Sequence record: PV467749.1
DNA: 64,000 bases
Reading direction: 5' to 3' (one strand)
From: a phage
In this document: piece after piece, positions 1 through 64,000 of the stretch
Layout of the letters: every line of letters begins with the position of its first letter
Numbering within the stretch: position 1 is the first letter of the stretch
Position numbers and translations under genes: made by a program
The notes under the pieces: generated by a model
Told to the model about the DNA's origin: nothing
Databases searched by the model: none
The model's input: the letters and a program-made list of their open reading frames with translations, nothing else

Positions 1-243
1 TATCACTAGTTCTGTCTTCTGTATCAGCTAATTCTGCATCTTGTACAATATCAACCAAACCACGCATACTAGATTCTTTTACTTTATTAGGGAGTTTTGA
101 ACCTTTCTTAAGATTTCCCTCTTTTTCATCGGCTGCATTCCACTCTTTTGCTGCACTTTGTGAAATCCCTGCTTTTTTGGCGAATTCAGGATTATGGGCA
201 GCAGCAGCGAAGAATTTCGCTTGGCTTTTACTTTTACTTGGCA

Positions 244-244
<1 letters not shown>
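1..244 (-). CDS. hypothetical protein, partial (start ATG at 244-242, 3' end beyond window start)
   Basis: Minus-strand frame open from ATG at 244 to position 1 (MPSKSKSQAKFFAAAAHNPEFAKK...); ATG overlaps stop of upstream gene (TAATG coupling). Confidence 0.4.
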
Positions 245-2411
<2,167 letters not shown>

Positions 2412-2424
2412 AGGTTATATACTG

Positions 2425-3487
<1,063 letters not shown>

Positions 3488-3531
3488 GTAATAAAAGCTC
3501 CGATATGGTTTTAATGTTCAATTCGATAGTA

Positions 3532-3560
3532 ATTATAGCTAAGAACTAATGTTCTGTCAA
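3532..3560 (-). promoter_or_regulatory. consensus sigma70-type promoter (TTGACA-N17-TATAAT) for the IF3 gene
   Basis: Plus-strand attata at 3532-3537 and tgtcaa at 3555-3560 give TTGACA, 17-nt spacer, TATAAT on the minus strand, about 45 nt upstream of the ATG at 3487. Confidence 0.6.
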
Positions 3561-3751
3561 GCACTATCATTATGTTTTTTAATTGCTTCACAGATTGCTT
3601 GAACTTGCACTAGATAAGTTTTAGCAAACTCTGCTTGAGTACGCACACGTGGATTTGGTGCGTCTTTGATCATAAGTTCTAAATCATAAACTACTTTATC
3701 GAAAACACCCTTGTCTTCAATAATACGATCATAAAAGGTTTTGTCAGTCAT
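3557..3751 (-). CDS. hypothetical protein (64 aa)
   Basis: Small ORF with GGAG RBS. Confidence 0.4.
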   Translation of the reverse strand: MTDKTFYDRIIEDKGVFDKVVYDLELMIKDAPNPRVRTQAEFAKTYLVQVQAICEAIKKHNDSA

Positions 3752-3774
3752 GTCAAGAACTCCATGTGGTTAAA

Positions 3775-4341
3775 TTATAATTTTACGTAAGAAACTACAG
3801 CAGCATCAGTTACAGAAGGTACGTTTAAGTACACATTCTCGTACTCAATGAAATCAACAGTGGTAGTAGATAGTGCATCTTTAACACGTTGGATTGTTTT
3901 CTGTACAGAAATTTCTTGATTCTCAATTGCATTAGTACCATCACCTTTAAGTGATTCGTTTAACAATTCTTGAATAACTTCTGCTGCTTTAGCAGTTTTA
4001 AGATCAACAGTGGTTAGTGCAGCTTGTTCTTCAACGCTTAGAGTGCTTAGGAATGGCTCGTAGCTGATATAACCCACATTGATGGTTGCACCAGTTGGAA
4101 TAGTTGCTGCTGTGCCTGGGGTAGCAAATTCAACAGTACAATACACTGGGACAGAATAAGTTGATAGTAGGCGTGTAACCTGTAGGTAACGTAGTAGTGC
4201 TACAGACTTGTCAATTGTTTGTTGGTCGGTTGGTGCAGTTGTTGGGGAAGATGAATCATAATCTTCATACATATAATAAGGAATATTATCTAGATTTGTC
4301 CCTGCAACTTCAATTTTGAATACTTGTAGTAAATTGTTCAT
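3775..4341 (-). CDS. hypothetical protein
   Basis: ORF 3775..4365; start trimmed to ATG at 4341, preceded by GGAGAAG RBS. Confidence 0.5.
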   Translation of the reverse strand: MNNLLQVFKIEVAGTNLDNIPYYMYEDYDSSSPTTAPTDQQTIDKSVALLRYLQVTRLLSTYSVPVYCTVEFATPGTAATIPTGATINVGYISYEPFLSTLSVEEQAALTTVDLKTAKAAEVIQELLNESLKGDGTNAIENQEISVQKTIQRVKDALSTTTVDFIEYENVYLNVPSVTDAAVVSYVKL

Positions 4342-4424
4342 TGTATATTCTTCTCCATAATACAAAACACTTTTGATTATTTATTGTTAAGAATCAAAAT
4401 TATTTATGTATATCATTTAGTCTA

Positions 4425-5768
4425 TTAGAATCGTGCATTCTGACGCAACATAACATTGTAACGCGGTCGTGTCATAGCAGTGTATAGGATTCTGCATTTT
4501 GTATCGTTAGTTCCGATACGCTCAATAAAATCAGTATCAAACCAGATGTTATCGAATGTACTTCCTTGTGATTTGTGAACAGTTGTTGCATAAGGATAGT
4601 TGATAATATGTAATTTGTTTTTAATCACATAGTAATCTTGCCACATATATGGTTTCTTTGTCAATGGGTTGATTTCTTTTTTCTCAATGTTTTTAACTAG
4701 TTCATCGAGTTTAGCTTCCATTGCAATTCTCGTTTCTGGTCCTACACCTAAGATGTAGCTACCATTTGGCAAACGGAATTGCCAACAATCAATACCCATG
4801 AAACTTTCGGTTTTCACATCAGGACATTGGATGATTTGCTGAACCACATATGGACTGTTCTCAGTAATGCTTTCAAAGACAATCGGTTCACCTTTTGTGA
4901 ATTCCTCTGGTACTTCGAACAATTGGCTACGAATGTAGATGTTAGCCAAGTTCACACGGTAGTTGGTGTATGCCAAAATTTTATTTTCATTAACAAAATC
5001 AAATATCTTCTTAGCTGAACCTTTGTTCTCCATAATGAATTCACGGTAAACTTCCAAGAAAAGATCTTCATCTTCAATTGGTGTAATAGTACTCAAACCA
5101 TGTGTCTGGTGCATAATATCAAACGGGTTCTTGGAAGTACCTATGCACTCACGAATTGCAGTTGCAATTGCAAGTATAGGGTTATCCAACGCTTGACGTA
5201 AAACTTCTGTTAATTCATATTGTACTGGAACATCAAAAGTAGGGGAAAGCTTAGTTTCTCCTATTGTGCCTTCTGATTCAACTGGAGGCAACTGACAGCG
5301 ATCACCGATGAATAAAACCGCTCGGCGAACACGCCACAATTGATCCTGAATGTGTTGAAACAGTTCTTCTGAAATCATACTACATTCATCGACAATTAGA
5401 ATATCAACATTAGTATTACTAACTTTACTTTGTGGGTCATGCTTCAGTACTTGACGATTCTTTTCATATACTAGTTTTAAACCTAGAAATGAGTGAATAG
5501 TACTAACCTGTGCATCTTCTTTAGTTAACCCAGCATTGTTGATTAGCATATTGCGAATAACAGAGTTTGCCTTGTGTGTTGGCGATGTTACTGCAATATT
5601 GTAATTTTTACATAGTGCTTTAACAATCTCAGCAGTAGTGAAAGTTTTACCTGTACCCGCTGGTGCTGACAGTACAGATATAGTTTTACCTGCATAATTA
5701 TAAACACGATCTACAAAATTATCAAAAATTTCTTGTTGCTTATCCGTAAGCTTGATTTTACTCATCAT
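4425..5768 (-). CDS. dda: Dda-like SF1B DNA helicase
   Basis: 447 aa; Walker A (SAPAGTGKTF), Walker B (ILIVDECSMI); size matches T4 Dda. Confidence 0.8.
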   Translation of the reverse strand: MMSKIKLTDKQQEIFDNFVDRVYNYAGKTISVLSAPAGTGKTFTTAEIVKALCKNYNIAVTSPTHKANSVIRNMLINNAGLTKEDAQVSTIHSFLGLKLVYEKNRQVLKHDPQSKVSNTNVDILIVDECSMISEELFQHIQDQLWRVRRAVLFIGDRCQLPPVESEGTIGETKLSPTFDVPVQYELTEVLRQALDNPILAIATAIRECIGTSKNPFDIMHQTHGLSTITPIEDEDLFLEVYREFIMENKGSAKKIFDFVNENKILAYTNYRVNLANIYIRSQLFEVPEEFTKGEPIVFESITENSPYVVQQIIQCPDVKTESFMGIDCWQFRLPNGSYILGVGPETRIAMEAKLDELVKNIEKKEINPLTKKPYMWQDYYVIKNKLHIINYPYATTVHKSQGSTFDNIWFDTDFIERIGTNDTKCRILYTAMTRPRYNVMLRQNARF

Positions 5769-5790
5769 TCCCTCGACTGATTATTACACT

Positions 5791-7099
<1,309 letters not shown>

Positions 7100-7176
7100 T
7101 TATTACTTTAACTCCATATAAACTATCAAAAAAACGTAAATTTGGGTAAATACTTTATAAAAATAACAATAAGATT

Positions 7177-8632
<1,456 letters not shown>

Positions 8633-8634
8633 AA

Positions 8635-10039
<1,405 letters not shown>

Positions 10040-10041
10040 TC

Positions 10042-10069
10042 ATTATAGCACAGTTCTGGTGTTTGTCCT
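10042..10069 (-). promoter_or_regulatory. sigma70-like promoter, AGGACA-N16-TGCTATAAT class
   Basis: Plus attatagca at 10042-10050 and tgtcct at 10064-10069; shared architecture with five other sites. Confidence 0.4.
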
Positions 10070-10074
10070 AAATT

Positions 10075-10269
10075 TTATTCGGTTGGTACAAACATGACAA
10101 TGTGTGCCTGAACGACTCTAGTACCATCAACCAGTACAAGACCATTGGGACAAACATCAGATACTGCACCAGTTACCTTAAATCCACCAGTTAGGTAGAA
10201 GTCATAGATAACATTACGCTCAATTGTAAAAATATCACTCATATAAATTCCATAAGAAAAGGGATTCAT
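10075..10269 (-). CDS. hypothetical protein (64 aa)
   Basis: Small ORF upstream of the promoter. Confidence 0.35.
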   Translation of the reverse strand: MNPFSYGIYMSDIFTIERNVIYDFYLTGGFKVTGAVSDVCPNGLVLVDGTRVVQAHIVMFVPTE

Positions 10270-10290
10270 AGAATCCCTGTTAGTTTTATT

Positions 10291-11415
10291 TTATAGTTTA
10301 AATGGCGAGAATGTATCTCCTTGGATATCATTCACAATACCACCAATGATATAAGAACTGATTTCAGTTTCTTGTGGTGCTACCTGTACAGAACTACCAC
10401 TTACCCAGTGTTCAGTCCACGGTAGTGGGTTACTCTTGGATACAGTATATGGACATTTGATACCAAGTGCAGTCATACGCTTAGAACCAATCCAGCGAAC
10501 ATACTGTTTAAGAATTTCAGAGTTCAATCCAATAATAGAACCATCTTTAAAGAGGAAATCTGCCCATGCTTCTTCTTGGCGAATAGCAGACATAAACATT
10601 TCCAGTACTTCATCATAGCACTCTTCGGCAATTTTTACCATATCTGGATCTTCTTTCTTTAGAAGACGTAAAATCATTTGTGTTGCTGCGAGATGAAGGT
10701 TTTCATCACGACAAATTAGACGAATAATCTTTGCATTACCTTCCATGAGGTTGTTCTCTGCAAATGCCCATGAACAAGCAAAACTAGCATAGAAACGAAC
10801 ACCTTCAAGAATGTTAATACTATTCAAACATAACCATAGTTTTTTCTTTAGATCATACATATTAATTTCAATAGTTTTACCATTAACAGTATGAGTACCT
10901 TCACCTAATGCACGATACAATGTTCCTAGTTCATCAAGGTCATCATAGTATTTTGAAACATCAGCAGCACAATCAGTGATTTCTGGAATGTCCAACATAG
11001 TATCAAAAACTTCAGATGGATTAGGATAAATGTTACGAATAATATGTGTATATGATTTACTATGAATAGCACCTTCAAAGAACGCCCATGTTTCAATAAA
11101 GTTTTCAAGTTCAGGTAGAGATGCATATGGCAGTAGCATTAGATTAGGACCACGACCTTGAACTGAATCAAGAAGGATTTGACGTTTTAAGTTTGATGTA
11201 AAGATATGCTTCTCAGAATCATTGAGGTTAGCAAAATCAATTTTATCTTTAGATACGTCAACTTCACCTGGTGTCCAGAAGAAACTTTTCTGTTGTTCAG
11301 TTAGTTTTTCAAGTGTAGAGTATTTGTTACTTTCAAATCGTTGAATATCAACACTTTCATCAAAAAACATATTCTTTTCTAGGTGAGACTTCTCATTAAT
11401 TTTGAAAACTGACAT
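10291..11415 (-). CDS. nrdB: ribonucleotide reductase small subunit (class Ia NrdB)
   Basis: 374 aa; di-iron and tyrosyl-radical region (EGVRFYASFACSWAFAENNLMEGNAKIIRLICRDENLHLA). Confidence 0.9.
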   Translation of the reverse strand: MSVFKINEKSHLEKNMFFDESVDIQRFESNKYSTLEKLTEQQKSFFWTPGEVDVSKDKIDFANLNDSEKHIFTSNLKRQILLDSVQGRGPNLMLLPYASLPELENFIETWAFFEGAIHSKSYTHIIRNIYPNPSEVFDTMLDIPEITDCAADVSKYYDDLDELGTLYRALGEGTHTVNGKTIEINMYDLKKKLWLCLNSINILEGVRFYASFACSWAFAENNLMEGNAKIIRLICRDENLHLAATQMILRLLKKEDPDMVKIAEECYDEVLEMFMSAIRQEEAWADFLFKDGSIIGLNSEILKQYVRWIGSKRMTALGIKCPYTVSKSNPLPWTEHWVSGSSVQVAPQETEISSYIIGGIVNDIQGDTFSPFKL

Positions 11416-11427
11416 ATATATATTCCT

Positions 11428-12201
11428 TTATGTATTAATTTTATGACCCAATTTATATGATAGCCAATGGATATCACTAATTCCTTCTTGTGAACCCAAG
11501 TGTAGTGTAAGTAGTTCATTCCATGTCAAAACTGTATTATTGTCCGGTGTATGAGCATTGTATCGAGCCATACCATCGGCACATGGGTCCAACGCGAGTA
11601 TTTGATTACCCGTAATAGTTTTTGCTGGTGCTTCTAACCCCATCAATGAGCGTATATCATCCGATAGTATTTGAAATGCGGATACTGCTGCAACATTTAA
11701 TGCAGTAATATTATCTTTGATAAAATCAACCGTTAAAGTTTGATAATATGAAATATAGTTCTTATCAATATAATCCCATTTATCTTTAATGAAATCAAGT
11801 GTTAGTTTTTGGTATCTGGAAATTTCCGACATTACACCATCTCTAAATTCAACAAGGTCATTCCATTTGTCTTGAATAAAATCTTGTGTTAGTTTTTGAT
11901 ACTTAGCAACAGTATCCAGAAAGTTATCTTTGAAGTCATTCCATTTTTCCATAATCAATTCCATTGGCATGACTACATATTGTGCAATAACATTTTTATC
12001 AAACCACTCCCACTTTTCTTTAAGAAAATCAGTTGTCATTGTTTGATATCGAGCTAACATATTAGGGTTCATTTTATCAAAATGTTTTTTTATAAAGTCT
12101 TGTGGGAGTTTTTGATAGCGAACAATCATATCCATATCAAGATCATCCCAAAATTCTTCTATGAATCCAATATCTATTGGACTACGATAGTCAACTTTCA
12201 T
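11428..12201 (-). CDS. tandem-repeat protein between nrdA and nrdB
   Basis: 257 aa with about six ~29-aa repeats (RYQKLTQDFIKDKW...); no nuclease motifs seen. Confidence 0.5.
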   Translation of the reverse strand: MKVDYRSPIDIGFIEEFWDDLDMDMIVRYQKLPQDFIKKHFDKMNPNMLARYQTMTTDFLKEKWEWFDKNVIAQYVVMPMELIMEKWNDFKDNFLDTVAKYQKLTQDFIQDKWNDLVEFRDGVMSEISRYQKLTLDFIKDKWDYIDKNYISYYQTLTVDFIKDNITALNVAAVSAFQILSDDIRSLMGLEAPAKTITGNQILALDPCADGMARYNAHTPDNNTVLTWNELLTLHLGSQEGISDIHWLSYKLGHKINT

Positions 12202-12222
12202 TATATCACTCCTATGAAATAA

Positions 12223-12240
12223 ATCCCGCCGAAGCGGGAT
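12223..12240 (-). terminator. stem-loop with UUCG tetraloop downstream of nrdA
   Basis: ATCCCGC-ttcg-GCGGGAT on the minus strand followed by UUAUUU; weak U-run. Confidence 0.35.
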
Positions 12241-12246
12241 CTTTAA

Positions 12247-14565
12247 TTAGATCTTACAACTATCACAATCACCTTCATCTAAGTCAGGTAGTGTAGGCAA
12301 CACAAACTGTCCTGATTCTGGTTTTGCAGCTTCTTTTAGTACTTTCTCAACATCAACTTCATCAGAACCATCATTAGTATTATGATAGTACAGATTTTTC
12401 AAACCAACTTTGTATGCATACATTAATTCAGTTAGTAGTGTTGACATTGGCAACTTACCATCAGGGAAGTGTGCTGGATTGTAACTGGTATTCACACTGA
12501 TACTTTGGTCAATGTATTTCTGAAGAACACCACAGATTTGTAGATAACCGATGTTATCTTTCTGGTCCCACAATAAATCATATTTGTTTTTCAACTTATT
12601 GATTTCAGGAACTACTTGTTTCAGAATACCATCTTTAGATAGTTTCTTAGTTACAAGTGAACGAGGTTTCTCAATACCATTAGTACTGTTACTGATTTGT
12701 GCACTAGTTTCTGCTGGCATCAGTGCCATAGTTGTTGCGTTACGAATACCATATTGTTTGATATCCTGACGCAATGTTTCCCAATCTTGTTTTAGTTCAG
12801 GAGATACCAACGCATCAATATCTTCTTTATAGGTATCAATTGGTAAAATACCTTTAGCATATTTTAGTGTGTCAAAACCTTCACACTTACCTTTCTCTTT
12901 AGCAAGCTGAACAGAAGATTTAATTAGATAATAAGACCATGCTTCAGCCCACTCGTTAACTGTTTCCAATGCAGCTTCATTGTAACGCAAACCACGTTTA
13001 GCAAGGAAGTATGCAAAGTTAATTATACCAACACCTAATGGGCGATACATTTTAGTTGCACGGTCAGCATGAACTACTGGGTAGTCTTGATAATCCAATA
13101 GAGAATCAAGAGCACGTACAGAAAGATCACAAGCAGTTTCCATATCTTCTGGGCGGTCAAAGTTACCCCAGTTGATTGCACTCAAAGTACATAGACTAAT
13201 CAAACCTTCGCCAGTATTAATATCATCAAATGGCACAGATGGTAGTGCGATTTCTTGACACAAGTTGGATTGTTCAATTGGTGCAATTGATTCAATAAAG
13301 GTTGAGTGTGTGTTTGCATGGTCAATGTTTTGAATATAGATACGACCAGTTTCTGCACGCTCAGTCATTAGAGTACTGAATACTTCAACAGCAGATACAG
13401 ATTTTTTACGAATGCTTGGATCAGCTTCATACTTCTTGTACAGCTTTTCAAATTCTTTTTGGTTAGAACAGAATGCTTCATATAGCCCAGGAACTTCATT
13501 AGGACTAAAGAATGTAATATTCTTGCCATCCACTAAACGTTGATATAGTGTTTTGTTCACTTGGAAACAATAGTCAAGTTGTCGAACACGGTTGAACTCA
13601 GTACCTTTGTTATTTTTCAGTACTACAAGATTGTCAAATTCCAAATGCCACAATGGGAAGTGGACTGTTGCTGCACCACCACGCACACCACCTTGAGAGC
13701 AACTTTTAACGGTCTTAGCAGTTGATGCAATGAAAGGAATCAAACCAGTGTGTACTGCATCACCTGAACGAATCTCGGAGTCCAGAGCACGAATGCGGCC
13801 CATATTGATACCAAGTCCAGCTTTACGGGAAATATAACGTAGGATAGCGTGGTTAGAAGAACCAATACTATCTAGACTATCCCCAACGTTTAGTACTACA
13901 CAAGAACTAAACTGACGTGTATTGGTACGTAGACCAGCCATGATAGGAGTCGGGAGACTGATATCAAAGTTACTAACAGCATCATAAAACTTCTTAACAT
14001 AAGACATACGTACAGAGCGATCATACTCCATAAAGATGATTGCTGCAATGGTCATATATGCCATTTGTGGAGTTTCGTAGATTTTCTTAGTTACGCGATT
14101 CTTATATAGATACTTTCCTTCCCACTGACGCATAGCAACATAAGTGAATTTATCATCACGTTTATGTTTGATGTAACGTCCAAGCTCTTCAATTTCTTGA
14201 AGTGTGTATTTCTCAAGAATTTCTGGATCATAGATTTTTGTATCTACCATTTCTTGTAGATGTGCAGTGTACTTGATAGGGTCATAGTCACCATACACTT
14301 GCTTACGGATACTATAATTTAGTAAGCGACCAGCAACGTATTGGTAGTTTGGTGTATCTTCAGAAATAAGTTCTGCTGCTGATTTAATCAGAATATCATG
14401 AATAGTATTTGTTTCAATACCTTCAAAGAATTGAAGTTGTGCACGAATTTCAATTTCGGAAACAGATACACCACTCAGCCCTTCGGCAGCAAAAAATAAA
14501 ATTTGATGGATCTTATCCAAAGATAACGGTTCTTTTTTTCCATTACGCTTGGTTACGTTAATCAT
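12247..14565 (-). CDS. nrdA: ribonucleotide reductase large subunit (class Ia NrdA)
   Basis: 772 aa; N-terminal ATP-cone-like region, SNLCQEIALP active-site motif, C-terminal CxxC tail. Confidence 0.9.
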   Translation of the reverse strand: MINVTKRNGKKEPLSLDKIHQILFFAAEGLSGVSVSEIEIRAQLQFFEGIETNTIHDILIKSAAELISEDTPNYQYVAGRLLNYSIRKQVYGDYDPIKYTAHLQEMVDTKIYDPEILEKYTLQEIEELGRYIKHKRDDKFTYVAMRQWEGKYLYKNRVTKKIYETPQMAYMTIAAIIFMEYDRSVRMSYVKKFYDAVSNFDISLPTPIMAGLRTNTRQFSSCVVLNVGDSLDSIGSSNHAILRYISRKAGLGINMGRIRALDSEIRSGDAVHTGLIPFIASTAKTVKSCSQGGVRGGAATVHFPLWHLEFDNLVVLKNNKGTEFNRVRQLDYCFQVNKTLYQRLVDGKNITFFSPNEVPGLYEAFCSNQKEFEKLYKKYEADPSIRKKSVSAVEVFSTLMTERAETGRIYIQNIDHANTHSTFIESIAPIEQSNLCQEIALPSVPFDDINTGEGLISLCTLSAINWGNFDRPEDMETACDLSVRALDSLLDYQDYPVVHADRATKMYRPLGVGIINFAYFLAKRGLRYNEAALETVNEWAEAWSYYLIKSSVQLAKEKGKCEGFDTLKYAKGILPIDTYKEDIDALVSPELKQDWETLRQDIKQYGIRNATTMALMPAETSAQISNSTNGIEKPRSLVTKKLSKDGILKQVVPEINKLKNKYDLLWDQKDNIGYLQICGVLQKYIDQSISVNTSYNPAHFPDGKLPMSTLLTELMYAYKVGLKNLYYHNTNDGSDEVDVEKVLKEAAKPESGQFVLPTLPDLDEGDCDSCKI

Positions 14566-14631
14566 GTGTCATCCTTGTTATATTGTTTATACAGTTCTTA
14601 AATTTTGTGGAAGAAAAAGGCGGGACGCCTT

Positions 14632-15213
14632 TTAAGGTTTGTCCCACCCACGATATACAAATTCTATGTGGTATCCTGAATTTAAATAATCCGCATTAAC
14701 TATGTCAAATTGCATATTTCCAGTACTTGAATCATAAACTGGATTACTAAACAGAATAGATAAAATTGCATCAGTACGGCTTGTGTTATTTGACTGTGCA
14801 ATCATAGTTGAAGAACCAGCAGCAACAATTTGCACTGTGCCTGATTCTAAAATAGTCTCATTGCTATTATACGCGATGTAGTCGATGAATACACGACTTT
14901 CACTTTCAATAATAACTTCAACACTCTCTTGGTTTTGTGGAATGTCTACTTCAAATGGACGGTTGATGATTTTGGATACCGTTCTCCACGGTGAGAATTC
15001 GGTAATTATTTCCACGTTCTCTTTACCAGAGTTTGGATCAGTTTCCCATGTACGCCCAGCAACTAAGCTTGCTGGGTCTGATGAGGAAGGTAGGCCGATG
15101 AATACACGACCCACATCAGTACTGAATCCTATCTGGCCTTTTTCCAACGCGTCTGGTAAGTCACGTTGCTTACCAGTTCTTACTTGCTGTAACGCAATTT
15201 GTTGTTGTGCCAT
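14632..15213 (-). CDS. hypothetical protein
   Basis: 193-aa ORF; GC-rich hairpin (14615-14633) overlaps its stop. Confidence 0.5.
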   Translation of the reverse strand: MAQQQIALQQVRTGKQRDLPDALEKGQIGFSTDVGRVFIGLPSSSDPASLVAGRTWETDPNSGKENVEIITEFSPWRTVSKIINRPFEVDIPQNQESVEVIIESESRVFIDYIAYNSNETILESGTVQIVAAGSSTMIAQSNNTSRTDAILSILFSNPVYDSSTGNMQFDIVNADYLNSGYHIEFVYRGWDKP

Positions 15214-15241
15214 AAAAACTATCTCCTATAGTATTATAGGA

Positions 15242-15799
15242 TTATTTAGCGTTTTCTTTAACTTCAGCAATACGCTCATTGATTAGTTGAGATACAACAG
15301 AGCTATCAACGGAAGAAAGAATTGATTCAGGAACTAGGGATTTCAAGTGTTTTACATAGTTTGCAACACTTTTTAGTTCTTTGGTTTTTAGTGCTTCTTT
15401 GATAATATCCAAATCTTCTTTTGAAGCTTCAACACGTTCAATAACAACAACGTCTTCTTCTTCAACAACAGGTGCTAGTTCTTCAGCGATTACTTGTACT
15501 TCTTCAGATACTTTAATTTGTTCTTCAGTATCTACTACATATGATTCGATTACTTCTGGTGCAACATTACGAGATACTTCATCAACACTAATATCTTCAG
15601 CAATTTTCTCTTTGATTACTTCTACTGGTTTTGCACCGCGAGATTTATAATCTTTAATATTAACTAGAAGTTTATTTGAAAGTTGTAGTTTGTCAATTTC
15701 TTCATCACTTAGTTTGATTACTTCATCTAAGGAGTAGCCTTTACTTTCTAGTGCACGAATTGTATATAGGTCTTGTTTCATTTGTTTATGCTGTTCCAT
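15242..15799 (-). CDS. acidic hypothetical protein
   Basis: ORF 15242..15886 trimmed to internal ATG (15799) to limit overlap with the upstream gene; E/V-rich. Confidence 0.4.
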   Translation of the reverse strand: MEQHKQMKQDLYTIRALESKGYSLDEVIKLSDEEIDKLQLSNKLLVNIKDYKSRGAKPVEVIKEKIAEDISVDEVSRNVAPEVIESYVVDTEEQIKVSEEVQVIAEELAPVVEEEDVVVIERVEASKEDLDIIKEALKTKELKSVANYVKHLKSLVPESILSSVDSSVVSQLINERIAEVKENAK

Positions 15800-16505
15800 T
15801 TGATTCAATTTCTCCACGTAAAATATAGTATTGTTCAACTCTACCAATCCACATATCAACCGCATCCTTGAAGTCTTGTCCTTCAATAACGAATTCTTGA
15901 TATTGTAAATTGTTAGGATCTTTTCTTACACAGATGAAAATTACACCACGCTCAATATTTGTTCCAAACATTTGATTATGCGATAGTGCATATGCAGCGA
16001 TTTGCATACGGTAATTTTCGATATGTTCCCATGTCTTTAATTTACGGGAATTCTTATAGTCCATGATAGAAGGAATACCATCATGAACTCCAACTAAGTC
16101 AGTTGTTCCAGCCCATAATCCTTCATAGAATAATGGAACTTCCTGACCCCACACTTCATTGATTCTAGGCCATGCTTCTTCTTGAATTTTGTCAGCCATT
16201 CTACGGGCCAGAACTCGTATCGGCATACCACCTTGGTGGTCTGGCTTTCCATCCAGACGATATTCTAAGTTCTCGTGCATAAAAGTACCAACAGTACATG
16301 CTTCTAATGTAATCTCATTAGCTTTCTCTTCACCAACAAATTCTCTCCATTTTTTCAACCCCTCATTGTCAGAGGTGGCACTAAGAATTGTTGTTACTGA
16401 CGGCAGATTCCCTGTTGGAGTTGAATAAAGGCGACCTTCGGGGCCGCCTTCAATTCTTTTGTAATCAACGTATGTATATCTGCTAACAATTGGTGGTGTG
16501 TACAT
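15786..16505 (-). CDS. PD-(D/E)xK family nuclease (RecB/Cas4/YqaJ-like)
   Basis: 239 aa; motifs GTTDLV, IMDYKNS, QIAAYA in canonical order. Confidence 0.6.
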   Translation of the reverse strand: MYTPPIVSRYTYVDYKRIEGGPEGRLYSTPTGNLPSVTTILSATSDNEGLKKWREFVGEEKANEITLEACTVGTFMHENLEYRLDGKPDHQGGMPIRVLARRMADKIQEEAWPRINEVWGQEVPLFYEGLWAGTTDLVGVHDGIPSIMDYKNSRKLKTWEHIENYRMQIAAYALSHNQMFGTNIERGVIFICVRKDPNNLQYQEFVIEGQDFKDAVDMWIGRVEQYYILRGEIESNGTA

Positions 16506-16518
16506 CCGTGTACTCCTA

Positions 16519-16546
16519 ATTATAGCATCGTATTTTTGTTTGTCTC
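16519..16546 (-). promoter_or_regulatory. sigma70-like promoter GAGACA-N16-TGCTATAAT
   Basis: Plus attatagca at 16519-16527 and tgtctc at 16541-16546, in the intergenic gap upstream of the nuclease gene. Confidence 0.45.
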
Positions 16547-16551
16547 AGTTT

Positions 16552-16881
16552 TTATTGCTTATTTGCTGCAACAGCAGCTTTTGTTGCCCAATCTTCAACT
16601 TGGTCTTCAGAGTTCTGTTCAACTTCACCAGTACTTTCTGAATCATTACCAGTAAATGTTACAACATCCGAATTCGCATCTTGCACAAATGGCAAAGAGT
16701 TTAGAATATCCATCATAACATTATAAGGAACATCAATGTTGGTTCGCTTTTTGATTTCAGCGATTAAAGATTGTAGGTTCACTTCTTCGCGACCCGATGA
16801 TACTAAAGACAACGCAATAGTAGTAATCATATTGCGTATGTCTTTACCAGGAGCCTCTTCTGTAAGATCTTGAAATCTCAT
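16552..16881 (-). CDS. hypothetical acidic protein
   Basis: 109-aa ORF. Confidence 0.45.
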   Translation of the reverse strand: MRFQDLTEEAPGKDIRNMITTIALSLVSSGREEVNLQSLIAEIKKRTNIDVPYNVMMDILNSLPFVQDANSDVVTFTGNDSESTGEVEQNSEDQVEDWATKAAVAANKQ

Positions 16882-16897
16882 TTAGATTCATCCTTAA

Positions 16898-17530
16898 TTA
16901 TTTTTTAACGTATCCTAGTACACGTTTAACTTTCTTCTCGTTCTCAGATAGCCAAGTTTTCATTTCTTCTTTGTTTTTGAAGAATTTAGTACCTACAGTA
17001 CCGCGAACACTTTCCATCTTAATACCAATTTGAGTTGGTTTTACAGATTCTTTCATTTCACGTTCAGTTGGTACTGGCTCAGAAATAATATCTTCTTCGA
17101 AATCAGCATCAGCACCCATGTCGAACGTTGGGGTGTCAGCAGCAATGTCGATATCAACATCTTCACTACCAATATCAGAAACTGCTGGACCATCAGTGAT
17201 ATCACCAGTTAGTTTTAAAGTTTCAGTACTGATTTTGTCTTTAACATCCATTAGAGTAGTAACTGCATGTTGAAGTAGGTGGCGAACACTATCACTAAAG
17301 TTCTGTGCAGCATCAAGACCTTGTTCCGCTTTGATACGGTCAAGTAGTGGGCCTAGAACGTCAACGCCCATGTTGTTGATTACTTCAGACTGACGTTGTA
17401 GTTTGTCAACGATTTCACCTTTAACAGAGAGAACGATTTCAGCTTTCTCAATATTAGATTCGTTCAATTTGATGAACTTCATTGCTTCAACACGTGAAGC
17501 AGATTCCATTAGTTTTTTGTAGTTAGACAT
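16898..17530 (-). CDS. hypothetical protein
   Basis: ORF 16898..17554 trimmed to ATG at 17530 with AAGGA RBS. Confidence 0.45.
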   Translation of the reverse strand: MSNYKKLMESASRVEAMKFIKLNESNIEKAEIVLSVKGEIVDKLQRQSEVINNMGVDVLGPLLDRIKAEQGLDAAQNFSDSVRHLLQHAVTTLMDVKDKISTETLKLTGDITDGPAVSDIGSEDVDIDIAADTPTFDMGADADFEEDIISEPVPTEREMKESVKPTQIGIKMESVRGTVGTKFFKNKEEMKTWLSENEKKVKRVLGYVKK

Positions 17531-17563
17531 TTGAATTTCCTTATAAAATATCACTAAATTTAT

Positions 17564-18241
17564 TTACTTTATATAACCTTCACTCTTTAGAAAGTTCAGT
17601 ACACGCTCTTTGAGTTTGTATGCTTCAGCTTTCTTTTCAGCGATGATGATATCTAAATCTTTTGCTTCATCGTACTTCGACTCATTCAGAACACGTTGAC
17701 GTTTCTGTGCAGCCTTCAATGCTTCGGTAATTACATTGGTGTATTGTAAACCGGAACTGATGATACCAAGAACTTTTGCATCTGTCAACATTCTTCCTTC
17801 GTTGAGAAGGTTTACTAGTGTTAGTGCAGCTTCATACATCATAATATTATTCATGATAACTTGAGAACTATGATTACATTTAACACTGTATACTTTTGTT
17901 GATTTAGTACCTTGAATTTTTTCTTCTACTAAACTCCAGTTAGTTTTAGGTTTAGCAGGTGCACGTTGTACAACAGGTTGTGCTAGTTGGTGACCAAGCA
18001 TGTGTTCATTGTATGGGGCGTGGAATGGAACAACATGTGGATGTGTCTGTTCTGGATCAACACCATAATTCATACCAGCTTCATTTAATGATGTCAAAAT
18101 GTCGGTCATTGCACCGATATCACCACCTGACTTGTAAGGAACACCAGACGCATTATGGGTTGCACCAGCTTCAATGTCATTCAAACCGCTTAACAAATCA
18201 GCCATCTGATTAACTGATTGTTGATCGTACTCGTAATTCAT
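17564..18241 (-). CDS. hypothetical protein
   Basis: 225-aa ORF. Confidence 0.45.
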   Translation of the reverse strand: MNYEYDQQSVNQMADLLSGLNDIEAGATHNASGVPYKSGGDIGAMTDILTSLNEAGMNYGVDPEQTHPHVVPFHAPYNEHMLGHQLAQPVVQRAPAKPKTNWSLVEEKIQGTKSTKVYSVKCNHSSQVIMNNIMMYEAALTLVNLLNEGRMLTDAKVLGIISSGLQYTNVITEALKAAQKRQRVLNESKYDEAKDLDIIIAEKKAEAYKLKERVLNFLKSEGYIK

Positions 18242-18456
18242 TTATTACTCCTAACAGTTGAATACTCTTCAGTACCGTCATCTTTCTCAACAATATTTAG
18301 GACTCCACGAGATACCATTTTATCCGCTAGTTCCTGATAGTATTCGTTTACTTTTTCAACTGGCACGGAACCTCGTGCCTTAATTTTCTGTAATAGTCGA
18401 TATTCTTCGTTGGAAACCATAGTGTTGTGACCATGAACATTAGGTACAGTTCTCAT
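18238..18456 (-). CDS. hypothetical protein (72 aa)
   Basis: Small ORF with start/stop overlaps typical of translational coupling. Confidence 0.35.
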   Translation of the reverse strand: MRTVPNVHGHNTMVSNEEYRLLQKIKARGSVPVEKVNEYYQELADKMVSRGVLNIVEKDDGTEEYSTVRSNK

Positions 18457-19418
18457 TATCGGCCTCGCATACGGTGACAGAAATCAATGATTTGATCTAC
18501 CATCTCATCATTCTCTTGTTGTGCAGAGTTTGCCATTACACTTTCATCACCATAGATATCATCTTCTTTTTCGATATCAGCGATTGCATGAATCATTTCA
18601 CCCATACCTGGTGCGTGTTGTGTTAGTGGAGATGGTGAATTTGGATTACCGTCTGGTTCCATACCAGGCTCACCCATCACTTCACTATTAATTTCTTGTG
18701 GTGATTTCTCTTCACGAATTGTAGTACTTTGATTTTGATTGTCAACTGGAGTTACATCATCCAAAGGGAAAACATTCAATTCGTTTGGCTTAGTGCCACT
18801 TTTAGTTACTACTAAAGATTGCTGTGGGTTTTGTCCAGCATCGATACCAACAACAGGTTCAATTGAATCAGTACCGCTTTGATTCCCAGGGACGCTAACT
18901 TTAATGTTATTAGCATTACGTTGTAGTTCTGCTTGTTTAAGTTTAGCTTGGGTTTGTGGGTTCACTTGCTGTTGTTGCTGTGACACATTCATTTTAGCAA
19001 TCTGTGTAGATTTTAATTGATTTTCTGGATTTTCCAAATTAGAGGATAAATCTTCAAACACAATAGTTTTTAATTCTTGAATACTCAACTTAGAAACATC
19101 AGAGTATGTGAAGTTACTTTTGTATGCTTCAACTAAGTCTTTCATTGTCATAGAATCAACTGTCTTATGCCAATCAGAACTTTCAACAATATGTTTAGTT
19201 ACATTATCAGTACTGAAATATGAGAAACTTTCGCTCATTTGTGCTTTGTACTTTTGTAGAATTTGAAAAATTTCACGGTTATCTGAATTATCCATAGCGG
19301 CATTTAGTGTGATGAAATCACCCGCATCCATATTATCCAGTACAACAGAAACATCAACATTCAAATTATGTGCGTCAGCAAACTTCTGTAGCTCCGCTGC
19401 TGTTTGGTTTATATTCAT
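18456..19418 (-). CDS. hypothetical Q/N-rich protein
   Basis: 320-aa ORF with GGAG RBS; preceded by late-promoter-like motif. Confidence 0.45.
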   Translation of the reverse strand: MNINQTAAELQKFADAHNLNVDVSVVLDNMDAGDFITLNAAMDNSDNREIFQILQKYKAQMSESFSYFSTDNVTKHIVESSDWHKTVDSMTMKDLVEAYKSNFTYSDVSKLSIQELKTIVFEDLSSNLENPENQLKSTQIAKMNVSQQQQQVNPQTQAKLKQAELQRNANNIKVSVPGNQSGTDSIEPVVGIDAGQNPQQSLVVTKSGTKPNELNVFPLDDVTPVDNQNQSTTIREEKSPQEINSEVMGEPGMEPDGNPNSPSPLTQHAPGMGEMIHAIADIEKEDDIYGDESVMANSAQQENDEMVDQIIDFCHRMRGR

Positions 19419-19460
19419 AATTACTCCATATAAAATAAAAAAGACCTCTGTCTTGCTTTA

Positions 19461-19471
19461 TGATATTTATC
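19461..19471 (-). promoter_or_regulatory. late-promoter-like motif GATAAATATCA
   Basis: T4 late-promoter-like ATAAATA core ~45 nt upstream of ATG 19418. Confidence 0.3.
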
Positions 19472-19475
19472 ACAA

Positions 19476-19868
19476 TTAAGAAAAGGTCTGTTTGCTGATG
19501 CTAATATTTGTATCATTACCTGTTGTGATAAATTTTGTAATTCTTTTACCATTTAATTCTGTCGGTAAAACTAATGGTATTCCATTCAAACGCAAGTCAA
19601 CATCCATTGGTATTGCGAATTTGAAAGTACTAAGAGTACATTTACCCCATGAAACTGGAAGATTATAGAAAGATGCGTTGTTATCTTTATATAGATCTAC
19701 TTCAGTTTTTACTACACTTACCATCATGGGATAATCATGTGCCATAATAGCCTCCAACAATCTCGACAAATTCATAGCACCAGTGAACTTAGAATCGATG
19801 ATTGTTGGAGTTGTACCATCACCTATATCTACAACAGTATTAATTGTGTAGAAAGTATATGGTTTCAT
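19476..19868 (-). CDS. hypothetical protein
   Basis: 130-aa ORF. Confidence 0.45.
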   Translation of the reverse strand: MKPYTFYTINTVVDIGDGTTPTIIDSKFTGAMNLSRLLEAIMAHDYPMMVSVVKTEVDLYKDNNASFYNLPVSWGKCTLSTFKFAIPMDVDLRLNGIPLVLPTELNGKRITKFITTGNDTNISISKQTFS

Positions 19869-20059
19869 TCCTTATCCTTATTTTTAGTCTCAACAACTTT
19901 ATATCCAAAGAAATTTGTAGGAGGCATTCTTCGAAGTAATGGGTAATTTAATCCAGTACTGACTGATGCTACTGCACCTGCTGATGTTGCACCAGCAGAA
20001 GCATTTTCTTTTAGTTTAGTTTTCTTCTTCATATCAATTCCCTTTATTACGTTTTTCAT
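19865..20059 (-). CDS. hypothetical small protein
   Basis: ORF 19865..20062; start uncertain (TTG/ATG). Confidence 0.3.
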   Translation of the reverse strand: MKNVIKGIDMKKKTKLKENASAGATSAGAVASVSTGLNYPLLRRMPPTNFFGYKVVETKNKDKE

Positions 20060-20306
20060 CAAGTGCTATGTTCTCCAAGCCCTTCTGAAACTTTTTATAA
20101 TCTCGGTTCTTAATACTAAGAAATAAACGTTTCTTCAAATCTTCAGCATCAGTTTGGTTAAATTCATCTTCGATACTCTCCAATAAATGAATAACAGAGT
20201 TGATTGCATGATCTGCACGATTACCAAAACTCTGTAATGTATCTTTCTCTGGTGTATAGTCAACTATACTATCAAGTAGATTCTTTTTATTGGATTTACT
20301 AGACAT
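20034..20306 (-). CDS. hypothetical protein
   Basis: 90-aa ORF directly downstream of the helicase gene. Confidence 0.4.
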   Translation of the reverse strand: MSSKSNKKNLLDSIVDYTPEKDTLQSFGNRADHAINSVIHLLESIEDEFNQTDAEDLKKRLFLSIKNRDYKKFQKGLENIALDEKRNKGN

Positions 20307-20309
20307 TCA

Positions 20310-21830
20310 TTATTTCCTTTGATTTAACCATTGCTTCATTGCATTTACACGATCAGTACCAATGTGAGGCTGTTGAGGCTGGGATTCAGTTTGTGTAGAA
20401 GTGATTGGATCACTATCTGTATTTAGTGTTACGCTTTCAACACTCGGTGTAGTGCTTGGTTTAGGAGCACCAGAAAGCGTATGACGCAGTGTTTGCATTG
20501 TACTTGGTGGCATTGCCATGTTACCACCGCCGACCTTAGAGATGCCACTGTGACGGAATCCTGACCCATCAGTTTCGAATTGTTGGATTGTGGTTGCGTG
20601 GTCTAGTACACGAAGTGAATCGATATCATATGACATACGCAAACGTGAACCAACTGCACTACTGTTACGTGTTTTCTGGAAGTCAAACCAAAGTTCGCCA
20701 GTTTCTTTACGTGCTTCAATGTAGATAACGTTATCCGCAGTATAGATTTTAGAAATACCACCAGCAATCTGACTTTGACTTTTCTTATCTTCATCCATAC
20801 CACTACGGTTAAACTGTGACGCAGTGAAGACGGTCAAATCCATTTTGGTTGCTAGTGCACGCAATTCTTCAGATACAAATTTATCTTTTGTAAATGTATT
20901 AGATTTATCATTAGGACCAAGACGATTTGATGTTAATAGGTCAAGGTAGTCCACACAAACATAATCTAATTTGACTTCCATTTTAATTTGCAATTCACGA
21001 AGATAACTTTCAATATCATCAGTGGTTGTTACGGATTCTGGTAAACGTTTAATACGCAATATACCACTATCCTTGCCTTCCATTTGAACTCGTAGACCAA
21101 TCTTTTCAGCTTCGTTCTTAACGTTACTTAGCTTAGATTCAGTCATCATACCATAGATACGAACGGCTACCAACTCTTCTGCTAGTTCTAGTGAAATGTA
21201 TGCACCATTCATACCAGCCTTAGCAAAGTTAACTGCTAAGTTCTGTAGTACTACTGATTTACCACCACCAGACGCGGCTGCAAAGATTTCAAGTTCACGG
21301 CGACCAAAACCACCGAATAGTTTATAGTCAAGGGTTTCCCATCCACTCTTGAATGAACCTTGCATAGTGCTCAATGAACGAATGGTATCTTCTGGATTTT
21401 CAAAGATATCAAGACCCAACTCATTCTGTACAGATACTAACATAGCTTCACGAATGAGTTCTTCGATGCCACCATATTTTTTCTGATGTACTAATTCCAT
21501 ACCTTTCTCTACTGCTAGAGCTAGAGCTTTGTGACGGCAAAACTCACTACAGGTATCCAGTACTGCCTGTTTATGAAGTTCTTGTACTTCATAATGATCA
21601 TACTGATAACCACCTTTCACTTCGATATCTTTCAGTGTAGGGGATGAACTATATTTTGCTGCATAATCATGAACGTACTGAATACTTTCATGAAATGTTT
21701 TATCAAAATATTCTGGCTTTAGAATATTTTTACAACGTACAAATAAATCTGGATTACTGAAAACTTGGGATAGTAAGTATTGTTGTGCATTAATCCCATA
21801 CTGTTTGACGTCCACTGTGCTTTGAATCAT
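20310..21830 (-). CDS. DnaB-family replicative helicase (gp41-like)
   Basis: 506 aa; RecA-like core with Walker A AAASGGGKSVVLQNLA; adjacent to primase. Confidence 0.8.
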   Translation of the reverse strand: MIQSTVDVKQYGINAQQYLLSQVFSNPDLFVRCKNILKPEYFDKTFHESIQYVHDYAAKYSSSPTLKDIEVKGGYQYDHYEVQELHKQAVLDTCSEFCRHKALALAVEKGMELVHQKKYGGIEELIREAMLVSVQNELGLDIFENPEDTIRSLSTMQGSFKSGWETLDYKLFGGFGRRELEIFAAASGGGKSVVLQNLAVNFAKAGMNGAYISLELAEELVAVRIYGMMTESKLSNVKNEAEKIGLRVQMEGKDSGILRIKRLPESVTTTDDIESYLRELQIKMEVKLDYVCVDYLDLLTSNRLGPNDKSNTFTKDKFVSEELRALATKMDLTVFTASQFNRSGMDEDKKSQSQIAGGISKIYTADNVIYIEARKETGELWFDFQKTRNSSAVGSRLRMSYDIDSLRVLDHATTIQQFETDGSGFRHSGISKVGGGNMAMPPSTMQTLRHTLSGAPKPSTTPSVESVTLNTDSDPITSTQTESQPQQPHIGTDRVNAMKQWLNQRK

Positions 21831-21856
21831 TTATGTTCCCTCATTTATATCCTGTG

Positions 21857-22912
21857 TTACATCCACTTATCCGTTTGTGCTTTAATATAGAAAGGCTCGT
21901 CAACTATACTATCATGTATCAGTTGTAAACAAAATAATCTTCCAAATCTAGCACATGCTTCGTCAAAATCTTTAATGTGACGTATAGTACTTCCAACACG
22001 TACTGCCCCAAAATCTGGGAAAGAAACACTAAATCCATATTCTAGTGCTTGTTCGATTGTTTGTAATCCATCCTTATCACGGTCTGGTACGATAACAATC
22101 TTTTTACCTTTTTCTTGTGCAGCTTTAAGTACATCTATTTGTACTGCTGACAATTTAAAGTTATTTGCAGAAACACCACCCATTAGTGCTGCATCCATTG
22201 GACCTTCACAAACTAATATAGTTTTAATTCGTTCATCTTGTAACAGATCATAATTATATAGAATATTAGTACTGACCTGATTAATAAAACGATAGGTACT
22301 TCCTGGGTCTTTAAGTTTGTGTCTAGCAGTATATCCGATAATTTTACCGTTCATAACGTATGGTATGATAAATCGGTCATACATTTTATGTTCTTTAGCT
22401 GGACTCCAATACAATTCTAAATCTAATAGATATGGATTTCGCTCATTCACATGATTCAGAACACTAATAAATTCTTGTGGTATTTGCTCTTCTGGTAACG
22501 ATGCCCATTCCCAGAATGTTTTTGAGTTCGGTGGTAATTCACGAACAGTTACACGTTGATATAGTTTAGATGCAGTAGTTTCTTGTTCTGCAAAGTCTCC
22601 ACTATCAACCATTTCTTTAATGTAAAATTTAGCTAGTTCTATTTCCTTATCCTGTGCACCAAAAGAAATGAGCAAAGACTCCATATCTTTGCTCATATAT
22701 TTTCCAGGTTGCCACCCAGTTTTTAGACTACAGTTAAAACAGTTATAAGAAACAGAACCATCTGCGTTAAACATATGATTGCCGCGATTTTTAGTATCGG
22801 GGCGTGAATGACCACGGAACACACAAGCAGGACAATTGTGATGTGTCCACATACCAATTCCTGGTACTGGGTCATTCATGATTTGTGCCATGATGTTTTG
22901 TACAGCGTTCAT
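21857..22912 (-). CDS. DNA primase (gp61-like, zinc ribbon + Toprim)
   Basis: 351 aa; Cys/His zinc-binding cluster (NCPACVFRGH...CFNC) and Toprim motifs (CEGPMDA, VPDRDKDG). Confidence 0.8.
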   Translation of the reverse strand: MNAVQNIMAQIMNDPVPGIGMWTHHNCPACVFRGHSRPDTKNRGNHMFNADGSVSYNCFNCSLKTGWQPGKYMSKDMESLLISFGAQDKEIELAKFYIKEMVDSGDFAEQETTASKLYQRVTVRELPPNSKTFWEWASLPEEQIPQEFISVLNHVNERNPYLLDLELYWSPAKEHKMYDRFIIPYVMNGKIIGYTARHKLKDPGSTYRFINQVSTNILYNYDLLQDERIKTILVCEGPMDAALMGGVSANNFKLSAVQIDVLKAAQEKGKKIVIVPDRDKDGLQTIEQALEYGFSVSFPDFGAVRVGSTIRHIKDFDEACARFGRLFCLQLIHDSIVDEPFYIKAQTDKWM

Positions 22913-22941
22913 AATTTAATCCTTGTTATTTCTCACAAATG

Positions 22942-22969
22942 ATTATAGCACAAACACTTGTTTTGTCTC
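22942..22969 (-). promoter_or_regulatory. sigma70-like promoter GAGACA-N16-TGCTATAAT upstream of primase
   Basis: Plus attatagca at 22942-22950 and tgtctc at 22964-22969. Confidence 0.45.
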
Positions 22970-23945
22970 ACCTGCGAATCAAAATTTTAGGAACTGACAG
23001 TAGTGGGTCATAGACTTTTCTTACTGCCGCATAGTCATAAGGAACTGGAACGATCTTAGGATGAATACAAACAACCAATCGCAACCACATGTAATTACCT
23101 TTAAAATTAAATGCTTGAATCCCATCTAACGCTTTAGGGAATCCATTTTCATCAATATCATTTTCGATATATTCTTTACCATCCAATTTAACAATAAACC
23201 ATTTATAGTTTTCGTTATCAGTTGGTGCGTTATTACACAAACATCCTTGTAATTGAATTCTACCAATGAATTTATCAAAGTACATTGCAATAGTACTAAG
23301 ACCATCAACTAATCCGTACTGCATTTGTGCAGGAAGGGGAGATGTTGCCATTATATCAAATTCACCAATAACGCCACGAGCGATTGGTTCATGATACAAG
23401 CGTTTGATGGTAGTCCATGCTGGGTTTTTATTAACAGATACTTCAATACTTGGCACAAACACAGGAGCAGCTTGGTCGGAAATGATCAATTCAGCAGAGG
23501 CTTCATAATCAAGACCAGTGTATAAGTACTGTGTAGGTTCAATCAAGGAACCATCCATTGTTACTTTAGTAATACTCCATCTATATTTTGAACCAGGACT
23601 AGTATCCTGAATTACACCAGCAGGAACAATACATCCATAATATACTTTTTTACTATTGCCTAATGTTTGTCTTGCTTGTCCACTTTCTGATAGCCATGAT
23701 GGTTTTTGTTTATCCAAAACTACATCGAATAATTTAGTATTGTTTCTAGCATCAAAAATCATGAATGTTAGATATTCGTTATCTTTTAGTAATGTATATT
23801 TTCCATCAGCGTTATGCACTGTGAATGATAAATTGTTATTTGCACCTCTGTATATTGTAAGTTTCTCATTGCTATATGGCATATTAAAATTGCCCAATGA
23901 TACTTCTTGGTTATAAGGGTACATAAACACGCCGTGATGAGCCAT
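22968..23945 (-). CDS. hypothetical protein
   Basis: ORF 22968..24179 trimmed to ATG at 23945 (MAHHGVFMYPY...) with GGAAGGA RBS; the extension is low-complexity. Confidence 0.5.
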   Translation of the reverse strand: MAHHGVFMYPYNQEVSLGNFNMPYSNEKLTIYRGANNNLSFTVHNADGKYTLLKDNEYLTFMIFDARNNTKLFDVVLDKQKPSWLSESGQARQTLGNSKKVYYGCIVPAGVIQDTSPGSKYRWSITKVTMDGSLIEPTQYLYTGLDYEASAELIISDQAAPVFVPSIEVSVNKNPAWTTIKRLYHEPIARGVIGEFDIMATSPLPAQMQYGLVDGLSTIAMYFDKFIGRIQLQGCLCNNAPTDNENYKWFIVKLDGKEYIENDIDENGFPKALDGIQAFNFKGNYMWLRLVVCIHPKIVPVPYDYAAVRKVYDPLLSVPKILIRR

Positions 23946-24002
23946 AGTTTTTCCTTCCATAAATAATAGGTATAAATTTATACTAATATTTATGGAACTC
24001 AT

Positions 24003-24356
24003 ATGAATCAATATAATACTATTCCACCATTTATCACGGTAGTTCAGTGTGATGGTAAAACTTTCATTGGTATTATCAAGATAAAAAGTAAACAGTATAC
24101 TACTCTTTACTGCTTTGATGATATGGATGAACCAATGCAAGATGAATTGTTGGGTATAGCACATGATTGGTGGTGGCAAAGCAACAGGTCAATTCCAGTC
24201 TGTCTATTCTTCCAAGAAGAGATGGAGAAATTTGAACCTTACACACAGAGATTCGATACCCCTGCGGTGAATTTCGTTTGTGGTCCAGTAGTTTCTTTAA
24301 GTGATTTGCCACAAAAACGCATCAAGCGTCGTAATGTGGCTCTTAAGAAGAAGTAA
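24003..24356 (+). CDS. hypothetical protein (lone plus-strand ORF)
   Basis: 117-aa ORF divergent from 22968..23945; TATAAATT motif upstream; weak RBS. Confidence 0.3.
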   Translation: MNQYNTIPPFITVVQCDGKTFIGIIKIKSKQYTTLYCFDDMDEPMQDELLGIAHDWWWQSNRSIPVCLFFQEEMEKFEPYTQRFDTPAVNFVCGPVVSLSDLPQKRIKRRNVALKKK

Positions 24357-24981
24357 GATGTTCAACTAAAGCGTTAAGTTGAACTACAATCATTAAGCTG
24401 TATGCATAAGCATGTGGCTTTTTGAAATATCGTAACTTATTTCCTGCTTGGTCTGTGCCAATAGTACTGTAATCCCATATAGTGGATTCAACTTCACTCC
24501 ATGTATTCATACTTTGGCACTGCCTTTTTCCAGGACGAATCATTGCAATAAACATTGCAAGTTCATCAATGGATTTAGGTTTCCACACATTTAATAATGT
24601 AACGTGTTTTTTAATCTGTGAAAGATGTTCAACTATTTCTGGTTCTAACAGAAGATCCCAATTAGGTTCCTGATTCATTAGTTCTTTTAAATGTGCTCTA
24701 TCACGAACATACTGGTAAGCCGATTGTGACAGGATATCTACCTTTTGATATCCCAAGCGTTCGGCTTCTTTATATTGTATGCTGGCTAAACCAGTGATAG
24801 GGTCAATTGGTATATTATCAAAATGAACACCACTGTTATGGGGGATTAAACCATCCTCCGTAATTTTTTCTGTACTTCGCACACAAGGAAGCTGTGCAAT
24901 CACTGACTTACTATCTTTAAAGTCAATGTCGATATCTGTTCGTGCTTTACGGTACGAATTAGAATTTGTCGAATCCTGCAT
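24343..24981 (-). CDS. hypothetical protein
   Basis: 212-aa ORF. Confidence 0.45.
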   Translation of the reverse strand: MQDSTNSNSYRKARTDIDIDFKDSKSVIAQLPCVRSTEKITEDGLIPHNSGVHFDNIPIDPITGLASIQYKEAERLGYQKVDILSQSAYQYVRDRAHLKELMNQEPNWDLLLEPEIVEHLSQIKKHVTLLNVWKPKSIDELAMFIAMIRPGKRQCQSMNTWSEVESTIWDYSTIGTDQAGNKLRYFKKPHAYAYSLMIVVQLNALVEHLTSS

Positions 24982-25288
24982 TTTTGATTTGCTCCTGCAA
25001 TTTGTTTACAGTGTTAGATAATTTGGTTACCTGATTTTCTAACATTGTACACTTTTGTTTGGTCTTTGACAACTCTTGACTTAGACCAAAGAATCTTTCC
25101 TCATGTCTTTCAACCATACTGATAATTTTTTCTACACGAACAGGATCGTGCACCTGAAAGGTTTTACCATCAAGTGTAATTTCAGTTATAGAACCCTGTC
25201 TAAGCAATGATAAAGATTTAGATTTATCTGCTTTAGGCACAGGTACATACCCTTCTGGTATTTTATTATATATACTTTTTCCATTCAT
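24959..25288 (-). CDS. hypothetical protein
   Basis: 109-aa ORF, coiled-coil-like C-terminus. Confidence 0.4.
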   Translation of the reverse strand: MNGKSIYNKIPEGYVPVPKADKSKSLSLLRQGSITEITLDGKTFQVHDPVRVEKIISMVERHEERFFGLSQELSKTKQKCTMLENQVTKLSNTVNKLQEQIKNAGFDKF

Positions 25289-25995
25289 AATCCAGCCTCA
25301 CGTAGCATACTTTTTATTTCATCACATTCCTTTTTGTACTTTATAGTTTTAACCTCAAAGTAACTAGGATCAATGTATTTAAGTATATACTCGATTTCAG
25401 AGTTAGAGAGATTCTTGAAAAACTTATTAGTACTTTCTTTTGGTGCTAACCAGATAATCCAAGGTGAAATCTTACCACTCTCAATCCATGCAATTGCACG
25501 GGCAGAACTCACATTGGAAAAAAACTTATTCCACTCCAAGTTCAGATTCTGACCCCATTCCACCATCGCAACAACACTACGGGAAACCGCAGCATTGGGA
25601 GATTCTGAACGAATACAATCTAATATCCATTCATCCTTTGCTTTATAAGTACTCCATTCCATAATAGGACGGTTTCTTACAATTAGACTTTTTACAAAAC
25701 CATCAATATCTAAAATATCACGGTTGTTCAAATAATAAATTGCAAAATCATAAAAATCACTAAAGTACTTTGATTTTATAAAAGCCATTAATGGTTCAAC
25801 TCCCTTCTTGAAAGGGAAATGGTTTAACTCCATGAATTGCATATAAATGCGAAAAGCCTCCCTCATGGGGCGGCTATCACGATCTTCGTAGCGGTCACGT
25901 TTAACACACTTATGTGTGTTAACTGTGTCTTCGCGTTTAAATTCTTTATCACAGAACTTACATTTGTATACGGGACTACTTGATTTCTTTGCCAT
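25285..25995 (-). CDS. hypothetical protein with N-terminal C2HC-type zinc finger
   Basis: 236 aa; CKFCDKEF...HKC near the N-terminus. Confidence 0.45.
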   Translation of the reverse strand: MAKKSSSPVYKCKFCDKEFKREDTVNTHKCVKRDRYEDRDSRPMREAFRIYMQFMELNHFPFKKGVEPLMAFIKSKYFSDFYDFAIYYLNNRDILDIDGFVKSLIVRNRPIMEWSTYKAKDEWILDCIRSESPNAAVSRSVVAMVEWGQNLNLEWNKFFSNVSSARAIAWIESGKISPWIIWLAPKESTNKFFKNLSNSEIEYILKYIDPSYFEVKTIKYKKECDEIKSMLREAGL

Positions 25996-26821
25996 ATTTC
26001 TTACATTCTTCTTTAAATAATTTCATCATTGATTTCATTTCTTTCTCTTGTAAACCTATGTCTTCAAGGAAAGACTCGAATGTTTTTTTGTTATATTGCA
26101 ACAAAACAATTTTATATTCATCTTCGTTCATTTGAGTTGCGATTGAATCTGGCTGTGTACTTTTAATGAGTTCAAATAATTCATTATTAGCACGCTTAAA
26201 ACTCTTGGAAAAGTTTAACCAGTTTCGTGGCAATTCCTTACCACCCAACATATCATGAACAGAACATAGTAGTTGATATACAAGTTCAGGGTGTTCTTTC
26301 ATATCCCAGAACCCATCATTAACCATATCATTCAACATAATCAACTGATAACGTACAACGTCACTGTCAACCAATGAGATGATCTGTCCACCAGCAATAC
26401 TAAATTCAGTCATTGCTGCAATCAACTTGTTAGCATCATCATTGCTTTGTACGGCAAACTTGATACGCCAATCATAGTCACTGTGACAGTACTTAGTAAC
26501 TGATGTTACATTAACACCAGTGCTATTGAGTTCTTTGACAAGTTCAGTTAGTGCTTCTTTACCACCAGCTTTCCACTTACCAAATACGTTTTCCACTTTA
26601 CTACTAGGGAAAGTCACTTGAAGTGAGTCATCAAGTGAACTTACCCAACGAAGTACAGTATAAGGCGTAAATTCCTTACGCTCATCTTCGGTCATGTCAT
26701 TATAGTATTTGTAATCTGCACGGTCAATATGTTTTAGAAATTCAGCAATAGAAAATGTATGCTGGGTTGGTTTATCGTTTTCGTCTACTGACTTAGCTTT
26801 AATATTACTGAAATCTAACAC
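25976..26821 (-). CDS. hypothetical protein
   Basis: 281-aa ORF. Confidence 0.45.
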   Translation of the reverse strand: MLDFSNIKAKSVDENDKPTQHTFSIAEFLKHIDRADYKYYNDMTEDERKEFTPYTVLRWVSSLDDSLQVTFPSSKVENVFGKWKAGGKEALTELVKELNSTGVNVTSVTKYCHSDYDWRIKFAVQSNDDANKLIAAMTEFSIAGGQIISLVDSDVVRYQLIMLNDMVNDGFWDMKEHPELVYQLLCSVHDMLGGKELPRNWLNFSKSFKRANNELFELIKSTQPDSIATQMNEDEYKIVLLQYNKKTFESFLEDIGLQEKEMKSMMKLFKEECKKYGKEIK

Positions 26822-26823
26822 TA

Positions 26824-27321
26824 TTACACTCCTAGATACAAATCTTGAATTTTCTCGTTCTCATCTGCAAAGTAAACACAAGGTGGATTATCACCACTGT
26901 GCAGAGGAACACATAGTAAGTTCTTCTTAGGCAGCATAGGGATCTGCCACTTAGTAGTGAGTGCGAATACACGCAGTACTTTTACAGGTTCAAACTTAGG
27001 ATACATCGAACGGATTGGATTGTAAACAAAAGCTTTAGGTTCTTTCATATTAAGAATGTTTTCAATGGTACACATCTCAACCATACCCGTCTCTTCATCA
27101 CCCAACATGATTTGCCAACCCAATGGTACTTGGATAATCTTTTCACCAATCTGCAAATCAGCACTGATACTATTAAATGATACAGTGTTCAAAATGTGGC
27201 GAAAATAAAAGTCAGAGTCACCGTTTGGACTCAAATCTAAAACACAATACATTTCTGATGGAATGTGTTCAGTTACTAAATCCATATCAAATGAATTATT
27301 TTCTGGGGTTAATACGTTCAT
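26824..27321 (-). CDS. hypothetical protein
   Basis: 165-aa ORF. Confidence 0.45.
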   Translation of the reverse strand: MNVLTPENNSFDMDLVTEHIPSEMYCVLDLSPNGDSDFYFRHILNTVSFNSISADLQIGEKIIQVPLGWQIMLGDEETGMVEMCTIENILNMKEPKAFVYNPIRSMYPKFEPVKVLRVFALTTKWQIPMLPKKNLLCVPLHSGDNPPCVYFADENEKIQDLYLGV

Positions 27322-27330
27322 CTCATCTCC

Positions 27331-27759
27331 TTAGTACTGGGAATCTTCATCTTCATCGTAGTAATCTTCTTCATCTTCATCGGATGTACCATAGAATTCA
27401 AGACCATACGTTTCACACATTTCTTGAATCTTATCAACATCGGTATCTAAGTAAGAATCAAAATTACCACTAAGACTAACAACATCAATAAACGTTGTAG
27501 TATCAGTACTTGCATAGATGATATCATATTTTAATGATTCAACTTTCGAGTCAATTCTGGTTTGCAATTCATAGATATTAATCCATGAATTAGTGTCAAT
27601 ATTACATCTCCAAACATTAGTATCGTCAGTTTCTAGTTCAGGTATATAGTCAAGTGAAGATACCATGTCATCCATAATACCATCATCATTCAACAATACA
27701 TCAATTACATCTAACGTTTCTTGGTCACAGATAAAAGCAATACTAGATCTTAATTCCAT
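27331..27759 (-). CDS. hypothetical acidic protein
   Basis: 142 aa; preceded by CATGATATAATG promoter-like 12-mer at 27794-27805. Confidence 0.45.
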   Translation of the reverse strand: MELRSSIAFICDQETLDVIDVLLNDDGIMDDMVSSLDYIPELETDDTNVWRCNIDTNSWINIYELQTRIDSKVESLKYDIIYASTDTTTFIDVVSLSGNFDSYLDTDVDKIQEMCETYGLEFYGTSDEDEEDYYDEDEDSQY

Positions 27760-27815
27760 TTTTATTTTACTTCCTTGTTGTTGTCATACGACACATTATA
27801 TCATGTACAGCGGGA

Positions 27816-29300
27816 TTATCCCGCTGTATTTTCCCAATCCTTAACATCTATGATACTATGAGGATATTGTGCTTCCTTATAGTATTGTAAACGTTCACGT
27901 AAGTGTTTTGCACTATATTTGTTTGTACCACTGATATCAAAGATTTCCACGTGGTCTTTGTCTTCTGCACGACGCAACCCACGACCAATGGACTGTATTG
28001 TACGAACGAAGCTTTTTCCTGGTTCGATTAGAACGACATTATACAAACGAGAAATACTGATACCAGTACTTGCTACCCCATAGGTTGCAATGAGTATTTT
28101 GTTATCAGCCCAGCGAATTTCACCATATGAAGATTCACGGTCTTTCTTTTTGGTTTCCCCACGAACAAATTCTGACTTAGGAATACCCAAAAATTCACAA
28201 AGCAATTCACCAGCTTCAAGTCTATCAACCAGTACTAAAGTGTTTCCAGATTCTGCTAACGCACCTATCAGTGATGCTACATATGCCATTCTATCACGGT
28301 CAGTAACTAAGTACTTCAATTCTTCTGCATATGACGCGAACTTTAAATTACTTTTAAGTTTAATACAGTTCACATTACATGTGCTTAGTATTTTTTTATC
28401 TTGTAATTCTTTAGCTGTGATTTTAAATATCACATCACCAACGTTACATTTAATCTTCGCAGCGACAACTTGGTCTTTAGGGATTGTACCAGTTAATCCC
28501 CAGCGAAGTGGGACGTTATTCATAACTTTAGAGAGTACTTGAACTAATGCATCACCACCAGCACCTTGACACTCATCGACAATCACACAAACCACACCAT
28601 CAATAAAGTCATGAACGTCTTGTTCAGTCAGTTCAATTTCACCTTTCTTTGTTTTCTTCCACAAAGAGTTGAATGACTGCCAGGTAGTGATTGTGTGTTG
28701 GTGACCAAAGTCTTTCTGTGCACCATAGAACACTCCAGTGTCAAGACCACACATAACATAGTCATCATATGTTTGCTGCACCAAATCAGTACTAGGTACG
28801 ATAATCACAGAACGTCCATACTCTTGTACCTTCTTGGATAATGCCGCTGTGATGAGCGTTTTACCAGCCCCTGTAGCTGCTAATAATAAACCATGTGGGT
28901 TTGCAAGGCAAGCATTAACTGCGTTCACCTGATGCTCTCTGAGCTTGATTGACTTACCTTCCATGTGGTGTCCAGCACCAAACACAACATCACTAAAAAT
29001 ATCTTCATCAATTGGTTCAAAATTGAATCCGTAATTGACACGATGATCTTCAAGTTCAATATCAATTTTTGCTTCATCTAAGATTGGCAACAACTTATCC
29101 AACATGTGGTAGTAAGTACTGCCACCTAAGTTCATAAACTGTACCTTACCATCCCAACGACCAATACGACCAGCAGGGGTGAACTTAGCGTATGGAAGTA
29201 CATATTCTGTTGCACGAATCATCTTCTGACGAATTGAGGGATCTAGTCCCTCAAATTTACAATTAACCTCGTCCAGTAAGGTTAGCTTACAAGTTTTCAT
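27816..29300 (-). CDS. uvsW: SF2 helicase (UvsW-like)
   Basis: 494 aa; Walker A LLAATGAGKT, DECQ box, motif VI QSIGRGLRR; sits next to uvsX region. Confidence 0.7.
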   Translation of the reverse strand: MKTCKLTLLDEVNCKFEGLDPSIRQKMIRATEYVLPYAKFTPAGRIGRWDGKVQFMNLGGSTYYHMLDKLLPILDEAKIDIELEDHRVNYGFNFEPIDEDIFSDVVFGAGHHMEGKSIKLREHQVNAVNACLANPHGLLLAATGAGKTLITAALSKKVQEYGRSVIIVPSTDLVQQTYDDYVMCGLDTGVFYGAQKDFGHQHTITTWQSFNSLWKKTKKGEIELTEQDVHDFIDGVVCVIVDECQGAGGDALVQVLSKVMNNVPLRWGLTGTIPKDQVVAAKIKCNVGDVIFKITAKELQDKKILSTCNVNCIKLKSNLKFASYAEELKYLVTDRDRMAYVASLIGALAESGNTLVLVDRLEAGELLCEFLGIPKSEFVRGETKKKDRESSYGEIRWADNKILIATYGVASTGISISRLYNVVLIEPGKSFVRTIQSIGRGLRRAEDKDHVEIFDISGTNKYSAKHLRERLQYYKEAQYPHSIIDVKDWENTAG

Positions 29301-29315
29301 CCATGAATACCTTTA

Positions 29316-30134
29316 TTAATTAGTTCGAGTATTATATTCGTACTCAAATGTATATACTAAATCTTTATCACAGTTTGGGTTACTTGCATCAAGGATATCA
29401 CTGTTAGTAATCATCCATTCAATATAGTTCAATGGAACAGTTTCCATTGGTTCGCCTTTGTGTTTACCAAATGGCATGAATTTATAACGCATTGGTGTAT
29501 TACAGAATGTTACTATTTGTTCACCAATGTCACCATTAGGGTCAATATGACCACGTTCAATAGCAACTTCAATCAATTTGATTAGAACTTGGTAACACAT
29601 GAATACGTCATCTTTTGCTGCGTGAGCATTCACTGCACGATGTACGTCACGATAGCAACCAAATTTATACCACAAATAACTTAGAGTTAAGTTTTTGAAT
29701 TCAGTGTCTTCTGCAAACATCTTCTTAGCTAAACGAAGAGTACAAATCCATTTATCTTCATCGAGCAAGTACTGTGAAACTGAGTTACGATATTTATATT
29801 CGTTATCTACCATCATTCGGCGGTCAAATTGAACGTTGTGTCCAATAAAATAATCACGACAGCCCATGAGTGCGTCGATGTTTTCTAAGTCATCTTTATA
29901 ACCAATGCAGTTTGCTACATCTTCAGTACTGATAAAATGCACAGCACTTGCTTCTGGTGGTATATCTTTTAGTGGTTTATAACGCAAAGTGTAGTTATCA
30001 ATAGTATCAATATTCTCATGTGCACCGTGAGGATATGAAATACTAAATTCAATAATATCATCTTCACTTTCTACACCAGTCGTTTCGGTGTCTAGTACTG
30101 ATACGTTTGATAGAAACTCATCTAATTTTGTCAT
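29316..30134 (-). CDS. DnaQ-like 3'-5' exonuclease (DEDDh) with C-terminal extension
   Basis: 272 aa; Exo I VLDTETTG, Exo II GHNVQFD, Exo III H..D; C-terminal FGKHKGEPMETVP motif. Confidence 0.7.
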   Translation of the reverse strand: MTKLDEFLSNVSVLDTETTGVESEDDIIEFSISYPHGAHENIDTIDNYTLRYKPLKDIPPEASAVHFISTEDVANCIGYKDDLENIDALMGCRDYFIGHNVQFDRRMMVDNEYKYRNSVSQYLLDEDKWICTLRLAKKMFAEDTEFKNLTLSYLWYKFGCYRDVHRAVNAHAAKDDVFMCYQVLIKLIEVAIERGHIDPNGDIGEQIVTFCNTPMRYKFMPFGKHKGEPMETVPLNYIEWMITNSDILDASNPNCDKDLVYTFEYEYNTRTN

Positions 30135-30144
30135 TTTATTCTCG

Positions 30145-30173
30145 CATAGAAAAAGGACGCAGAATGCGTCCTT
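30145..30173 (-). terminator. intrinsic terminator
   Basis: AAGGACGC / GCGTCCTT hairpin followed on the minus strand by a U-run. Confidence 0.45.
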
Positions 30174-30181
30174 ATGGATAG

Positions 30182-30643
30182 TTATTCTAAACGTGCATCT
30201 TCAATACCAGCAGCACGTAGTCTCACAATATTGTTTAACTGAAAAGCTTTCATCTCTAAGGATTTAACAATACTGGAAAACGTATTACGGATATATGATA
30301 CTTCATTTATTAGTTCGGATAATTCACAAACTTCTTTATCACCTTCAACATACTTTTTACAGTCAGAAGATGATAGTGCTCGACGATATGCTTCAAGGAA
30401 ATATTTAAACTTTTCAGCTTGTAGTTGACGCATTTCAATTTCTAGCATTTCAAGTACCGCTTCTAGTTCTTGAAGCTGACTGAGACGAGTCTCATGCCAG
30501 CCTGGAATCTCCTGAGCAATCTTTTCAATGATGCCAATCTTTTTAACTTCACGACGAGCTTCTTCAGTTTCTTTTTCGAAGTGTTCAATCATGTCGATTA
30601 TTTTAGATTTATCATCTTTGATGATCCAATGCCAAGGTTTCAT
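30182..30643 (-). CDS. hypothetical coiled-coil protein (possible recombination mediator)
   Basis: 153 aa immediately downstream of uvsX; function by position only. Confidence 0.35.
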   Translation of the reverse strand: MKPWHWIIKDDKSKIIDMIEHFEKETEEARREVKKIGIIEKIAQEIPGWHETRLSQLQELEAVLEMLEIEMRQLQAEKFKYFLEAYRRALSSSDCKKYVEGDKEVCELSELINEVSYIRNTFSSIVKSLEMKAFQLNNIVRLRAAGIEDARLE

Positions 30644-31761
30644 TATTCCTCACTACTTCCAATATCAGTACCAAATGATTCATCACCTTTTTCTTCTTCT
30701 TTGACTTCTTCAATCAAAGGGTGACGTTTGAATTGATTCATAACTAAATCAAGGCAAGAATCTTCGTTACGCATCCATTCTTTACGATATTTTAGAATCT
30801 GTTCACCAGTGTCAATATCAACGTACATTAGACGGTTACCAGATTTAACGATAAGTTCATATTTCTCGAACATATCTAGTAGACCACTGCGTGGGTCCAT
30901 ACCTTTATCCCAAGGAATTTTAATCTCAACATCTTCAAATGGTTTGTTGTAACGAGTCTTCATGACTTTACATTTAGAACGAATACCACTTACATCTGAA
31001 GTCTTGTTGCCTTCTTCATCTTCTTTAAGTTTTAGTTTACCCATTGCGATAACCATAGAAGATGCATAAATCAAACCACTACCACCAGATACTTTTGGAT
31101 CAGGGTTGAACATATCTTGGGATTCATAACTATGGTTTACACAAACCATACCAATGTTAAGTGAACCAATCGAGTTTACGCAGTTGGTGATGTAAGCTTT
31201 AAGCTGTTTAGGTTTGTGACCCATATCACCTTTCAAGTTACCAGCTTTCATCTGGTCATTAGCAACTTCAGTATTCAACATACCAATTGAGTCGATAATG
31301 AATAATACTTTTTGACGTTCTTCTTTAGGAGTATTTTCGTATTCTTTACGATACCCTTCGATGAACTCATAGGTAAATTTAGCAACATCACCAATCATAC
31401 CCATGTTTACTTTTAGTAGTTTTTCTTCTGAAGTGTCTACACCTAGTGCTTGTAGCCAATCTGAATCCAATGCGTTCTCGGAATCAATCATAACAACAAA
31501 GATACCTTGTTGTTGTGCTTCACGGGCGATGTTTCCAGAAACGATAAATGATTTACCAGAACCAGATTCACCAGCAAACATTGTTACTTTACCTAGTGGA
31601 ATACCACGGTCAAAATAACCACTAATACGATAGTTCAAAGCAAAGTTACCAGTACTAATCCATGTATCAGGATCATGAAAGCCTACGCTAACACCAGTAT
31701 TCTTTTTAACGCTACCAGTACTATTTTTTAGAATGTTTGCAAAACCACTTGTCATTTTCAT
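30643..31761 (-). CDS. uvsX: RecA-family recombinase (UvsX-like)
   Basis: 372 aa; Walker A FAGESGSGKSF, Walker B VVMIDS, RecA-like loops. Confidence 0.85.
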   Translation of the reverse strand: MKMTSGFANILKNSTGSVKKNTGVSVGFHDPDTWISTGNFALNYRISGYFDRGIPLGKVTMFAGESGSGKSFIVSGNIAREAQQQGIFVVMIDSENALDSDWLQALGVDTSEEKLLKVNMGMIGDVAKFTYEFIEGYRKEYENTPKEERQKVLFIIDSIGMLNTEVANDQMKAGNLKGDMGHKPKQLKAYITNCVNSIGSLNIGMVCVNHSYESQDMFNPDPKVSGGSGLIYASSMVIAMGKLKLKEDEEGNKTSDVSGIRSKCKVMKTRYNKPFEDVEIKIPWDKGMDPRSGLLDMFEKYELIVKSGNRLMYVDIDTGEQILKYRKEWMRNEDSCLDLVMNQFKRHPLIEEVKEEEKGDESFGTDIGSSEE

Positions 31762-31782
31762 AATTCGCTCCTTGAATTTTAT

Positions 31783-31812
31783 GAAATAAAACGGGGCAAA
31801 CTCCGTTGCCCC
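31783..31812 (-). terminator. intrinsic terminator downstream of SSB gene
   Basis: GGGGCAA / TTGCCCC hairpin followed by UUUUAUUU on the minus strand. Confidence 0.45.
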
Positions 31813-31830
31813 TTAACTTTTCAAATACTA

Positions 31831-32880
31831 TTACTTACCTTGTTGTTTCAAACGAGCAACTAGTGCAGATGCAGAAAGTTGTTCTTTTGGAGCTTCAGCT
31901 ACTGGTGCTGGTGCAGCAGCTACTGGTTCAGCAGCAGGAGTAGGAGTAGCTACTGGTGCTTGCGGAGCAGGAGTTTGTGCAGGAGCAGGTTGTTGTACTG
32001 GAGCTTGTGGAGCAGGTTTGTTTTCACTAATAGTACCAGTTGTTGGTTTTTGTACACCTGCTGGACGGTAAGCGAAAGCCCAACGTGCAGGGTCATAAGG
32101 TTTACCATCAACAGATGCTTCGAACATTTCTTCGATAGCTTTTAGTTCTTCTGGAGTTGGTTGTTTTGGCATAAAATCATTTAGATTATATAGACCAAAC
32201 TTTTCAATCGCTGCCAGTTCTTCTTCATTGAGTGGACGCTCGGACATGGAGAATTGAGACATGTCATAGCTATTGTAACCACCACCATTCTTAGTTTTAA
32301 CAATACCAAAATCACGACCGTGAATGTAGTGAGTTGGTAGTTCTTTGATGCCTGGGTTTAGCAGGATAGATTTAACTTTATCAAAGATATCTTTGTTAGC
32401 TAGGATACGACGGATTGGGTTTTCTGGAGCAATATCGTCTTTTACTGCTACGCTATCAGGAGCAACGAAACATTGCATTAGATAGGTTTTCTTTTTCCAG
32501 TAACGACCAGCCATTGCTTTCAGTTCTTCGTTTCCAGTTTCATTCGCACTTTGGAACCATTGACGTACTTCTTTAAGAATTGGACATGATTTAGGAACCC
32601 ACATTTCGTTACATGGTACTTGAACGGTAACTTTATCGGTGTGCATACCAACAATACCTTGGAACGTTAGGTTGATCATATCACGTTCACGCCAGAAGAA
32701 TGGGTTAGACTCATCAGCATCTGGTAGAAAACGTAGGTTTAGTGGTTCATTGTAAGGGACATTCCAGAAAGCTAGGAAAGAATCGGCTTTACGTTCACCT
32801 GTAAATGTACCATTCTTCTGTGCTTCTGCTTTTTCTTGTTCAGCTTTTAGTTTTGCACGAATTTCAGCTAGAGTTTGCAT
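31831..32880 (-). CDS. single-stranded DNA-binding protein (gp32-like)
   Basis: ORF 31831..32898 (start probably ATG 32880 with AAGGAAG RBS); RFLP and PENP motifs as in T4 gp32, P/A-rich C-terminal tail; CTA-rich codon usage. Confidence 0.65.
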   Translation of the reverse strand: MQTLAEIRAKLKAEQEKAEAQKNGTFTGERKADSFLAFWNVPYNEPLNLRFLPDADESNPFFWRERDMINLTFQGIVGMHTDKVTVQVPCNEMWVPKSCPILKEVRQWFQSANETGNEELKAMAGRYWKKKTYLMQCFVAPDSVAVKDDIAPENPIRRILANKDIFDKVKSILLNPGIKELPTHYIHGRDFGIVKTKNGGGYNSYDMSQFSMSERPLNEEELAAIEKFGLYNLNDFMPKQPTPEELKAIEEMFEASVDGKPYDPARWAFAYRPAGVQKPTTGTISENKPAPQAPVQQPAPAQTPAPQAPVATPTPAAEPVAAAPAPVAEAPKEQLSASALVARLKQQGK

Positions 32881-33013
32881 ATTGGGCTTCCTTGTCATTA
32901 GTTTGTTTGTTAAGTTTTAACGGGCTATTAACGTTGATTTGTCTTCATTGACTCATCAACAATTTACATTATATCATGGGATTTTTAACCGTCCCAAGGT
33001 TTTTTTACTCTGT

Positions 33014-33038
33014 TTGTCAAGGCTCATTGCCCTGACAA
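33014..33038 (-). promoter_or_regulatory. stable hairpin in 5' leader region of the gp32-like gene
   Basis: 10-bp stem (one mismatch) TTGTCAAGGC/GCCCTGACAA, not followed by a U-run on either strand; flanked by two GATATAAT promoter-like elements. Confidence 0.3.
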
Positions 33039-33053
33039 ACATCATTATATCAC

Positions 33054-38298
<5,245 letters not shown>

Positions 38299-38304
38299 AG
38301 ATTT

Positions 38305-38380
38305 GATAAATAATATCATAGAGATCAGGGAATATTGCCTTAAATTTAAATGTGGTTTATATTTTTTGATAAATAATATT
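38305..38380 (+). promoter_or_regulatory. tandem late-promoter-like motifs upstream of paralogous virion genes
   Basis: TTGATAAATAATAT occurs twice (38305-38319 and 38368-38380); the second is ~42 nt upstream of ATG 38422. Confidence 0.4.
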
Positions 38381-38421
38381 AAGCAGGGTGTTCCTGCACA
38401 AAATTTGACAAGGAGATTTTT

Positions 38422-39021
38422 ATGAGTCTTAATTCTTTTAACCGTAACTATGGTATGTCTGCTACTGCTCGTGAATACTGGGGTGGTAACAATGGTTTCG
38501 TAACCATCGTTGTTGATCTACCAGCAGATGTTGAAGTTGGTACTACCGCTGTTACTTCTGACGGTTCCGAAATTCAAGATGAAGCACTACAAACTGCAAT
38601 CAGCAATGCTCAATACAACCAATTCATGATTACCCAACTACTACAACAACGTGCAGTACTAGTTACTACTTCCGTACTAGCTCTAGACACCGCTGTTGTT
38701 ATCCCTGCTGACTTTAAAACCGTTGGTGGTAACGTAATCGCGTTTGGTACTAGTGGTGCTGATGTTACAGGTGGTGCTGGTTCTGTTGCTCTAACCTTCA
38801 TCTGTGAACGTCAAGACGTATTTGACAAACAAGAAGTTCGCCCAGGTGCTGCTTACTCTGTACCAGTTGATCCAACTGTTGAACTAGCTAAAGCTATTGC
38901 ACAAGCTAAATTCTTCCGTACCAAATCTTATGTTGCTCTAGGTACTGATGGTGTTGGTGATGCTGCTGCCGCTGACGCTGTTGCAATTAAAGTTCGTGCT
39001 GCTCTACCAGTACAACTATAA
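38422..39021 (+). CDS. putative abundant virion protein (paralog 1)
   Basis: 199 aa; AGGAG RBS; strongly biased codons (CTA, CGT, GGT, GCT); paralogous to next gene. Confidence 0.6.
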   Translation: MSLNSFNRNYGMSATAREYWGGNNGFVTIVVDLPADVEVGTTAVTSDGSEIQDEALQTAISNAQYNQFMITQLLQQRAVLVTTSVLALDTAVVIPADFKTVGGNVIAFGTSGADVTGGAGSVALTFICERQDVFDKQEVRPGAAYSVPVDPTVELAKAIAQAKFFRTKSYVALGTDGVGDAAAADAVAIKVRAALPVQL

Positions 39022-39036
39022 TAGGGGGACTACAAT

Positions 39037-39726
39037 ATGTCTAATACTAATACTTCTTTTGAACGTATCAATGGTTATTCCTTTGATAAAATTCTAGGTT
39101 ACTTCTGTGGCAAAAACGCCCTAGCATCTATCGCAATTAGTAAAATTGGTAATGTTAACGTGCGTGTTACTGGTGCAGTTGGTTCTTTCGCTGGTCTACA
39201 ACGTTTCCTAAACACTGATGTAGCTGATGAAATCGTTGCATATCTAAACGAAAAAGGTATCATCCGTATCGATGGTACTCCATTTGAAGCAGCAACTCTA
39301 GAAGCTGATTATAACGCTGCTTACGCTGCACAAACTAACGTTAAACGTATCGTTGATGTTGTTCAACAACGTGCAGTTATCATCGCTACTTCCGAAATCG
39401 CTGGCAACGACGTTGAGCCATTTGCAGTTACTGGTTTTACCAACGCTGCTGACGGTATCCTAAGTGTTGGGTCTGTTGATATCGCTAGTGCTTCAGTAGT
39501 TACTTTCCTCGTTGAACGTGCTAACGTATTTGATAAAGATATTCAATCTTTCCAAGGCGTTCCAAGTACTGAGATCGAAGAAGGCCGTCTACTAATTGAT
39601 GACCTAACCGCAGTTCCACTACTCGCTAAAGATGGTGTTACTGAAGTTGTTCTACGTTCCCAAGCTGCTGATGCTGCTGGTGACTTCGGTATCAAACTAT
39701 TCAAATTCATCCCAGCGATGGTTTAA
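39037..39726 (+). CDS. putative abundant virion protein (paralog 2)
   Basis: 229 aa; shares QQRAV..TS and F(I/L)xER.(D/N)VFDK motifs with paralog 1; same codon bias. Confidence 0.6.
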   Translation: MSNTNTSFERINGYSFDKILGYFCGKNALASIAISKIGNVNVRVTGAVGSFAGLQRFLNTDVADEIVAYLNEKGIIRIDGTPFEAATLEADYNAAYAAQTNVKRIVDVVQQRAVIIATSEIAGNDVEPFAVTGFTNAADGILSVGSVDIASASVVTFLVERANVFDKDIQSFQGVPSTEIEEGRLLIDDLTAVPLLAKDGVTEVVLRSQAADAAGDFGIKLFKFIPAMV

Positions 39727-39743
39727 TAAATTAAAGATAAAAG

Positions 39744-39773
39744 AAAAGGAGAGCTTTTGCTCTCCTTTTTTTA
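39744..39773. terminator. bidirectional intrinsic terminator
   Basis: AAAAGGAGAGC-tttt-GCTCTCCTTTT hairpin followed by T-run. Confidence 0.6.
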
Positions 39774-40523
39774 TTTGTATGAACGGAACCCTTCAGGTAA
39801 ACCAGGTAGATTCTCTAACCCTTCGTTCGCATTCACTAGCTTTACGTCATAATCATCACTGAAATCATCCGTAGCTAGTTTACGCCCCATGTCTCTAACG
39901 AAGTTGTCAATAATTTCTTCTTCGTCATTACCTGGATGACCTTCCGCTTTTAACTTTTTCCAAAAGTATTCATTATAATCAAAAACAAATTCAACTTCAT
40001 TTGTTTCTGGATTAAGTACTACATCCAAATCAATCCAAGGTTCTTTACGTAAAGTAAAGATTTCCTTTGAATACTCTTGTTGTGTAATCTCTTCATAACG
40101 ATATGCAAACTCGATAGCTTTAAGACGTTTGTCATCACCATCAGGCATTAGTTCGATTACTTCCATATCATACTCTTTTTGAGTAATTGCACCAGTACTT
40201 AATTTAGCATCAAGTAATTTTACATTATACTCATCACGGGTAATCTTGGAATACTTCAATTGTACATCTGCCTGTGCTATTAGATAATCAAGAGTTTCTA
40301 ATACATTGTATTTCTTTTTGATATCCAACTGTGCTACATCAACTTCATATGGTGTTAGATATGTAAGTTCTGCAACTAACATATCAGCTTCATAATCATC
40401 GTTATAGTAGTATGCTTTCGCAATCTCTTTCGCTTTACCAGAAAGTCCCCAATGAGCGGGGACCATCCAGAAAGGAATAAACCTTTTTTTAGCCATTTGA
40501 TTTCTTACCAAAAATTTCTTCAA
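39771..40523 (-). CDS. hypothetical protein
   Basis: 250-aa ORF. Confidence 0.45.
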   Translation of the reverse strand: MKKFLVRNQMAKKRFIPFWMVPAHWGLSGKAKEIAKAYYYNDDYEADMLVAELTYLTPYEVDVAQLDIKKKYNVLETLDYLIAQADVQLKYSKITRDEYNVKLLDAKLSTGAITQKEYDMEVIELMPDGDDKRLKAIEFAYRYEEITQQEYSKEIFTLRKEPWIDLDVVLNPETNEVEFVFDYNEYFWKKLKAEGHPGNDEEEIIDNFVRDMGRKLATDDFSDDYDVKLVNANEGLENLPGLPEGFRSYK

Positions 40524-40791
40524 TTTTCATCACATAATATGTGTCTTCACCACCACCAAGATCTTCAGTGATAGGAGTGTTTAGTGATGAACGACCGAAT
40601 ACAACCATATCACCAACACAAATATTATGTTCTGCAATTTGCCCATTAGGTAGTACTTTACCTTCACCAACTGAAATCACCATACCAACACATGGTGGTT
40701 CCACGTTTCCTAGGATAATACCACCAGTACTTTTATTCTGTGCTTCAATTTGACGAACCAGTACATAATCGTTAATCATTTTAATTTTCAT
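40489..40791 (-). CDS. groES: GroES-like co-chaperonin (Cpn10)
   Basis: ORF 40489..40854 trimmed to ATG 40791 (GGAGG RBS); ~100 aa with GroES-like layout (KSTGGIILGNVE..., VGDMVVF, mobile-loop region). Confidence 0.75.
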   Translation of the reverse strand: MKIKMINDYVLVRQIEAQNKSTGGIILGNVEPPCVGMVISVGEGKVLPNGQIAEHNICVGDMVVFGRSSLNTPITEDLGGGEDTYYVMKIEEIFGKKSNG

Positions 40792-40792
40792 A

Positions 40793-40999
40793 TCAGTAAC
40801 CTCCAGTGTTTGCAAACCATTTACCACGGAAATAAAGATTAGCACCTTTATCACCAGGGGTAAAAACTTCCAACTTCATAGTCTTTTCACCATTACATTG
40901 AGGACAATCATGAGGTTCTTCACGATTGGCAATTTTTACAATCTTTTCTAAACTGTGTTTACATTCTTCTTTTTCACAACGATATGTATATAATGGCAT
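40793..40999 (-). CDS. zinc-ribbon small protein
   Basis: 68 aa with two CxxC pairs (CEKEECKH...CPQC). Confidence 0.45.
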   Translation of the reverse strand: MPLYTYRCEKEECKHSLEKIVKIANREEPHDCPQCNGEKTMKLEVFTPGDKGANLYFRGKWFANTGGY

Positions 41000-41065
41000 T
41001 TTTGTCTTCCTTTACTTATTTTTAAATCAAAAATTTGGGGAACTCCATGTTCCCCATTATTTATA

Positions 41066-41797
41066 TTAGCAACCAGTTACGTAAATCTTGTATACCGCAA
41101 TACCAGTGTCTAGAGTTACGTTTAGCATACCAGTTTTTGTAATACCAAGGGTAACAGATTCTGCGTTAGAAACGCGGGATAGAGCTTGTAGAACACGATC
41201 AATGTTATAACCAAAACCAAGACCTAGTTCACCTTCAGTTTTAGAGAATGCTAGTGCACCAACGTGGTTACTTTTGTTCTTCTCACCAACGTGGAAGTAA
41301 AGAGTATCACCTTCAGTGTATGGAGTTACTAGAGAACTGAAAGATTTAAACACACCAGAGAAGCTTTTTAGTTCCTGAACTTTAGCTGCACTAGGTGTAA
41401 CCTGTACGTCATATGGTTGTTCGTGGAAACGAGGCTGGGCTGGAATTAGTTTTTCTGGTTGAACCATGAAAGTAGTGCTTGCATCTTCTGCTTTGAATGC
41501 TAGGCTCTTAACTGCACCATCTTTCAAATTAGAAGTGATAGTAGTTCCTTCAGTACTATAAGTTTTTAGAGACATTAGACCCTGTAGAAGACCTATGTTA
41601 CCAAGACCAAAACGACCTTGAACTTCTGGTACGTCTTCTTTAGTGTGAGCACGCATAACTAGGGTGCGGTCATCGGTGTATGCTTCCATGTAAACACGCT
41701 GTCCATCACCACGGTCTTCACTGCTAACTGCGATACAAGAAAAGTCGATGCCGTTGGTAGTGTTAACTAGGTCACGTAGTACGTTGCGTAGATCCAT
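41066..41797 (-). CDS. hypothetical highly expressed protein (possible sliding clamp by position)
   Basis: 243 aa; CTA/CGT/GGT-biased codons; GGAG RBS; located downstream of DNA polymerase. Confidence 0.45.
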   Translation of the reverse strand: MDLRNVLRDLVNTTNGIDFSCIAVSSEDRGDGQRVYMEAYTDDRTLVMRAHTKEDVPEVQGRFGLGNIGLLQGLMSLKTYSTEGTTITSNLKDGAVKSLAFKAEDASTTFMVQPEKLIPAQPRFHEQPYDVQVTPSAAKVQELKSFSGVFKSFSSLVTPYTEGDTLYFHVGEKNKSNHVGALAFSKTEGELGLGFGYNIDRVLQALSRVSNAESVTLGITKTGMLNVTLDTGIAVYKIYVTGC

Positions 41798-41864
41798 TAT
41801 ATAATTCTCCGTTTTATTTGTTAATCAAAAATGTTTTTGTATGCTTCAGATTACTACAAGCACC

Positions 41865-41894
41865 ATTATATCTCGTGAATGATGCTTGTCTCAA
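41865..41894 (-). promoter_or_regulatory. sigma70-like promoter TTGAGA-N18-TATAAT
   Basis: Plus attata at 41865-41870 and tctcaa at 41889-41894 upstream of the 243-aa gene. Confidence 0.35.
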
Positions 41895-41901
41895 TTTTTT
41901 A

Positions 41902-42204
41902 TCAGTATTTTGTGTTCCAACGTTTAAGGTACGGCTTATCAGCGTTTGCACCTGCACCAATGTTGAATTTGTAACGTAGATGTTCTAAGTCTTTTAACGT
42001 GTTAACATCTTCAACAATGACAACTTTGCGTTTCTTTTCAATAGAATAGACGTCAACAATCTCACCATCAATTTCAACAGAACCAGTTCTGGTGAAACCA
42101 GCAGACATTAGAACAACTTCATCATCATTATTGTATGCAAGTACTGAATTTACGATAGTACTATCTTCCAGTACTGCACCAACACGCTTATAGATATTTT
42201 CCAT
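41902..42204 (-). CDS. hypothetical protein
   Basis: ORF 41902..42261 trimmed to ATG 42204 (AGGAG RBS, stop/start coupling). Confidence 0.4.
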   Translation of the reverse strand: MENIYKRVGAVLEDSTIVNSVLAYNNDDEVVLMSAGFTRTGSVEIDGEIVDVYSIEKKRKVVIVEDVNTLKDLEHLRYKFNIGAGANADKPYLKRWNTKY

Positions 42205-42205
42205 A

Positions 42206-42346
42206 TTACTCTCCTTGGGATGCACTCCATAAAACGTACTGTTCCCACGCCTCGTTAACACTGTCCTCAGACAGTGCTAGTGATTCATCAGAGAATACGT
42301 CATTTACTTCGTCATATTTTAGTTTAGTTTCGTCTGCAATAATCAT
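42206..42346 (-). CDS. hypothetical small protein
   Basis: ORF 42206..42433 trimmed to ATG 42346 (AAGGA RBS) to avoid overlap with polymerase. Confidence 0.3.
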   Translation of the reverse strand: MIIADETKLKYDEVNDVFSDESLALSEDSVNEAWEQYVLWSASQGE

Positions 42347-42356
42347 AATATTTTCC

Positions 42357-45300
42357 TTACCAGGTGAAGAATCCGTTATTAACGGCTGCTGTACTTTTCT
42401 CATGAATACCAATATCCATATCCAGAATACCAAAAATGTTTTCTAATTTTTTAGTTAGAACTATTTCTTCCATTTTCTCTGTATCAAATGGTAGTTCTAG
42501 GAACCATTCAGGTAGATATTCCACACAGTCAATTGGATAACCTACTGCTTTGATACCCATCGGGTTATCTTTTAAGTTACATACAATTACTTTTGTACCG
42601 TCAGTTACTTCAGGTACAGTTTTGTCATCATATACTTCACGTAGACGGTTCCATTGAATACCTGCTAATACATGACCAACTTTACATTTACCAGAAACTT
42701 CATATTCTGCTTCTAAGTTGGTATAGTTCTTAACAGTTTTCGGTGAACCCTTTTCGTGTACTGGCATGTCTTTAAATACCTCTTTAAAGTCACGTACACG
42801 CTGTTTAAGTTGAGCTTCAGACTCACCCACCAGCAATGCAATTAGAGTCTCTTCTAGGAAGTTCTGGATGTATTTTGGCGTATCTGAACGTTTAATTTCA
42901 AGACCCATCGCTTTAATTTCACCAGGTTTACCATCAACATCTTTACGGAAACCATCTTCCCAGTACTTGAGAATTGCATAACGCTTTTTCTTCAGGAATA
43001 GACCACGGGAACCGACCATCTCTAAGTCTGCACCAACAATCTTACCTTTCTCAATACCAGTATTGAACATTTCGTTCATGAATGAAGGGAATGATTCACC
43101 AACTTCATCACCGATTTTGATATACATGTCAACGATTTCTTCTTTAGAAAGATTATATGGAATACCTTGTTCTTTCAGGTAATGAGTTACACTGAAGTAA
43201 ACGGAGTCAGTATCACCGTAAATCACAGAGCCACCTTGATGATTATAAACACCAGTAGTGATTTCATTGATACGGCTTGCCATATGTTTAGTCATAGAAC
43301 GACCAGTTAAGGTAACGGACTGACCTAAACGCTTATCAAAGAAACGTGAACCTTTGTTCAATAGTGCACCATATAGACTGTTTAGAAGAATCTTACGAAT
43401 TTGCTGGTTCTGTTTCCAGAATGCACTTTGCTGTTTGAAGTAATTCTTATCTTCCGGTGCACAGAAAATACGACCATCTTTCAGTACTAAACCATTTTCC
43501 ACAATGAGTTTTGCAACTTCTTCCCATTGACCTTTACCAATAGCAATACGTAATAGATAAACAGGATCATTGTCATGTAAGTTTGTACGGAACATTGTAC
43601 CACTTGTGTAGTTAGATAGCAAAGGTTCAACCTTCTCAGAACCATTGAATTCCCACCCATCACTATACATGTGTTTGTAGTCGATTACCATTTTTTGTTG
43701 TGCTTTACGCTCAGAATACCATTGAGTAAGAATATCTGGAATTACACCATACTTAGACTTATCAAAAAGTGTTCCGTTAGCACTTAGTACAATAGTACTG
43801 TCTTCAGCAAAGATAATATCATACAATTCTTTACCAGTTGCATTGAACGAACTACCATCTTCTAAATCAACAATCAAAGTTTTGTCAGATTTTTCATGAA
43901 CCATTGTAAATTCTACAGCAGCAAATAAACCATGCCATGCAGCGGTCCAATCAGGTTCAAACGCTTTAGATTTGGATTTAGCTTTTTGCTCTTGTACTTT
44001 AGCAGCAAGATATGCATCAGTGTAGTCTTGACGAAGTTGTCCAAGAATACATTCAGTACTCATGCCAAGTGTACGTAGTACAGTTGGATACAATGAGTTA
44101 AAGTCTGTACATCCCAAATCGCTAACAAGGCCAAGAACTGGATCTTGAACCCATGCACCAGCAGCTTTTGCACTGATTTTCTCATCTTCTTCATCACCTT
44201 CTTCACCATAGTACTCCATCTCTGGATCTAACTCAAAATCATCCTTCGGTGCTTTGTTAAAAACAACTTCACCGCGTGAGTGAGCGAGGTTGATAATAGC
44301 AGTGTCGATTAGTGCAACAGAACCCATTGTGGTACTAATTAGTACACATTCTTTATGAGCAAGACGGTTATGCAGGTTGATAAAGTCACATTTAGCATCA
44401 ATTTTCTTTAGAAGAATACTATCCTGCTTAGAATAACGCAAGAATGTAATGTAATCTTCTCGGTATAATTTATCCAAAGAACCTTCATAGGATACTTTGT
44501 TTTCTTTAGTTACTTTTTCAGCAATATAATCTAGTTTGTACGACTGTTCAACTTGACCAGCATGTTTCTTATAAAGAGCAAGATAGTCTAAGTGTACACG
44601 ACCAATAAGATCATATGTTACTACAGTTTTACCAAAGTTATCAGCTTCACGAGCATTTGGTTTTTTATTCCACAAACACCAACGAGCAGTAGTTGCTTCG
44701 TTGAAGATTTTCTTGGTACGGTTTACCATATATGGAATATCAAAGAATTCACTGTTCCAACCTGAAATTACATCAGAGTCATCGATTAGACTAAAGAACT
44801 CCATAAACATTTCTTTCTCATCCGTATAAAGGATGACAGTACTGTTAGGGTCGTTAGTTTCTTCGTTTAACTGACGAACAATATCTTGTGCTTCGTACAT
44901 TTCCATATCTGTTGGTGGCAAAGTAAGTACATAATCCTTACCAGTCCATGATTGATATAGAGAAATTGCAGTTACACGGTTGAATGGATCTGATGGTGGA
45001 GCATAACCAAACTTCTTATGGAAGTCGGTTTCGATATCGAAAAATGCTACGTTCAAATCCGGCGAACCTTTACCCATGTATTCTCTAGCCAACGTTTTGA
45101 AGGTAATGTTGCAATCACTTTCAAAAATACGCAGACCTTCATTTTTATGTTGCTCAACGCTTTTATTCATCTGTGATTGAGTTTCAAACTCCAAATGCTT
45201 TGCGTTAGTTCCATAAATTGTTTTGTGTTCACCAGTAGGACATTCAACATAATATTCATATACTGGGTCCAACTGACGTAGAATACGTTTACCGTTTTTA

Positions 45301-45362
45301 CGTTCTGCTACGTGCAAAATATCACCAGTACGTTTACGTTCCATATAAGCATCGATATACAT
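42357..45362 (-). CDS. DNA polymerase, family B (gp43-like)
   Basis: 1001 aa; exonuclease motif FFDIETD, DFNSLYPT, polymerase motif YGDTDS. Confidence 0.9.
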   Translation of the reverse strand: MYIDAYMERKRTGDILHVAERKNGKRILRQLDPVYEYYVECPTGEHKTIYGTNAKHLEFETQSQMNKSVEQHKNEGLRIFESDCNITFKTLAREYMGKGSPDLNVAFFDIETDFHKKFGYAPPSDPFNRVTAISLYQSWTGKDYVLTLPPTDMEMYEAQDIVRQLNEETNDPNSTVILYTDEKEMFMEFFSLIDDSDVISGWNSEFFDIPYMVNRTKKIFNEATTARWCLWNKKPNAREADNFGKTVVTYDLIGRVHLDYLALYKKHAGQVEQSYKLDYIAEKVTKENKVSYEGSLDKLYREDYITFLRYSKQDSILLKKIDAKCDFINLHNRLAHKECVLISTTMGSVALIDTAIINLAHSRGEVVFNKAPKDDFELDPEMEYYGEEGDEEDEKISAKAAGAWVQDPVLGLVSDLGCTDFNSLYPTVLRTLGMSTECILGQLRQDYTDAYLAAKVQEQKAKSKSKAFEPDWTAAWHGLFAAVEFTMVHEKSDKTLIVDLEDGSSFNATGKELYDIIFAEDSTIVLSANGTLFDKSKYGVIPDILTQWYSERKAQQKMVIDYKHMYSDGWEFNGSEKVEPLLSNYTSGTMFRTNLHDNDPVYLLRIAIGKGQWEEVAKLIVENGLVLKDGRIFCAPEDKNYFKQQSAFWKQNQQIRKILLNSLYGALLNKGSRFFDKRLGQSVTLTGRSMTKHMASRINEITTGVYNHQGGSVIYGDTDSVYFSVTHYLKEQGIPYNLSKEEIVDMYIKIGDEVGESFPSFMNEMFNTGIEKGKIVGADLEMVGSRGLFLKKKRYAILKYWEDGFRKDVDGKPGEIKAMGLEIKRSDTPKYIQNFLEETLIALLVGESEAQLKQRVRDFKEVFKDMPVHEKGSPKTVKNYTNLEAEYEVSGKCKVGHVLAGIQWNRLREVYDDKTVPEVTDGTKVIVCNLKDNPMGIKAVGYPIDCVEYLPEWFLELPFDTEKMEEIVLTKKLENIFGILDMDIGIHEKSTAAVNNGFFTW

Positions 45363-45387
45363 CGTTTGTATTCCTTTACGTTTATTA

Positions 45388-45421
45388 AGTTAAAAATAAA
45401 GCCCCCATTCATTGGAGGCTA
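45388..45421 (-). terminator. intrinsic terminator upstream of the polymerase gene
   Basis: AGCCUCC/GGGGGCU stem (one G-U) followed by U-rich run on the minus strand. Confidence 0.4.
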
Positions 45422-45444
45422 TAAAGTTTAGTTTTTAGTACTTA

Positions 45445-45750
45445 TTAGTAATCGTCATCTGCTTGTGGCAAATTGTTAGTAACACTTAGGATAGTTTCGA
45501 TGTTATCGAGTTTGTTTTGTTTATCAAAGTAATCGCCTTTGTAGATACGTTGAGCGGCTTGTTTGATATCGGATGCATCAATACCTAGTTCATCAGAGAT
45601 GGAACTAATGAAATCTGCATAGGATGCTTTGGTATCGTCAATAAAAGTAAGTTGTACTACTGCGTTGTTTAGTGCATCACCTAGACGTTTACGTTGTTCA
45701 TCATTTAGGTCACGAATTTCAACTTTAACTTCTTTTTTAGCTTTTGCCAT
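45445..45750 (-). CDS. hypothetical protein
   Basis: 101-aa ORF with GGAG RBS. Confidence 0.45.
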   Translation of the reverse strand: MAKAKKEVKVEIRDLNDEQRKRLGDALNNAVVQLTFIDDTKASYADFISSISDELGIDASDIKQAAQRIYKGDYFDKQNKLDNIETILSVTNNLPQADDDY

Positions 45751-45773
45751 TTGTTTGCTTCTCCATGTGTTTT

Positions 45774-45809
45774 GAAAAAAATGTCATCTCACAACCGCTG
45801 TAAGATGAC
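45774..45809 (-). terminator. intrinsic terminator downstream of tail fiber gene
   Basis: GTCATCT/AGATGAC stem with 13-nt loop followed by U7 on the minus strand. Confidence 0.4.
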
Positions 45810-45849
45810 TACATTGTATCACTACTTTAAAAGTTGTCTCAATATTTTT

Positions 45850-47559
45850 TTAATAACCAATTGTTGTCCAGTACACGCCCAGTCCACGTGGATTATCATC
45901 ATTTGGGTTAGCTGCACCAACAGCAATCTGTGAGTTACTTAAAATATTACCATGTGATGCCCATGCAGCATCATTATCTGGACGACCTGATACTCTACCA
46001 GTTACTTGTAGATTTAAACAAGCATTTGGGTATGGTATAGGTAATGTTACAGTTACATACGAGTCATCCCCTACTGCCAAGTATCCCCACTGGGTTATCA
46101 TACCAGTATTGTTATCTTTATACCAGCCATTTTGTGTCAACGACGCAGAAGTTGTTGTGGTAGATATAGTTACATTACCACTTGCATCTGCCGCAGTACC
46201 GTTAACTGAACGTACAATGTTTTTACCAGATACTGTTGCAGAGTTAGAACTAACAACCAACGATGGAGAAGTTAGTACACCAGATGAGTTAATTGTAACT
46301 TCCGAACCACCATTACTTCTCAAACGTAATGTATTGTTAGATGAACTATGATAAATTGCTGCACGTTCACCATCAGTAGCGTTACGGAAGTAAAGTACTA
46401 ATGAAGTGTCATTTGAACGTATAGAAGCACTGTTAGCAATAGTCAATGAACCAGTCATTACATCACCAGTTTTAAGTACATAACGGGTGTTTGCAACTTT
46501 TTCACTCAAAGCAACGTTGGACTCAGCAATGTTATATAAGTATGCCACATTGAAGTGTGGTACGTCAATATTACTAATTCCGTGGCTGTGTGCTTGACCA
46601 CTACCAACGGTATTGGTTGAACCACTGAAACTATGCACGTGATCAGGTGCTTCGTTAATGTTATTAATTACAGTTGGGATTCCGTTGTCGTTACTGGATG
46701 TTAACGCATTAAGACCACTTCTGTCCATACCTTTTAGTGCCTGACTATGACCATGACGACCAGCAGCACCAGTAGTTCCACTGAAACTAAATGAGTGCGG
46801 TGGAAGTTGAGCAATTGATATCGCAGTACCACTAATTGATGCACTACTTGCAATCACACTATCAGTTTTAGTTACGCCTGATGTGGTAATGCCTTTCAAG
46901 TATGCTTCTTGGTTAAGATTCGGAACTTGTTTTGTGATTGTACCATTTTCACCAACCCATTGCCACCACATTCCATCAGCAAAACACCAACCATCAGAAG
47001 TTTTCCACGGAGAACCTTGTGAACCATTACGACCACTTTGACCATTGGTTACACCAGACATCTGTTCACGAATACTAGCAACAGTTTGTCCAGAAGTCAA
47101 TGAGTACTGGGTAATTGCACCAGGCTTCATTGAAGTATAAAGACCTGTTGGGCCAGTACCGCTACTTGATGGAGTAGGGAATACGATATTTAAATTCGTA
47201 CCACTAATGCTCGCACTTGGAACAGCACTACTACTATATGTTACAGTTTCAACTTTTAAATTCAGTTTACGGTTCACTTCATCGAGTGAAATACGGATTG
47301 GTTCAAGAATTGTATCAGTATCGTATACTGCAATCCAACTTGTCCCGTTGTGGTATTTTAACACCAACTCATTTCTATCAAATACCATCGCACCTTGCTC
47401 ACCTGCTGGCAATGCCTGTACTGGTAAAATGACAGAAGATGAATTAAAACGAATAGGTCTTGGATTAGTTGGTGTACCACCAAGCACTATTAGTTCTAAA
47501 GATCCATTAGCACCAGTACTAGTCATAGTATCCAGTGGGTTATTAAAACTTATGCTCAT
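45850..47559 (-). CDS. tail fiber protein
   Basis: 569 aa; S/T/G/N-rich beta-type composition; late-type AATAAATA motif upstream (47591-47599). Confidence 0.55.
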   Translation of the reverse strand: MSISFNNPLDTMTSTGANGSLELIVLGGTPTNPRPIRFNSSSVILPVQALPAGEQGAMVFDRNELVLKYHNGTSWIAVYDTDTILEPIRISLDEVNRKLNLKVETVTYSSSAVPSASISGTNLNIVFPTPSSSGTGPTGLYTSMKPGAITQYSLTSGQTVASIREQMSGVTNGQSGRNGSQGSPWKTSDGWCFADGMWWQWVGENGTITKQVPNLNQEAYLKGITTSGVTKTDSVIASSASISGTAISIAQLPPHSFSFSGTTGAAGRHGHSQALKGMDRSGLNALTSSNDNGIPTVINNINEAPDHVHSFSGSTNTVGSGQAHSHGISNIDVPHFNVAYLYNIAESNVALSEKVANTRYVLKTGDVMTGSLTIANSASIRSNDTSLVLYFRNATDGERAAIYHSSSNNTLRLRSNGGSEVTINSSGVLTSPSLVVSSNSATVSGKNIVRSVNGTAADASGNVTISTTTTSASLTQNGWYKDNNTGMITQWGYLAVGDDSYVTVTLPIPYPNACLNLQVTGRVSGRPDNDAAWASHGNILSNSQIAVGAANPNDDNPRGLGVYWTTIGY

Positions 47560-47600
47560 GTATAAATCCCTTTAATGATTAATATATACTATATTTATTA

Positions 47601-47924
47601 CTATAGCAAGTCGTTTTCCATATCGTCAAGAACAGAATCAACGATGTTCGCTGCTATCTTCTTAGGCATCTTGAACCACTCGGTGTTAGGTTGCCTTACT
47701 GCGTTCATTTGTTTTAGTCTTTTGTGAATTTCTTTCTCTGCTAAACGTGCATCTTCAAAGTGTACTTCATGGTATACCACAAAATCTCTAAAAGGTGTAG
47801 CAGTTTGATATGTCCTTAAACGTTCTGTCATTTCAGATTTACTGGTAAATCCTATCTTAACATAATCAGGCCACGCATCATTTACTATAACATAACATAT
47901 CTGTGACATAGAAAATATCTCCAT
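47601..47924 (-). CDS. T5orf172 (GIY-YIG-related) domain protein
   Basis: 107 aa; CYVIVND...YVKIGFT...EWF pattern. Confidence 0.5.
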   Translation of the reverse strand: MEIFSMSQICYVIVNDAWPDYVKIGFTSKSEMTERLRTYQTATPFRDFVVYHEVHFEDARLAEKEIHKRLKQMNAVRQPNTEWFKMPKKIAANIVDSVLDDMENDLL

Positions 47925-47948
47925 CAGTAATATGAAGATATTTATTAA

Positions 47949-48308
47949 TCAAGTAATTCGGAAATTTACCCCAGCATCAATTAGGCGTTGGAATGGGTTT
48001 TGTGGCTCGAATTCAGAAGGAGTTTTTGAAATGTTCAGTACTGGAGCATCAGCATGTAACTTTGACATACGTTCTTTGTACTTATCTAAGTATTCTTCAT
48101 ATAACATATCTTCAGTGTTACTATCAAGTATGTCTTCAATAAATGAATCAATACTATAGTCCAGTCTATCATCATTATAATACAAAGTTTCACTAGCTTC
48201 ATCATAACCAACTAAAGTCCCGTATGGAACGTTAATCTCAATTTTTGAGTACTGACTCTTTAAGTACTCTTCTTTCTTAAAAATGTATACAGTTAACATC
48301 CGTGTCAA
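47949..48308 (-). CDS. hypothetical protein
   Basis: 119-aa ORF inside the endonuclease-like island. Confidence 0.4.
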   Translation of the reverse strand: MTRMLTVYIFKKEEYLKSQYSKIEINVPYGTLVGYDEASETLYYNDDRLDYSIDSFIEDILDSNTEDMLYEEYLDKYKERMSKLHADAPVLNISKTPSEFEPQNPFQRLIDAGVNFRIT

Positions 48309-48322
48309 CTCCTTATGGTTGT

Positions 48323-49420
48323 TTACTTAAAAGTATTTACAATTTCTAAAACACTTTCAAGATACTTAGCATCAAAAGTTTCAGTAAATCCTGATGGCAA
48401 CTCTTCAGTACTTACCACACCACTTTCAATGTATTTCTTTATGAACTTTTCCAACAGTAATGGTTGATTGCCATCTTCAAAGTAGCGTTCTATAAGTACT
48501 TCATGCTCGAACTCAGAATTGCGGCTTTGTTCGTTAACACGGCGTTTCATATCACCAGTGATCCCATATTTGTACACCGTCTTGTTATTGTTAGTTAGTT
48601 TTTGTACATAGAAATATCCAGGTTTTGATGGTTGATATCCATATTCACCACATGATGGACATCCTTTACCAGCCATATGTGCTTTTGGTTGTTGGGAGAA
48701 GACACCATGAGTCGGACATACAATATCAATATAATTCTCGCTTAAAGTATATTCAACCAAGCTATAATCATACTTATGGTTATGGATAGGCGACACAAGT
48801 TCAATGAAACGTTCAGTGCTTCTTCCACCTTTACCAGAACATGTACCGCAGCCAGTTTTACCCTTCAATAAAGTTTGGGCTGAAACAGTCCATTCGTGTT
48901 TACCGCGTGTGCAATATACGGTAACTTCCGTTTTATTGTTAACATATTTGGTATTTGGAAATTCAAACGCACCACCATAGTTTTCTTTTACTTTTGCGAT
49001 GAATGATTCAGTACTGTATGCTTCATTTTTATTACAGACAGGACATCCCCTACCAGAAAGAAATTTGTTTGGTGTAATTTCAAAGTAATCGTTATGGTCT
49101 TCATCAGTGCAAAATAGTGTTACTTTTGTTATAGCGTTAGTGTAATTTAGTTTATCAAATTTGAATTTATCTTTACCAAATTTAGTTTCTACAGTACTGA
49201 TGAATGTGTCGTTGTTTGAACGCTGTGACATGTTTGAATAACATGATGCACATGTACATGCAATGTGACGAAGTGCAGACTTGGTGTTTTCTTTCCCACA
49301 CTTGTTACATTTTACTGTTGTTTTACTTGCCTTGAATACTAAAGTACTGAAGTCAAATTCTCCATACTTAGCAGTCATTTGGTTAATAAACTCTTCTTTG
49401 TTGATACTTACGTTTGGCAT
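48323..49420 (-). CDS. zinc-ribbon repeat + T5orf172-like domain protein (free-standing endonuclease-like)
   Basis: 365 aa; three repeats of a KYDYS..VEY...C..HG.F.Q.P..H..G.GCP.C module, then KPGYFYV...KYGIT C-terminal domain; paralog of 60324..61028. Confidence 0.55.
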   Translation of the reverse strand: MPNVSINKEEFINQMTAKYGEFDFSTLVFKASKTTVKCNKCGKENTKSALRHIACTCASCYSNMSQRSNNDTFISTVETKFGKDKFKFDKLNYTNAITKVTLFCTDEDHNDYFEITPNKFLSGRGCPVCNKNEAYSTESFIAKVKENYGGAFEFPNTKYVNNKTEVTVYCTRGKHEWTVSAQTLLKGKTGCGTCSGKGGRSTERFIELVSPIHNHKYDYSLVEYTLSENYIDIVCPTHGVFSQQPKAHMAGKGCPSCGEYGYQPSKPGYFYVQKLTNNNKTVYKYGITGDMKRRVNEQSRNSEFEHEVLIERYFEDGNQPLLLEKFIKKYIESGVVSTEELPSGFTETFDAKYLESVLEIVNTFK

Positions 49421-49489
49421 ATTTTTGTCTCTTTGATAGCGTGTATGTGCGTATTATACATAACCAAAAACATCATGTCAATGTTTTTA

Positions 49490-49516
49490 ATAAAAAAAGG
49501 GACTCCGAAGAGTCCC
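49490..49516 (-). terminator. intrinsic terminator downstream of major capsid gene
   Basis: GGGACUC-uucg-GAGUCCC hairpin followed by U7. Confidence 0.6.
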
Positions 49517-49560
49517 TATTGTTTTTAATTTCTTGATTAAATCTTTTAAATCGATTATAA

Positions 49561-50736
49561 TTACATGAAAGTAACGTTTTTGATAGCGATTTTGCTGTAG
49601 TAGTCAGCAGCGTTACCTAGTGAACTGGTGCTATCGGTCAACTGTACATAGCCATATCTGGTTAGAAAAGTTGTAACGAGTTCCCCAGTGTTAGGGTCCA
49701 TTACAGTACCGGAAGCCATTAGTGGGATGTATGGGCAATAGAACACACCAGCATCAGTTTCAGCGTTACCTTTGTAACCAATTAGGATATCTTCAACATC
49801 ACTTGCATAGGTATCAACGAAGATACGCATGGTGCTGTTTAGAGTACCAACAAATTTAACGTTAGTTGGAGCTTCGAAAGTACCTTCAGTAGTACGTGCA
49901 AAACTAGAAGTAGTTGCAGACTGTAGAATGGTTAGAGCGGTTGGAGAAACAACAGCCCAGTTCGCAGCACCACGTTTGGTACGACGAGCAACTTCGTTCG
50001 CTTGACGGTTGATTAGGGTAGCTAGAGCAGCGTGCTCGTCACCAACGAAGGTCGCAACACCAGTAACTTTAGATTGGTCATAAGTTACAGCAGCAGCACC
50101 AGGTAGTGCACGTAGACGGCTTAGTAGCTCTTGGTCGATTTCAACGGTAACTTCTTGAGCGATTGCAGCCATTAGTTCAGCTTCAACGTCAATACCATGT
50201 TGGGATTGTGCATCTTGTGCAGATTCAACAGTCCAACGTGCAGATAGACGACGAGATTTCGCTTCAACAGTTTCACGTAGAATACGGATGTTAACGCGAC
50301 GACCCATAGTACCTTCTAGTTGGCTAGTAGGAGCAGCTTGTGGGTTGCTGTTGTCTGCGTTTAGGTCACCAGTATAAGACTTAGCGATTTTGTATGGAGA
50401 AAGCATTTCTTCACCAGCGATAACACCAGGAGCGTTGTCAGCATATTGAACACGTAGGGTGTGGATCTGACCAACTGGGCCAGTCATTGGCTGAACACCG
50501 ATGATTTCGTTAGCGATTACGGTTGGCATAACACGACGCATAATTGGTAGAATCACTTTGTTTAGAGTAGCGATGTTACCAGCGGTGGTTGCACCAGAAG
50601 TAGCAGATTCGTTTAGCATTAGTTTACGATGGTTATCAAGTACGGTTTCCATTACGGACTTACGAGTACCTTGTAGACCTTCAACTAGTTTCTCTTTAAC
50701 TGCTACCCATTTGGATTCATTTAGTAGTTGTGACAT
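49561..50736 (-). CDS. major capsid protein (gp23-like)
   Basis: 391 aa; LPIMRRVMPTVIANEIIGVQPMTGPVGQIHTLRVQY matches the conserved gp23 segment; AAGGAG RBS; CTA-biased codons. Confidence 0.85.
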   Translation of the reverse strand: MSQLLNESKWVAVKEKLVEGLQGTRKSVMETVLDNHRKLMLNESATSGATTAGNIATLNKVILPIMRRVMPTVIANEIIGVQPMTGPVGQIHTLRVQYADNAPGVIAGEEMLSPYKIAKSYTGDLNADNSNPQAAPTSQLEGTMGRRVNIRILRETVEAKSRRLSARWTVESAQDAQSQHGIDVEAELMAAIAQEVTVEIDQELLSRLRALPGAAAVTYDQSKVTGVATFVGDEHAALATLINRQANEVARRTKRGAANWAVVSPTALTILQSATTSSFARTTEGTFEAPTNVKFVGTLNSTMRIFVDTYASDVEDILIGYKGNAETDAGVFYCPYIPLMASGTVMDPNTGELVTTFLTRYGYVQLTDSTSSLGNAADYYSKIAIKNVTFM

Positions 50737-50770
50737 TATTATCTCCTTAAAGATGTTATATTCGTTTTTC

Positions 50771-50826
50771 AGTATGATATTATTTATAGAACTGAAAAAT
50801 TTGATTATTAAAATGCTTTAAAATGT
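50771..50826 (-). promoter_or_regulatory. late promoter (TATAAATA) with conserved upstream module, copy A
   Basis: Minus-strand TATAAATAATATCATAC (plus 50772-50788) ~45 nt upstream of the capsid ATG; ~55 nt similar to 53510-53568. Confidence 0.5.
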
Positions 50827-51942
50827 TTATTTTTTATTGATACCAGAAAGAACATCGAGTTCTTTTAGGAATGCCATATCGTCAGCGGTCATTTCTTCGC
50901 TTTCAACAATAGCCTGACGGTTGCCAGTGATTACTTTACCTTCTGCAAGAGTTCTCTTAGCGGAAGACTGAACTGCTTGACGAGTGGTAGCAGATTCATT
51001 TACTTTAGTACCGTTAAGTACTGACTTATGGTACTTGCTGAAATCGTCTTTAAGCTTTTCTGTAGGAGAAGTAGCTAGAAGGGATTCCATAATTTGTTTC
51101 TGTTGTGTAGTTAGTGGCTTAACTAGTTCAGACATAATCGCATTACGAGCTTGTGAATCTTCCATAATACGTAGTTTGGTTTTAGCAGCTTTAACTTCAC
51201 TTACAGTTTCATTTAGTTCTTGTTTAACTTGTGCAATTTCGTCTTCTTTAGACTTAATTGATTCAGTTAGGGAACGTAGTAGTGAATTCTCATTAAATTG
51301 TTTGACATTAAACTCTTGAGCAAACGCTTCAAAGATTTTACGACCAAACATATTTTGTTTTGCTTCAACAAGATCTTCTTTCAAAGCGTATAGGTTTTTC
51401 TGAGTAGTTTCTGCAATATATTTAGCAGCACTTTCAGATGTACGTTTGATGAAGTTGTTACGTGCTTCAGCAATTTGACGGGAGCCTTCAGCTAGTAGTT
51501 TAACGCGAGTTTCAACTAGTTGACGTTTCTCGATGTGGAATTCTTTTAGCTCTTCTGCTAGGATACCGTTAGAGAAATTAACGAATTTACCCATGCATTC
51601 TTGAAGATGCTTACGTTCTTTACGCATTTGTTTAACTTCTTCAGCCAAAACAGAGTTAGAAAACGCAGAGAAATTACTTAGGGTTTTACGGAGAGTTACA
51701 CGATCTTCTACAAGACGTTTTTTCTCTTCATATACTGCACCCATTTCTTCAGCGATAACTTGAGTAACCATAGTATTTAGACCTTCGGTTAGCTCAGACA
51801 AATCTTGTTTGTAGCGGCCTTTCATTTCTTCACGCATTTCTGCGGCAAGTGTGTTTTTTTCTTCATTCCATGCTTCCTGAATTAGCTGTTTTGCCTCATC
51901 AGAAAGAGATGATTCTTTTAGAAGCTTTTCTAATTTAGACAT
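50827..51942 (-). CDS. scaffold protein (gp22-like, coiled-coil)
   Basis: 371 aa, K/E-rich heptad-like sequence, between prohead protease and capsid genes. Confidence 0.5.
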   Translation of the reverse strand: MSKLEKLLKESSLSDEAKQLIQEAWNEEKNTLAAEMREEMKGRYKQDLSELTEGLNTMVTQVIAEEMGAVYEEKKRLVEDRVTLRKTLSNFSAFSNSVLAEEVKQMRKERKHLQECMGKFVNFSNGILAEELKEFHIEKRQLVETRVKLLAEGSRQIAEARNNFIKRTSESAAKYIAETTQKNLYALKEDLVEAKQNMFGRKIFEAFAQEFNVKQFNENSLLRSLTESIKSKEDEIAQVKQELNETVSEVKAAKTKLRIMEDSQARNAIMSELVKPLTTQQKQIMESLLATSPTEKLKDDFSKYHKSVLNGTKVNESATTRQAVQSSAKRTLAEGKVITGNRQAIVESEEMTADDMAFLKELDVLSGINKK

Positions 51943-51989
51943 TCGTTCTCTCCTTTAAGTACTGAAATATCTGTACTTCAACATACAAA

Positions 51990-51997
51990 TATTTATA
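51990..51997 (-). promoter_or_regulatory. late promoter TATAAATA upstream of scaffold gene
   Basis: Exact TATAAATA on the minus strand 48 nt upstream of ATG 51942. Confidence 0.4.
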
Positions 51998-52008
51998 TTT
52001 TTAAAATG

Positions 52009-52629
52009 TTAACCTTTTAATTTCTTGAAAAAATCGTAAATTTCAGAATCTACATTATTTACTGTTTTAGATTCTGTGATTTTTTTAGGACTATTACAAG
52101 GTGATCCGTACTTACTCATCAGAGATTCAAAAACCGCAGTAGGGTATGCCTCTGGAGCACTAGGTTGAGCAACAATATCAATTGTGATAATTTCAAAATC
52201 AGAAACTATTCCATTGTAATCCACGTTACCGGAACCACGAGAACTTACACCAAGTTTCACACCAGCTTCTAGCATTTTACGAATATTAGTACCATGAGCA
52301 GTATCAAGTAGTTTGATTTCTGCCATGCCGTTAGCACCTTCCATCCAGACCTTAGTAATCATTGCTGCTACACGGTCAAGGTTAATTGTTAGTGTTTCAG
52401 GGTGGTCACATTCAACTAGAATACTTTCACCTTTAGCCAAACGTTGAGCCATATTATTAACAGCTTTAGTAATTTCGGCTAAAGGGTAAATTCTCTCATT
52501 TAAATTTCTTTGATCGGCTTGAATAGCAATACCACGAAGATAGCAATCACGCCCACCAAGTCCATTATCACGATGTTCCAAAACAACTTTAGAATCATTG
52601 AATGAAGACCATTCACGAATCATACTCAT
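52009..52629 (-). CDS. prohead protease (gp21-like)
   Basis: 206 aa; position between core and scaffold genes; His and Ser candidates (ECDHPE, GVSSRGSG). Confidence 0.55.
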   Translation of the reverse strand: MSMIREWSSFNDSKVVLEHRDNGLGGRDCYLRGIAIQADQRNLNERIYPLAEITKAVNNMAQRLAKGESILVECDHPETLTINLDRVAAMITKVWMEGANGMAEIKLLDTAHGTNIRKMLEAGVKLGVSSRGSGNVDYNGIVSDFEIITIDIVAQPSAPEAYPTAVFESLMSKYGSPCNSPKKITESKTVNNVDSEIYDFFKKLKG

Positions 52630-52660
52630 AATGATCTCCTTTCCTTTTCTTTATTTAGTG

Positions 52661-53476
52661 TTAGATTTTTGGTTGTGATTTTGGTAGTGGAGAACGAGAT
52701 TTAGAAGCGGTATTTTTTGGCTTCGCAACATCTTTCATTTCGCCACGAGCATTTTTACCTAGGTCTTCATCAGTGTGGGACATAGCATCTTCGTTTTCAA
52801 AATCATAATCTACTTGTTTTTCGGAAGCTTTAGCGAATTTCACTGGAGCAACACCTTGAACTGGAGATTTAGCTTCTGGTGCAACTGGGGACTTGGTATT
52901 AACGCCAGCTTTTTCTTTCTTATCAACCGCAGCAACTTGCTTAAGTTTGAAAGACTCACCAACTTTCTCATCACCGAATTGTACATCAGCAAATTCGTCT
53001 TCAGATTCTTCACCATCAGCACCAACTTCAACTTCTTCGTCGTCAGAACCTAGGTCAACTTCATCACCACCGATTTCGTCAAACATTTGTTGTAGGCCAC
53101 GGAAAGCATCTTGAATAGATTCCCATTGGTCTTCGGAAGGAACTTCTGCACCAACTTCTGCTTCAGCGTCAACTTCTTCGCCATCAGCATCAGCAGAGAA
53201 TTCAACTTCTTCTTCTGCACTTTCATCTTCTTCACCTAGGGTGTATTCGATTTCAGCATTTAGACCAGCGTCTGGTTGAACATCAAAGTCTTCGTCAAGT
53301 TTTTCTTCGTCTTTGACTTCAACTTCACATTCTTCTTCGTCCATGCTTTCTTCTAGTTCTTTATTGATTTCTTGAGCTTGCTCAACAAAGTACTTACGCA
53401 TTTTTTTATCAGCAACATCTTGTTCGCCGTTTGCAAACGCTTCAATTGCTTCTTGTAGTAGTTTTAAATTCGCCAT
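52661..53476 (-). CDS. highly acidic prohead core/scaffold-like protein
   Basis: ORF 52661..53488 (start probably ATG 53476 after GGAGG RBS); extreme D/E content. Confidence 0.45.
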   Translation of the reverse strand: MANLKLLQEAIEAFANGEQDVADKKMRKYFVEQAQEINKELEESMDEEECEVEVKDEEKLDEDFDVQPDAGLNAEIEYTLGEEDESAEEEVEFSADADGEEVDAEAEVGAEVPSEDQWESIQDAFRGLQQMFDEIGGDEVDLGSDDEEVEVGADGEESEDEFADVQFGDEKVGESFKLKQVAAVDKKEKAGVNTKSPVAPEAKSPVQGVAPVKFAKASEKQVDYDFENEDAMSHTDEDLGKNARGEMKDVAKPKNTASKSRSPLPKSQPKI

Positions 53477-53509
53477 TATATCCTCCATAGATATATTACA
53501 TTCATATAA

Positions 53510-53568
53510 AGTATGATATTATTTAGTACTGAAAAATTTCGCCATTTTTAAAAGCTTTAAAAAGTGCG
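53510..53568 (-). promoter_or_regulatory. late promoter with conserved upstream module, copy B
   Basis: ACTAAATAATATCATAC plus upstream ...ACTGAAAAATTT...TTTAAAAGCTTTAAAA, near-identical to copy A. Confidence 0.45.
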
Positions 53569-53576
53569 ATTTTTGT

Positions 53577-53804
53577 TTACATTAATCCTGAACCATCACC
53601 GGATGGTGCTGCTGCATAAACAACAGCGACAACATTTTTGCGTCGTTGTTCTTCATTAGCTTTAAATTCACGGTACTTTCTTAAATTATTAAGTACTTGT
53701 AATGTTAGTTTTGGTTTTCTGGAATCAGTAATTTTATATACGTTCTGATCATCTTCAGGGTCGTATAAAGAATCACTGCTAGATTCAAAGATGTCCTTTA
53801 ACAT
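53577..53804 (-). CDS. small hypothetical protein (gp67-like position)
   Basis: 75 aa, AGGAG RBS, between portal and acidic core protein. Confidence 0.4.
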   Translation of the reverse strand: MLKDIFESSSDSLYDPEDDQNVYKITDSRKPKLTLQVLNNLRKYREFKANEEQRRKNVVAVVYAAAPSGDGSGLM

Positions 53805-53877
53805 TTCATCTCCTTTGAATATGCATTATAATGAGGGCAACTAATGTACCCTCATTCTTATACATTGTTATTTATGA

Positions 53878-55614
53878 TTAAAAAGAATCGCCTAAATTAT
53901 TCGGGTTAAAACCTGCACTTCCTTGTTGTTCTTGGTATTCAGCATCGGCACTTTCTAAGTTACCGTCATCATCAATACCCAAATCCATACCAGGATCGTT
54001 AGGAGCATCTATACCAACAGATTGCAACCCAGCAGCATCTTCTTCACCACTTGACGGAGCGGAACCATCTTGTGGATTTTCTTGGAGCCACATTTGCTCA
54101 TTCTTAACAATATCAGCTTTAGAGAAGCCCATTTTTTCAAGAATAGTTTGTTTTGCCATATATGGCAGATCGTTAAGTGGGAGATAGGTGTTAATTAGTT
54201 TAGCATCTAGTTCCGCTTTACGATAAGAAGCCAAGTTAATAGGTGGATTCATAATTACTTCAAAAGATGAAGTACTAATGTTATATCCATTTTTAACCAT
54301 AAAACGTTTAAATTCTGCATCAAATAGTTTTGCAACTAAACGTTGATAACGCATACATTGGTTATTAAAACGTAATTCACTTGCCATTGCTTGTGTTGCA
54401 CCATCACCAAATAGTGATACACCACCATCATCTGGACCTTGCGGTAGATATGAAGCTGGGATTTGCAAACCACGAATCAATTTATTGTTGAAGTAACGCA
54501 AGTCATCAATCTGACCTAAGTTATCACCACCAGGAAGTGTTTGTACATCTGAACCACGACCTTCAGAAGTTTGTGGGAAGAAGTAATCTTCTAGAATACT
54601 TAATGGATTATATGCTGCATCCATTAGTGAAGTACTGCCACCTTTATTTGAAGGAATACGTCTTTGGTGAATTTCATTTTTGAATCGTTCTACGTATGCC
54701 ATTGCTTGGTGAGTTTGCATATCACCAACGTCGATTTTAAATACACGACGCTCTGGAGCACGTTGAACACGATAGATAATAATACTATCTTCAAGTAATT
54801 CTTTTTGTTTATAGACTTTGAAAACATCTTCAAGTATACTAGTACCAAAAGGCCAAACTCCATCTTGTCCTGTATTTAGGGTTAGATGAATTACATGTTC
54901 TGCACCAACTGGAATAACATCAAGACGACCGTTAGTACTGAATGGGTCAGCAGAGTTTCCTTGGTTAGTAAAGCCAGATGCACCACCTGCTGCTACTGAA
55001 CCACCGCCACCTAATGTGGTAGGGATTGCACCAGGATATGCAGTTTTGTCAAAACCAACTTGCAAGTTACTAAACACTTTATCTTTAAGATTCAAAGATA
55101 CGTCACGGATATAATAAATTACAGGGGTTTTTCCGGTTGCTTCGTTAACGAATACTTGTTCAACGTTTTTTGGGCTTACCCAGTACCAGTCAAATGTTTC
55201 TGGGTCACGAATGAAGAATTGGTCACCGTATTTTAATAGGCCACGTACAATTTCATACATTCTGGTTTTAAAATCATTTTGTTCTGTCCATGCATCCAAA
55301 CGGTCTTCAATAGTAGTTACTTCTGTATCACCAATATCATCTTTATATTTGATTTTATATGGAAGACCAAAATCTTCAGTACTTTGTGTACAGAAGTCAG
55401 CAATGATATTAAGTGCTGTTCTAATTTCAGGATCTTGGTCCATCTGTTCATACTGACTATAACGTTCAGTACGGTTAGCTAAACCATTGTATACTACTGG
55501 AAGATAGGAAGCGAAATTGGTTTTCGTTCCTGTTGATTTGTTGCTATTACTGGACTGATTAGGGACGACCGATAACTTCGATCTCCCCATTGTCATATGT
55601 CGTTTCCAACTCAT
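53878..55614 (-). CDS. portal protein (gp20-like)
   Basis: 578 aa; assigned by size and T4-like synteny upstream of the core/protease/scaffold/capsid genes. Confidence 0.55.
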   Translation of the reverse strand: MSWKRHMTMGRSKLSVVPNQSSNSNKSTGTKTNFASYLPVVYNGLANRTERYSQYEQMDQDPEIRTALNIIADFCTQSTEDFGLPYKIKYKDDIGDTEVTTIEDRLDAWTEQNDFKTRMYEIVRGLLKYGDQFFIRDPETFDWYWVSPKNVEQVFVNEATGKTPVIYYIRDVSLNLKDKVFSNLQVGFDKTAYPGAIPTTLGGGGSVAAGGASGFTNQGNSADPFSTNGRLDVIPVGAEHVIHLTLNTGQDGVWPFGTSILEDVFKVYKQKELLEDSIIIYRVQRAPERRVFKIDVGDMQTHQAMAYVERFKNEIHQRRIPSNKGGSTSLMDAAYNPLSILEDYFFPQTSEGRGSDVQTLPGGDNLGQIDDLRYFNNKLIRGLQIPASYLPQGPDDGGVSLFGDGATQAMASELRFNNQCMRYQRLVAKLFDAEFKRFMVKNGYNISTSSFEVIMNPPINLASYRKAELDAKLINTYLPLNDLPYMAKQTILEKMGFSKADIVKNEQMWLQENPQDGSAPSSGEEDAAGLQSVGIDAPNDPGMDLGIDDDGNLESADAEYQEQQGSAGFNPNNLGDSF

Positions 55615-55626
55615 TATTGTTCGTCC

Positions 55627-57825
55627 TTAACTGTTTCTCTCACCTTGGGTGTTTTCAGAGATAGTTCTTAGATAATTATTTGTCTGTTGTACAGCAGATA
55701 GTGATTGTTCATTAACATCGGCAAGCTTTTTGAGTATTTCTTTCATTTCATCAGAAATCGGTGCTGGTGGTCCAGTTCTCGATGTCACTGCACTACCATT
55801 ATTTATCATCTTCTTAATTGCCTCTGTATCGTCAGGTTTTGGCGGTACTGGTGGTTCACCTGGTGCCCATGCAGTTTTATCAAAATCTTTACGAGATACA
55901 GTTATTTCTGGAGCAACGTTATTGGTTTTTTCAATAACAGGACGAATACGTTCTACTCCTGGACGGTTGAATAAACTGTCAGCATAATCAGATGGTAGTG
56001 GTTTTGGTTCTTTGTAGTTACGTGAGGTGTTCCATTTGTTGAACTTATCCCACATCCCTGCAAAATAATCACTAACACTATTTACACCGTTGTCAATGAT
56101 GTTGTTTACGCTTTCTGCTGGGGTTTCAGTACTGTTATTGAGTTTTATATCATTATCAGAACCACCACCGAACCAACTTTTAACAGAATTCCATAGGTTA
56201 CCAGGTAAATCCATTAAGTTATTCATAAAGGTATCAAATGCTTCTGACACTTTAGAGTAACCTGAACCGAATATATCTGCACCCAATCCATCCAACCAAG
56301 CTGTAAATTCAGCACCAATACGATCAAGGTAAGCAATTGCATCTTTAGCAATAGGTACTAACCCAAATCCATCAAGAGCCAATTCCCCAATAAACTCCCA
56401 TGCACCATCAGTTCTGTCTGCAATGTCTGAAAGATAATCCACAATTGAATTTTGTGTATTAGCATACATTGTATTAAATGGTTCAGTGAATTCTTTACTA
56501 ATCCACATATTGAAGCGGTTAGTAAATTGAGTTAATTTATCAGCGGGATTATTTTTAGGTTCATTTACGGTTGCTTCCATATCCAATAGTTGTTGGTAGA
56601 AGGTTGCAGCAGTTGTGTTTCCTAATTGAATCTGGTTAAGCAAATCTTGCTTAATTAATTCTTTATTCTTTTTAACGAATTCTAATTGTTGGCGACGAAT
56701 TTCTTGTGAATCAGTTACCCCACTACGTACAAGATTTTCACCTAAATCAGCGAACTGGTTCAGTACTGGAGTGAGTAGGTCATCCGGTACGCCACCAATA
56801 GACAATCTGTGTGATATCAAACGGAGGAAATCTGCACCTGCATCACCCATTGCACCCGCAGCTTCGTTGAACGCCTTAGATGTTGCTACAGCAGCTTTAC
56901 TGGATAGTCCAGAGTAGTTCTGCAATGCAATTTGCATAGAACGCGTATCGAGTGATTTATCTAGGTTTTGTGTTTTGTTTAGTAATGCATCTACGGATTC
57001 ACCCATGCTTTTACTGAATTTAGTCATGCTCATGATGAATTGTTCAGTACTTTTAGCTTGGTCCATACTACGAAGAGCTTCACGACCACCATATTGTTTT
57101 TGGAACTTAATGTTTCTTGCAGTTAAATCAGTTAATGTTTTTTGAGAAATACCATAAAGGCCAAGTTCATTTTGAGCTTGTTGAACAGTTCCTAATAATT
57201 TACCAAAGGTAGCAACACCATCACCATATGCACCATCCAATTGAGCTACTACAGAACTATGTGTTTGTAGAGCTTCACTGAATGCATCCATACTCAACAT
57301 AGATGCACCTGCACCTTTCAGTACTGAGCCATAACCTTCAGCCAATGCAACACCAGCACTGTTAATTCTGGTATAAACTTCCAATTGTGCATTAAGGGCA
57401 TTGTATACCGCAAGACCAGCACCAGTAACGAGTTTAAACGCTGCTGCCGCTGCACCAATTGGACCTGGCATCATTGCTAATGAACCAGCAAATGATGATG
57501 CACTAACGCCTAATGAGTTTACTACAGTACTTACGTTGGTACTGGAGTTCATCATTGTTTTGCTTACATTAGAAACTTCAGAAGATAGTGATTTGAACAA
57601 TTTACCAAATGCTTTCCCATCATCGGCTTGTGCACTTCCACGATTTCCACGATTACTGGAAGAACTGGAACTGGAACCATTCTTTTTACTATTTGAACCT
57701 GATTTTTTCTTATCATTCTTTATATTTTCAGCTAATAACTCACGGATAGCAGTCAAACTATCATTGTTATCTTTAGTTTGATTAACCAACTGCTGTAGTA
57801 GGTAATCACTTGTATTGACAGCCAT
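55627..57825 (-). CDS. tape-measure-like virion protein
   Basis: ORF 55627..58032 trimmed to ATG 57825 (MAVNTSDY...); A/S/G-rich with long predicted helical stretches typical of tape-measure proteins. Confidence 0.45.
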   Translation of the reverse strand: MAVNTSDYLLQQLVNQTKDNNDSLTAIRELLAENIKNDKKKSGSNSKKNGSSSSSSSNRGNRGSAQADDGKAFGKLFKSLSSEVSNVSKTMMNSSTNVSTVVNSLGVSASSFAGSLAMMPGPIGAAAAAFKLVTGAGLAVYNALNAQLEVYTRINSAGVALAEGYGSVLKGAGASMLSMDAFSEALQTHSSVVAQLDGAYGDGVATFGKLLGTVQQAQNELGLYGISQKTLTDLTARNIKFQKQYGGREALRSMDQAKSTEQFIMSMTKFSKSMGESVDALLNKTQNLDKSLDTRSMQIALQNYSGLSSKAAVATSKAFNEAAGAMGDAGADFLRLISHRLSIGGVPDDLLTPVLNQFADLGENLVRSGVTDSQEIRRQQLEFVKKNKELIKQDLLNQIQLGNTTAATFYQQLLDMEATVNEPKNNPADKLTQFTNRFNMWISKEFTEPFNTMYANTQNSIVDYLSDIADRTDGAWEFIGELALDGFGLVPIAKDAIAYLDRIGAEFTAWLDGLGADIFGSGYSKVSEAFDTFMNNLMDLPGNLWNSVKSWFGGGSDNDIKLNNSTETPAESVNNIIDNGVNSVSDYFAGMWDKFNKWNTSRNYKEPKPLPSDYADSLFNRPGVERIRPVIEKTNNVAPEITVSRKDFDKTAWAPGEPPVPPKPDDTEAIKKMINNGSAVTSRTGPPAPISDEMKEILKKLADVNEQSLSAVQQTNNYLRTISENTQGERNS

Positions 57826-57970
57826 AACATTCCCTTTTAATAGATGTATTATAGAAATATTTATGAATCTATAACGAATAAAAAAGACCCATCTATAACA
57901 TTTGTCCAATTTGTCCCATTTTTTGGTAATAAATACTACAGAGACATTTATTACATGGAGATTTAATAAA

Positions 57971-58807
57971 ATGGCAATGAACCCACTAGCTAAGTATACT
58001 AAAATTGAAGAACTTGGTACAAAATTGGTCACAAATGGCGTGATTCCTTATAAAGAAGGAGTTCTTGGCTCTAAAGGTATCAAATGTGGCATTTGTGCTC
58101 GTAGTGCACGCGATGAAATGACACTCAATACACCAGATATGCTTCTAAATGGTGATGCAATTGCTCGTGTTATTGAAAACTGCGTACCTAACGTACTTGA
58201 TGCAGATGAACTTTATGTAAATGACGTAGAGCAACTACTTATCGCTATTAAAGTAGCTTCTAAAGAAGAATCATATGATATTAATGTGACATGTCCTGAA
58301 TGTAACAAAGAAGGCCGTTTTGAGCGTAGCTTATCATATCTACTAGAAACAGCACATACTTTCAGTGAAGTTCCTACTGTACAATTGGATAATGGACTAA
58401 GTTTAGAGTTTAGACCACTTACTTGGAAGGAATATTCTAACTTCGCAGAAAGAATGTTTACAGAACAACAAAAAACTAAATTCCTTGAAACTGCCGAAAT
58501 GGAGCAGGAAGAAAAAGTTAAAGTGTTTGGTGAAGTATTTGAAAGTATGGCACAACTCAACTTTGATATGATCGCAGGAGTTATTGCTAAAGTAATTACT
58601 CCTGAAGGTGATGAAGTAACTGAAAACGAATTCATTTCTGAATGGCTAGGTCAGCAGTCCAAAGGAACACTTAAAATAATTCGTGAAAAAATGGATGAAG
58701 TACTTGAAATTGGTGTTTCCCATACTATGGAAGTTGAATGCAGTGACTGTAATCATCAATGGGAAATTAATGGACTGAAATATGACCCAAGTCATTTTTT
58801 CGCATAA
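57971..58807 (+). CDS. hypothetical protein with two CxxC pairs
   Basis: ORF 57902..58807 (start probably ATG 57971 after GGAG); CGIC...CPEC and CSDC motifs. Confidence 0.45.
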   Translation: MAMNPLAKYTKIEELGTKLVTNGVIPYKEGVLGSKGIKCGICARSARDEMTLNTPDMLLNGDAIARVIENCVPNVLDADELYVNDVEQLLIAIKVASKEESYDINVTCPECNKEGRFERSLSYLLETAHTFSEVPTVQLDNGLSLEFRPLTWKEYSNFAERMFTEQQKTKFLETAEMEQEEKVKVFGEVFESMAQLNFDMIAGVIAKVITPEGDEVTENEFISEWLGQQSKGTLKIIREKMDEVLEIGVSHTMEVECSDCNHQWEINGLKYDPSHFFA

Positions 58808-59016
58808 TGCTTCTCCACTCATCTCCTGAAGAAATACAAGAAGTACTTAAGGAATTTGAGTTGAATAAGTCAGATATTAAAACTGCATTAATGGAGTGTT
58901 CTGTTTATATGGAAAGTGTTGATTACGGAACACTACTTAATATGCCACTAATTGATAGAGACTTATTAGTTAAGTCTTTTAATAAGAAAATTAAAAAACA
59001 AAACGAGAAGCACTAA
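58807..59016 (+). CDS. hypothetical small protein
   Basis: 69-aa ORF coupled to the upstream gene. Confidence 0.35.
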   Translation: MLLHSSPEEIQEVLKEFELNKSDIKTALMECSVYMESVDYGTLLNMPLIDRDLLVKSFNKKIKKQNEKH

Positions 59017-59025
59017 CTCACAAGG

Positions 59026-59055
59026 AGCCAGCACATTGTTGCTGGTTTTTTTTTG
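59026..59055 (+). terminator. intrinsic terminator
   Basis: GCCAGCA/TGCTGGT hairpin followed by T9. Confidence 0.55.
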
Positions 59056-59269
59056 GTTTTAAACTACAGAATTGATTGAATTGAATTATGAAAGGAATTA
59101 ATTATTTTATAGTGAACTCATCTAACTCATTTCATTCGTTAGCTGAAGAATATTCGTTACTACGTAACTCATATTCATTTCTTATAATTAATTATAAAGA
59201 ACTTTAAAAGATTTAATACTTGACGGGATTTGTTGAAGACATTTTCATCCCCCCGCAGGGGAATGAAGA

Positions 59270-59726
59270 CAATAAAAAAGAGACAATTAAGTCTCTTAAT
59301 TCTTGACGCTGATGGTTTCAGCATTTATTGTATTGCGAATTTCTTAAAATTCATTAAGAACGAAAGCGGGTTGCTCTGTTTCTCTCTATCGCAGTCATGT
59401 GCAACGGTCGTCAGTCTTAATCATCCTGACACTCACCTGAAAGTCTATACAATCAAACTTCAGGCTGTTTATTAAATCACTTAATAAACTCCCTTAGCAA
59501 ATCTGGTAAGGTGCGATCCTTATACATCTATCGAGGAACTCTCTGTATGCTTATCGGAGTTCTTTATTGAGCCGTGTCGCCGTGAGGGGTTCAAACTATG
59601 CCCACATCTAACGGGTTTCTTCTGCTCATCGCACTGTTGAACTGCTCATCTGCCATCTACATTTTCGATAGGATCAGGTTCTAATTTATATGCATTTCTG
59701 CATTCAACAGGATTGTCATCACTACA
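59270..59726 (-). ncRNA. candidate non-coding RNA (promoter-to-terminator unit with no ORF)
   Basis: GAGACA-N16-TGCTATAAT promoter at 59733-59760 points into an ~455-nt stretch with no ORF of 60 aa or more (from the ORF track) and no RBS-linked small ORF found by eye; hairpin plus U-run at 59270-59297; local GC above surroundings. Confidence 0.3.
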
Positions 59727-59732
59727 ATTAAC

Positions 59733-59760
59733 ATTATAGCACCAAATTCAAAAGTGTCTC
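59733..59760 (-). promoter_or_regulatory. sigma70-like promoter GAGACA-N16-TGCTATAAT
   Basis: Plus attatagca at 59733-59741 and tgtctc at 59755-59760. Confidence 0.4.
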
Positions 59761-59854
59761 ACTATTATGATAAAAAATTTATAAAAAGTACATAATTCTT
59801 GAACATTGAAGTAACGCATAAATATTTTGATAAGAATTAGTTTAGTGGGGATTT

Positions 59855-60340
59855 ATGAAGAAAAGATTAAAAGATAGTAAAGAAGCTGCAAACTATCGAA
59901 ATGAATTACTAAAGAAGCAAAAAGGAATTGATCCTATAATTAAGGAACCAATAACTAAGCCAGTACTTGATCACTATCACTTCGAGAATCAACATTGTCG
60001 CGGAGTACTCCAGAATGAGATAAACGCCTTTGAGGGTAAGGTTTCCAACGCATGGAACCGATATGGAAAGCATTTAACTGATATGCCATTACATGAAGTA
60101 CTAAGAAACCTTGCAGATTATCTTGAAAAGAACAATAATATCCCACTGGAAGAACAGGTGATTCATCACACGGCACTAACTGTGGATGTAAACAAGTTTA
60201 AAAGGCTCCCTGCAACGCGTCAGAACGAGATATTGGGGTTATGCGGTATAGAGCCATTACCTAATACAAAAGAACGCTCAAAGAGAGCTAGAGAGCTTAT
60301 TAAGAAAGGAATTCTCAATATAAATGAATACAAAAAATGA
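59855..60340 (+). CDS. endonuclease VII-like (gp49-like) His-Me finger nuclease
   Basis: 161 aa; LDHYHFENQHCRGVLQNEINAFEG resembles the endo VII core; late-type CATAAATATTT motif at 59817-59828. Confidence 0.55.
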   Translation: MKKRLKDSKEAANYRNELLKKQKGIDPIIKEPITKPVLDHYHFENQHCRGVLQNEINAFEGKVSNAWNRYGKHLTDMPLHEVLRNLADYLEKNNNIPLEEQVIHHTALTVDVNKFKRLPATRQNEILGLCGIEPLPNTKERSKRARELIKKGILNINEYKK

Positions 60341-61028
60341 TATTTTTATAGATAAAGCAAATATAAAACATAACAACAAATATGAATATACATTAGTTGA
60401 GTATGTAAATAATTACACTAAAGTTAAAATTATATGTAAGAAACATGGTATGTTTTCACAAACTCCAAATCACCATTTAAAAGGAAGTGGATGTAATGAA
60501 TGTTACTTAGAAAGCAAGCACGATACTAAAGATGACTTCATAAAAAAATCCATGAAAGTTCATGGTGAATTATATGATTACTCAAATGTGATATATAAAT
60601 CTTCAAAGAAAAAAGTTGAAATTATATGCAATAAACATGGTTCTTTTTATCAGAGGCCACATGAACATATATCAGGTAAAGGTTGTTCAGAATGTGGAGT
60701 TGGTGGTTACAAGAGAAGTAAACCAGGTCGTTTATATGTATATGAAGTTTTACAAGACGACAAAACTATAGCATACAAATACGGAATAACTAATGGTACT
60801 ATTAATAATAGAAAATATTACCATGAGTATCACTCTAACTTAAAATTTAATTGTGTTTATGAACTATATGATGAAGATGGTAATGTTCCATATAATATAG
60901 AAAAAGCAATAAAAGCTGGCATGAAAAGTGTTTTTTTATCAAAAACTATTTTAGAAGTTGGGTATACCGAAACGATAGAACCGTCTTTATATGAAGATTT
61001 GATTAATATAATAAAAAAAGGGAGCTAA
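60324..61028 (+). CDS. zinc-ribbon repeat + T5orf172-like domain protein (free-standing endonuclease-like)
   Basis: 234 aa; two KYEYT..VEY...C..HG.F.Q.P..H..G.GC.EC modules then KPGRLYVYEV...KYGIT; paralog of 48323..49420. Confidence 0.55.
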   Translation: MNTKNDIFIDKANIKHNNKYEYTLVEYVNNYTKVKIICKKHGMFSQTPNHHLKGSGCNECYLESKHDTKDDFIKKSMKVHGELYDYSNVIYKSSKKKVEIICNKHGSFYQRPHEHISGKGCSECGVGGYKRSKPGRLYVYEVLQDDKTIAYKYGITNGTINNRKYYHEYHSNLKFNCVYELYDEDGNVPYNIEKAIKAGMKSVFLSKTILEVGYTETIEPSLYEDLINIIKKGS

Positions 61029-61045
61029 GGCTCCCTTTCCTTTTA
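61013..61045. terminator. bidirectional intrinsic terminator
   Basis: GGGAGC-taag-GCTCCC hairpin flanked by A7 and T-rich run. Confidence 0.5.
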
Positions 61046-61046
61046 A

Positions 61047-63194
61047 TTAGAAAACATCATCCAGAGTTGTATACTCAACAGTACTGAAACCATCCTCTTT
61101 AACTACTTTTAGGATTTTCTCAGTCTTAGAAAGCAATTCTTCTCTGTGAGAAATGGCATATACATTCTTACCACGCACAGCAGCCATATCTTGGAAGATA
61201 GACCACACGCGAAGAACACCACTTGAATCAAGACCTTGGTCAATCATCTCATCAATGATAAGAATATTGATACTTTGATACAATGACTCATATGTATCAC
61301 GGAAAGCACAAGATAAAGCAATGTTTACCCTTGTACGCTCACCACGACTAAGCTGTTTATAGTCAAAGTACTGACCACTTTTCTCAATTTCTACACTCAA
61401 ATCATTCAAGAACACAACATTATGTTCAGAACCACACATATCAATGTAATATTGAAGACGTGTATTCAGATACGAAATGTTTTGTTCAATAATACGCTTA
61501 CGGACATAAGAATCCTTGTTTAACAACAATTTAACCAAGAAATCTTGGTGATTTGCCATCTTATCAAGGTTATTATAGTCACTATAGTCGATTGGTACTA
61601 ATGAATCGGTCGTAAGTGTATTAATTTGTCCAATAAATGTGTTAGTAGTTTTCAATTCACGATCTAATTGCTGTGATAATGAAGTTACTGTCATTTCTAA
61701 CTCTTTTACTTCAGATTTATTCAATGTATCTGGTACTTCTTGAAGAACATGTGCGTTCAGTTCTTCATATGATGACATAAGTTCATTAGCATAGATGTTA
61801 ATTTGCTCTTCTTCACTCTTTTTAATAAGTTCTTGAAGCTTATGCTCATGCATTTGTGCTTCAGTTAGTGTAGAATAGAATGTCACAGGCTTAGGTGGCA
61901 TATCAAAAATCTCAATACTATCAATTTCCTGAAGTATTGTTTCAATTTCAGAAGTGGAACTATCAATTTTCGATTGAAGTTCATTAATAGTATTTTGAAT
62001 TTTATCTTTAATAGACGAAGTATGTTCATTATGTTCTAATTCGGACATACAAAGTGGACATTTACTACTCTCCACTGTTGCTAATTTGTCCACCTCAGCA
62101 CGTAACGAACTCTCATGACCATTTAAAGCCACCTTTAATGCGTTAAGTTTTTGTTCTTTGAAACGTTTTTGGTTATTATTCTCTTTTAGAATACCCTCCA
62201 ACTGTTTCCATATCTCCAACTCATTGTGATTTTCTAATTCAGTACTGATATCAATAGTTTTTAGCTTATCAATACTTACATTTAATGCTAATTTTGCTGT
62301 TGCTAGTTCACGGTCATATGCATCATACTTCAAAGCTAACTCTTGCACACGTCTTTCTATTTGATCACGAGCAGCATTATGAATAAGAGCTTTCTCTTTC
62401 ACTTCTGCCAAATCATAGAGATCGTTGAAGTCTAAAGTTTTGTAGATATTCAATTCTTCAGTCAACTTAGATACTCTATTATTTTTATCAATCTCAAATT
62501 GGTTAGCTTGTTCTTGTAATGATTCAATACTTTTTTGAATACGTTCATTACTTGCAGCCACAGTTTCAATTTTGAACTTTTCTTGTTCAGCTAAACGTTT
62601 AGAATCTTTATACATATCCTTTAATAGTTCAGCTTTCTCTGTTAATTGTGTGATGCCCAGAAGTTCCTCAATCATATCACGTTGTTTCTGTGATGATAAT
62701 GCAAGAAACGGCTCTACGTTAGCATTAAGTACTACAATATGTTCAAATAGTAGTTGAGAAATCCCAAGAATCTCGTTTAGATCTTCTTGTGTATCTTTCT
62801 TCTCCCCTCTTGACTCATCTTCGACCTTATTATCTTTACCTAATGTAATAAAGTTGAAATACGTGGGACTTCTCCCACGCTCGACGAGATATTGTACACC
62901 ATCTTTCTCGAACTCAACAGATACTTCACAGTTTTTAGCATTAGTTTTATTAACTAAGTTTGGAATTTTGATATCGTTACCAATACTTTTTCCAAACAAA
63001 CCAAAAACTAAACCTTGAATGATGGCACTTTTACCAACACCATTACGGCGACCGGAACTATCACCACCTTCAATAACTGCATCATTGTTTTGACCAAGAA
63101 CTAACGATATATCAGCACCAGACAAATCAATTACTTGTGGTGCATTGCCAAATGAAAAGAAGTTCCTCATTGATATACGTGTAATGTTTAGCAC
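61047..63194 (-). CDS. Rad50/SbcC-like recombination ATPase (gp46-like)
   Basis: 715 aa; N-terminal Walker A (GQNNDAVIEGGDSSGRRNGVGKSA), long coiled coil with CPLC zinc hook, C-terminal signature/Walker B (LSRGERTRVNIA...ILIIDE). Confidence 0.8.
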   Translation of the reverse strand: MLNITRISMRNFFSFGNAPQVIDLSGADISLVLGQNNDAVIEGGDSSGRRNGVGKSAIIQGLVFGLFGKSIGNDIKIPNLVNKTNAKNCEVSVEFEKDGVQYLVERGRSPTYFNFITLGKDNKVEDESRGEKKDTQEDLNEILGISQLLFEHIVVLNANVEPFLALSSQKQRDMIEELLGITQLTEKAELLKDMYKDSKRLAEQEKFKIETVAASNERIQKSIESLQEQANQFEIDKNNRVSKLTEELNIYKTLDFNDLYDLAEVKEKALIHNAARDQIERRVQELALKYDAYDRELATAKLALNVSIDKLKTIDISTELENHNELEIWKQLEGILKENNNQKRFKEQKLNALKVALNGHESSLRAEVDKLATVESSKCPLCMSELEHNEHTSSIKDKIQNTINELQSKIDSSTSEIETILQEIDSIEIFDMPPKPVTFYSTLTEAQMHEHKLQELIKKSEEEQINIYANELMSSYEELNAHVLQEVPDTLNKSEVKELEMTVTSLSQQLDRELKTTNTFIGQINTLTTDSLVPIDYSDYNNLDKMANHQDFLVKLLLNKDSYVRKRIIEQNISYLNTRLQYYIDMCGSEHNVVFLNDLSVEIEKSGQYFDYKQLSRGERTRVNIALSCAFRDTYESLYQSINILIIDEMIDQGLDSSGVLRVWSIFQDMAAVRGKNVYAISHREELLSKTEKILKVVKEDGFSTVEYTTLDDVF

Positions 63195-63206
63195 AATAAA
63201 TTTCCC

Positions 63207-64000
63207 TTATAGTGATCTGTAAATTTGGATTAGAAGATTTTTATCGAACATAGGTGAATCAATTTCCATGATTTGTTGTAACACAATCTCATCAACTGAC
63301 TCAGTACTTTCAAAGCTTTCACCATCTTCAATAAGTTCTTTGATACTTTGCTTGCTAGTAACAACGTTAAACTCACGAATGTTATAAAGTTTAGTAAAAG
63401 TATCACGAATAAAACTAATCTCATCAGTAGTGATAGCAATATCAACTTGAACCTTTGAAATAGTATTGTCTTGAAGATAATAACTTGGATCTGTTAATAG
63501 TTCTGAAAGTGTAAATGTTCTATATTTTGGTGCTTCTGACCAAGAATGGAAAGTTGGTTCTTTACCATGTTCTAAAATCATCACACCTCTTGCATCATCC
63601 CATGTATCAGAAAAGTTATGTGGGAAACAGTTACCTGTGTAAATTACACGAGTTCCTTTGGATGTTGTTTTTGCTTGTCTCTTGTGGAAATGCCCACTAA
63701 AAACATACTCACAACCACCAAAAGAACCTTCAGTCTCTTTACCATGATCTGGCATCTCAACCATTTTATTGAGCAAGTAGCCAGGTAACTCTAAGTGACC
63801 AAAAACATACTTACTTTTAAGTTGAGGTAGAACTTTGTATTCATCTTCAATCATAAATGGAATGAAAGTACAATCATCAAATGTTGTGATTTCATTAATG
63901 AACTCGATGTTCTCATAAACTTGTGCCATATTAATACTAGTAATGTCACGTTTATTTTTATGATACATGTCATGGTTCCCAACTAAGAAGTAAACCTTAT
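63207..64000 (-). CDS. Mre11/SbcD-like nuclease (gp47-like), 5' partial at window end
   Basis: Frame stays open upstream of the annotated Met to the window edge and encodes LVGNHD; further phosphoesterase motifs GHLE and SGHFH. Confidence 0.75.
   Translation of the reverse strand, partial: KVYFLVGNHDMYHKNKRDITSINMAQVYENIEFINEITTFDDCTFIPFMIEDEYKVLPQLKSKYVFGHLELPGYLLNKMVEMPDHGKETEGSFGGCEYVFSGHFHKRQAKTTSKGTRVIYTGNCFPHNFSDTWDDARGVMILEHGKEPTFHSWSEAPKYRTFTLSELLTDPSYYLQDNTISKVQVDIAITTDEISFIRDTFTKLYNIREFNVVTSKQSIKELIEDGESFESTESVDEIVLQQIMEIDSPMFDKNLLIQIYRSL

Follow-up and report, generated by a model that had tools for sequence, protein, structure and literature searches.

SSB is needed in stoichiometric amounts and is toxic in excess, and phage T4 handles its dosage with a well-studied RNA operator. 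Does the gp32-like SSB gene of a Rak2-like jumbo coliphage have a comparable control site, and if so, which part of the region before the gene provides it? We addressed this using a 64-kb stretch of the phage genome (64,000 nucleotides of record PV467749.1, hereafter the window). The original prediction, made from the letters of the window, described two promoter-like elements flanking a 10-bp GC-rich hairpin upstream of the gene and suggested that this layout may be an operator analogous to that of T4 gene 32.

Genomic context of the SSB gene

The window belongs to a Rak2-like (Asteriusvirus-like) jumbo coliphage. Escherichia phage Ecwhy_1 and eight other isolates are 99.8 % identical to it (over 2.8 kb), and the Asteriusvirus phages 121Q and PBECO4 share ~87 % identity; more distant relatives infect Klebsiella, Salmonella, Cronobacter, Erwinia, Serratia, Yersinia, Pectobacterium, Xanthomonas and Vibrio. 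The minus strand is the coding strand at this locus, and the control region comprises the 176 bases before the SSB gene, between a 434-aa virion structural gene and SSB. The transcription unit is delimited by the following features:

33056–33054, minus strand: stop codon (TAG) of the upstream 434-aa virion structural gene
31831–32880, minus strand: gp32-like SSB gene, start codon ATG at 32880
31793–31812, minus strand: intrinsic terminator 3′ of the SSB gene, returned by the terminator scan, which bounds the transcription unit

An equivalent terminator follows SSB in phage CBB, where it is listed in the published set as Torf277. The description of the gene as gp32-like was borne out by a match to the Pfam gp32 family (PF08804: E value 7.4e-7, 29.8 bits, above the curated cut-off of 26.8), while a sequence search of the PDB with the SSB protein returned no match, the protein being too distant from T4 gp32. 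A ribosome-binding site (AAGGAAG, 32893–32887) is positioned 6 nt 5′ of ATG 32880 and the N-terminus MxTLAEIRA is kept in relatives, indicating that this ATG is the true start; the ATG at 32898, which would give a longer ORF, was rejected in its favour.

Predicted tandem promoters upstream of the SSB gene

The spacer contains two exact minus-strand copies of TGATATAATG (33052–33043 and 32976–32967) situated 76 nt apart, the first preceded by G and the second by CA. This 10-mer is over-represented in the window when up to one mismatch is allowed (22 occurrences versus 11.2 expected, a count reached by none of the shuffles). Each copy coincides with the -10 element of a predicted promoter, and each promoter is preceded by an A-tract:

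33074–33080, minus strand: A7 tract, UP-element-like, just 5′ of the P1 -35 box (read from the sequence)
33044–33071, minus strand: predicted promoter P1
33000–33006, minus strand: A7 tract, UP-element-like, 5′ of the P2 -35 box (read from the sequence)
32968–32995, minus strand: predicted promoter P2

P1, which scored 10 of 12 in the promoter scan, has a TG extension and is conserved in relatives, consists of the box GAGACA (33071–33066), 16 nt to the -10 and the TG-extended -10 element TGATATAAT (33052–33044); its A7 tract falls within the last codons of the upstream gene. P2, also returned by the promoter scan, has the same construction (GGGACG, 32995–32990; 16 nt to the -10; TGATATAAT, 32976–32968), and an A-run is kept at the position of its A7 tract in all relatives. 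Transcription would start near G33036 for P1, ~157 nt 5′ of the ATG, and at G32960 for P2, ~80 nt 5′ of the ATG; the latter prediction follows from its position as base eight 3′ of the P2 -10.

Both promoters conform to a wider class with the consensus A-tract, GRGACR, 16 nt to the -10, TGnTATAAT. The pattern DRGACR-N13-TGNTANAAT is found eight times in the window versus 0.16 expected from dinucleotide shuffles, with the same spacing in all; all eight sites are on the minus (coding) strand and seven are intergenic. The excess, strandedness and spacing of these sites indicate that P1 and P2 are ordinary members of the main sigma-70-type promoter class, and the original prediction of tandem promoters before SSB thus stands. 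Some of the other class promoters also carry an A- or A/T-rich run just 5′ of the box. The adjacent 50 kb of Ecwhy_1 holds four more class promoters, each standing singly and lacking a strong hairpin 3′, leaving P1 and P2 as the sole tandem pair in the 114 kb examined. We attribute an antisense ORF (32939–33139) and a plus-strand promoter-like site in the same region to the palindromic nature of the -10 and to the A-tracts.

A stem-loop follows each promoter

Two stem-loops were identified in the spacer:

33011–33041, minus strand: stem-loop HP1, arms 33041–33029 and 33023–33011 (13 bp), loop AAUGA
32933–32960, minus strand: stem-loop HP2, arms 32960–32950 and 32943–32933 with a 2×2 internal loop, loop AAUGAA

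HP1 is the hairpin that had been described as 10 bp and GC-rich. Its presence between the two promoter elements was confirmed, while its size and composition were not: the stem has 13 bp, including one G·U pair, and is ~46 % G+C, being GC-rich only at the top. It is the most stable 40-nt minus-strand fold of the 64-kb window (-21.1 kcal/mol, versus -17.1 kcal/mol on the plus strand) and begins 12 nt after the stop codon of the upstream gene. The terminator scan listed HP1 on neither strand and it has no U-tract on either; on the minus strand it gives way to GAGTAAAAAAA, and on the plus strand a T-run comes before it, in agreement with the earlier view that this hairpin is not a terminator in either direction. 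We interpret the A-run 3′ of HP1 as the UP-like A-tract of P2 rather than as a terminator tail. The predicted P1 start cuts partly into the HP1 5′ arm, and P2 transcripts would be devoid of HP1, as it lies 5′ of P2.

HP2 was overlooked in the original prediction, as were the A-tracts, the -35-like boxes and the A-rich leader described below. Its first base, G32960, is the predicted P2 start, and its folding energy is within the lowest 3.5 % in the window. An A(U/G)GAA-type loop recurs in other genera. We rejected a mini-ORF beginning at the AUG in the HP2 loop, since the corresponding loop is AAUUAA in UE-S1 and AGGAA/AAGGA, with no AUG, in the GAP32 group. Also set aside was a long-range pairing predicted in the P1 transcript between UUGGG (in the P2 -35 region) and CCCAA (3′ of the ribosome-binding site, before the AUG), which is not conserved in 121Q.

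Most other class promoters are followed by a weak fold only, the exceptions being the promoter at 6107 and that at 45813–45840, which has a terminator-like hairpin with a U7 tail directly 3′. Among the 12 class promoters in 114 kb, only the SSB promoters and 45813 have a strong hairpin directly 3′. The hairpins are thus largely specific to the SSB gene.

Conservation and covariation in relatives

We compared the region with 22 non-identical relatives, comprising 14 named phages from GenBank and 8 IMG/VR genomes. Almost all possess two extended -10 promoters in the SSB spacer (three in JNE01 and Turkey5), with 77–117 nt between the end of the proximal -10 and the ATG; the exception is Vibrio phage 2.275.O (47 nt), where a hairpin follows the first of two promoters. 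The longer spacer of Xanthomonas phage XaC1 contains the leader motif and a hairpin, along with several promoters. All Rak2-like relatives examined retain the tandem layout with its hairpins, and the leader motif described below also recurs among the 22. A hairpin is positioned within a few nucleotides after each promoter in the relatives (about 2 to 15 nt from the -10 after P1), while the stem sequences are wholly different between genera.

The original prediction had proposed covariation across related phages as one check, and this proved favourable: the hairpins are kept, and HP2 displays four base pairs with compensatory double changes among four Asteriusvirus sequences. HP2 pairing is retained in 82 % of cells, versus 26–48 % when the 3′ partner is slid, and its covariation score was reached by 3 of 500 column shuffles. 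For HP1, all differences among the window, 121Q, ph0011 and UE-S1 retain pairing via A-U, G·U or U·G, and in JNE01 the upper part of the stem has three double changes (read by eye, as MAFFT misaligned JNE01). Sense-strand G·U outnumbers A·C by 16 to 7 in the Rak2-like hairpins and by 17 to 0 in an environmental clade described below, as counted with a hairpin finder in which G·T and A·C carry the same penalty. The compensatory changes and the G·U bias suggest that the selected structure is a sense-strand RNA and not a duplex protein-binding palindrome. As the covariation counts come from four to five closely related sequences and the samples are small, this evidence that the hairpins are selected RNA structures is supportive rather than conclusive.

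An open A-rich leader with a gene-specific motif

Between HP2 and the start codon lies the third element of the region:

32881–32932, minus strand: A-rich leader of ~52 nt, predicted to be unfolded, containing AACAAACAAAC and the ribosome-binding site

The window leader (32932–32881) is 47 % A with a folding energy of -3.2 kcal/mol. Across 23 sequences, the 55 nt immediately 5′ of the ATG contain 47–64 % A and fold at 0 to -3.6 kcal/mol, with a mean P(unpaired) of 0.79; this openness is accounted for by base composition (z about 0). The stretch AACAAACAAAC (32911–32901) is the local form of a clade motif, AACAAAGAARC, and a block (T)AACAAAGAARCAAAT…AAGGAA can be aligned across genera, with a second upstream copy in many relatives. 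The words AACAAA (46 versus 10.4 expected) and AAGAA (37 versus 19) are enriched in the 23 leaders.

A profile of the leader block matched the SSB leader in the window (E value 0.0017); the next best window match was noise (E value 1.7), and no match was returned in the adjacent 50 kb. The core word AACAAAGAA is likewise not generally enriched in the window. The motif therefore appears to be gene-specific as far as searched, i.e. in 114 kb of the ~355-kb genome. Scanning IMG/VR with AACAAAGAARCAAAT gave at least 120 scattered matches, this 15-mer being too A-rich to be specific. The mean cross-genus identity of the leader block (0.60; hairpin region, 0.25) is not in excess of that at four-fold degenerate sites of SSB (0.575), and purifying selection on the block is hence not demonstrated; selection on the leader sequence is suggested by the recurrence and position of the motif rather than by its rate of change.

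A sister clade among uncultured phages

The IMG/VR scan confirmed 424 stretches encoding an SSB relative, of which 80 were kept. The majority (67/80) constitute an environmental clade with SSB proteins 44–53 % identical to the query, and for the members checked, the phage collection contained no close cultured relative. Leader organisation varies remarkably little in this clade: a single TTGACA-N17-TAnnnT promoter is followed by a hairpin of 8–10 bp with an AUAAG-containing loop, three (U)AGGCA repeats ~11 nt apart, AGGAG and the ATG. Parts of this leader resemble that of the window (ACTTAGGCAAACAAAC versus ACTTAACAAACAAAC). We found 23 distinct stem/loop versions of the hairpin among 32 sequences by folding each sequence individually; RNAalifold missed the hairpin on an out-of-register MAFFT alignment. 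The hairpin begins right after the -10, overlapping the -10/start region, and transcripts from this proximal promoter would therefore miss most of its 5′ arm.

A model for SSB expression and its alternatives

We favour, with a probability of roughly 0.55, a reading in which the region is a compound control element for SSB expression built of duplicated promoter-plus-stem-loop modules, with the leader as a candidate translational control site. The two sigma-70-type promoters would each yield an mRNA with a 5′-terminal stem-loop: the P2 transcript is predicted to begin exactly at the foot of HP2, and the P1 transcript inside the 5′ arm of HP1, which would leave a hairpin of 8–9 bp at its 5′ end. 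These stem-loops may stabilise the SSB mRNA and so promote high, stable SSB expression, while the open A-rich leader running into the ribosome-binding site would permit efficient ribosome loading. The leader would also be the most likely target of gene-specific translational control, for which autogenous repression by SSB, by analogy with T4 gp32, is the leading candidate.

In E. coli mRNAs, 5′-terminal stem-loops such as that of the ompA leader protect against 5′-end-dependent decay. The SSB region is reminiscent of these stabilisers and of T4 gene 32 mRNA in that the predicted mRNA 5′ end is at or near a hairpin and the encoded protein is very abundant. With G32960 as the first base of HP2 and G33036 within the 5′ arm of HP1, the two predicted starts are consistent with the hairpin placement of such stabilisers. 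It differs in that the hairpin is not flush with the predicted 5′ end in all relatives, and the start sites here are predicted ones. While the structure of the hairpins is supported by their covariation, their stabilising role is what we infer from this resemblance, and the environmental clade, whose transcripts would lack the hairpin 5′ arm, weakens a model of pure 5′-end protection. In T4, gene 32 transcripts are the most stable of the phage mRNAs (PMC535899, PMC3014915).

The nearest alternative is an operator of the T4 gp32 type, whereby excess SSB would nucleate on a leader hairpin, spread cooperatively and cover the ribosome-binding site. The T4 gene 32 operator comprises a 5′ pseudoknot of ~28 nt, which is the nucleation site, and then an unfolded stretch of >40 nt that holds UUAAA/UAAA repeats together with the ribosome-binding site; neither part is dispensable (PMC535899). 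The layout upstream of SSB matches this: the gene is of the gp32 family, several promoters feed it as in T4, and between the promoters and ATG 32880 a structured element precedes an unfolded A-rich tract of >40 nt (32932–32881) that includes the ribosome-binding site. The restriction of the leader motif to the SSB gene in the 114 kb searched, and the presence of short leader repeats in the two clades (two copies of AACAAAGAARC in many relatives, three of (U)AGGCA in environmental members), also speak for it. Against it, folding predicts simple hairpins only and not an H-type pseudoknot of ~28 nt, and a loop pseudoknot was rejected because direct reading of the leader revealed no tract complementary to the loops AAUGA/AAUGAA (UCAUU/UUCAUU). 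The repeats are AACAAAGAARC-like rather than UUAAA/UAAA; the window leader has three UUAA units, and across the 23 leaders UUAA shows a weak excess (17 versus 10.6 expected; UAA, 78 versus 69). There is no sequence similarity to the T4 operator, Rfam scans of the window region and six relatives returned no relevant family, and leader conservation does not rise above that of synonymous sites. The protein is itself only remotely related to T4 gp32, with no PDB match, no KRKST N-terminal motif and an Ala/Pro-rich rather than an acidic tail. HP1, lying 5′ of P2 and absent from P2 transcripts, is the less likely nucleation element, so that of the layout originally flagged as an operator it is HP2 and the leader, rather than HP1, that resemble the T4 arrangement. 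The analogy with T4 thus holds for gene family and architecture only, and we regard a T4-type operator as a tentative reading with the balance against it.

It is similarly conceivable, if doubtful, that the SSB genes of the Rak2-like phages and their sister clade share a previously undescribed operator, consisting of a hairpin and two or three direct repeats, of the AACAAAGAARC type or (U)AGGCA, running into the ribosome-binding site. If so, SSB dosage would be controlled by the gp32-like protein itself, or by a different RNA-binding protein of the phage, through a pseudoknot-free counterpart of the T4 system, and autoregulation, if real, would tell whether gp32-type autogenous control is ancestral or has been reinvented with a different RNA.

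The region could alternatively be a cassette like the PeSLs of T4-type phages, which combine strong sigma-70-like promoters, an AT-rich upstream region and a stem-loop at various positions, and which terminate upstream transcription (PMC2839356, PMC4122927). HP1 would then attenuate, pause or 3′-protect read-through from the upstream gene, a late structural gene, insulating SSB, and the cassette would be a unit of recombination or duplication. P1 and P2 do have the promoter features of PeSLs (A7, -35-like box, TG-extended TATAAT), each with a stable stem-loop in the same cassette. The position of HP1 12 nt after the upstream stop codon, with the predicted P1 start cutting into it, fits such a role, as do three further observations: promoter 45813–45840 has a hairpin with a U7 tail directly 3′; the environmental-clade hairpin overlaps with the -10/start region; and modules of promoter plus hairpin vary in number, from one in that clade through two in most relatives to three in JNE01 and Turkey5. 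However, neither HP1 nor HP2 has a U-tract or is called as a terminator on either strand; polyG/polyC stems are also lacking; and the SSB hairpins are 3′ of the -10, whereas PeSL stem-loops are mostly between the -35 and -10. HP2 cannot insulate, as it is 3′ of both promoters, and the PHA46 group has a separate canonical terminator after the upstream gene yet keeps the hairpins after P1 and P2. SSB moreover belongs to the conserved core genes and is no ORFan of a hyperplastic region; the many near-identical copies flanking ORFans that typify PeSLs were not found among the 12 class promoters in 114 kb, most of which have a weak downstream fold and no such hairpin. A PeSL-like role for HP1 is plausible, but as an account of the region we consider this improbable.

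Least probable of all, and in our view very unlikely, is an operator acting at the DNA level, with the 13-bp inverted repeat over the P1 start serving as a dimeric repressor site that shuts P1 off. The near-perfect palindrome does overlap the predicted P1 +1, and both strands fold with similar z-scores. Such a site is difficult to reconcile with stem sequences that differ between relatives while pairing is retained, with mismatches biased to sense-strand G·U (17 versus 0 and 16 versus 7) or with the lack of a similar palindrome at the other 10 class promoters.

None of the components of the region is of a new kind: tandem sigma-70-type promoters, stem-loops at the 5′ end and open leaders are all familiar, and the promoter class had already been predicted in related phages. 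What is new is their conserved, gene-specific combination 5′ of the SSB gene, together with the covarying hairpins and the leader repeats that Rak2-like phages and their uncultured sister clade share; Rfam contains none of these new features. The result is a concrete, conserved control region with two or three duplicated promoter modules, covarying 5′ hairpins and a leader motif that extends from coliphages to a Vibrio phage and has a parallel in the environmental clade.

Counterparts of the promoter class in related phages

A ‘divergent RpoD-like’ promoter class, TGAAACG-N13-TGGTATAAT, has been predicted in phages CBB and GAP32. It shares with the class described here a box, 13 nt and then a TG-extended TATAAT, and it also sits 5′ of the SSB gene in both phages; the box differs, being GRGACR in the window phage and TGAAACG in the GAP32/CBB/BF group. 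The published CBB list of 18 promoters, built from the 100 nt 5′ of each gene, does not include the SSB promoters; the proximal SSB promoter P2 reaches beyond that distance. The consensus A-tract, GRGACR, 16 nt, TGnTATAAT describes the main promoters of this phage group and should be useful for annotation and engineering. The T4-type late promoter TATAAATA does not occur in the intergenic region studied here, nor is this word over-represented in the window; in the relatives BF, GAP32 and CBB, a late promoter of this type is located just 5′ of P1.

A promoter class across the phage

The tandem predicted promoters upstream of the gp32-like single-stranded DNA-binding protein gene (SSB; 31831-32880, minus strand), P1 and P2, belong to a class with the architecture DRGACR, 13 nt, TGNTANAAT, preceded in several members by an A- or A/T-rich run. 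The window contains eight matches against 0.16 expected, all of them (8/8) on the coding strand, and the adjacent 50 kb of Ecwhy_1 (L220) contributes four further class promoters. The class has a counterpart in the TGAAACG-N13-TGGTATAAT class listed for the related phage CBB.

Class promoters found by pattern match in the window
6107-6134, minus strand, class promoter
10042-10069, minus strand, class promoter
16519-16546, minus strand, class promoter
22942-22969, minus strand, class promoter
32968-32995, minus strand, class promoter P2
33044-33071, minus strand, class promoter P1
45813-45840, minus strand, class promoter
59733-59760, minus strand, class promoter

At 45772-45840 (minus strand), an 11-bp hairpin and its U7 tail lie 3 nt downstream of the class promoter (TGATACAAT), so that the initially transcribed region overlaps a terminator. 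Read-through transcripts would end at this terminator, while those from its own promoter would bear a shortened stem. The arrangement resembles the promoter-early stem-loop (PeSL) cassettes of T4-type phages.

Opposite the P2 spacer and A-tract, at 32977-33006, the complementary plus (non-coding) strand reads as a hairpin resembling a terminator, T7 tail included (TGGGATTTTTAACCGTCCCA AGGTTTTTTT). This hairpin is probably a by-product, although it could also stop antisense transcription. At P1, the upstream structural gene extends six codons further in the window lineage (…GKKSETDNK*, 33054-33080) than in phage 121Q, and these extra codons cross the P1 A-tract and -35 box. In 121Q (L001, about 1010-1040), the gene ends at GKK*, leaving P1 fully intergenic.

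SSB promoter modules in relatives

The Asteriusvirus isolates JNE01 (L003, 1038-1317) and Turkey5 (L098, 638-918), with an SSB upstream spacer of about 280 nt, possess three tandem promoter-plus-hairpin modules before the SSB gene instead of two, which suggests module duplication.

Promoters of the GAP32/BF/Yen9-04/CBB/XbC2 group (L006, L007, L009, L010, L011, L013 and L021) carry the reverse complement of the extended -10 inside the spacer (e.g. ATTATACCAaaaTATGGTATAAT), and a 7-10 bp palindrome spans spacer and -10, reminiscent of PeSLs with the stem-loop between -35 and -10. A T4-late-promoter-like (T)ATAAATA lies directly 5′ of P1 in the GAP32/CBB/BF/Yen9-04 group (L006-L010, L020-L027); the SSB gene may have late plus early or middle promoters there. 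The SSB intergenic region of the window has no such late-type element.

The SSB leader and protein

In the uncultured sister clade (IMG/VR contigs L028-L094; SSB 44-53 % identical), the leader, about 100 nt before the SSB start (e.g. L072, 1401-1503), is very uniform. It comprises, in order, TTGACA-N17-TAnnnT, a hairpin, (U)AGGCA repeated three times at a spacing of about 11 nt, and AGGAG. The hairpin covaries, with an AUAAG loop and a G.U to A.C ratio of 17:0, and some members have an additional inserted hairpin (GTTGCATTACGCAAC). No Rfam match was returned for the two members checked (L072 and L036).

The promoter of CBB Porf_324 is given as TGAAACAAAGAAACAAATTATGCTATAAT (PMC5259590 supplement), and the SSB-leader word AACAAAGAAACAAAT occurs within its box and spacer. 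A degenerate promoter module may be the ancestor of the SSB-leader motif.

Where T4 gp32 has an acidic Ser/Asp tail, the C-terminal third of the SSB (31831-32880, minus strand) forms an Ala/Pro/Gln-rich, low-complexity one, and the protein has no KRKST motif at its N-terminus. Several records label it a virion structural protein.

Follow-up and report, generated by a model that had tools for sequence, protein, structure and literature searches.

A conserved pair of paralogous virion proteins in a RaK2/121Q-like jumbo coliphage and their possible place in the particle

Introduction

Among cultured coliphages and Klebsiella phages, the jumbo phages related to RaK2 and 121Q belong to the largest, and they are under development for therapy. 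The two proteins considered here have relatives in the virion of RaK2, whose authors in 2013 called the products of ORF107w and ORF106w (also known as gp428 and gp429) abundant, uncleaved, and "two distantly related proteins", and named them, with the sheath, among the proteins identified by mass spectrometry in their figure of virion SDS-PAGE (PMC3622015). Both were noted to migrate at the predicted size, which was read as a lack of maturation cleavage, and one of them, it was suggested, may be the tail tube, no homolog of gp19 having been found (PMC3622015). The corresponding proteins of phAPEC6, gp210 and gp211, were recovered from virions by MS/MS with coverages of 69.8% and 69.9%, where the capsid protein reached 74.9% and the sheath 68% (PMC7247149), and those of CBB, CBB_271 and CBB_270, with coverages of 56% and 91% (PMC5259590). 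MS coverage does not equal stoichiometry.

A search of the literature turned up no subsequent paper giving the ORF106w/107w family a role beyond the tail tube suggestion, now superseded. Since the orthologs have been found and described in the virions of RaK2, phAPEC6, and CBB, the pair is an already known virion component. Its existence, its paralogy, and its abundance were all described in 2013, and what follows concerns a documented part of RaK2-like virions, not a new kind of system.

The heads of these phages have been described by cryo-EM. A 10-Å map of phAPEC6 shows an elongated decoration protein that forms a second layer, equal in copy number to the capsid protein and with no gene assigned to it, along with a fibre-anchoring protein, likewise unassigned, in the middle of every hexamer and a distinct dome at the vertices (PMC7247149). 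The map of 121Q shows the same zig-zag ridges and hexamer-center protein, again with no gene assigned (PMC5646251). A search of the literature and of the PDB found no high-resolution capsid structure or deposited model from Asteriusvirus or the RaK2 clade. The heads of 121Q and phAPEC6 also contain an inner body like that of phiKZ, a proteinaceous rod of 91 x 18 nm seen by bubblegram. In other phages, the proteins that decorate or cement the capsid (T4 Soc and Hoc, lambda gpD, phage L Dec, T5 pb10, and the beta-tulip and jellyroll cement proteins) are small, very abundant, expressed late, and uncleaved.

Results

The Phage and the Orthologs of the Pair

The pair was encountered in a stretch of phage DNA of 64,000 nucleotides (from record PV467749.1), referred to below as the window. 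The region is 99.9–99.1% identical to Escherichia phages BF17, Turkey3, WPEC3, fEgEco12, and Ecwhy_1, and its identity to 121Q, PBECO4, and phAPEC6 is about 82%. This places the source of the window among the Asteriusvirus-type (RaK2/121Q-like) jumbo myoviruses of E. coli. The original prediction had viewed the locus in the frame of T4, which fits it in part: the core of the late promoter motif is indeed T4-like, but the phage is a RaK2/121Q-like jumbo phage and the pair has no counterpart in T4.

The first gene of the pair (gene 1) is orthologous to RaK2 ORF107w, phAPEC6 gp210, 121Q gp618, and CBB gp271, and the second (gene 2) to RaK2 ORF106w, phAPEC6 gp211, 121Q gp617, and CBB gp270. In fEgEco12 the pair is g363/g364, gene 1 being 100% identical to g364 and to its equivalent in BF17. 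Identity for the pair falls from 100% (fEgEco12 and BF17) to 80% (121Q and phAPEC6), 72–75% (RaK2), and about 60% (CBB). The 72–75% identity to RaK2-type phages may be set against 80% for the major capsid protein, and by this measure the pair and the capsid protein evolve at about the same slow pace. The window phage's own pair should likewise be present in the virion, judging from its 80–100% identity to orthologs.

In fEgEco12, 121Q, phAPEC6, RaK2, and CBB, the two genes are adjacent to each other, with an RNaseH-like exonuclease on one side and a virion gene of phrog_13349 and GroES on the other, and in all five they lie on the strand opposite to these flanking genes. The pair in the window is like those of RaK2, phAPEC6, 121Q, and CBB in gene order, in flanking genes, and in its paired promoter motifs, and no substantive difference was found. 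By sequence and by context, then, it is another member of the PHROG 9326 / RaK2 ORF106w-107w family.

Layout of the Locus

Two adjacent genes on the plus strand, encoding 199 and 229 amino acids, had been called, and open reading frames lie exactly there: gene 1 at 38422-39021 (199 aa, 20.8 kDa) and gene 2 at 39037-39726 (229 aa, 24.3 kDa). Both proteins are acidic, each with a pI of 4.5, and rich in Ala, Val, Gly, and Thr. The ribosome binding sites were expected to be strong, and a direct reading agrees, with one about 7 nt before each ATG. That of gene 1, AAGGAG (38410-38415, plus strand), lies 6–7 nt 5' of the ATG and shows no change across an alignment of five phages. That of gene 2, AGGGGGA (39023-39029, plus strand), lies 7 nt 5' of the ATG, in the gap of 15 nt that separates the genes. 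Gene 1 ends in a double stop (TAA TAG), the second stop codon falling within the same gap.

Between about 8.6 kb and about 58 kb, the window consists of a block of minus-strand genes, amongst them pieces of the terminase, GroES, the sliding clamp, DNA polymerase, and a head module with the major capsid protein (49561-50736, minus strand), protease, and portal. The pair is apparently the sole plus-strand coding unit inside the block, the remaining plus-strand ORFs there overlapping minus-strand genes. Upstream of it, and belonging to the block, is the RNaseH-like 5'-3' exonuclease (37224-38282), and downstream is the gene for a further virion protein (39771-40523, minus strand), convergent with the pair.

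Promoter Motifs, 5' Stem-Loop, and Terminator

Two copies of a late motif were said to precede the pair, and two exact matches to TTGATAAATAATAT are found there on the plus strand, a distal copy at 38303-38316 (about 105 nt 5' of the ATG of gene 1) and a proximal copy at 38366-38379. No further exact copy exists in the window. Of the 10-mer core, ATAAATAATA, there are five occurrences, as compared to 0.67 expected, and none of 100 shuffles gave as many. Two of the other three copies are correctly oriented and just 5' of virion genes. The extended motif ATAAATAATAT, present twice at the pair, is common to the region upstream of the major capsid gene, where it lies about 40 nt 5' of the ATG (50778-50787, minus strand), and it is found as well 5' of the virion gene at 33054-34358.

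Related phages preserve both motifs. The core of the distal one, GATAAATA(A/T)T, is kept in 121Q, phAPEC6, RaK2, and CBB, and the proximal TTTGATAAATAA appears without variation across five phages of three genera. A late promoter, ATAAATA, has been predicted before the structural genes of CBB and GAP32 and likened to T4 TATAAATA (PMC5259590). The motifs at the pair resemble that late consensus, itself only a prediction within the clade, and T4 TATAAATA as well. I take both motifs to be putative promoters, and late transcription of the pair may reasonably be inferred.

At about the expected start of a transcript driven by the proximal motif, the RNA is predicted to fold into a stem-loop (GCAGG-GUGUU-CCUGC; 38383-38397, plus strand). 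The stem-loop is kept in 121Q, phAPEC6, and CBB, and in RaK2 it is present with a compensatory double change (GTAAG...CTTAC). It is probably a stabiliser of the 5' end of the mRNA. At the other end of the unit, the expectation of a strong terminator was borne out by a terminator scan, which detected a bidirectional intrinsic terminator (39741-39772, both strands) with a stem of 14 pairs, a loop of 4 nt, and T-runs on both strands, serving both the pair and the convergent virion gene.

The locus thus has the appearance of a self-contained cassette, which would begin with a pair of T4-like late promoters in tandem and a 5' stem-loop, provide each gene with a Shine-Dalgarno site, and close with the strong terminator, all of it inverted relative to the surrounding minus-strand genes for replication and packaging.

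Codon Usage and Expression

The codon usage of the pair was claimed to differ sharply from that of the bulk genome, as it does: the ENC values of gene 2 (28.7) and gene 1 (30.0) are the two lowest among the 68 ORFs of the window (median 41). The CAI, with the capsid and sheath genes only as the reference set, is 0.80 for gene 1 and 0.77 for gene 2, as compared to 0.75 for the capsid protein, 0.72 for the sheath, 0.65, 0.41, and 0.46 for three paralogs of the tail tube protein, and 0.57 for DNA polymerase. Leucine is encoded almost exclusively by CTA, both in the pair (25 of 28 codons) and in the capsid gene (27 of 31), and no tRNA gene that might explain this preference was found within the window. 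Because the capsid and sheath genes are biased in the same direction, the bias of the pair is to be ascribed to the level of expression and not to foreign origin, and a horizontal origin for the difference in codon usage and GC content is ruled out on the same grounds. Codon adaptation at least as great as that of the capsid protein, taken with the promoter motif common to the two, would point to a capsid-scale copy number, codon adaptation being an indirect proxy for that quantity.

Paralogy and Extent of the Family

The two proteins had been judged to be clear paralogs. They are paralogous over their full length, but the relationship is a distant one: BLASTP finds a match of only E = 1e-6, with 34% identity over 93 aa, and it is when the two sets of orthologs are aligned by hhalign that the full-length relationship emerges, at 98.8% probability and E = 1e-16 over 176 columns. 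Relative to gene 1, gene 2 has an extra helical insertion of about 30 aa (residues ~48–78). No third member of the family was found within the window.

The description of the proteins as virion-type but of no known role also holds. Both match PHROG 9326, "virion structural protein", gene 1 with E = 2.6e-82 (residues 1–199 on profile positions 1–195) and gene 2 with E = 3.4e-81 (residues 4–229 on 2–195), and their orthologs, as noted above, are those identified by MS/MS in the virions of phAPEC6, CBB, and RaK2. Searches of Pfam and NCBIfam yielded only noise below threshold (OxRdtase_C, GLMA_C, and Mmp10, the last scoring 25 bits where the cutoff is 350), and sequence searches of the PDB, with each protein and with a family profile of 60 sequences, gave nothing credible.

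Searches for orthologs (phmmer/tblastn) put the size of the PHROG 9326 family at 43 and 78 clusters at 90% identity. An exhaustive profile search against 1.84 billion representatives at 50% identity gave 42 matches, the weakest of which (P0159, a lectin/Ig protein of 1054 aa) looks spurious, and those members whose loci were inspected have the identical genomic layout. The family occurs in 74 phage records, all of them RaK2-like jumbo phages that infect enterobacteria, Xanthomonas, or Vibrio. Judging from these searches, it is a small family restricted to the clade.

Both paralogs are present in every relative examined. Even at about 30% identity, metagenomic relatives included, their order is unchanged, and so is their inverted placement, with the exonuclease on one side and phrog_13349 on the other, beyond which lies either GroES or a zinc-ribbon gene. 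Retention of both paralogs and of synteny down to this level of identity argues for an ancient duplication and for a need for both copies. The second paralog of one divergent lineage has acquired a Gly-rich C-terminal domain of about 80 aa. Externally displayed proteins often tolerate C-terminal add-on domains.

Predicted Structures

AlphaFold2 models of fair confidence were obtained for gene 1 (pLDDT 81.5, pTM 0.77) and gene 2 (pLDDT 79.6, pTM 0.76). Both models consist of a disordered N-terminal stretch of about 20 residues, a beta-strand, a helix of about 26 residues, and a ferredoxin-like beta-alpha-beta core. A Foldseek comparison with BFVD returned only members of the family and unannotated proteins of jumbo phages, and among virion proteins of solved structure none was found to be similar to the pair.

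The N-terminal residues 1–19 are modelled at pLDDT <50, and the block of gene 1 that they fall in (residues 1–30) is its most conserved, with column identities of 0.81–0.92. Residues 11–30 of gene 2 follow the same pattern. A stretch that is conserved and yet disordered typically marks an arm that takes on its ordered form only upon assembly, and such arms are typical of lattice subunits. The pI of 4.5 argues against direct binding to DNA.

Discussion

The most likely place of the pair within the particle is the head. The reading I prefer, tentatively and with a good deal of room left for others, is that the two proteins constitute the outer decoration or cement lattice of the T=28 capsid in phages of the 121Q/phAPEC6 type. 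It is the best single explanation because it accounts at once for expression of the capsid class or above, the apparent lack of cleavage, the acidity, the conserved arm, and the tolerance of appended domains. According to this reading, the pair would be expressed late as two very abundant, acidic, uncleaved virion proteins and would most likely assemble in capsid-scale numbers, roughly 10^3 copies. The two paralogs would probably form a hetero-oligomer, possibly a heterodimer, supplying the lattice protein that stands about 1:1 with the major capsid protein, the anchor at the hexamer center, or both, and their conserved N-terminal arms would dock onto the capsid protein.

If so, the pair would be analogous to known decoration and cement proteins in its function, carried out on the outside of an HK97-fold shell, at a copy number near that of the capsid protein, and often by way of terminal arms. 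It has no similarity in sequence or fold to any of them (Soc, Hoc/Ig, gpD/beta-tulip, the OB-fold of Dec, or the jellyroll proteins), and it differs also in consisting of two paralogs, most such systems having a single protein. The more specific version of the idea, a cement lattice of heterodimers on the T=28 capsid, docked by N-terminal arms and built on a ferredoxin-like fold without counterpart among known decoration proteins, I regard as somewhat unlikely in all its particulars. Other proteins compete for the assignment: gp347, gp306c, and gp253 of phAPEC6, small virion proteins with MS coverage similar to that of the pair's orthologs (75%, 66%, and 66%; PMC7247149), are equally good candidates for the same density. 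A different position on the capsid, that of a gp24-like vertex paralog of the major capsid protein, was considered and ruled out, as hhalign gave the profile of the pair a probability of only 0.2% against the capsid protein.

The inner body offers another place within the head. It exists in the clade, none of the papers cited names a gene for it, and simple volume arithmetic suggests that it would need hundreds of subunits of about 20–25 kDa, which fits the high expression of the pair. The pair is located in the packaging and head region, between terminase and the capsid module, and it may be likened to the inner-body proteins of phiKZ and the internal proteins of T4 insofar as all would be high-copy, head-associated sets of paralogs (Thomas et al. 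are said to have described the phiKZ inner-body proteins in 2012 as families of paralogs). I nonetheless consider it unlikely that the two are internal head proteins that build this structure. The prohead protease cleaves the inner-body proteins of phiKZ and the internal proteins of T4, whereas the RaK2 orthologs are reported to run at full predicted size and so appear unprocessed, and no conserved protease site is common to the two paralogs, E18 of gene 1 standing opposite a G in gene 2. There is no detectable similarity to the phiKZ or T4 proteins, and the acidity of the pair (pI 4.5), not DNA-binding in character, is ill suited to proteins embedded in DNA. The C-terminal domains added in distant orthologs also suit an exposed position better, such as that of an outer lattice.

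A place in the tail, as the tube favored by the RaK2 authors in 2013 or as some other repetitive part (e.g., a decoration of the sheath surface or rings that anchor the hairy fibres), seems to me quite improbable. The size (21–24 kDa), the beta content, and the abundance that led to the tube suggestion (PMC3622015) do recall T4 gp19-type proteins, and the tails of phAPEC6 and CBB bear decoration rings and whiskers that have not been assigned to genes (PMC7247149, PMC5259590). The predicted fold differs from that of gp19-type tube proteins, however, and gp19-like paralogs are encoded beside the sheath gene, the pair elsewhere. In fEgEco12 the tube paralogs g297–g299 come after the sheath gene (g295), about 85 kb from the pair, and they match phrog_4542 (E ~1e-80 to 1e-86), phrog_13438, and phrog_45, all annotated as "tail tube". 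The pair itself has no match to a tube PHROG or to a tube family in Pfam, and its profile aligns to g297 by hhalign with a probability of 0.1%. With the tube genes adjoining the sheath, that hhalign result, and a model lacking the beta-sandwich fold of tube/Hcp-type proteins, the role of tail tube finds no support and is rejected as unlikely. As for the remaining parts of the tail, the pair surpasses the sheath in codon adaptation, and the tube paralogs by far, and a minor accessory present in tens of copies would have no need of capsid-level expression.

It is very improbable that the two are abundant late proteins of no architectural role (a scaffold, a chaperone, or a cytoplasmic lattice) that co-purify with virions or become trapped within them, for even though SSB, a RecA-like protein, topoisomerase, and thymidylate synthase were also detected in these virion preparations and the pair sits amid replication genes and beside the phage GroES, its orthologs reached 56–91% coverage in three independent phages and laboratories (those of RaK2 appearing on the gel figure as well), as compared to 6–17% for proteins of the contaminant type, the pair has its late-promoter motif in common with the capsid gene, and its conserved N-terminal arm is of the kind typical of lattice subunits.

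Several parts of the RaK2/121Q-like particle are without a gene: the outer capsid lattice, the fibre anchor at the hexamer center, the vertex dome, and the inner body. Few of the virion components still lacking an assigned role are as strongly expressed or as abundant as the pair, which is therefore a prime candidate for one such part. Were the heterodimeric lattice to prove true, it would represent a new structural class of capsid-stabilising protein, and the density left without a gene by two cryo-EM studies would be identified. Locating the pair in the particle would fill a concrete gap in the architecture of jumbo phage capsids and could also yield a scaffold for display at high copy number.

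Putative Promoter and Leader Sequences

The sequence ATAAATAATAT also lies about 40 nt 5' of the major capsid gene (positions 50778-50787, minus strand) and just 5' of the virion gene at 33054-34358 (positions 34385-34394, minus strand), suggesting that the late-promoter consensus extends beyond the ATAAATA described for phage CBB. A fifth copy, at 23959 on the plus strand, falls within a minus-strand open reading frame.

Directly 3' of the proximal late-promoter-like motif of the paralogous pair, and about 25 nt 5' of the ATG, is a stem-loop with a 5-bp stem, GCAGG-GTGTT-CCTGC (38383-38397, plus strand). Sequence comparison shows it kept in the related phages 121Q, phAPEC6, and CBB, and the RaK2 version, GTAAG...CTTAC, represents a compensatory double change. 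The structure may serve as a 5'-terminal stabilizer of the late mRNA.

Neighboring and Related Genes

Convergent to the pair is a minus-strand gene (39771-40523) matching phrog_13349, "virion structural protein", whose product contains internal I-T-x-x-E-Y repeats and whose codon bias is weak (ENC 43.5). The phrog_13349 protein has been found in virions of RaK2 and CBB and is absent from the proteome list of phAPEC6. Its start codon is probably not the TTG at 40523 but the ATG at 40496, which is the start given in the annotation of phage fEgEco12.

The minus-strand gene directly 3' of the major capsid gene (48323-49420; phrog_681 and phrog_559) is of the HNH/endonuclease type and probably encodes a homing endonuclease that has inserted into the head module. 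The large terminase region (34391-36693, minus strand) is annotated in fEgEco12 as several open reading frames, g367, g368, and g369, labeled "DNA packaging protein Gp17", "terminase large subunit", and "large terminase subunit", with similar annotation in phAPEC6, RaK2, and CBB. The terminase gene may be split, or interrupted by an intron or intein.

In the tail locus of fEgEco12 (L006), three consecutive tail-tube paralogs, g297-g299 (5477-8135), lie 3' of the sheath gene, two of them matching phrog_4542 and one phrog_13438. Since their CAI values differ widely (0.65, 0.41, and 0.46), I suggest that they comprise one main tube protein and two minor tube-like proteins.

In a divergent metagenomic lineage (L026, 10001-10903; P0146, P0150, and P0151), the second paralog of the pair carries a C-terminal extension of about 80 amino acids, for which no Pfam match was found. 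GG(S/T)GY motifs recur within the extension.

Leucine Codon Usage

CTA, a rare codon in E. coli, accounts for 25 of the 28 leucine codons in the pair (38422-39726, plus strand) and 27 of 31 in the major capsid gene (49561-50736, minus strand), as compared to 22 of 83 in the DNA polymerase gene. A search for tRNA genes within the window found none, and therefore the CTA bias of late genes may be driven by a phage tRNA-Leu(UAG) encoded elsewhere in the genome.

Follow-up and report, generated by a model that had tools for sequence, protein, structure and literature searches.

Probable homing endonuclease genes of the T5orf172 type beside the major capsid and endonuclease VII genes of an Asteriusvirus-type jumbo coliphage

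What fills the space between the tail-fibre gene and the major capsid gene of a jumbo coliphage, and did it arrive there as a selfish element? The question was raised by a 64,000-nt stretch of record PV467749.1, hereafter the window, which comes from a phage of the Asteriusvirus type (121Q/PBECO4-like) and carries three ORFs, all on the minus strand, between these two genes (Table 1). A sequence-only reading had taken the three as one insertion of selfish, homing-type elements with weak ribosome-binding sites, related to a 234-aa gene further along the window. Comparison with 36 relatives, comprising 21 Asteriusvirus genomes, three genomes of the Munch/Kae01/PHA46 type and 12 IMG/VR contigs (Rak2-like), now separates them. 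The selfish interpretation is kept for the 365-aa gene next to the capsid gene and for its 234-aa paralogue, which with a probability of about 0.8 are free-standing homing endonuclease genes (HEGs) of the T5orf172 type (GIY-YIG superfamily), and is given up for the 116-aa and 102-aa genes. In the Asteriusvirus literature, no analysis of the slot behind the capsid gene was found.

Table 1. Features of the two loci in window coordinates.
Feature	Position	Strand	Remarks
Tail-fibre gene	45850-47559		
102-aa stand-alone T5orf172/GIY-YIG-type protein gene	47601..47909	-	Pfam T5orf172 50.6 bits (cutoff 20), E 3e-13
116-aa conserved gene (phrog_15724)	47949..48299	-	Outside the mobile cassette
Variable cassette	48300..49490	-	Leader with promoter, HEG ORF and 23-nt tail; from alignment with insert-free fEgEco12 and PBECO4
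365-aa gene of free-standing homing-endonuclease type ("allele A")	48323..49420	-	Four zinc-ribbon modules and a C-terminal GIY-YIG/T5orf172-like domain
Sigma-70-type promoter of the cassette	49453..49481	-	TTGACA-17 nt-TATAAT; 12/12 consensus matches
Intrinsic terminator hairpin of the capsid gene	49498..49517		Left slot boundary; conserved in all relatives
Major capsid protein gene (Gp23 family)	49561..50736	-	Pfam Gp23 9.5e-90; conserved neighbour of the slot
Recoded synonymous 63-nt patch in the capsid gene	49618..49680	-	Gene nt 1057-1119; 57-120 nt upstream of the stop
Diverged 3' part of endonuclease VII-like gene	59995..60340	+	Arrived with the 234-aa gene
234-aa paralogous HEG-type gene	60324..61028	+	Two zinc-ribbon modules and the same C-terminal nuclease-type domain
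Bidirectional terminator hairpin	61020..61035		GGGAGC-TAAG-GCTCCC; right boundary of the second insert

The limits of the mobile unit at the first locus are given by the insert-free phages fEgEco12 and PBECO4, in which homology to the window stops past the T-run of the capsid-gene terminator and restarts exactly at ATG 48299. The resulting cassette of ~1.2 kb thus reaches from the terminator to the start codon of the 116-aa gene. The slot interval measures 1261 nt in the window as against 71-118 nt in the empty genomes. Besides the perfect promoter of the cassette, readable -35/-10 pairs of a comparable kind were found upstream of every type of slot occupant. A dN/dS of 0.12 for allele A indicates that its function has been retained. 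The orthologue of the 365-aa protein in phage 121Q (gp604, YP_009102191.1; 90.7% identity, same position) is called "endonuclease", which for gp604 and its orthologues is an annotation name only.

Occupancy of this slot varies strongly. Among the 21 Asteriusvirus genomes, eight hold allele A, four are empty and nine have other occupants, namely a 306-307-aa allele (three genomes), a 332-aa T5orf172 protein (three), a 532-552-aa protein of another family (two) and a 408-aa CapR/DUF723 protein (one), which amounts to at least five occupant types; the slot is filled in only one of the 12 Rak2-like contigs. Sporadic presence at one fixed site, as looked for in a homing gene, is therefore what is seen at the first locus. 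Moreover, the cassettes are mosaic. The HEG proteins of the window and of BAU are 97.8% identical while the two phages differ by 6.1% in the capsid gene and by 19.5% in the 116-aa gene, and the HEG proteins of the window and of BF17 are only 87% identical with capsid and 116-aa genes differing by 0.1% and 0.6%, respectively. Since HEG identity is uncoupled in this way from the identity of the flanks, the gene has been transferred horizontally between genome backgrounds. Between spacers of empty sites and cassette leaders, alignment gave z values of at most 3.1; the PBECO4 spacer resembles the leader of allele A marginally, with z about 3, and emptiness might result from loss instead of being the ancestral state.

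A second peculiarity of allele A lies within the capsid gene itself. In the near-isogenic fEgEco12, essentially only the cassette and a short patch of the capsid gene differ from the window at this locus: over the whole 1176-nt capsid gene there are 16 differences, 15 of which fall inside the patch and are all silent, and the gene downstream shows no difference at all. In the patch, nucleotide diversity reaches its maximum of 0.20, compared with about 0.05 elsewhere, and a second diversity peak lies at capsid nt 883-945. The putatively resistant variant of the window phage reads TTGACCGATAGCACCAGTTCACTAGG, and the putatively sensitive one of fEgEco12 and WPEC5 reads TTGACTGATAGTACTTCTTCTCTTGG. 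All allele-A genomes and no others have the former; in a database comparison of a 91-nt region around it, exactly 12 phages, all with allele A, were at least 91% identical to the window, and every record without allele A was at most 89% identical. On the basis of this linkage, the patch is a candidate for either the target site in a cleavage-resistant form or a co-conversion tract. In WPEC5, which carries the 306-307-aa allele, the capsid gene is identical to that of the empty fEgEco12, so that a recoded patch is not generally needed for occupation of the slot.

How far this patch can be read as the target is a matter of graded odds. We would give even odds to a joint interpretation according to which the patch is the natural recognition or cleavage site of the allele-A enzyme in resistant form, and the slot an arms-race hotspot where T5orf172 and other nuclease genes displace each other and the capsid 3' end is repeatedly and silently recoded. 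The patch could also be hitch-hiking donor sequence and not the recognition site itself. If the target interpretation is correct, tests of homing in the T5orf172 family would have a defined target of which both a sensitive and a resistant allele exist; in the literature on these HEGs no described target site was found for the family. Altogether, the sporadic presence at a fixed slot, the own promoter, the similarity uncoupled from the flanks and the linked capsid patch bear out the homing-type nature first proposed for the 365-aa gene.

The second locus holds an insert as well. The 234-aa gene was found in none of the 57 related phage records searched (best tblastn identity 40%), and the identical protein is encoded on 21 metagenomic contigs in the same gene context, a 100% identity that makes the insertion look recent. 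Its arrival brought a diverged 3' end to the endonuclease VII gene, in agreement with the homing-type label given to the 234-aa gene: between window and fEgEco12 there are no differences over 58800-59950 and, from 59995 onwards, 30-44 per 100 nt, the last ~35 codons (60237-60340) being a strongly diverged homologous replacement. On the right side, the 234-aa ORF has its stop codon in the loop of the terminator hairpin, whose same bases form the end of the endonuclease VII gene in insert-free genomes. In phage TH47 the place behind endonuclease VII is taken by another relative, of 340 aa. The ORF-poor stretch at 58900-60000 gave no repeats, Rfam families or intra-window copies. At both loci, then, a polymorphism of the kind left by target-site change or by co-conversion of flanking markers is linked to the HEG.

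The kinship of the two proteins, proposed from their repeated modules, was confirmed with 36% identity over 225 aa (E 8e-40) and internal repetition of the modules; no further paralogues of the pair were found in the 64 kb. Both match the "endonuclease" family phrog_681 (1e-76 for the 365-aa and 3.7e-50 for the 234-aa protein). In the longer protein, zinc-ribbon modules occupy about residues 8-62, 70-130, 137-196 and 202-258 and are followed by a nuclease-like domain at 265-365, so the zinc-finger modules stand N-terminal to the nuclease domain, as in the proteins of Barth et al. (2023). An AF2 model (pLDDT 85.9) has four Cys/His modules, each a helix plus a hairpin, and an alpha/beta domain, whose predicted fold agrees with that of GIY-YIG. 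The assignment of T5orf172 domains to two of the three ORFs is sound for the 102-aa protein; the 365-aa protein scores below threshold on its own (PF10544, 17.9 bits against a cutoff of 20, E 0.0044), and the 234-aa protein does not match this Pfam family. At the family level, T5orf172 is matched by 18 of 41 aligned homologues (best 5e-6) and MUG113 (PF13455) by 17 (best 2e-8), with DUF4379 in 35, DUF723 in 15 and CapR in eight. DUF4379 exceeds its cutoff of 24.5 in the 234-aa protein (29 bits), and in the 365-aa protein DUF4379, DUF723 and CapR all stay below threshold (CapR 15.3 bits, cutoff 24.2). Conserved Cys triplets are found in the alignment of the 365-aa family, and in the 41 sequences Y271, G286, I287 and E347 are invariant and R293/R294 at least 90% conserved; judging from their position in the motif, the conserved Tyr, Arg and Glu are probably equivalent to the catalytic-type and metal-binding residues of characterised enzymes. 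Searches of PDB sequences with the family profile gave no meaningful match, five proteins searched against NCBIfam gave zero matches, and PADLOC returned chance-level matches of the zinc ribbons to Cas12 models.

These observations are compatible with the following course of events. The string of zinc-ribbon modules would read the DNA and the C-terminal GIY-YIG-like domain would cut it, after what is probably early expression by the host RNA polymerase, as suggested by the perfect consensus of the sigma-70 promoter in the cassette. When a related phage without the insert infects the same cell, its allele would be cut in the 3' portion of the conserved neighbour gene, presumably the major capsid gene at the first locus and endonuclease VII at the second. 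Repair off the HEG-bearing genome would then copy the cassette along with adjacent donor sequence, the silent or diverged substitutions of which would leave a site that can no longer be cut.

The most serious alternative, which we nevertheless consider unlikely, is that both proteins have been domesticated by the phage and serve it as nucleases or as DNA-binding regulators, possibly in the exclusion of competitors or satellites as in ICP1 Odn or in a CapR-like repression, and that their patchiness is mere flux of accessory genes. The purifying selection on allele A and its strong early-type promoter would fit such a service, as would the zinc-finger modules, which are of the same kind as those of the repressor CapR, and the co-option of T5orf172 proteins in conflicts between ICP1 and its satellites. 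However, flux accounts neither for the 63 nt of the capsid gene that are silently recoded in tight linkage with the HEG nor for the sharp breakpoints behind which the 3' end of endonuclease VII diverges, and several unrelated nuclease genes take each other's place in this one slot. The two interpretations overlap, since exclusion of competitors is a normal by-product of homing. A still smaller share of the probability goes to decaying, inactive relics of old homing endonucleases, an idea suggested by the low Pfam nuclease-domain scores of the two proteins and opposed by their intact ORFs, the invariant catalytic-type residues, the low dN/dS, near-identical copies in divergent backgrounds and the apparently recent 234-aa insertion.

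The 116-aa and 102-aa genes have a different history. Both are found at the same position in 36/36 relatives, which by the synteny comparison originally suggested indicates that they are no inserts, even though one of the two has a domain of nuclease type; that comparison produced insert-free relatives for the 365-aa gene alone. With dN/dS values of 0.115 and 0.024, respectively, they are fixed core genes of the clade under purifying selection, and neither has the presence/absence variation of a mobile HEG. Hence a single inserted island of three genes, conceivable from their adjacency on one strand and from T5orf172-type domains in two of them, has almost nothing left in its favour, given that the two small genes occur in the 21 Asteriusvirus genomes, Munch, Kae01, PHA46 and 12/12 IMG/VR contigs, that selection acts on both and that homology to insert-free genomes resumes exactly at the start of the 116-aa gene. 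Their ribosome-binding sites, AAGGAG and GGAG, are not weak as had been stated; the former is supplied to the 116-aa gene by the 23-nt tail of the cassette. This gene starts at ATG 48299 and not at TTG 48308, and the most likely start of the other is 47909 (102 aa), with GGAG 9 nt upstream and so annotated in most relatives. For the 116-aa protein, 5.8 billion proteins yielded only 13 clusters of homologues, and its structure model is of low confidence. In the 102-aa protein the motif residues are invariant; PADLOC gave only domain-level similarity to the candidate system PDC-S57, from which no defence role is deduced. Comparison of its domain with the C-terminal domain of the 365-aa family yielded an hhalign probability of only 30%, for which reason close kinship is not claimed, and BLASTP between the 365-aa protein and the 107-aa version of the small protein found no similarity. 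That the conserved pair is itself an ancient element of a similar sort, now fixed with a core function, is less likely than the interpretation of the capsid patch as target. For annotation, one "hypothetical protein" or "endonuclease" gene becomes mobile and its two small neighbours core, and silent-site diversity at the capsid 3' end is unsuitable as a neutral phylogenetic signal in these phages.

In their presumed working, the two genes resemble SegF and SegG of phage T4, which carry out intronless homing: the gene lies between conserved genes, the enzyme cuts a neighbouring conserved gene some distance off, markers on either side are co-converted, and those of the competitor are excluded. 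These systems were reportedly described by Belle et al. in Genes Dev (2002) and by Liu et al. in J Mol Biol (2003). Both sets belong to the GIY-YIG superfamily, but the Seg proteins have an N-terminal GIY-YIG domain and a C-terminal DNA-binding region of the helix-turn-helix type, whereas the window proteins show the reversed order with zinc-ribbon repeats; moreover, cleavage is demonstrated for Seg and predicted for the window proteins. By analogy, they would be Seg-like in working, not members of the Seg family. To the GIY-YIG domains of SLX1, I-TevI, UvrC and Eco29kI the sequence similarity is marginal, with T5orf172-type motifs (YV...K-[YI]-G-[IF]-T) standing where those enzymes have the classical GIY...YIG. 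CapR of the Vibrio cholerae PLE satellites, which targets the phage capsid locus, shares with the 365-aa protein a Cys-based zinc-finger module for DNA binding (Netter et al. 2021, PMC8096241); unlike that protein, it represses transcription at the capsid promoter and has no nuclease domain.

The closest counterparts are the T5orf172 HEGs with repeated CapR/DUF723-type zinc-finger modules described by Barth, Dunham and Seed (2023, PMC10448857), in 31% of whose neighbourhoods capsid genes are found; in ICP1, likewise, the T5orf172 protein gp121 is numbered beside the capsid gene gp122 (PMC8096241). As here, those HEGs have N-terminal zinc-finger repeats followed by a C-terminal T5orf172/GIY-YIG-type domain, are free-standing, adjoin capsid or other essential genes and form mosaic, module-shuffled alleles, although the family is termed "putative" and nuclease activity is cited for one T5orf172 protein only (PMC10448857). 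Architecture and capsid-adjacent placement are therefore already described, and the window genes would be further members, a selfish element of the kind expected in a large lytic phage; no mention of Asteriusvirus or other jumbo coliphages was found in that study. What is added to that survey comes from near-isogenic genomes, in which the exact junctions of the cassette and a specific candidate for the target patch can be read. Together, fEgEco12, WPEC5 and the window phage provide these junctions, the 63-nt candidate target and matched, putatively resistant and sensitive alleles, a natural set with which homing by a T5orf172-type enzyme becomes directly testable.

The 365-aa gene between capsid and tail fibre and its 234-aa paralog are putative free-standing homing endonuclease genes (HEGs) of the T5orf172 type, lodged in two insertion hotspots, a reading to which we assign a probability of about 80%. 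A 6-kb segment around the first locus is matched by 73 phage records. Turkey3 (95.7%, full length) and vB_Ec-M-J (98.2%), both Escherichia phages, match best, and behind them come 121Q, PBECO4 and further jumbo coliphages of the genus Asteriusvirus. Along the minus strand, genes for DNA polymerase, a 101-aa protein and the tail fibre are followed by three ORFs, the capsid gene and the scaffold protein gene, which bears out the sequence-only reading in placing three ORFs between fibre and capsid. The tail-fibre cassette is itself polymorphic among relatives: in the window, Turkey3, WPEC5 and Turkey5 a single gene encodes a 569-572-aa fibre whose C-terminus is Gp53-like, and a separate assembly gene is lacking; in Ec-M-J, 121Q, PBECO4, fEgEco12, BAU and G17 the fibre is 536-542 aa long and accompanied by a tail-fibre assembly gene of ~171 aa, and A4 has two chaperone genes. 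In Escherichia phage UE-S1 (record L092, 2380-5037) the large terminase is annotated at 885 aa, while its counterparts in BAU, G17 and SD-1_S14 have about 546 aa; it may contain an intein or another inserted element.

The sequence-only reading took all three ORFs for selfish insertions with weak ribosome-binding sites, but only one is an insert. The other two, the 116-aa and the 102-aa gene, belong to the fixed core and lie between capsid and fibre across the Asteriusvirus/Rak2-like clade: both were found there in all 21 Asteriusvirus genomes sampled, in the more distant Munch, fENko-Kae01 and PHA46 (3/3) and, among 80 IMG/VR contigs with a related capsid gene, in 12/12 with 85-92% identity in the capsid protein; where that identity is 64-72%, the contigs carry neither. 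Purifying selection acts on both (dN/dS 0.024 for the 102-aa and 0.115 for the 116-aa gene), and good Shine-Dalgarno sequences precede their starts, which are probably at 48299 and, giving 102 aa, at 47909. The 102-aa protein is a clear T5orf172 member (Pfam 50.6 bits, E 3e-13) with invariant motif residues. A Pfam search returned no family for the 116-aa protein, which is acidic and for which 5.8 billion proteins yielded only 13 homologue clusters. With an unknown protein first and a T5orf172 domain second, the pair is arranged like the domains of the mobile genes.

The 365-aa gene, on the other hand, sits in a variable slot. In the window 1261 nt separate the capsid stop codon from the ATG of the 116-aa gene, versus 71-118 nt in fEgEco12, PBECO4, CMSTMSU and SD-1_S14, relatives with an empty slot. 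In alignments with insert-free genomes, homology breaks off just past the capsid terminator and picks up exactly at that ATG, to which the 23-nt tail of the cassette supplies a new AAGGAG ribosome-binding site. The slot is occupied by the 365/368-aa gene, or allele A, in 8 genomes (84-99% protein identity) and in 3 by a 306-307-aa allele that has the C-terminal half in common with it. Another 3 genomes carry a 332-aa T5orf172 protein there, 1 a 408-aa CapR/DUF723/DUF4379/MUG113 protein and 2 a 532-552-aa protein belonging to another family, DUF7487. A -35/-10 pair can likewise be read for each of the other occupant types, all of which stop 15-28 nt short of the ATG. Just one of 12 Rak2-like IMG/VR contigs has an occupied slot. 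In Salmonella phage SD-1_S14 the capsid terminator directly abuts the ATG without spacer, and at about 27222-27909 of its record (L091) there is no endonuclease VII gene, only very small annotated ORFs, which suggests local deletions.

Around this slot the window is almost isogenic with fEgEco12, whose slot is empty, and the 116-aa gene is identical. Their 1176-nt capsid genes differ at 16 positions, 15 of which fall within nt 1057-1119, all synonymous; this patch pattern recurs in other backgrounds (BAU versus G17 and E9.1; BF17 versus WPEC5). In 20/20 genomes the capsid protein ends in the same 42 residues, and nucleotide diversity in the gene peaks at 0.20 at nt 1072-1134, against ~0.05 in the rest and 0.02 in the last 42 nt. 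Within the first 1050 nt, divergence among allele-A genomes is as high as that between them and the others (0.048 in each case); over the last 126 nt they differ by 0.042 among themselves versus 0.159 against the rest. Across the whole phage collection, identity to the window in a 91-nt region is 91% or more in precisely those 12 phages that have allele A (Ec-M-J, BAU, BF17, JP4, WPEC3, Turkey3, 121Q, UB, phAPEC6, SP27, A4 and CRJP21); it reaches 89% in EJP2, whose occupant is 62% identical, and at most 88% in all others. The recoded patch is a good candidate target of allele A, at roughly even odds, with the caveat that the 306-307-aa allele fills the slot without any capsid recoding. A second, smaller silent-site peak at capsid nt 883-945 (pi 0.123 versus ~0.05) could be the recoded site for another occupant class. 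HEG similarity is uncoupled from genome background: between the window and BAU the HEG proteins are 97.8% identical with flanks 6.1% and 19.5% divergent, and between the window and BF17 the flanks diverge by 0.1% and 0.6% with proteins just 87% identical. The cassettes themselves are mosaic.

Features of the two loci in the window
Feature	Position	Strand	Remark
Tail fibre	45850-47559	-	
102-aa T5orf172 gene	47601-47909	-	probable start
116-aa gene	47949-48299	-	probable start
Cassette	48300-49490	-	
365-aa gene	48323-49420	-	putative HEG
Cassette promoter	49481-49453		TTGACA-17-TATAAT, perfect (12/12 matches)
Capsid terminator hairpin	49517-49498		
Major capsid gene	49561-50736	-	Gp23-type
Recoded capsid patch	49618-49680		candidate target
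Second diversity peak	49792-49854		
Endonuclease VII-like gene	59855-60340		
234-aa gene	60324-61028		putative HEG

At the second locus, comparison of 58800-61300 with phage records gave at most 69% coverage, the uncovered part being the 234-aa gene, whose best tblastn identity among 50,697 phage records is 40%. An identical protein is encoded on 21 assembly or metagenome contigs, always between a 161-aa endonuclease VII and an SbcC-like gene. The window is identical to fEgEco12 over 58800-59950 and differs from it at 30-44 positions per 100 nt from 59995 on; a diverged homologous version stands in for the final ~35 codons of endonuclease VII, and the 234-aa ORF terminates within the shared bidirectional terminator, at bases with which endonuclease VII ends where the insert is absent. 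At this place TH47 carries another relative, of 340 aa, and matches of TH47, ph0011, JNE01 and A4 to the window break off near 60216-60231, at about one point. The homing-type claim is supported for the 365-aa gene, with its variable slot and recoded neighbour, and for the 234-aa gene, with its diverged one. The endonuclease VII-like gene, whose stop codon end overlaps the 234-aa ORF start by 17 nt, scores 17.8 bits for Endonuclease_7 (Pfam cutoff 23.6) and matches phrog_423 'endonuclease VII' at 5e-35. Megablast of 58800-61300 matched each related genome at 3-4 separate places; no repeat of 59000-59860 was found within the window.

Both proteins fall in phrog_681 'endonuclease' of PHROGs (1e-76 for the 365-aa, 3.7e-50 for the 234-aa protein). 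In Pfam the T5orf172 match of the 365-aa protein is sub-threshold (17.9 bits, cutoff 20), like its weak DUF4379, DUF723 and CapR matches, and of the two T5orf172 assignments first made among the three ORFs that of the 102-aa protein is the clear one. The two proteins are paralogs that share 36% identity across 225 residues (E 8e-40), and extra off-register matches in their comparison substantiate the repeated modules proposed for them; no third copy was found within the window. In the AlphaFold model (pLDDT 85.9), for which 41 homologues supplied the alignment, four modules, each a helix plus a beta-hairpin with conserved Cys/His ligands, precede a compact alpha/beta domain; Y271, G286, I287 and E347 are invariant in these homologues and R293/R294 nearly so. 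Domain matches among them are T5orf172 (18/41), MUG113 (17/41), DUF4379 (35/41), DUF723 (15/41) and CapR (8/41), and allele-A copies show a dN/dS of 0.12. Six metagenomic proteins with the zinc-ribbon modules of the 234-aa protein (P0129, P0158, P0186, P0188, P0203, P0235) are named 'very-short-patch-repair endonuclease' by their sources, and these DNA-binding modules therefore appear to be fused elsewhere to another nuclease fold.

Repeated CapR/DUF723-type zinc-finger modules and modular shuffling have been described for T5orf172 HEGs (Barth, Dunham and Seed 2023, PMC10448857), which often lie beside essential genes, with capsid genes in 31% of neighbourhoods (PMC10448857). Such modules have been linked to the capsid repressor CapR (Netter et al. 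2021, PMC8096241), and ICP1 Gp121, numbered beside the capsid gene gp122, is named among these proteins (PMC8096241). The main text and available supplementary material of the T5orf172 HEG work make no mention of Asteriusvirus or jumbo coliphages, and two Asteriusvirus genome papers leave the locus undiscussed. Altogether, the finding on the 365-aa and 234-aa genes is well documented yet ordinary, the elements being of a kind already known. In their behaviour they resemble SegF and SegG of T4, but the domain order of their proteins is reversed, and they are therefore not members of the Seg family.

Follow-up and report, generated by a model that had tools for sequence, protein, structure and literature searches.

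Two intergenic regions of a phage genome, one upstream of the major capsid gene and the other upstream of a gene for a 271-aa acidic head (virion structural) protein, share a stretch of about 55 nt, which raises the question of whether this whole stretch is one extended late promoter or a short promoter joined at each gene to upstream sequence of a different kind. The window that we analyzed is a 64,000-nt stretch of DNA (sequence record PV467749.1). By its sequence it belongs to an Asteriusvirus, a 121Q/Rak2-like jumbo coliphage, and the window phage is 98.9% identical to Escherichia phage vB_Ec-M-J and about 90% identical to 121Q. Whole-genome motif counts were made in TH47, a complete genome of 352 kb that is 98% identical to the window phage. 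The explanation we favor, and hold as a whole to be reasonably probable, is that the two regions contain T4-type late promoters with composite upstream parts that are related through duplication of a cassette.

Two similar elements upstream of head genes

The capsid-gene element (50771-50826) and the 271-aa-gene element (53510-53568) both lie on the minus strand, in the orientation of the genes they precede; as a minor correction, the start of the 271-aa gene, first placed at 53488, is the ATG at 53476, behind GGAGGA. The capsid-gene copy reads TAA-ACATTTTAAAGCATTTTAATAATCAAATTTTTCAGTTCTATAAATAATATCATACT and the 271-aa-gene copy reads ...CACTTTTTAAAGCTTTTAAAAATGGCGAAATTTTTCAGTACTAAATAATATCATACT, and the near identity that the first-pass annotation described between them holds: their alignment spans 59 nt with 83% identity (54.5 bits; E = 2e-10 within the window), well beyond what other pairs of late promoters reach, and contains exact blocks of 9, 12, and 16 nt in collinear order. 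The sequence between the shared blocks differs (TTCTA versus AC).

The genome is 35-37% G+C with intergenic regions even richer in A/T, short exact A/T-rich words repeat by coincidence, and a 14-mer found at these promoters is common across unrelated IMG/VR contigs, all of which would allow some likeness by chance between two A/T-rich intergenic stretches that each hold a late promoter. Against such a coincidence, the 55 nt upstream of TAAATA give a local alignment score of 44 between the two elements, compared with a median of 13 for other pairs of late promoters (95th percentile, 17.5) and a highest value of 34 among 5,000 shuffles; with the three shared blocks also collinear, this shuffle test disfavors chance similarity, which we regard as extremely improbable.

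Within the window the upstream block is confined to two sites, and TH47 (352 kb) holds two alike copies and one 25-nt partial copy. Scores between the upstream blocks are 43 in the window-like subclade, 28 in 121Q, and 16-22 in other genera, and on the sequences compared their high similarity is specific to the window-like subclade.

A short oriented core precedes virion genes

In a profile of 56 candidate late promoters, the core (A/c/g)TAAATA is the only informative part. Its distance to the start codon peaks at 26-35 nt, and the flanking positions have no more than a slight preference for T at -14..-9 and, downstream, a slight A-T-A-T tendency at +6..+9; the profile contains no -35-like signal and no information between -30 and -15. 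The extended consensus that had been proposed falls away here, with the positions flanking the core nearly information-free, and to take the long shared sequence of the two elements for such a consensus is to over-read it.

The core itself is a genuine oriented signal in front of virion genes across the genome. Upstream of genes, [ACG]TAAATA occurs 19 times in sense and 2 times in antisense orientation in the window (zones of -90..-8) and 56 versus 9 times in the whole TH47 genome. By PHROG assignments and syntenic 121Q annotation it precedes virion, terminase, tail-fibre, and endo VII genes, and the short TAAATA variants noted earlier do stand before the scaffold, protease, tail-fibre, endo VII, 734-aa structural, and baseplate-hub genes. 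Replication genes carry other promoters (TTGACA or TGAGACAA...TATAAT). A divergent late-promoter pair lies at 57830-57960.

The longer word TAAATAATATCATA had been called genome-wide, and this does not extend beyond the locus: TH47 has 3 exact copies of the 14-mer, all within the region that this window covers, while TAAATAATAT has 12 occurrences there. The third exact copy (GATAAATAATATCATA, 38305..38320, plus strand) lies upstream of paralogous virion genes at 38422..39021 and 39037..39726, and a second late core (GATAAATAATAT, 38368..38379, plus strand) stands 46 nt before the 199-aa virion gene. A further late core (GATAAATAATATTATA, 34380..34395, minus strand), in which 34380-34393 is the 14-mer with one mismatch, lies 29 nt before a 434-aa virion structural gene. 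The copies cited in the first-pass annotation at 38305, 38368, and 34381 are therefore present, and the genes behind them all belong to "virion structural protein" families. For 121Q/Rak2-like jumbo phages, a usable late-promoter definition would be (A/c/g)TAAATA about 26-35 nt before the start codon.

Before the major capsid gene the core is TATAAATA (50781..50788, minus strand, with TAAATA at 50786..50781), which every relative has as ATAAATAA; at the 271-aa gene the core is CTAAATA (53520..53526, minus strand), and the core at the same place in relatives is TATAAATAAT or CTAAATA, or GATATAAATAATATACA in PA5oct. Each is followed on the same strand by an ATAT melting segment and a start region, in an AT-rich stretch with a conserved C(-1)A(+1)TAC at the capsid gene (50771..50780) and as ATAT plus CATACT at the 271-aa gene (53510..53519), and CATAC is conserved at both genes in most clades. 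T4 spacing predicts that late transcription of the capsid gene starts at the A at 50775, and the predicted start for the 271-aa gene is the A at 53514. We thus picture two strong T4-type late promoters, each built of a gp55-type core, (T)ATAAATA or CTAAATA, at about -13..-6, the ATAT melting segment, and the C(-1)A(+1)TAC start, at which host RNA polymerase with a phage gp55-like sigma factor would initiate late in infection. The upstream ~35 nt that the two share would not be a common promoter element.

A late promoter was reportedly predicted for Cronobacter phage GAP32 by Abbasifar et al. in 2014, as cited in Buttimer 2017. For Pectobacterium phage CBB as well as GAP32, a late promoter "ATAAATA" and a gp55-like sigma factor were predicted earlier (Buttimer et al. 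2017, PMC5259590). Our sites are like theirs in phage group, in the motif with A/T downstream, in the association with structural genes, and in the gp55-like sigma factor. The capsid (orf257) and orf254 promoters are missing from the 35 sites listed for CBB, the ARNold terminator list of the same authors has no site homologous to the hairpin that we describe below (after orf253), and the CBB/GAP32 work includes no published analysis of flanks, hairpins, or inverted repeats (PMC5259590). The promoter type is already predicted for sister phages, and the detail added here is modest and ordinary in kind. The literature searched holds no transcript 5' or 3' ends for any Asteriusvirus and no promoter analysis of Asteriusvirus, and RNA sequencing of PA5oct yielded sigma70-like motifs only.

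A gp55-type sigma factor gene lies beside the window in close relatives

The sigma gene is absent from the window itself. Gene 591 of 121Q matches phrog_234, "late sigma transcription factor" (E = 8e-18), and TH47 has a 95%-identical copy about 230 nt past the window's right edge, where a gene annotated "sigma factor for late transcription" adjoins an SbcD-like gene. At 279 aa, the homologue is extended at its N terminus by about 120 aa, shows no obvious hydrophobic clamp-binding tail at its C terminus, and has no Pfam or PDB sequence match. Its location is of value for annotation and engineering, and together with the oriented motif and its placement before late genes, this gene supports the proposal of a T4/gp55-type late program. 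Homologues of gp33 and gp45 were not found, and the clamp loader was confirmed with no clamp recognised among 7 neighboring genes. The CBB authors likewise found neither gp33 nor gp45 (PMC5259590), which conflicts with the gp33 ortholog and PCNA-type clamp reported for "group 2" phages by Iyer 2021.

In T4 the late TATA box and the start downstream of it are separated by about one helical turn, and an AT-rich segment follows the box (PMC2988020). Our promoters are alike in having a single -10-type A/T box (TATAAATA at the capsid gene) at that distance, an AT-rich segment just downstream of it, and no -35 element, in preceding virion genes on either strand, and in belonging to a phage that encodes a gp55-family sigma factor. 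They differ in the core, here 7 bp and without a preference at T4's -13 position, and in the sigma factor, which unlike T4 gp55 has the extension and lacks the obvious tail.

The extension bears on whether the whole ~55 nt could be one extended late-promoter module, with the AT-rich block and T-run as an upstream activating element for the gp55-type holoenzyme, be it UP-like (contacted by alpha-CTD), intrinsically bent, or the site of a small DsbA-like phage DNA-binding protein. Besides the additional N-terminal region of about 120 aa, such a module would fit the weak general T preference at -14..-9 in the 56 late cores and a third late promoter just beyond the window, where TTTCAGTAC stands directly before TATAAATAATA. 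T4 DsbA binds A/T-rich sites overlapping two late promoters, and non-specific upstream DNA contacts aid basal gp55 transcription (PMC2988020); a DsbA ortholog is reported for this phage group. We consider such a module unlikely, because the 56-site profile is without upstream information, the block occurs at two window sites only and is alike in one subclade only, and T4 late promoters have no upstream element (PMC2988020). The structure of the two blocks, set out in the following sections, also divides what was taken for one module into a hairpin with a U-run at one site and an inverted-repeat arm at the other.

A conserved hairpin abuts the promoter of the 271-aa head gene

Upstream of the 271-aa-gene core, an AU-rich hairpin, UCGC-AC-UUUUUAAA-GCU-UUUAAAAA-UG-GCGA (53539..53569, minus strand), begins 8 nt past the stop codon of the 75-aa gene (TAA 53577-53579) in all relatives and is followed by AAATTTTTCAGT (53527..53538, minus strand), a U-run and then CAGT. 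This segment matches the capsid-gene copy exactly only in the window-like subclade; 121Q has GATTTTATTCAGT. The hairpin was found in all 11 relatives (dG of -7.6 to -20.8 kcal/mol), with z-scores of -3.5 to -4.7 in four genera. The window has a weak version (dG of -7.9 kcal/mol, z of -1.1, 3 G-C pairs, U-run 2-3 nt from the stem) compared with relatives' hairpins of -12 to -21 kcal/mol, in which the U-run directly follows the stem, and a terminator consensus scan of the window did not call the hairpin at 53539-53569.

The outer stem covaries (UCGC/GCGA, UCCG/CGGA, GUGCCA/UGGUAU, UGGCA/UGCCA). G-U pairs number up to 5 per hairpin, and in the CBB clade, PHA46, and UE-S1 they give the sense strand a large advantage in stability over the antisense strand (-16 to -21 versus -4 to -10 kcal/mol). 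PA5oct has at the same position a canonical GC-rich terminator, GGGGCATAAATGCCCC-TTTTTT, and then its core. The hairpin thus stands at the end of a transcription unit, with a structure conserved at the RNA level across relatives, and we read it as a putative intrinsic terminator or leaky attenuator abutting the promoter, which would close the portal/75-aa transcription unit. Covariation of RNA type, with G-U pairs on the sense strand only, and an unrelated GC-rich terminator in the block's place in PA5oct also argue against a DNA element that activates the promoter from upstream.

This arrangement of terminator and late promoter recurs in the genome. At 13/56 late cores a hairpin with a T-run is present no more than 22 nt upstream, compared with 17/300 random positions, and the hairpins of the other cassettes are unrelated to one another in sequence. 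PeSL and PmSL, known from T4-type phages, are cassettes that combine a terminator with a promoter (Arbiol 2010, PMC2839356; Comeau 2014, PMC4122927), and the 271-aa-gene copy, like the 13 of 56 cores, resembles them in uniting a stem-loop terminator and a promoter in one short intergenic unit. We suggest that hairpin and promoter form a composite terminator and late-promoter cassette parallel to the early/middle PeSL/PmSL cassettes. Unlike in these, the promoter here is of the late type and the hairpins are unrelated in sequence except in the two copies studied.

An inverted repeat and an invariant spacer at the capsid gene

The corresponding block at the capsid gene (ACATTTTAAAGCATTTTAATAATCAAA, 50800..50826, minus strand) is A/T-rich, lies directly after the scaffold-gene stop codon (TAA 50827-50829), and has no structure of its own (0.0 kcal/mol in 11 phages). 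Next to it is the 5' arm of a perfect 9-bp inverted repeat (TTTTTCAGT, 50791..50799, minus strand), whose 3' arm (ACTGAAAAA, 50765..50773, minus strand) is predicted to be +3..+11 of the late transcript. The arms flank the promoter core, and in each of the 9 sequences the loop between them, of 15-22 nt, holds both the core and the predicted start. The repeat is present in 9/9 distinct spacers from 5 clades, with one compensatory switch (CAGT/ACTG -> CTGT/ACAG) and one G-U pair, and a hairpin is predicted in every clade (dG of -5.8 to -9.4 kcal/mol). The repeat is A/T-rich, 1.6% of shuffles also yield an arm of 9 bp, the z-scores for folds of the whole spacer are just -0.6 to -1.9, and the covariation rests on essentially one compensatory event.

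Pairing of TTTTTCAGT with ACTGAAAAA, just past the predicted start, would occur only in RNA read through from upstream promoters and not in RNA started at the promoter itself, and the stem may act on the stability, processing, or translation of read-through RNA. Read-through transcripts of the T4 genes e, soc, 49, and I-TevI are kept from being translated by an RNA structure within which a late promoter lies (PMC3014915). The capsid gene is like gene e in that the promoter core lies between the strands of a stem and only read-through RNA is predicted to fold. Unlike in gene e, the conserved stem of 7-9 bp includes neither the Shine-Dalgarno sequence (AAGGAGAT, 50741..50748, minus strand) nor the AUG (ATG at 50736-50734), and the predicted probability that the Shine-Dalgarno sequence is unpaired differs little, at 0.42 in read-through RNA versus 0.57 in late-start RNA. 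Only for the E. coli clade is the pairing predicted to extend as far as AAGG; outside of this clade the ribosome-binding site is not hidden, and the predictions speak against a translational switch of the gene e type at the capsid gene. A clear arrangement of that type is present at 2351-2424 in the window (predicted Shine-Dalgarno accessibility of 0.00 in read-through versus 0.64 in late-start RNA). These sites are evidence for terminator and late-promoter cassettes and for T4-style hairpin switches in the 121Q/Rak2-like group.

The capsid spacer is also exceptional in its conservation. All 90 nt are identical to 121Q (90/90, 0 substitutions), making it the sole perfectly conserved gap among 34; 1% of 65-nt windows are perfect in this comparison, and flanking third-codon positions are 82-91% identical to 121Q. 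About 33 genomes carry the 65-nt element with 100% identity. A 90-nt spacer that is invariant across genomes differing at 10-18% of neighboring silent sites is of wider interest: if its invariance is due to a control element that lies upstream of or flanks a gp55-type promoter, the textbook view of late promoters as no more than a TATA box would need revision. Our favored explanation of late promoters with composite upstream parts does not account for perfect conservation of the unstructured AT-rich block at 50800-50826, which is not common to other late promoters.

Conservation over the full length of the spacer, including the part without RNA structure, is a point in favor of the extended module; the distance from the T-run to the core, which differs by 3 bp between clades, is a point against it. 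A dedicated control device at the capsid promoter alone could also be proposed, in which the invariant AT-rich block and the bracketing repeat serve as a platform to which a phage factor or the gp55-like sigma factor, with its extended N terminus, binds, or act as an RNA switch on read-through transcripts. Both versions would give a gp55-type promoter a working element outside its core, contrary to the T4 paradigm; we rate this as rather doubtful.

Probable descent of the shared block

PA5oct is without the capsid-gene spacer and promoter, so that the spacer was either gained or lost. The likeness of the two blocks probably reflects common descent, with the capsid gene having acquired its own promoter when a cassette of terminator and promoter was duplicated, and with later changes in the window-like subclade that increased the resemblance. 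In this subclade the 271-aa-gene copy has three substitutions, all of which raise its identity to the capsid copy.

The same observations could be taken to mean that the likeness is a by-product of recombination, a terminator-promoter cassette copied or patch-converted in the manner of PeSLs, with the upstream part at the capsid gene a functionless relic. The state of PA5oct and the three substitutions would fit this, as would the resemblance of the capsid copy to a hairpin after loss of its G-C clamp, the retention of different fragments in different clades, and the PeSL/PmSL precedents (PMC2839356, PMC4122927). A relic should decay, yet no intergenic region of the window is better conserved than the capsid spacer, which is invariant in about 33 genomes. 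The TTCTA versus AC difference between the shared blocks means that there is no simple conversion tract, and there are two copies only, in a conserved head module, where PeSLs occur as many copies in plastic regions. We judge a functionless relic to be distinctly improbable.

The copies lie in the conserved head module, unlike PeSL/PmSL copies in hyperplastic regions, and show no link to gene shuffling. A mobile PeSL/PmSL-type cassette with many conserved copies was considered and rejected, with two alike copies and one 25-nt partial copy in 352 kb. A textbook example of an early-type terminator-promoter cassette is present elsewhere in the window, at 49453-49517.

Late promoters of the Asteriusvirus head module

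The window is 98.9% identical to Escherichia phage vB_Ec-M-J and ~90% identical to 121Q, PBECO4, and phAPEC6 by sequence comparison, which on these grounds places the phage in Asteriusvirus, the 350-380 kb Rak2-like jumbo myoviruses. Almost all of its genes lie on the minus strand, and the two elements examined here, one upstream of the major capsid gene (50771-50826, minus strand; the capsid copy) and one upstream of the gene for a 271-aa acidic head protein (53510-53568, minus strand; the 271-aa copy), sit in a T4-like head module ordered portal, 75-aa gene, 271-aa virion protein, prohead protease, scaffold, and major capsid protein. Both are real, related late promoters of a kind already predicted for this phage group; the new details are a conserved terminator-like hairpin, an inverted repeat that brackets a promoter, and unusually strong conservation at the capsid spacer.

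Within positions -90 to -8 of start codons, the window has 19 sense and 2 antisense occurrences of the late core [ACG]TAAATA. The corresponding counts are 56 and 9 in TH47, an assembled complete relative (352 kb, ~98% identical to the window) in which core-to-start-codon distances cluster at 26-35 nt. The genes downstream encode virion, terminase, tail-fibre, baseplate, and endo VII functions; replication genes carry other upstream sites, either TTGACA-N17-TATAAT or TGAGACAA...TGnTATAAT. No gp55-like sigma gene lies inside the window, but gene 591 of 121Q (L007:9986-10825), annotated as a sigma factor for late transcription, gives a gp55-type PHROG match over residues 125-262 (E = 8e-18), and its TH47 counterpart (267312-268148, minus strand, 95% identical) lies ~230 nt past the position of the window's right edge. 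PHROGs alone recognised this protein, as Pfam and PDB sequence searches returned no significant match. T4-type late promoters have an A/T box one turn before the start followed by an AT-rich segment, with no -35 element (Geiduschek and Kassavetis review, PMC2988020), and the motif, its spacing, the gene classes, and the gp55-like sigma fit such a programme. The gp55-type late transcription proposed in the first-pass annotation is supported by an oriented motif, the late genes behind it, and the sigma factor of relatives. Buttimer et al. 2017 (PMC5259590) had already predicted 35 CBB sites with an ATAAATA consensus and A/T downstream, and they also reported this motif from GAP32 and identified a gp55-like sigma, so the motif itself carries no novelty; for Asteriusvirus, our literature search returned no promoter analysis or transcript mapping.

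The gp55-like sigma is 279 aa long, its N-terminal ~120 aa belong to no recognised family, and its C terminus (...IEIELNMIERKNEDGSV) is not obviously the hydrophobic/acidic clamp-binding tail of T4 gp55. A gp45-type clamp was not found next to the clamp loader. The TGAGACAA sites form a second promoter class on the minus strand (TGAGACAA, ~13 nt, then TGnTATAAT, an extended -10), exemplified at 22913-22967, 16506-16551, 45751-45849, 41798-41901, and 10037-10074; the genes they precede are those for primase and exonuclease, genes of the polymerase region, and other replication genes. CBB and GAP32 are reported to carry a 'TGAAACG...TATAAT' class (PMC5259590), to which this one seems to correspond, and the sites are possibly middle-mode promoters. 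At 57830-57960 a divergent pair of late promoters directs CATAAATATTTC toward a 734-aa structural gene and AATAAATAC (plus strand) toward a baseplate-hub gene; the true ATG of the 734-aa gene lies near 57826, not at the GTG at 58032, and the mechanically called ORFs 58213..58635 and 58646..58822 (minus strand) are probably spurious.

An extended form of the motif had also been put forward as a genome-wide consensus, which the TH47 data contradict: the exact 14-mer TAAATAATATCATA occurs only three times, always within the stretch covered by the window, while TAAATAATAT has twelve copies. In a profile of the 56 candidate late promoters of TH47, (A/c/g)TAAATA alone is informative, flanked by a weak A-T-A-T tendency downstream and a weak T preference upstream at -14 to -9. 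An IMG/VR scan for the exact 14-mer matched at least 120 unrelated contigs, an A/T-rich sequence of this length being too common to be informative. The extension belongs to a few head-gene promoters. These have CATAC in common across genera, with C and A at -1/+1 by the T4 spacing rule, and its conservation suggests that the start region of very strong promoters is under selection. Within 38283-38421, the exact 14-mer at 38307-38320 reads TATGATATTATTTA on the opposite strand and there contains -10-like hexamers that face a divergent RNase H-like exonuclease gene (37224..38282) without a late core of its own.

Likeness of the two elements

The reported similarity of the two elements proved correct: both read on the minus strand as described and are 83% identical over 59 nt, with the blocks TTTTAAAGC, AAATTTTTCAGT, and TAAATAATATCATACT in collinear order. 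When only the 55 nt before TAAATA are aligned, excluding the core, the pair scores 44; for all other late-promoter pairs the median is 13 and the 95th percentile 17.5, and the top score in 5000 shuffles is 34, so the likeness is not due to chance. The other cited copies were likewise recovered, at 34380-34393 (minus strand), 38305-38320 (plus strand), and 38368-38379 (plus strand), each before a gene of a 'virion structural protein' PHROG.

Across genomes, the score between the capsid copy and the 271-aa copy falls from 43 in the window to 28 in 121Q, 26 in UE-S1, 22 in RaK2, and 16-22 elsewhere, and the likeness of the upstream blocks is lineage specific. The capsid copy is invariant across Asteriusvirus (its 65-nt element is 100% identical in ~33 genomes), while the 271-aa copy is 100% identical in nine window-like genomes only and 92-93.5% identical in the 121Q/PBECO4 group; 121Q has GATTTTATTCAGT in place of the window-like AAATTTTTCAGT. 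The capsid gene of PA5oct has neither spacer nor promoter. In the simplest history, the capsid gene would have gained its own promoter through duplication of a terminator-promoter cassette, and the duplicate would then have lost its G-C clamp and been re-used as part of an inverted repeat, with later changes in one subclade bringing the two blocks closer in sequence. Comparison of the shared blocks reveals no clean conversion tract between the elements, because TTCTA in one and AC in the other separates the blocks.

A further copy of the module, the third and only partial, lies in TH47 ~7 kb past the window's right end (274271-274295, plus strand; ATATTTCAGTACTATAAATAATAATGAGGAAATCTTTATG), before a baseplate-region gene. 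It was detected in window-like genomes only and has TTTCAGTAC and the core in common with the 271-aa copy.

A terminator-like hairpin upstream of the 271-aa gene

The proposal of a single 55-nt promoter module is not supported: the upstream block is a terminator-like hairpin at the 271-aa gene and an unstructured block with one arm of an inverted repeat at the capsid gene. We footprinted 121Q, UE-S1, PHA46, Hallingskeid, CBB, GAP32, BF, XbC2, fHe-Yen9-04, RaK2/K64-1, and PA5oct, and in every one a hairpin followed by a T-run lies upstream of the 271-aa gene, beginning a few nucleotides past the 75-aa stop codon. Its outer stem carries compensatory differences between clades, and z-scores range from -3.5 to -4.7 in four genera. 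The MAFFT alignments were unfit for a formal pair count, since differences between clades in hairpin loop length and in capsid arm-to-core spacing put the arms out of register, and a structure-anchored tabulation was used instead. Hairpins of the CBB clade contain up to 5 G-U pairs each and fold at -16 to -21 kcal/mol in sense versus -4 to -10 kcal/mol in antisense, a gap that points to selection on RNA. The most distant relative, PA5oct, has a canonical GC-rich terminator at exactly the same spot, followed by GATATAAATAATATACA. From the conserved hairpin and T-run, the RNA-type changes, and the PA5oct terminator, we read this block as a putative intrinsic terminator or attenuator that would close the portal/75-aa unit and abut the next late promoter. 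Of the hairpins compared, that of the window is the weakest (-7.9 kcal/mol, z -1.1); 2-3 nt separate its stem from the U-run, and a consensus terminator scan made no call there. IMG/VR relatives of the 271-aa protein were CBB-clade sequences only and added no diversity.

Genome-wide, a hairpin and T-run ending at most 22 nt upstream accompany 13 of the 56 late cores, ten of these hairpins being canonical terminators, compared with 17 of 300 random positions. The arrangement constitutes a late-promoter counterpart of the PeSL and PmSL cassettes of T4-type phages (PMC2839356, PMC4122927). At 49453-49517 (minus strand), the canonical terminator AGGGACTCTTCGGAGTCCCT-TTTTTTT is immediately followed by a sigma70 promoter (TTGACA-17-TATAAT, 12/12 matches), a PeSL-like early cassette before the endonuclease-like ORF 48323..49420, which comes directly after the capsid gene and in whose position PHA46, CBB, and GAP32 carry different small genes. 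An Rfam search over 49-55 kb and a tRNA scan yielded nothing relevant.

Conservation and an inverted repeat at the capsid spacer

The capsid spacer (90 nt, 0 substitutions relative to 121Q) is the best-conserved noncoding DNA of the window; in the same comparison, intergenic identity averages 87% and just 1% of 65-nt windows match perfectly. Identity at third-codon positions in the flanking genes is 82-91%, and by our own arithmetic 90 unchanged sites at those rates have a probability of ~1e-7 to 2e-4. A terminator is rejected for the capsid copy, whose own fold is 0.0 kcal/mol in 11 phages. The spacer does contain an inverted repeat that the first-pass annotation had missed, with TTTTTCAGT (50799-50791) and its complement ACTGAAAAA (50773-50765) as arms and with the TATAAATA box and the predicted start in the loop. 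All 9 distinct capsid spacers (5 clades) have arms that pair perfectly over 7-9 bp around a loop of 15-22 nt, with CTGT/ACAG in the CBB clade versus CAGT/ACTG in the E. coli clade and a G-U pair in RaK2, and bracketing arms of at least 7 bp enclose only 4 of the 56 late cores (16, 9, 8, and 7 bp). Shuffled sequences yield a 9-bp A/T-rich arm in 1.6% of cases, z-scores for folding of the whole spacer lie between -0.6 and -1.9, and covariation is limited to about one event. The evidence for the inverted repeat is moderate, not strong; the repeat would account for part of the conservation and does not explain the invariance of 50800-50826.

RNA started at the late core would lack the 5' arm, which precedes the predicted start; only transcripts reading through from the 271-aa, protease, or scaffold promoters can form the stem. 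The stem leaves the capsid ribosome-binding site unhidden (predicted SD accessibility 0.42 in read-through RNA from upstream promoters versus 0.57 in RNA started at the late core itself), and the repeat is therefore not a switch of the T4 gene e type. Only in the E. coli clade (z -1.9) is the upstream block predicted to pair further with the 5' UTR, as far as the SD, and this extension is not claimed. A DNA cruciform or 'pre-melted' promoter is unlikely by our reasoning, given loops of 15-22 nt. An IHF site was rejected: by eye, AATCAAATTTTTC at 50793-50805 agrees with WATCAANNNNTTR at 8 of 9 positions, and no match exists in PHA46, the CBB clade, or RaK2. Given the exceptional conservation, a genuine control element upstream of or flanking the promoter is conceivable at the spacer, though we consider it improbable.

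Other features of the window

Within the head module, conservation relative to 121Q is lowest in the 271-aa gene (codon positions 1 and 2, 87-88% identical), and imperfect tandem-like ~36-nt repeats in this gene (52984-53343, minus-strand coding) encode an acidic D/E-rich stretch. The large terminase comprises two ORFs with a 38-nt overlap (34391..35728 and 35691..36035, minus strand; 445 and 114 aa) versus a single 545-aa gene in the 121Q annotation, a split that could reflect a frameshift, a sequencing error, or a different start. The segment 60216-60957, covering most of an HNH-endonuclease ORF (60324..61028, plus strand) that adjoins the endo VII gene, finds no alignment in TH47, where another insert of ~1.1 kb occupies the place; the spot is therefore variable between very close relatives.

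Upstream of ORF 1805..2350, at 2351-2424 (minus strand), a 16-bp inverted repeat, AAAAAACTCCAAGATT...AATCTTGGAGTTTTTT, encloses a late core, GATAAATA, whose TAAATA lies at 2385-2380, and the GGAG of the downstream gene falls within the 3' arm of the repeat. Predicted SD accessibility is 0.00 in read-through RNA versus 0.64 in late-start RNA. The arrangement, by these predictions a translational switch of the T4 lysozyme/soc/gene 49 type (PMC3014915), is conserved in 121Q.

Follow-up and report, generated by a model that had tools for sequence, protein, structure and literature searches.

The DNA considered here is a 64,000-nucleotide stretch of sequence record PV467749.1, referred to below as the window, from an Asteriusvirus (121Q-like jumbo coliphage). 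Positions 59000-59900 share 99.9-100% identity with phages fEgEco12, EC.P1, BF17 and Ecwhy_1, and 92-96% with 121Q, PBECO4 and G17. A gap of ~840 bp between two plus-strand genes, a homolog of 121Q gp595 and endonuclease VII, is occupied by the element described below (Table 1). The gap is empty in the careful annotations of 121Q and G17 and carries nothing but a 'repeat_region' in the UE-S1 record. An earlier note on this DNA had singled it out as an unusual, GC-enriched gap with no ORF of 60 aa or more on either strand. The enrichment was reproduced: the promoter-to-terminator unit has a GC content of 39.7%, against 21-23% in the flanks and 36.1% in the whole window. No stretches of the window lacking an ORF of at least 60 aa are longer than two that lie here, 59476-59854 and 59017-59229; however, these are separated by an 81-aa ORF antisense to the RNA, so the coding claim stood only in part. 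The gap does hold the largest ORF-free stretch of the window, yet it is not a one-off, being one copy of a multi-copy family. At its far end, a hairpin with U/A runs terminates the convergent 69-aa ORF and possibly also stops read-through of the RNA; the G17 and UE-S1 records mark it as a terminator. On the other side of the gap, a 234-aa plus-strand ORF (60324-61028) with a treble-clef zinc-finger domain (DUF4379) lies between the endonuclease VII gene and an SbcC-like gene. The latter two genes are directly adjacent in 121Q, with no DUF4379 ORF between them, and the ORF therefore resembles an inserted free-standing gene, possibly a homing endonuclease.

A minus-strand promoter points into the gap, with transcription predicted to start at ~59726. 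It belongs to the class GAGACA-N13-TGNTATAAT, for which 12 sites were found in the window at up to two mismatches, all 12 on the minus strand, where 1.2 were expected. The recurring GAGACA class proposed earlier is thus real, and the 16-nt spacing given for it is the distance between the two hexamers, equivalent to 13 nt up to the extended -10. This promoter class is common to many protein-coding genes. The extended -10 (TGnTATAAT) is aligned in all members of the RNA family. P17, a hairpin resembling an intrinsic terminator, follows with its U-run and closes a 453-nt unit counted from the predicted start; the RNA from promoter to terminator is the predicted minimal product.

Table 1. Features of the locus and of the structured RNA, with promoter-class sites and bacterial copies. 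Positions refer to the window unless an accession is given.
Feature	Position	Strand	Remarks
69-aa ORF	58807-59016	+	homolog of 121Q gp595; adjoins baseplate hub; convergent to RNA element
Hairpin with U/A runs	59022-59051	.	far end of gap
TTG-start ORF, 81 aa	59230-59475	+	antisense to RNA
Endonuclease VII	59855-60340	+	borders gap on other side
Promoter	59733-59760	-	GAGACA-N13-TGCTATAAT
-35-like GAGACA	59760-59755	-	part of RNA promoter
Extended -10 TGCTATAAT	59741-59733	-	part of RNA promoter
Promoter-class sites	6107-6134, 10042-10069, 16519-16546, 22942-22969	-	GAGACA-N13-TGNTATAAT
Promoter-class sites	27795-27822, 32968-32995, 33044-33071, 38271-38298	-	GAGACA-N13-TGNTATAAT
Promoter-class sites	41865-41892, 45813-45840, 59733-59760	-	GAGACA-N13-TGNTATAAT
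5' domain (P1-P10)	59726-59467	-	comparative fold
P1 5' strand	59710-59704	-	pseudoknot with P4 loop 59640-59634
P2	59703-59690	-	GAAA-tetraloop hairpin
P3/P3a	59677-59650	-	hairpin, conserved loop GAAAAUGUA
P4	59645-59631	-	loop pairs with P1 5' strand
P5/P6	59628-59568	-	
P8	59562-59536	-	
P9	59522-59507	-	
AAGGGAG	~59495-59489	-	invariant
P10	59489-59467	-	variable hairpin
Core 3' domain (P11-P16, PK-A, PK-B)	59469-59301	-	
P11	59464-59436	-	
PK-A	59453-59447 with 59333-59327	-	first strand in P11 loop
P12	59431-59409	-	
PK-B	59405-59401 with 59374-59370	-	GUUGC with GCAAC, the latter inside P14 loop
P13	59393-59389 with 59338-59334	-	
P14	59386-59362	-	
P15	59360-59341	-	
P16	59322-59308	-	set by inspection and per-sequence folding
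Box 1	59308-59302	-	CGUCAAG
P17	59297-59274	-	intrinsic-terminator-like hairpin, AAGAGAC-UUAAUU-GUCUCUU then U6
P18	59267-59244	-	GC hairpin UUCAUUCCCC-UGCG-GGGGGAUGAA, ~10 bp, highly conserved
Box 2	59226-59219	-	CCGUCAAG, direct repeat of box 1
P19	59142-59122	-	hairpin CUAAC-GAAUGAAAUGA-GUUAG, ~80 nt 3' of box 2
E. coli LR-29-1 copy	NZ_AP027515.1 3478976-3479514 (L176:11882-12598)		island
Further bacterial copy	NZ_CM130020.1 245243-245781		

Related elements are widespread in jumbo phages. A 511-nt query taken from the window element matches 72 phage records, and the element is 66-75% identical in Asteriusvirus, Munch-like, Mimasvirus, Eneladusvirus, Xanthomonas and RaK2-like phages (at least five genera). 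At every match examined it lies in an unannotated gap of 600-800 bp. Asteriusvirus genomes have four sites each, RaK2-like Klebsiella phages two, and five are found in Munch-like Salmonella phages, GAP32, CBB and Serratia BF, and in Erwinia, Yersinia and Xanthomonas phages. Within the 64-kb window, neither blastn nor a covariance model found a further copy. A profile search of the whole 121Q genome returned exactly four, at 90.3, 192.7, 247.4 and 326.6 kb, all on one strand, each filling an otherwise unexplained gap and three of the four with co-oriented genes downstream. Another unannotated gap in 121Q, of ~2 kb (KM507819.1, 135194-137161), does not hold a member of the family by profile or covariance model. 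Copies are dispersed, strictly co-oriented and syntenic between genera. A scan of IMG/VR for the core motif gave 2-4 copies per ~350-kb contig, on the same strand within each contig; it used a gapped pattern of 19 bases, an earlier 14-base pattern having been too degenerate and yielding mostly chance matches. Six IMG/VR matches were rejected as lying outside the family, since they look like coding sequence or are unrelated. In a neighbour-joining tree, copies cluster by paralog type across genera rather than by genome, which indicates that the duplications are older than the genera and that each paralog has been retained. The lineage of the window paralog meets convergent genes downstream in every genus examined and is thus not the leader of a downstream gene.

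Coding potential does not account for this conservation. If the region encoded one or more small proteins, the candidates would be the 81-aa antisense ORF and minus-strand ORFs of 21-49 aa. These ORFs exist mechanically, and GenBank records place 'hypothetical protein' CDSs over copies of the element, for instance 121Q gp516 (KM507819.1, 247799-247954), which overlies a paralog; the same overlay is seen in fEgEco12, WPEC3/5, JP4, SD-2_S15 and other records. However, a comparative search of 46 members, the analysis that the earlier note had named as able to overturn a non-coding reading, found no ORF kept in position, frame or length, and in several relatives the longest ORF on either strand has only 31-41 aa. 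The 81-aa ORF has no Pfam match, sequence changes are compensatory within helices, and the hairpin tips vary by indels of arbitrary length. A protein-coding explanation is therefore extremely improbable, and the CDSs annotated over the elements are probably spurious, which means that many GenBank records stand to be corrected.

A comparative fold was obtained from an alignment of the 46 members (A2; pairwise identity below 92%), the tested structure being derived from the window sequence and RNAalifold. It comprises two domains, ~19 helices, GNRA loops and three pseudoknots, which join P1 with the P4 loop, the P11 loop with J13/16 (PK-A), and J12/13 with the P14 loop (PK-B). The junctions GACCGU, GAAAC, ACCCGC, AAGGGAG, GAUAG and UAAAG are invariant. 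The short direct repeats noticed earlier do occur (GAUGAGCAG twice and CACGG twice, in the RNA sense), but they are helix strands and junctions of this fold rather than independent repeats. Some members carry an optional module of ~35-45 nt (…GCGAU-N-AUUUUUAUACAAUAU-N-GAUCCGUCCAAAAUU…) at either of two hairpin tips, differing by member: that of P10 (A2 columns ~370-430) or that of P15 (columns 560-600). Examples are found at L005:1159-1716, L003:1701-2246 and L176:11925-12559, and both tips bear it in the E. coli island copy. To judge from these positions, it behaves like a portable RNA structural module.

The fold is supported by covariation. Over the full length (104 pairs), 82.4% of alignment cells are paired, compared with 68.4% after column shuffling (0 of 500 shuffles came up to the real alignment) and 41-44% after sliding partners by 1-3 columns. 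Both sides have changed in 75 of the 104 pairs, and the covariation score is 0.382 against 0.148 for shuffled and at most 0.108 for slid partners. The core 3' domain (alignment A3, 44 pairs) is stronger still, with 93.6% of cells paired against 74.4% shuffled (again 0/500) and 36-44% slid, two-sided changes in 35 of 44 pairs, and a score of 0.547 against 0.195. All cells are paired in P4, P5, P6, PK-B and P14, followed by PK-A (99.7%, two-sided changes in each of its seven pairs), P13 (99.1%), P3/P3a (91.8%) and P8 (91.1%); in the 5'-domain helices (P3/3a, P4, P5, P6, P8) most pairs show two-sided changes. Where indels blurred the alignment, an alignment-free pairing test was used, with strands combined from different members as the control. 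At least six contiguous base pairs form in 85% of members for the P1 pseudoknot (18% in the control) and in 100% for PK-A (23%). RNAalifold on its own recovers most helices, and covariance model R1 matches the window core exactly (134 bits, E=3e-32). A long-range GCRAY/GUUGC pairing that would compete with PK-B was rejected, as only the local PK-B partner co-varies with GUUGC variants.

The sense of the folded strand is also apparent. Folding energy is low (z = -2.55), and folding z-scores are alike on both strands; in the core, G·U pairs outnumber A·C mismatches by 149 to 29 (~5:1) on the promoter strand, which identifies it as the folded one. One rival explanation is that the locus acts only as double-stranded DNA, as a protein-binding, packaging or recombination site, and that the RNA fold is irrelevant. 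The copies are dispersed, and hardly any covariation accompanies the conservation of P18, box 1 and box 2. However, more than 75 base pairs keep pairing through two-sided changes, and a fivefold excess of G·U over A·C on one strand denotes a single-strand rather than a duplex constraint. The phage genomes have defined terminal repeats of ~21 kb (PMC13070987), which makes a packaging signal in 4-5 copies unlikely. A pure DNA element is accordingly very improbable. Covariation across the aligned members instead shows that the product of this promoter-equipped, ORF-free gene is constrained as a complex folded single strand. The non-coding RNA proposed in the earlier note is thus strongly supported by conservation, by covariation that includes three pseudoknots and was found in the comparison with related phages it had suggested, by the G·U excess, by the lack of a conserved ORF and by a promoter in all members.

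The conserved unit does not end at the terminator-like hairpin. The earlier note had taken a hairpin with a U-run as the boundary of the RNA; such a hairpin is present 453 nt downstream, but it is internal to a conserved unit that reaches ~59120 (~600-650 bp overall), with P18, a CGUCAAG box and the covarying P19 lying 3' of it. P17 has a covarying stem (89% of stem cells paired, five of six pairs changed on both sides), is missing in ~20 of the 46 members (~40%), and in island copies retains the stem without the U-run. The GC-rich hairpin reported earlier was found again as P18 (59244-59267, ~10 bp); it has at least 6 bp in all members and hardly varies, so it is uninformative for covariation. 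Boxes 1 and 2 change together across the family (CGUCAAG, CGUCAG, CGUCAAW, CUUCAAG). In P19-type hairpins a loop of the GAAyGnAGUGA type is conserved and the stems covary: 17 of 45 members fit the strict pattern with a stem of at least 4 bp, using 14 different stems, and looser variants elsewhere were judged by eye. Such hairpins lie 60-130 nt downstream of box 2 in most members, twice in some. Judged by eye, a GNA/GNRA mini-loop closed by tandem sheared G·A pairs could arise within the loop. Downstream of the element, most paralogs have a TTGACA promoter-like hexamer within an inverted repeat (AAAATTCTTTGACATTCGAAGAATGG), as at loci L005 (~1790-1830), L008 and L175, degenerate in the window copy. 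From its sequence, the arrangement suggests a promoter and operator serving the following transcription unit.

The position of P17 bears on a second rival explanation, that the element is a cis-acting leader whose nascent RNA senses a signal or modifies the polymerase, as riboswitches and HK022 put RNAs do, and so controls read-through of P17 into downstream genes or antisense transcription. P17 does sit mid-unit, between P16/box 1 and P18/box 2; co-oriented genes follow three of the four 121Q copies, and the TTGACA site lies just downstream in most members. Against this, the genes downstream of the window lineage are convergent in every genus examined, P17 is missing from ~40% of members, and island copies have no U-run behind it. 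A switch in which box 2 pairs with the 5' strand of P16 was tried and performs at chance level, leaving the alternative pairing unsupported. The element, at least 450 nt long, also far exceeds any antitermination RNA known to us. Taken together, a leader function appears quite unlikely.

Another setting of the element is found in bacterial chromosomes. Of 5,426 complete E. coli genomes, two have the element, each as a single intact copy at 69.5% identity to that of the window. Promoter, both domains, P17, P18 and box 2 are all present, and PGAP places no annotation over these copies. The copy of strain LR-29-1 sits in a ~10-kb island between ffs and ybaA, together with a disrupted tyrosine integrase, IS3 and the candidate defence system PDC-M45 (DuOB/DUF488/DUF4326). 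Among GTDB species representatives, copies occur in Citrobacter, Silvania, Serratia (two species), Buttiauxella, Enterobacter and other Enterobacteriaceae; bacterial loci with intact homologs include L207, L202, L220, L212, L182, L190, L234 and L214. In these small temperate integrative islands, the recurrent order is an integrase (large serine or tyrosine), the RNA, a CI-like repressor on the opposite strand, a Ner-like gene and a membrane/coiled-coil protein. At L182, L202, L212 and L234, a 13-bp perfect inverted repeat, CCCTATAAATATC-GGTA-GATATTTATAGGG, comes directly after the integrase gene and ~45 nt ahead of the RNA gene's -10; it could be an attachment site, an operator or a terminator. 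A tblastn search with all island ORFs found only one protein in common with 121Q, an unrelated DUF4326 homolog near nrdD/nrdG. The E. coli and Citrobacter copies fall within the phage copies in the neighbour-joining tree. Since intact copies with their own promoter sit in islands that share no phage protein but the unrelated DUF4326, the element appears to be an autonomous gene, and because phages and islands share only the RNA, no dedicated phage protein would be needed.

The covariance-model, tRNA and group I intron scans proposed in the earlier note led to no known family. Rfam 15 (4227 models, including GOLLD, ROOL, OLE, HEARO, raiA, RNase P, 6S, tmRNA, group I/II introns, riboswitches and RNAI) gave no gathering-level match in the whole 64-kb window. 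At E<=10, positions 59000-59900 gave scattered noise, the best match scoring 25.9 bits against a gathering threshold of 51.4 and none recurring in other members, and ten other members gave nothing inside the element at E<=1. ARAGORN found no tRNA or tmRNA gene in the window. A likeness of short stretches to E. coli RNase P RNA found no confirmation in Rfam. A group I intron was also rejected: the element has its own promoter and lies between complete genes in all contexts, interrupting no host gene; its pseudoknot, compared with P3-P7, has the strand order 1-2-3-1'-3'-hairpin-2', and the 7 nt between strands 1 and 2 leave no P4-P6 equivalent there. The Rfam group I and II intron models do not match the element. 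In the literature on jumbo phages, these genera, non-coding RNAs and large ornate RNAs, neither a description of the family nor transcriptome or other expression data for phages carrying it were found. The family thus lies far from all curated families, and we could not find it described.

The main rival explanation concerns replication. The structured transcript could be the pre-primer of a transcription-primed origin, as ColE1 RNA II and the transcripts of T4 oriF and oriG are. In such a model, the G-rich 3' module (P18, GGGGGG) would hold a persistent RNA-DNA hybrid beside an AT-rich repeat region, and RNase H processing would yield a leading-strand primer; a jumbo genome would have four or five such origins and a rep-less island one, served by host enzymes alone. 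Several observations fit. Four or five copies are dispersed, strictly co-oriented and syntenic in a 350-kb genome. The layout runs from a strong promoter through ~450-500 nt of structured RNA, a U-run, a C4/G6 hairpin and a box to an AT-rich region: the ~150 bp 3' of the box have 23% GC in the window copy, and the mean of the members is 31% against 40% in the RNA body. CGAA-type motifs recur in this region (2.0 per 150 nt, where ~0.5 are expected). The phage is annotated with a T4-type replisome, UvsW-like helicase, RNase H and 5'-3' exonuclease, and the lack of a required common protein partner suits integrase-adjacent island copies with no rep gene in view.

On the other side, no R-loop origin known to us requires three pseudoknots or so many invariant junction nucleotides, and those of T4 lack homology to each other. 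None of 72,556 plasmids carries the element. A conserved antisense promoter for a copy-control RNA is absent too. A ColE1-type antisense RNA I was considered on account of two weak plus-strand promoter-like sites and rejected, with no RNAI match; the site at 59303-59331 is not conserved, because its -10 lies inside the covarying PK-A strand. GC skew in 121Q tracks gene orientation without inflection at the four element sites, which is uninformative on origins. An origin is judged unlikely, though less so than a leader.

The reading we prefer is that a large structured non-coding RNA, of a family undescribed so far, has its own stand-alone gene in the gap. Host sigma-70 RNA polymerase would start at ~59726 from the extended -10 promoter, a 453-nt RNA would terminate in part at the P17 hairpin and U-run, and read-through RNAs of ~510-605 nt would include P18, box 2 and P19. 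The folded RNA would then work in trans: it could be a ribozyme, form an RNA-only assembly, or serve host factors as a scaffold or decoy. Trans action is favoured, with about half of our belief placed in it, because junction invariance and pseudoknotting are typical of such RNAs, because the window lineage has no co-oriented downstream gene in any genus, and because phages and islands have nothing but the RNA in common. The dispersed, co-oriented and syntenic copies speak against it, as cis-acting elements are more often arranged in this way than RNA genes, and conservation past the terminator into a G-rich hairpin and AT-rich repeats gives a layout that also fits an origin. In each phage, the ancient paralogs (2-5) would be variants of a single fold, each sub-specialised. 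A more specific version, somewhat short of even likelihood, is a new class of pseudoknotted ribozyme or self-assembling RNA of ~450-650 nt that needs no dedicated protein, whose paralogs predate the genera and which small temperate islands of Enterobacterales may have captured for its activity or as a decoy against jumbo phages.

Large, intricately folded bacterial and phage RNAs are rare, and to our knowledge nearly every class studied has turned out to be a ribozyme, the core of a ribonucleoprotein or an unexpected RNA-only assembly. The present family is carried by culturable coliphages (121Q, PBECO4, G17, phAPEC6 and others) and by E. coli itself. Its clear promoters and its covariation-defined structure with three pseudoknots make it testable, with paralogs and island copies as ready-made variants. 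If the RNA acts in trans, it would be a new RNA class in phage-host conflict biology. If it marks origins, RaK2-like jumbo phages would gain their first defined family of replication origins, an unusual one in its dependence on RNA structure.

Several known systems share some of these properties. The HK022 put RNAs are ~70 nt long with two stem-loops; like the element, they lie just downstream of promoters, are co-oriented with long transcription units and need no phage protein, whereas the element has at least 450 nt and its window copy has no co-oriented downstream genes. ColE1 RNA II and T4 oriF and oriG resemble it in having a strong promoter and a structured transcript of ~500 nt that ends near a G-rich/C-rich element and an AT-rich region; the T4 R-loop origins also occur in several copies per phage genome, and host enzymes suffice in these systems. 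The element, however, has no homology to them, no conserved antisense regulator and no plasmid carrier, and is much more structurally complex and sequence-invariant.

Another comparison is offered by PA5oct, a distant jumbo-phage relative described as related to 121Q, RaK2 and GAP32. In it, RNA-seq defined four long non-coding RNAs (ncRNA001-004) of 236-619 nt, from actively transcribed regions that hold no ORF and lie on the main coding strand (PMC7318152). As homologs these RNAs were rejected by both a profile HMM (nhmmer --max) and the core covariance model R1. ncRNA004 (L178:517-1135, 619 nt) ends in UUUCCUUCCC-AAAC-GGGGAGGAAA, a P18-like hairpin. Its 1.3-kb gap between minus-strand genes and its similar C-rich/G-rich end hairpin recall the element, of which it may be an analog.

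GOLLD and ROOL are large ornate RNAs of phages and prophages that form RNA-only multimeric cages (PMC12286853). Neither of their Rfam models matches the element in sequence or structure, even with E<=10 allowed. It also differs from them in being carried by Enterobacterales and Xanthomonas jumbo myophages, in having multiple diverged paralogs within each genome, and in lying away from the tRNA cluster (72-78 kb in 121Q). In common with them, it belongs to a class of ~500-800 nt with many helices, pseudoknots and highly conserved junctions, and is found in phage or prophage-like carriers without a dedicated protein partner.
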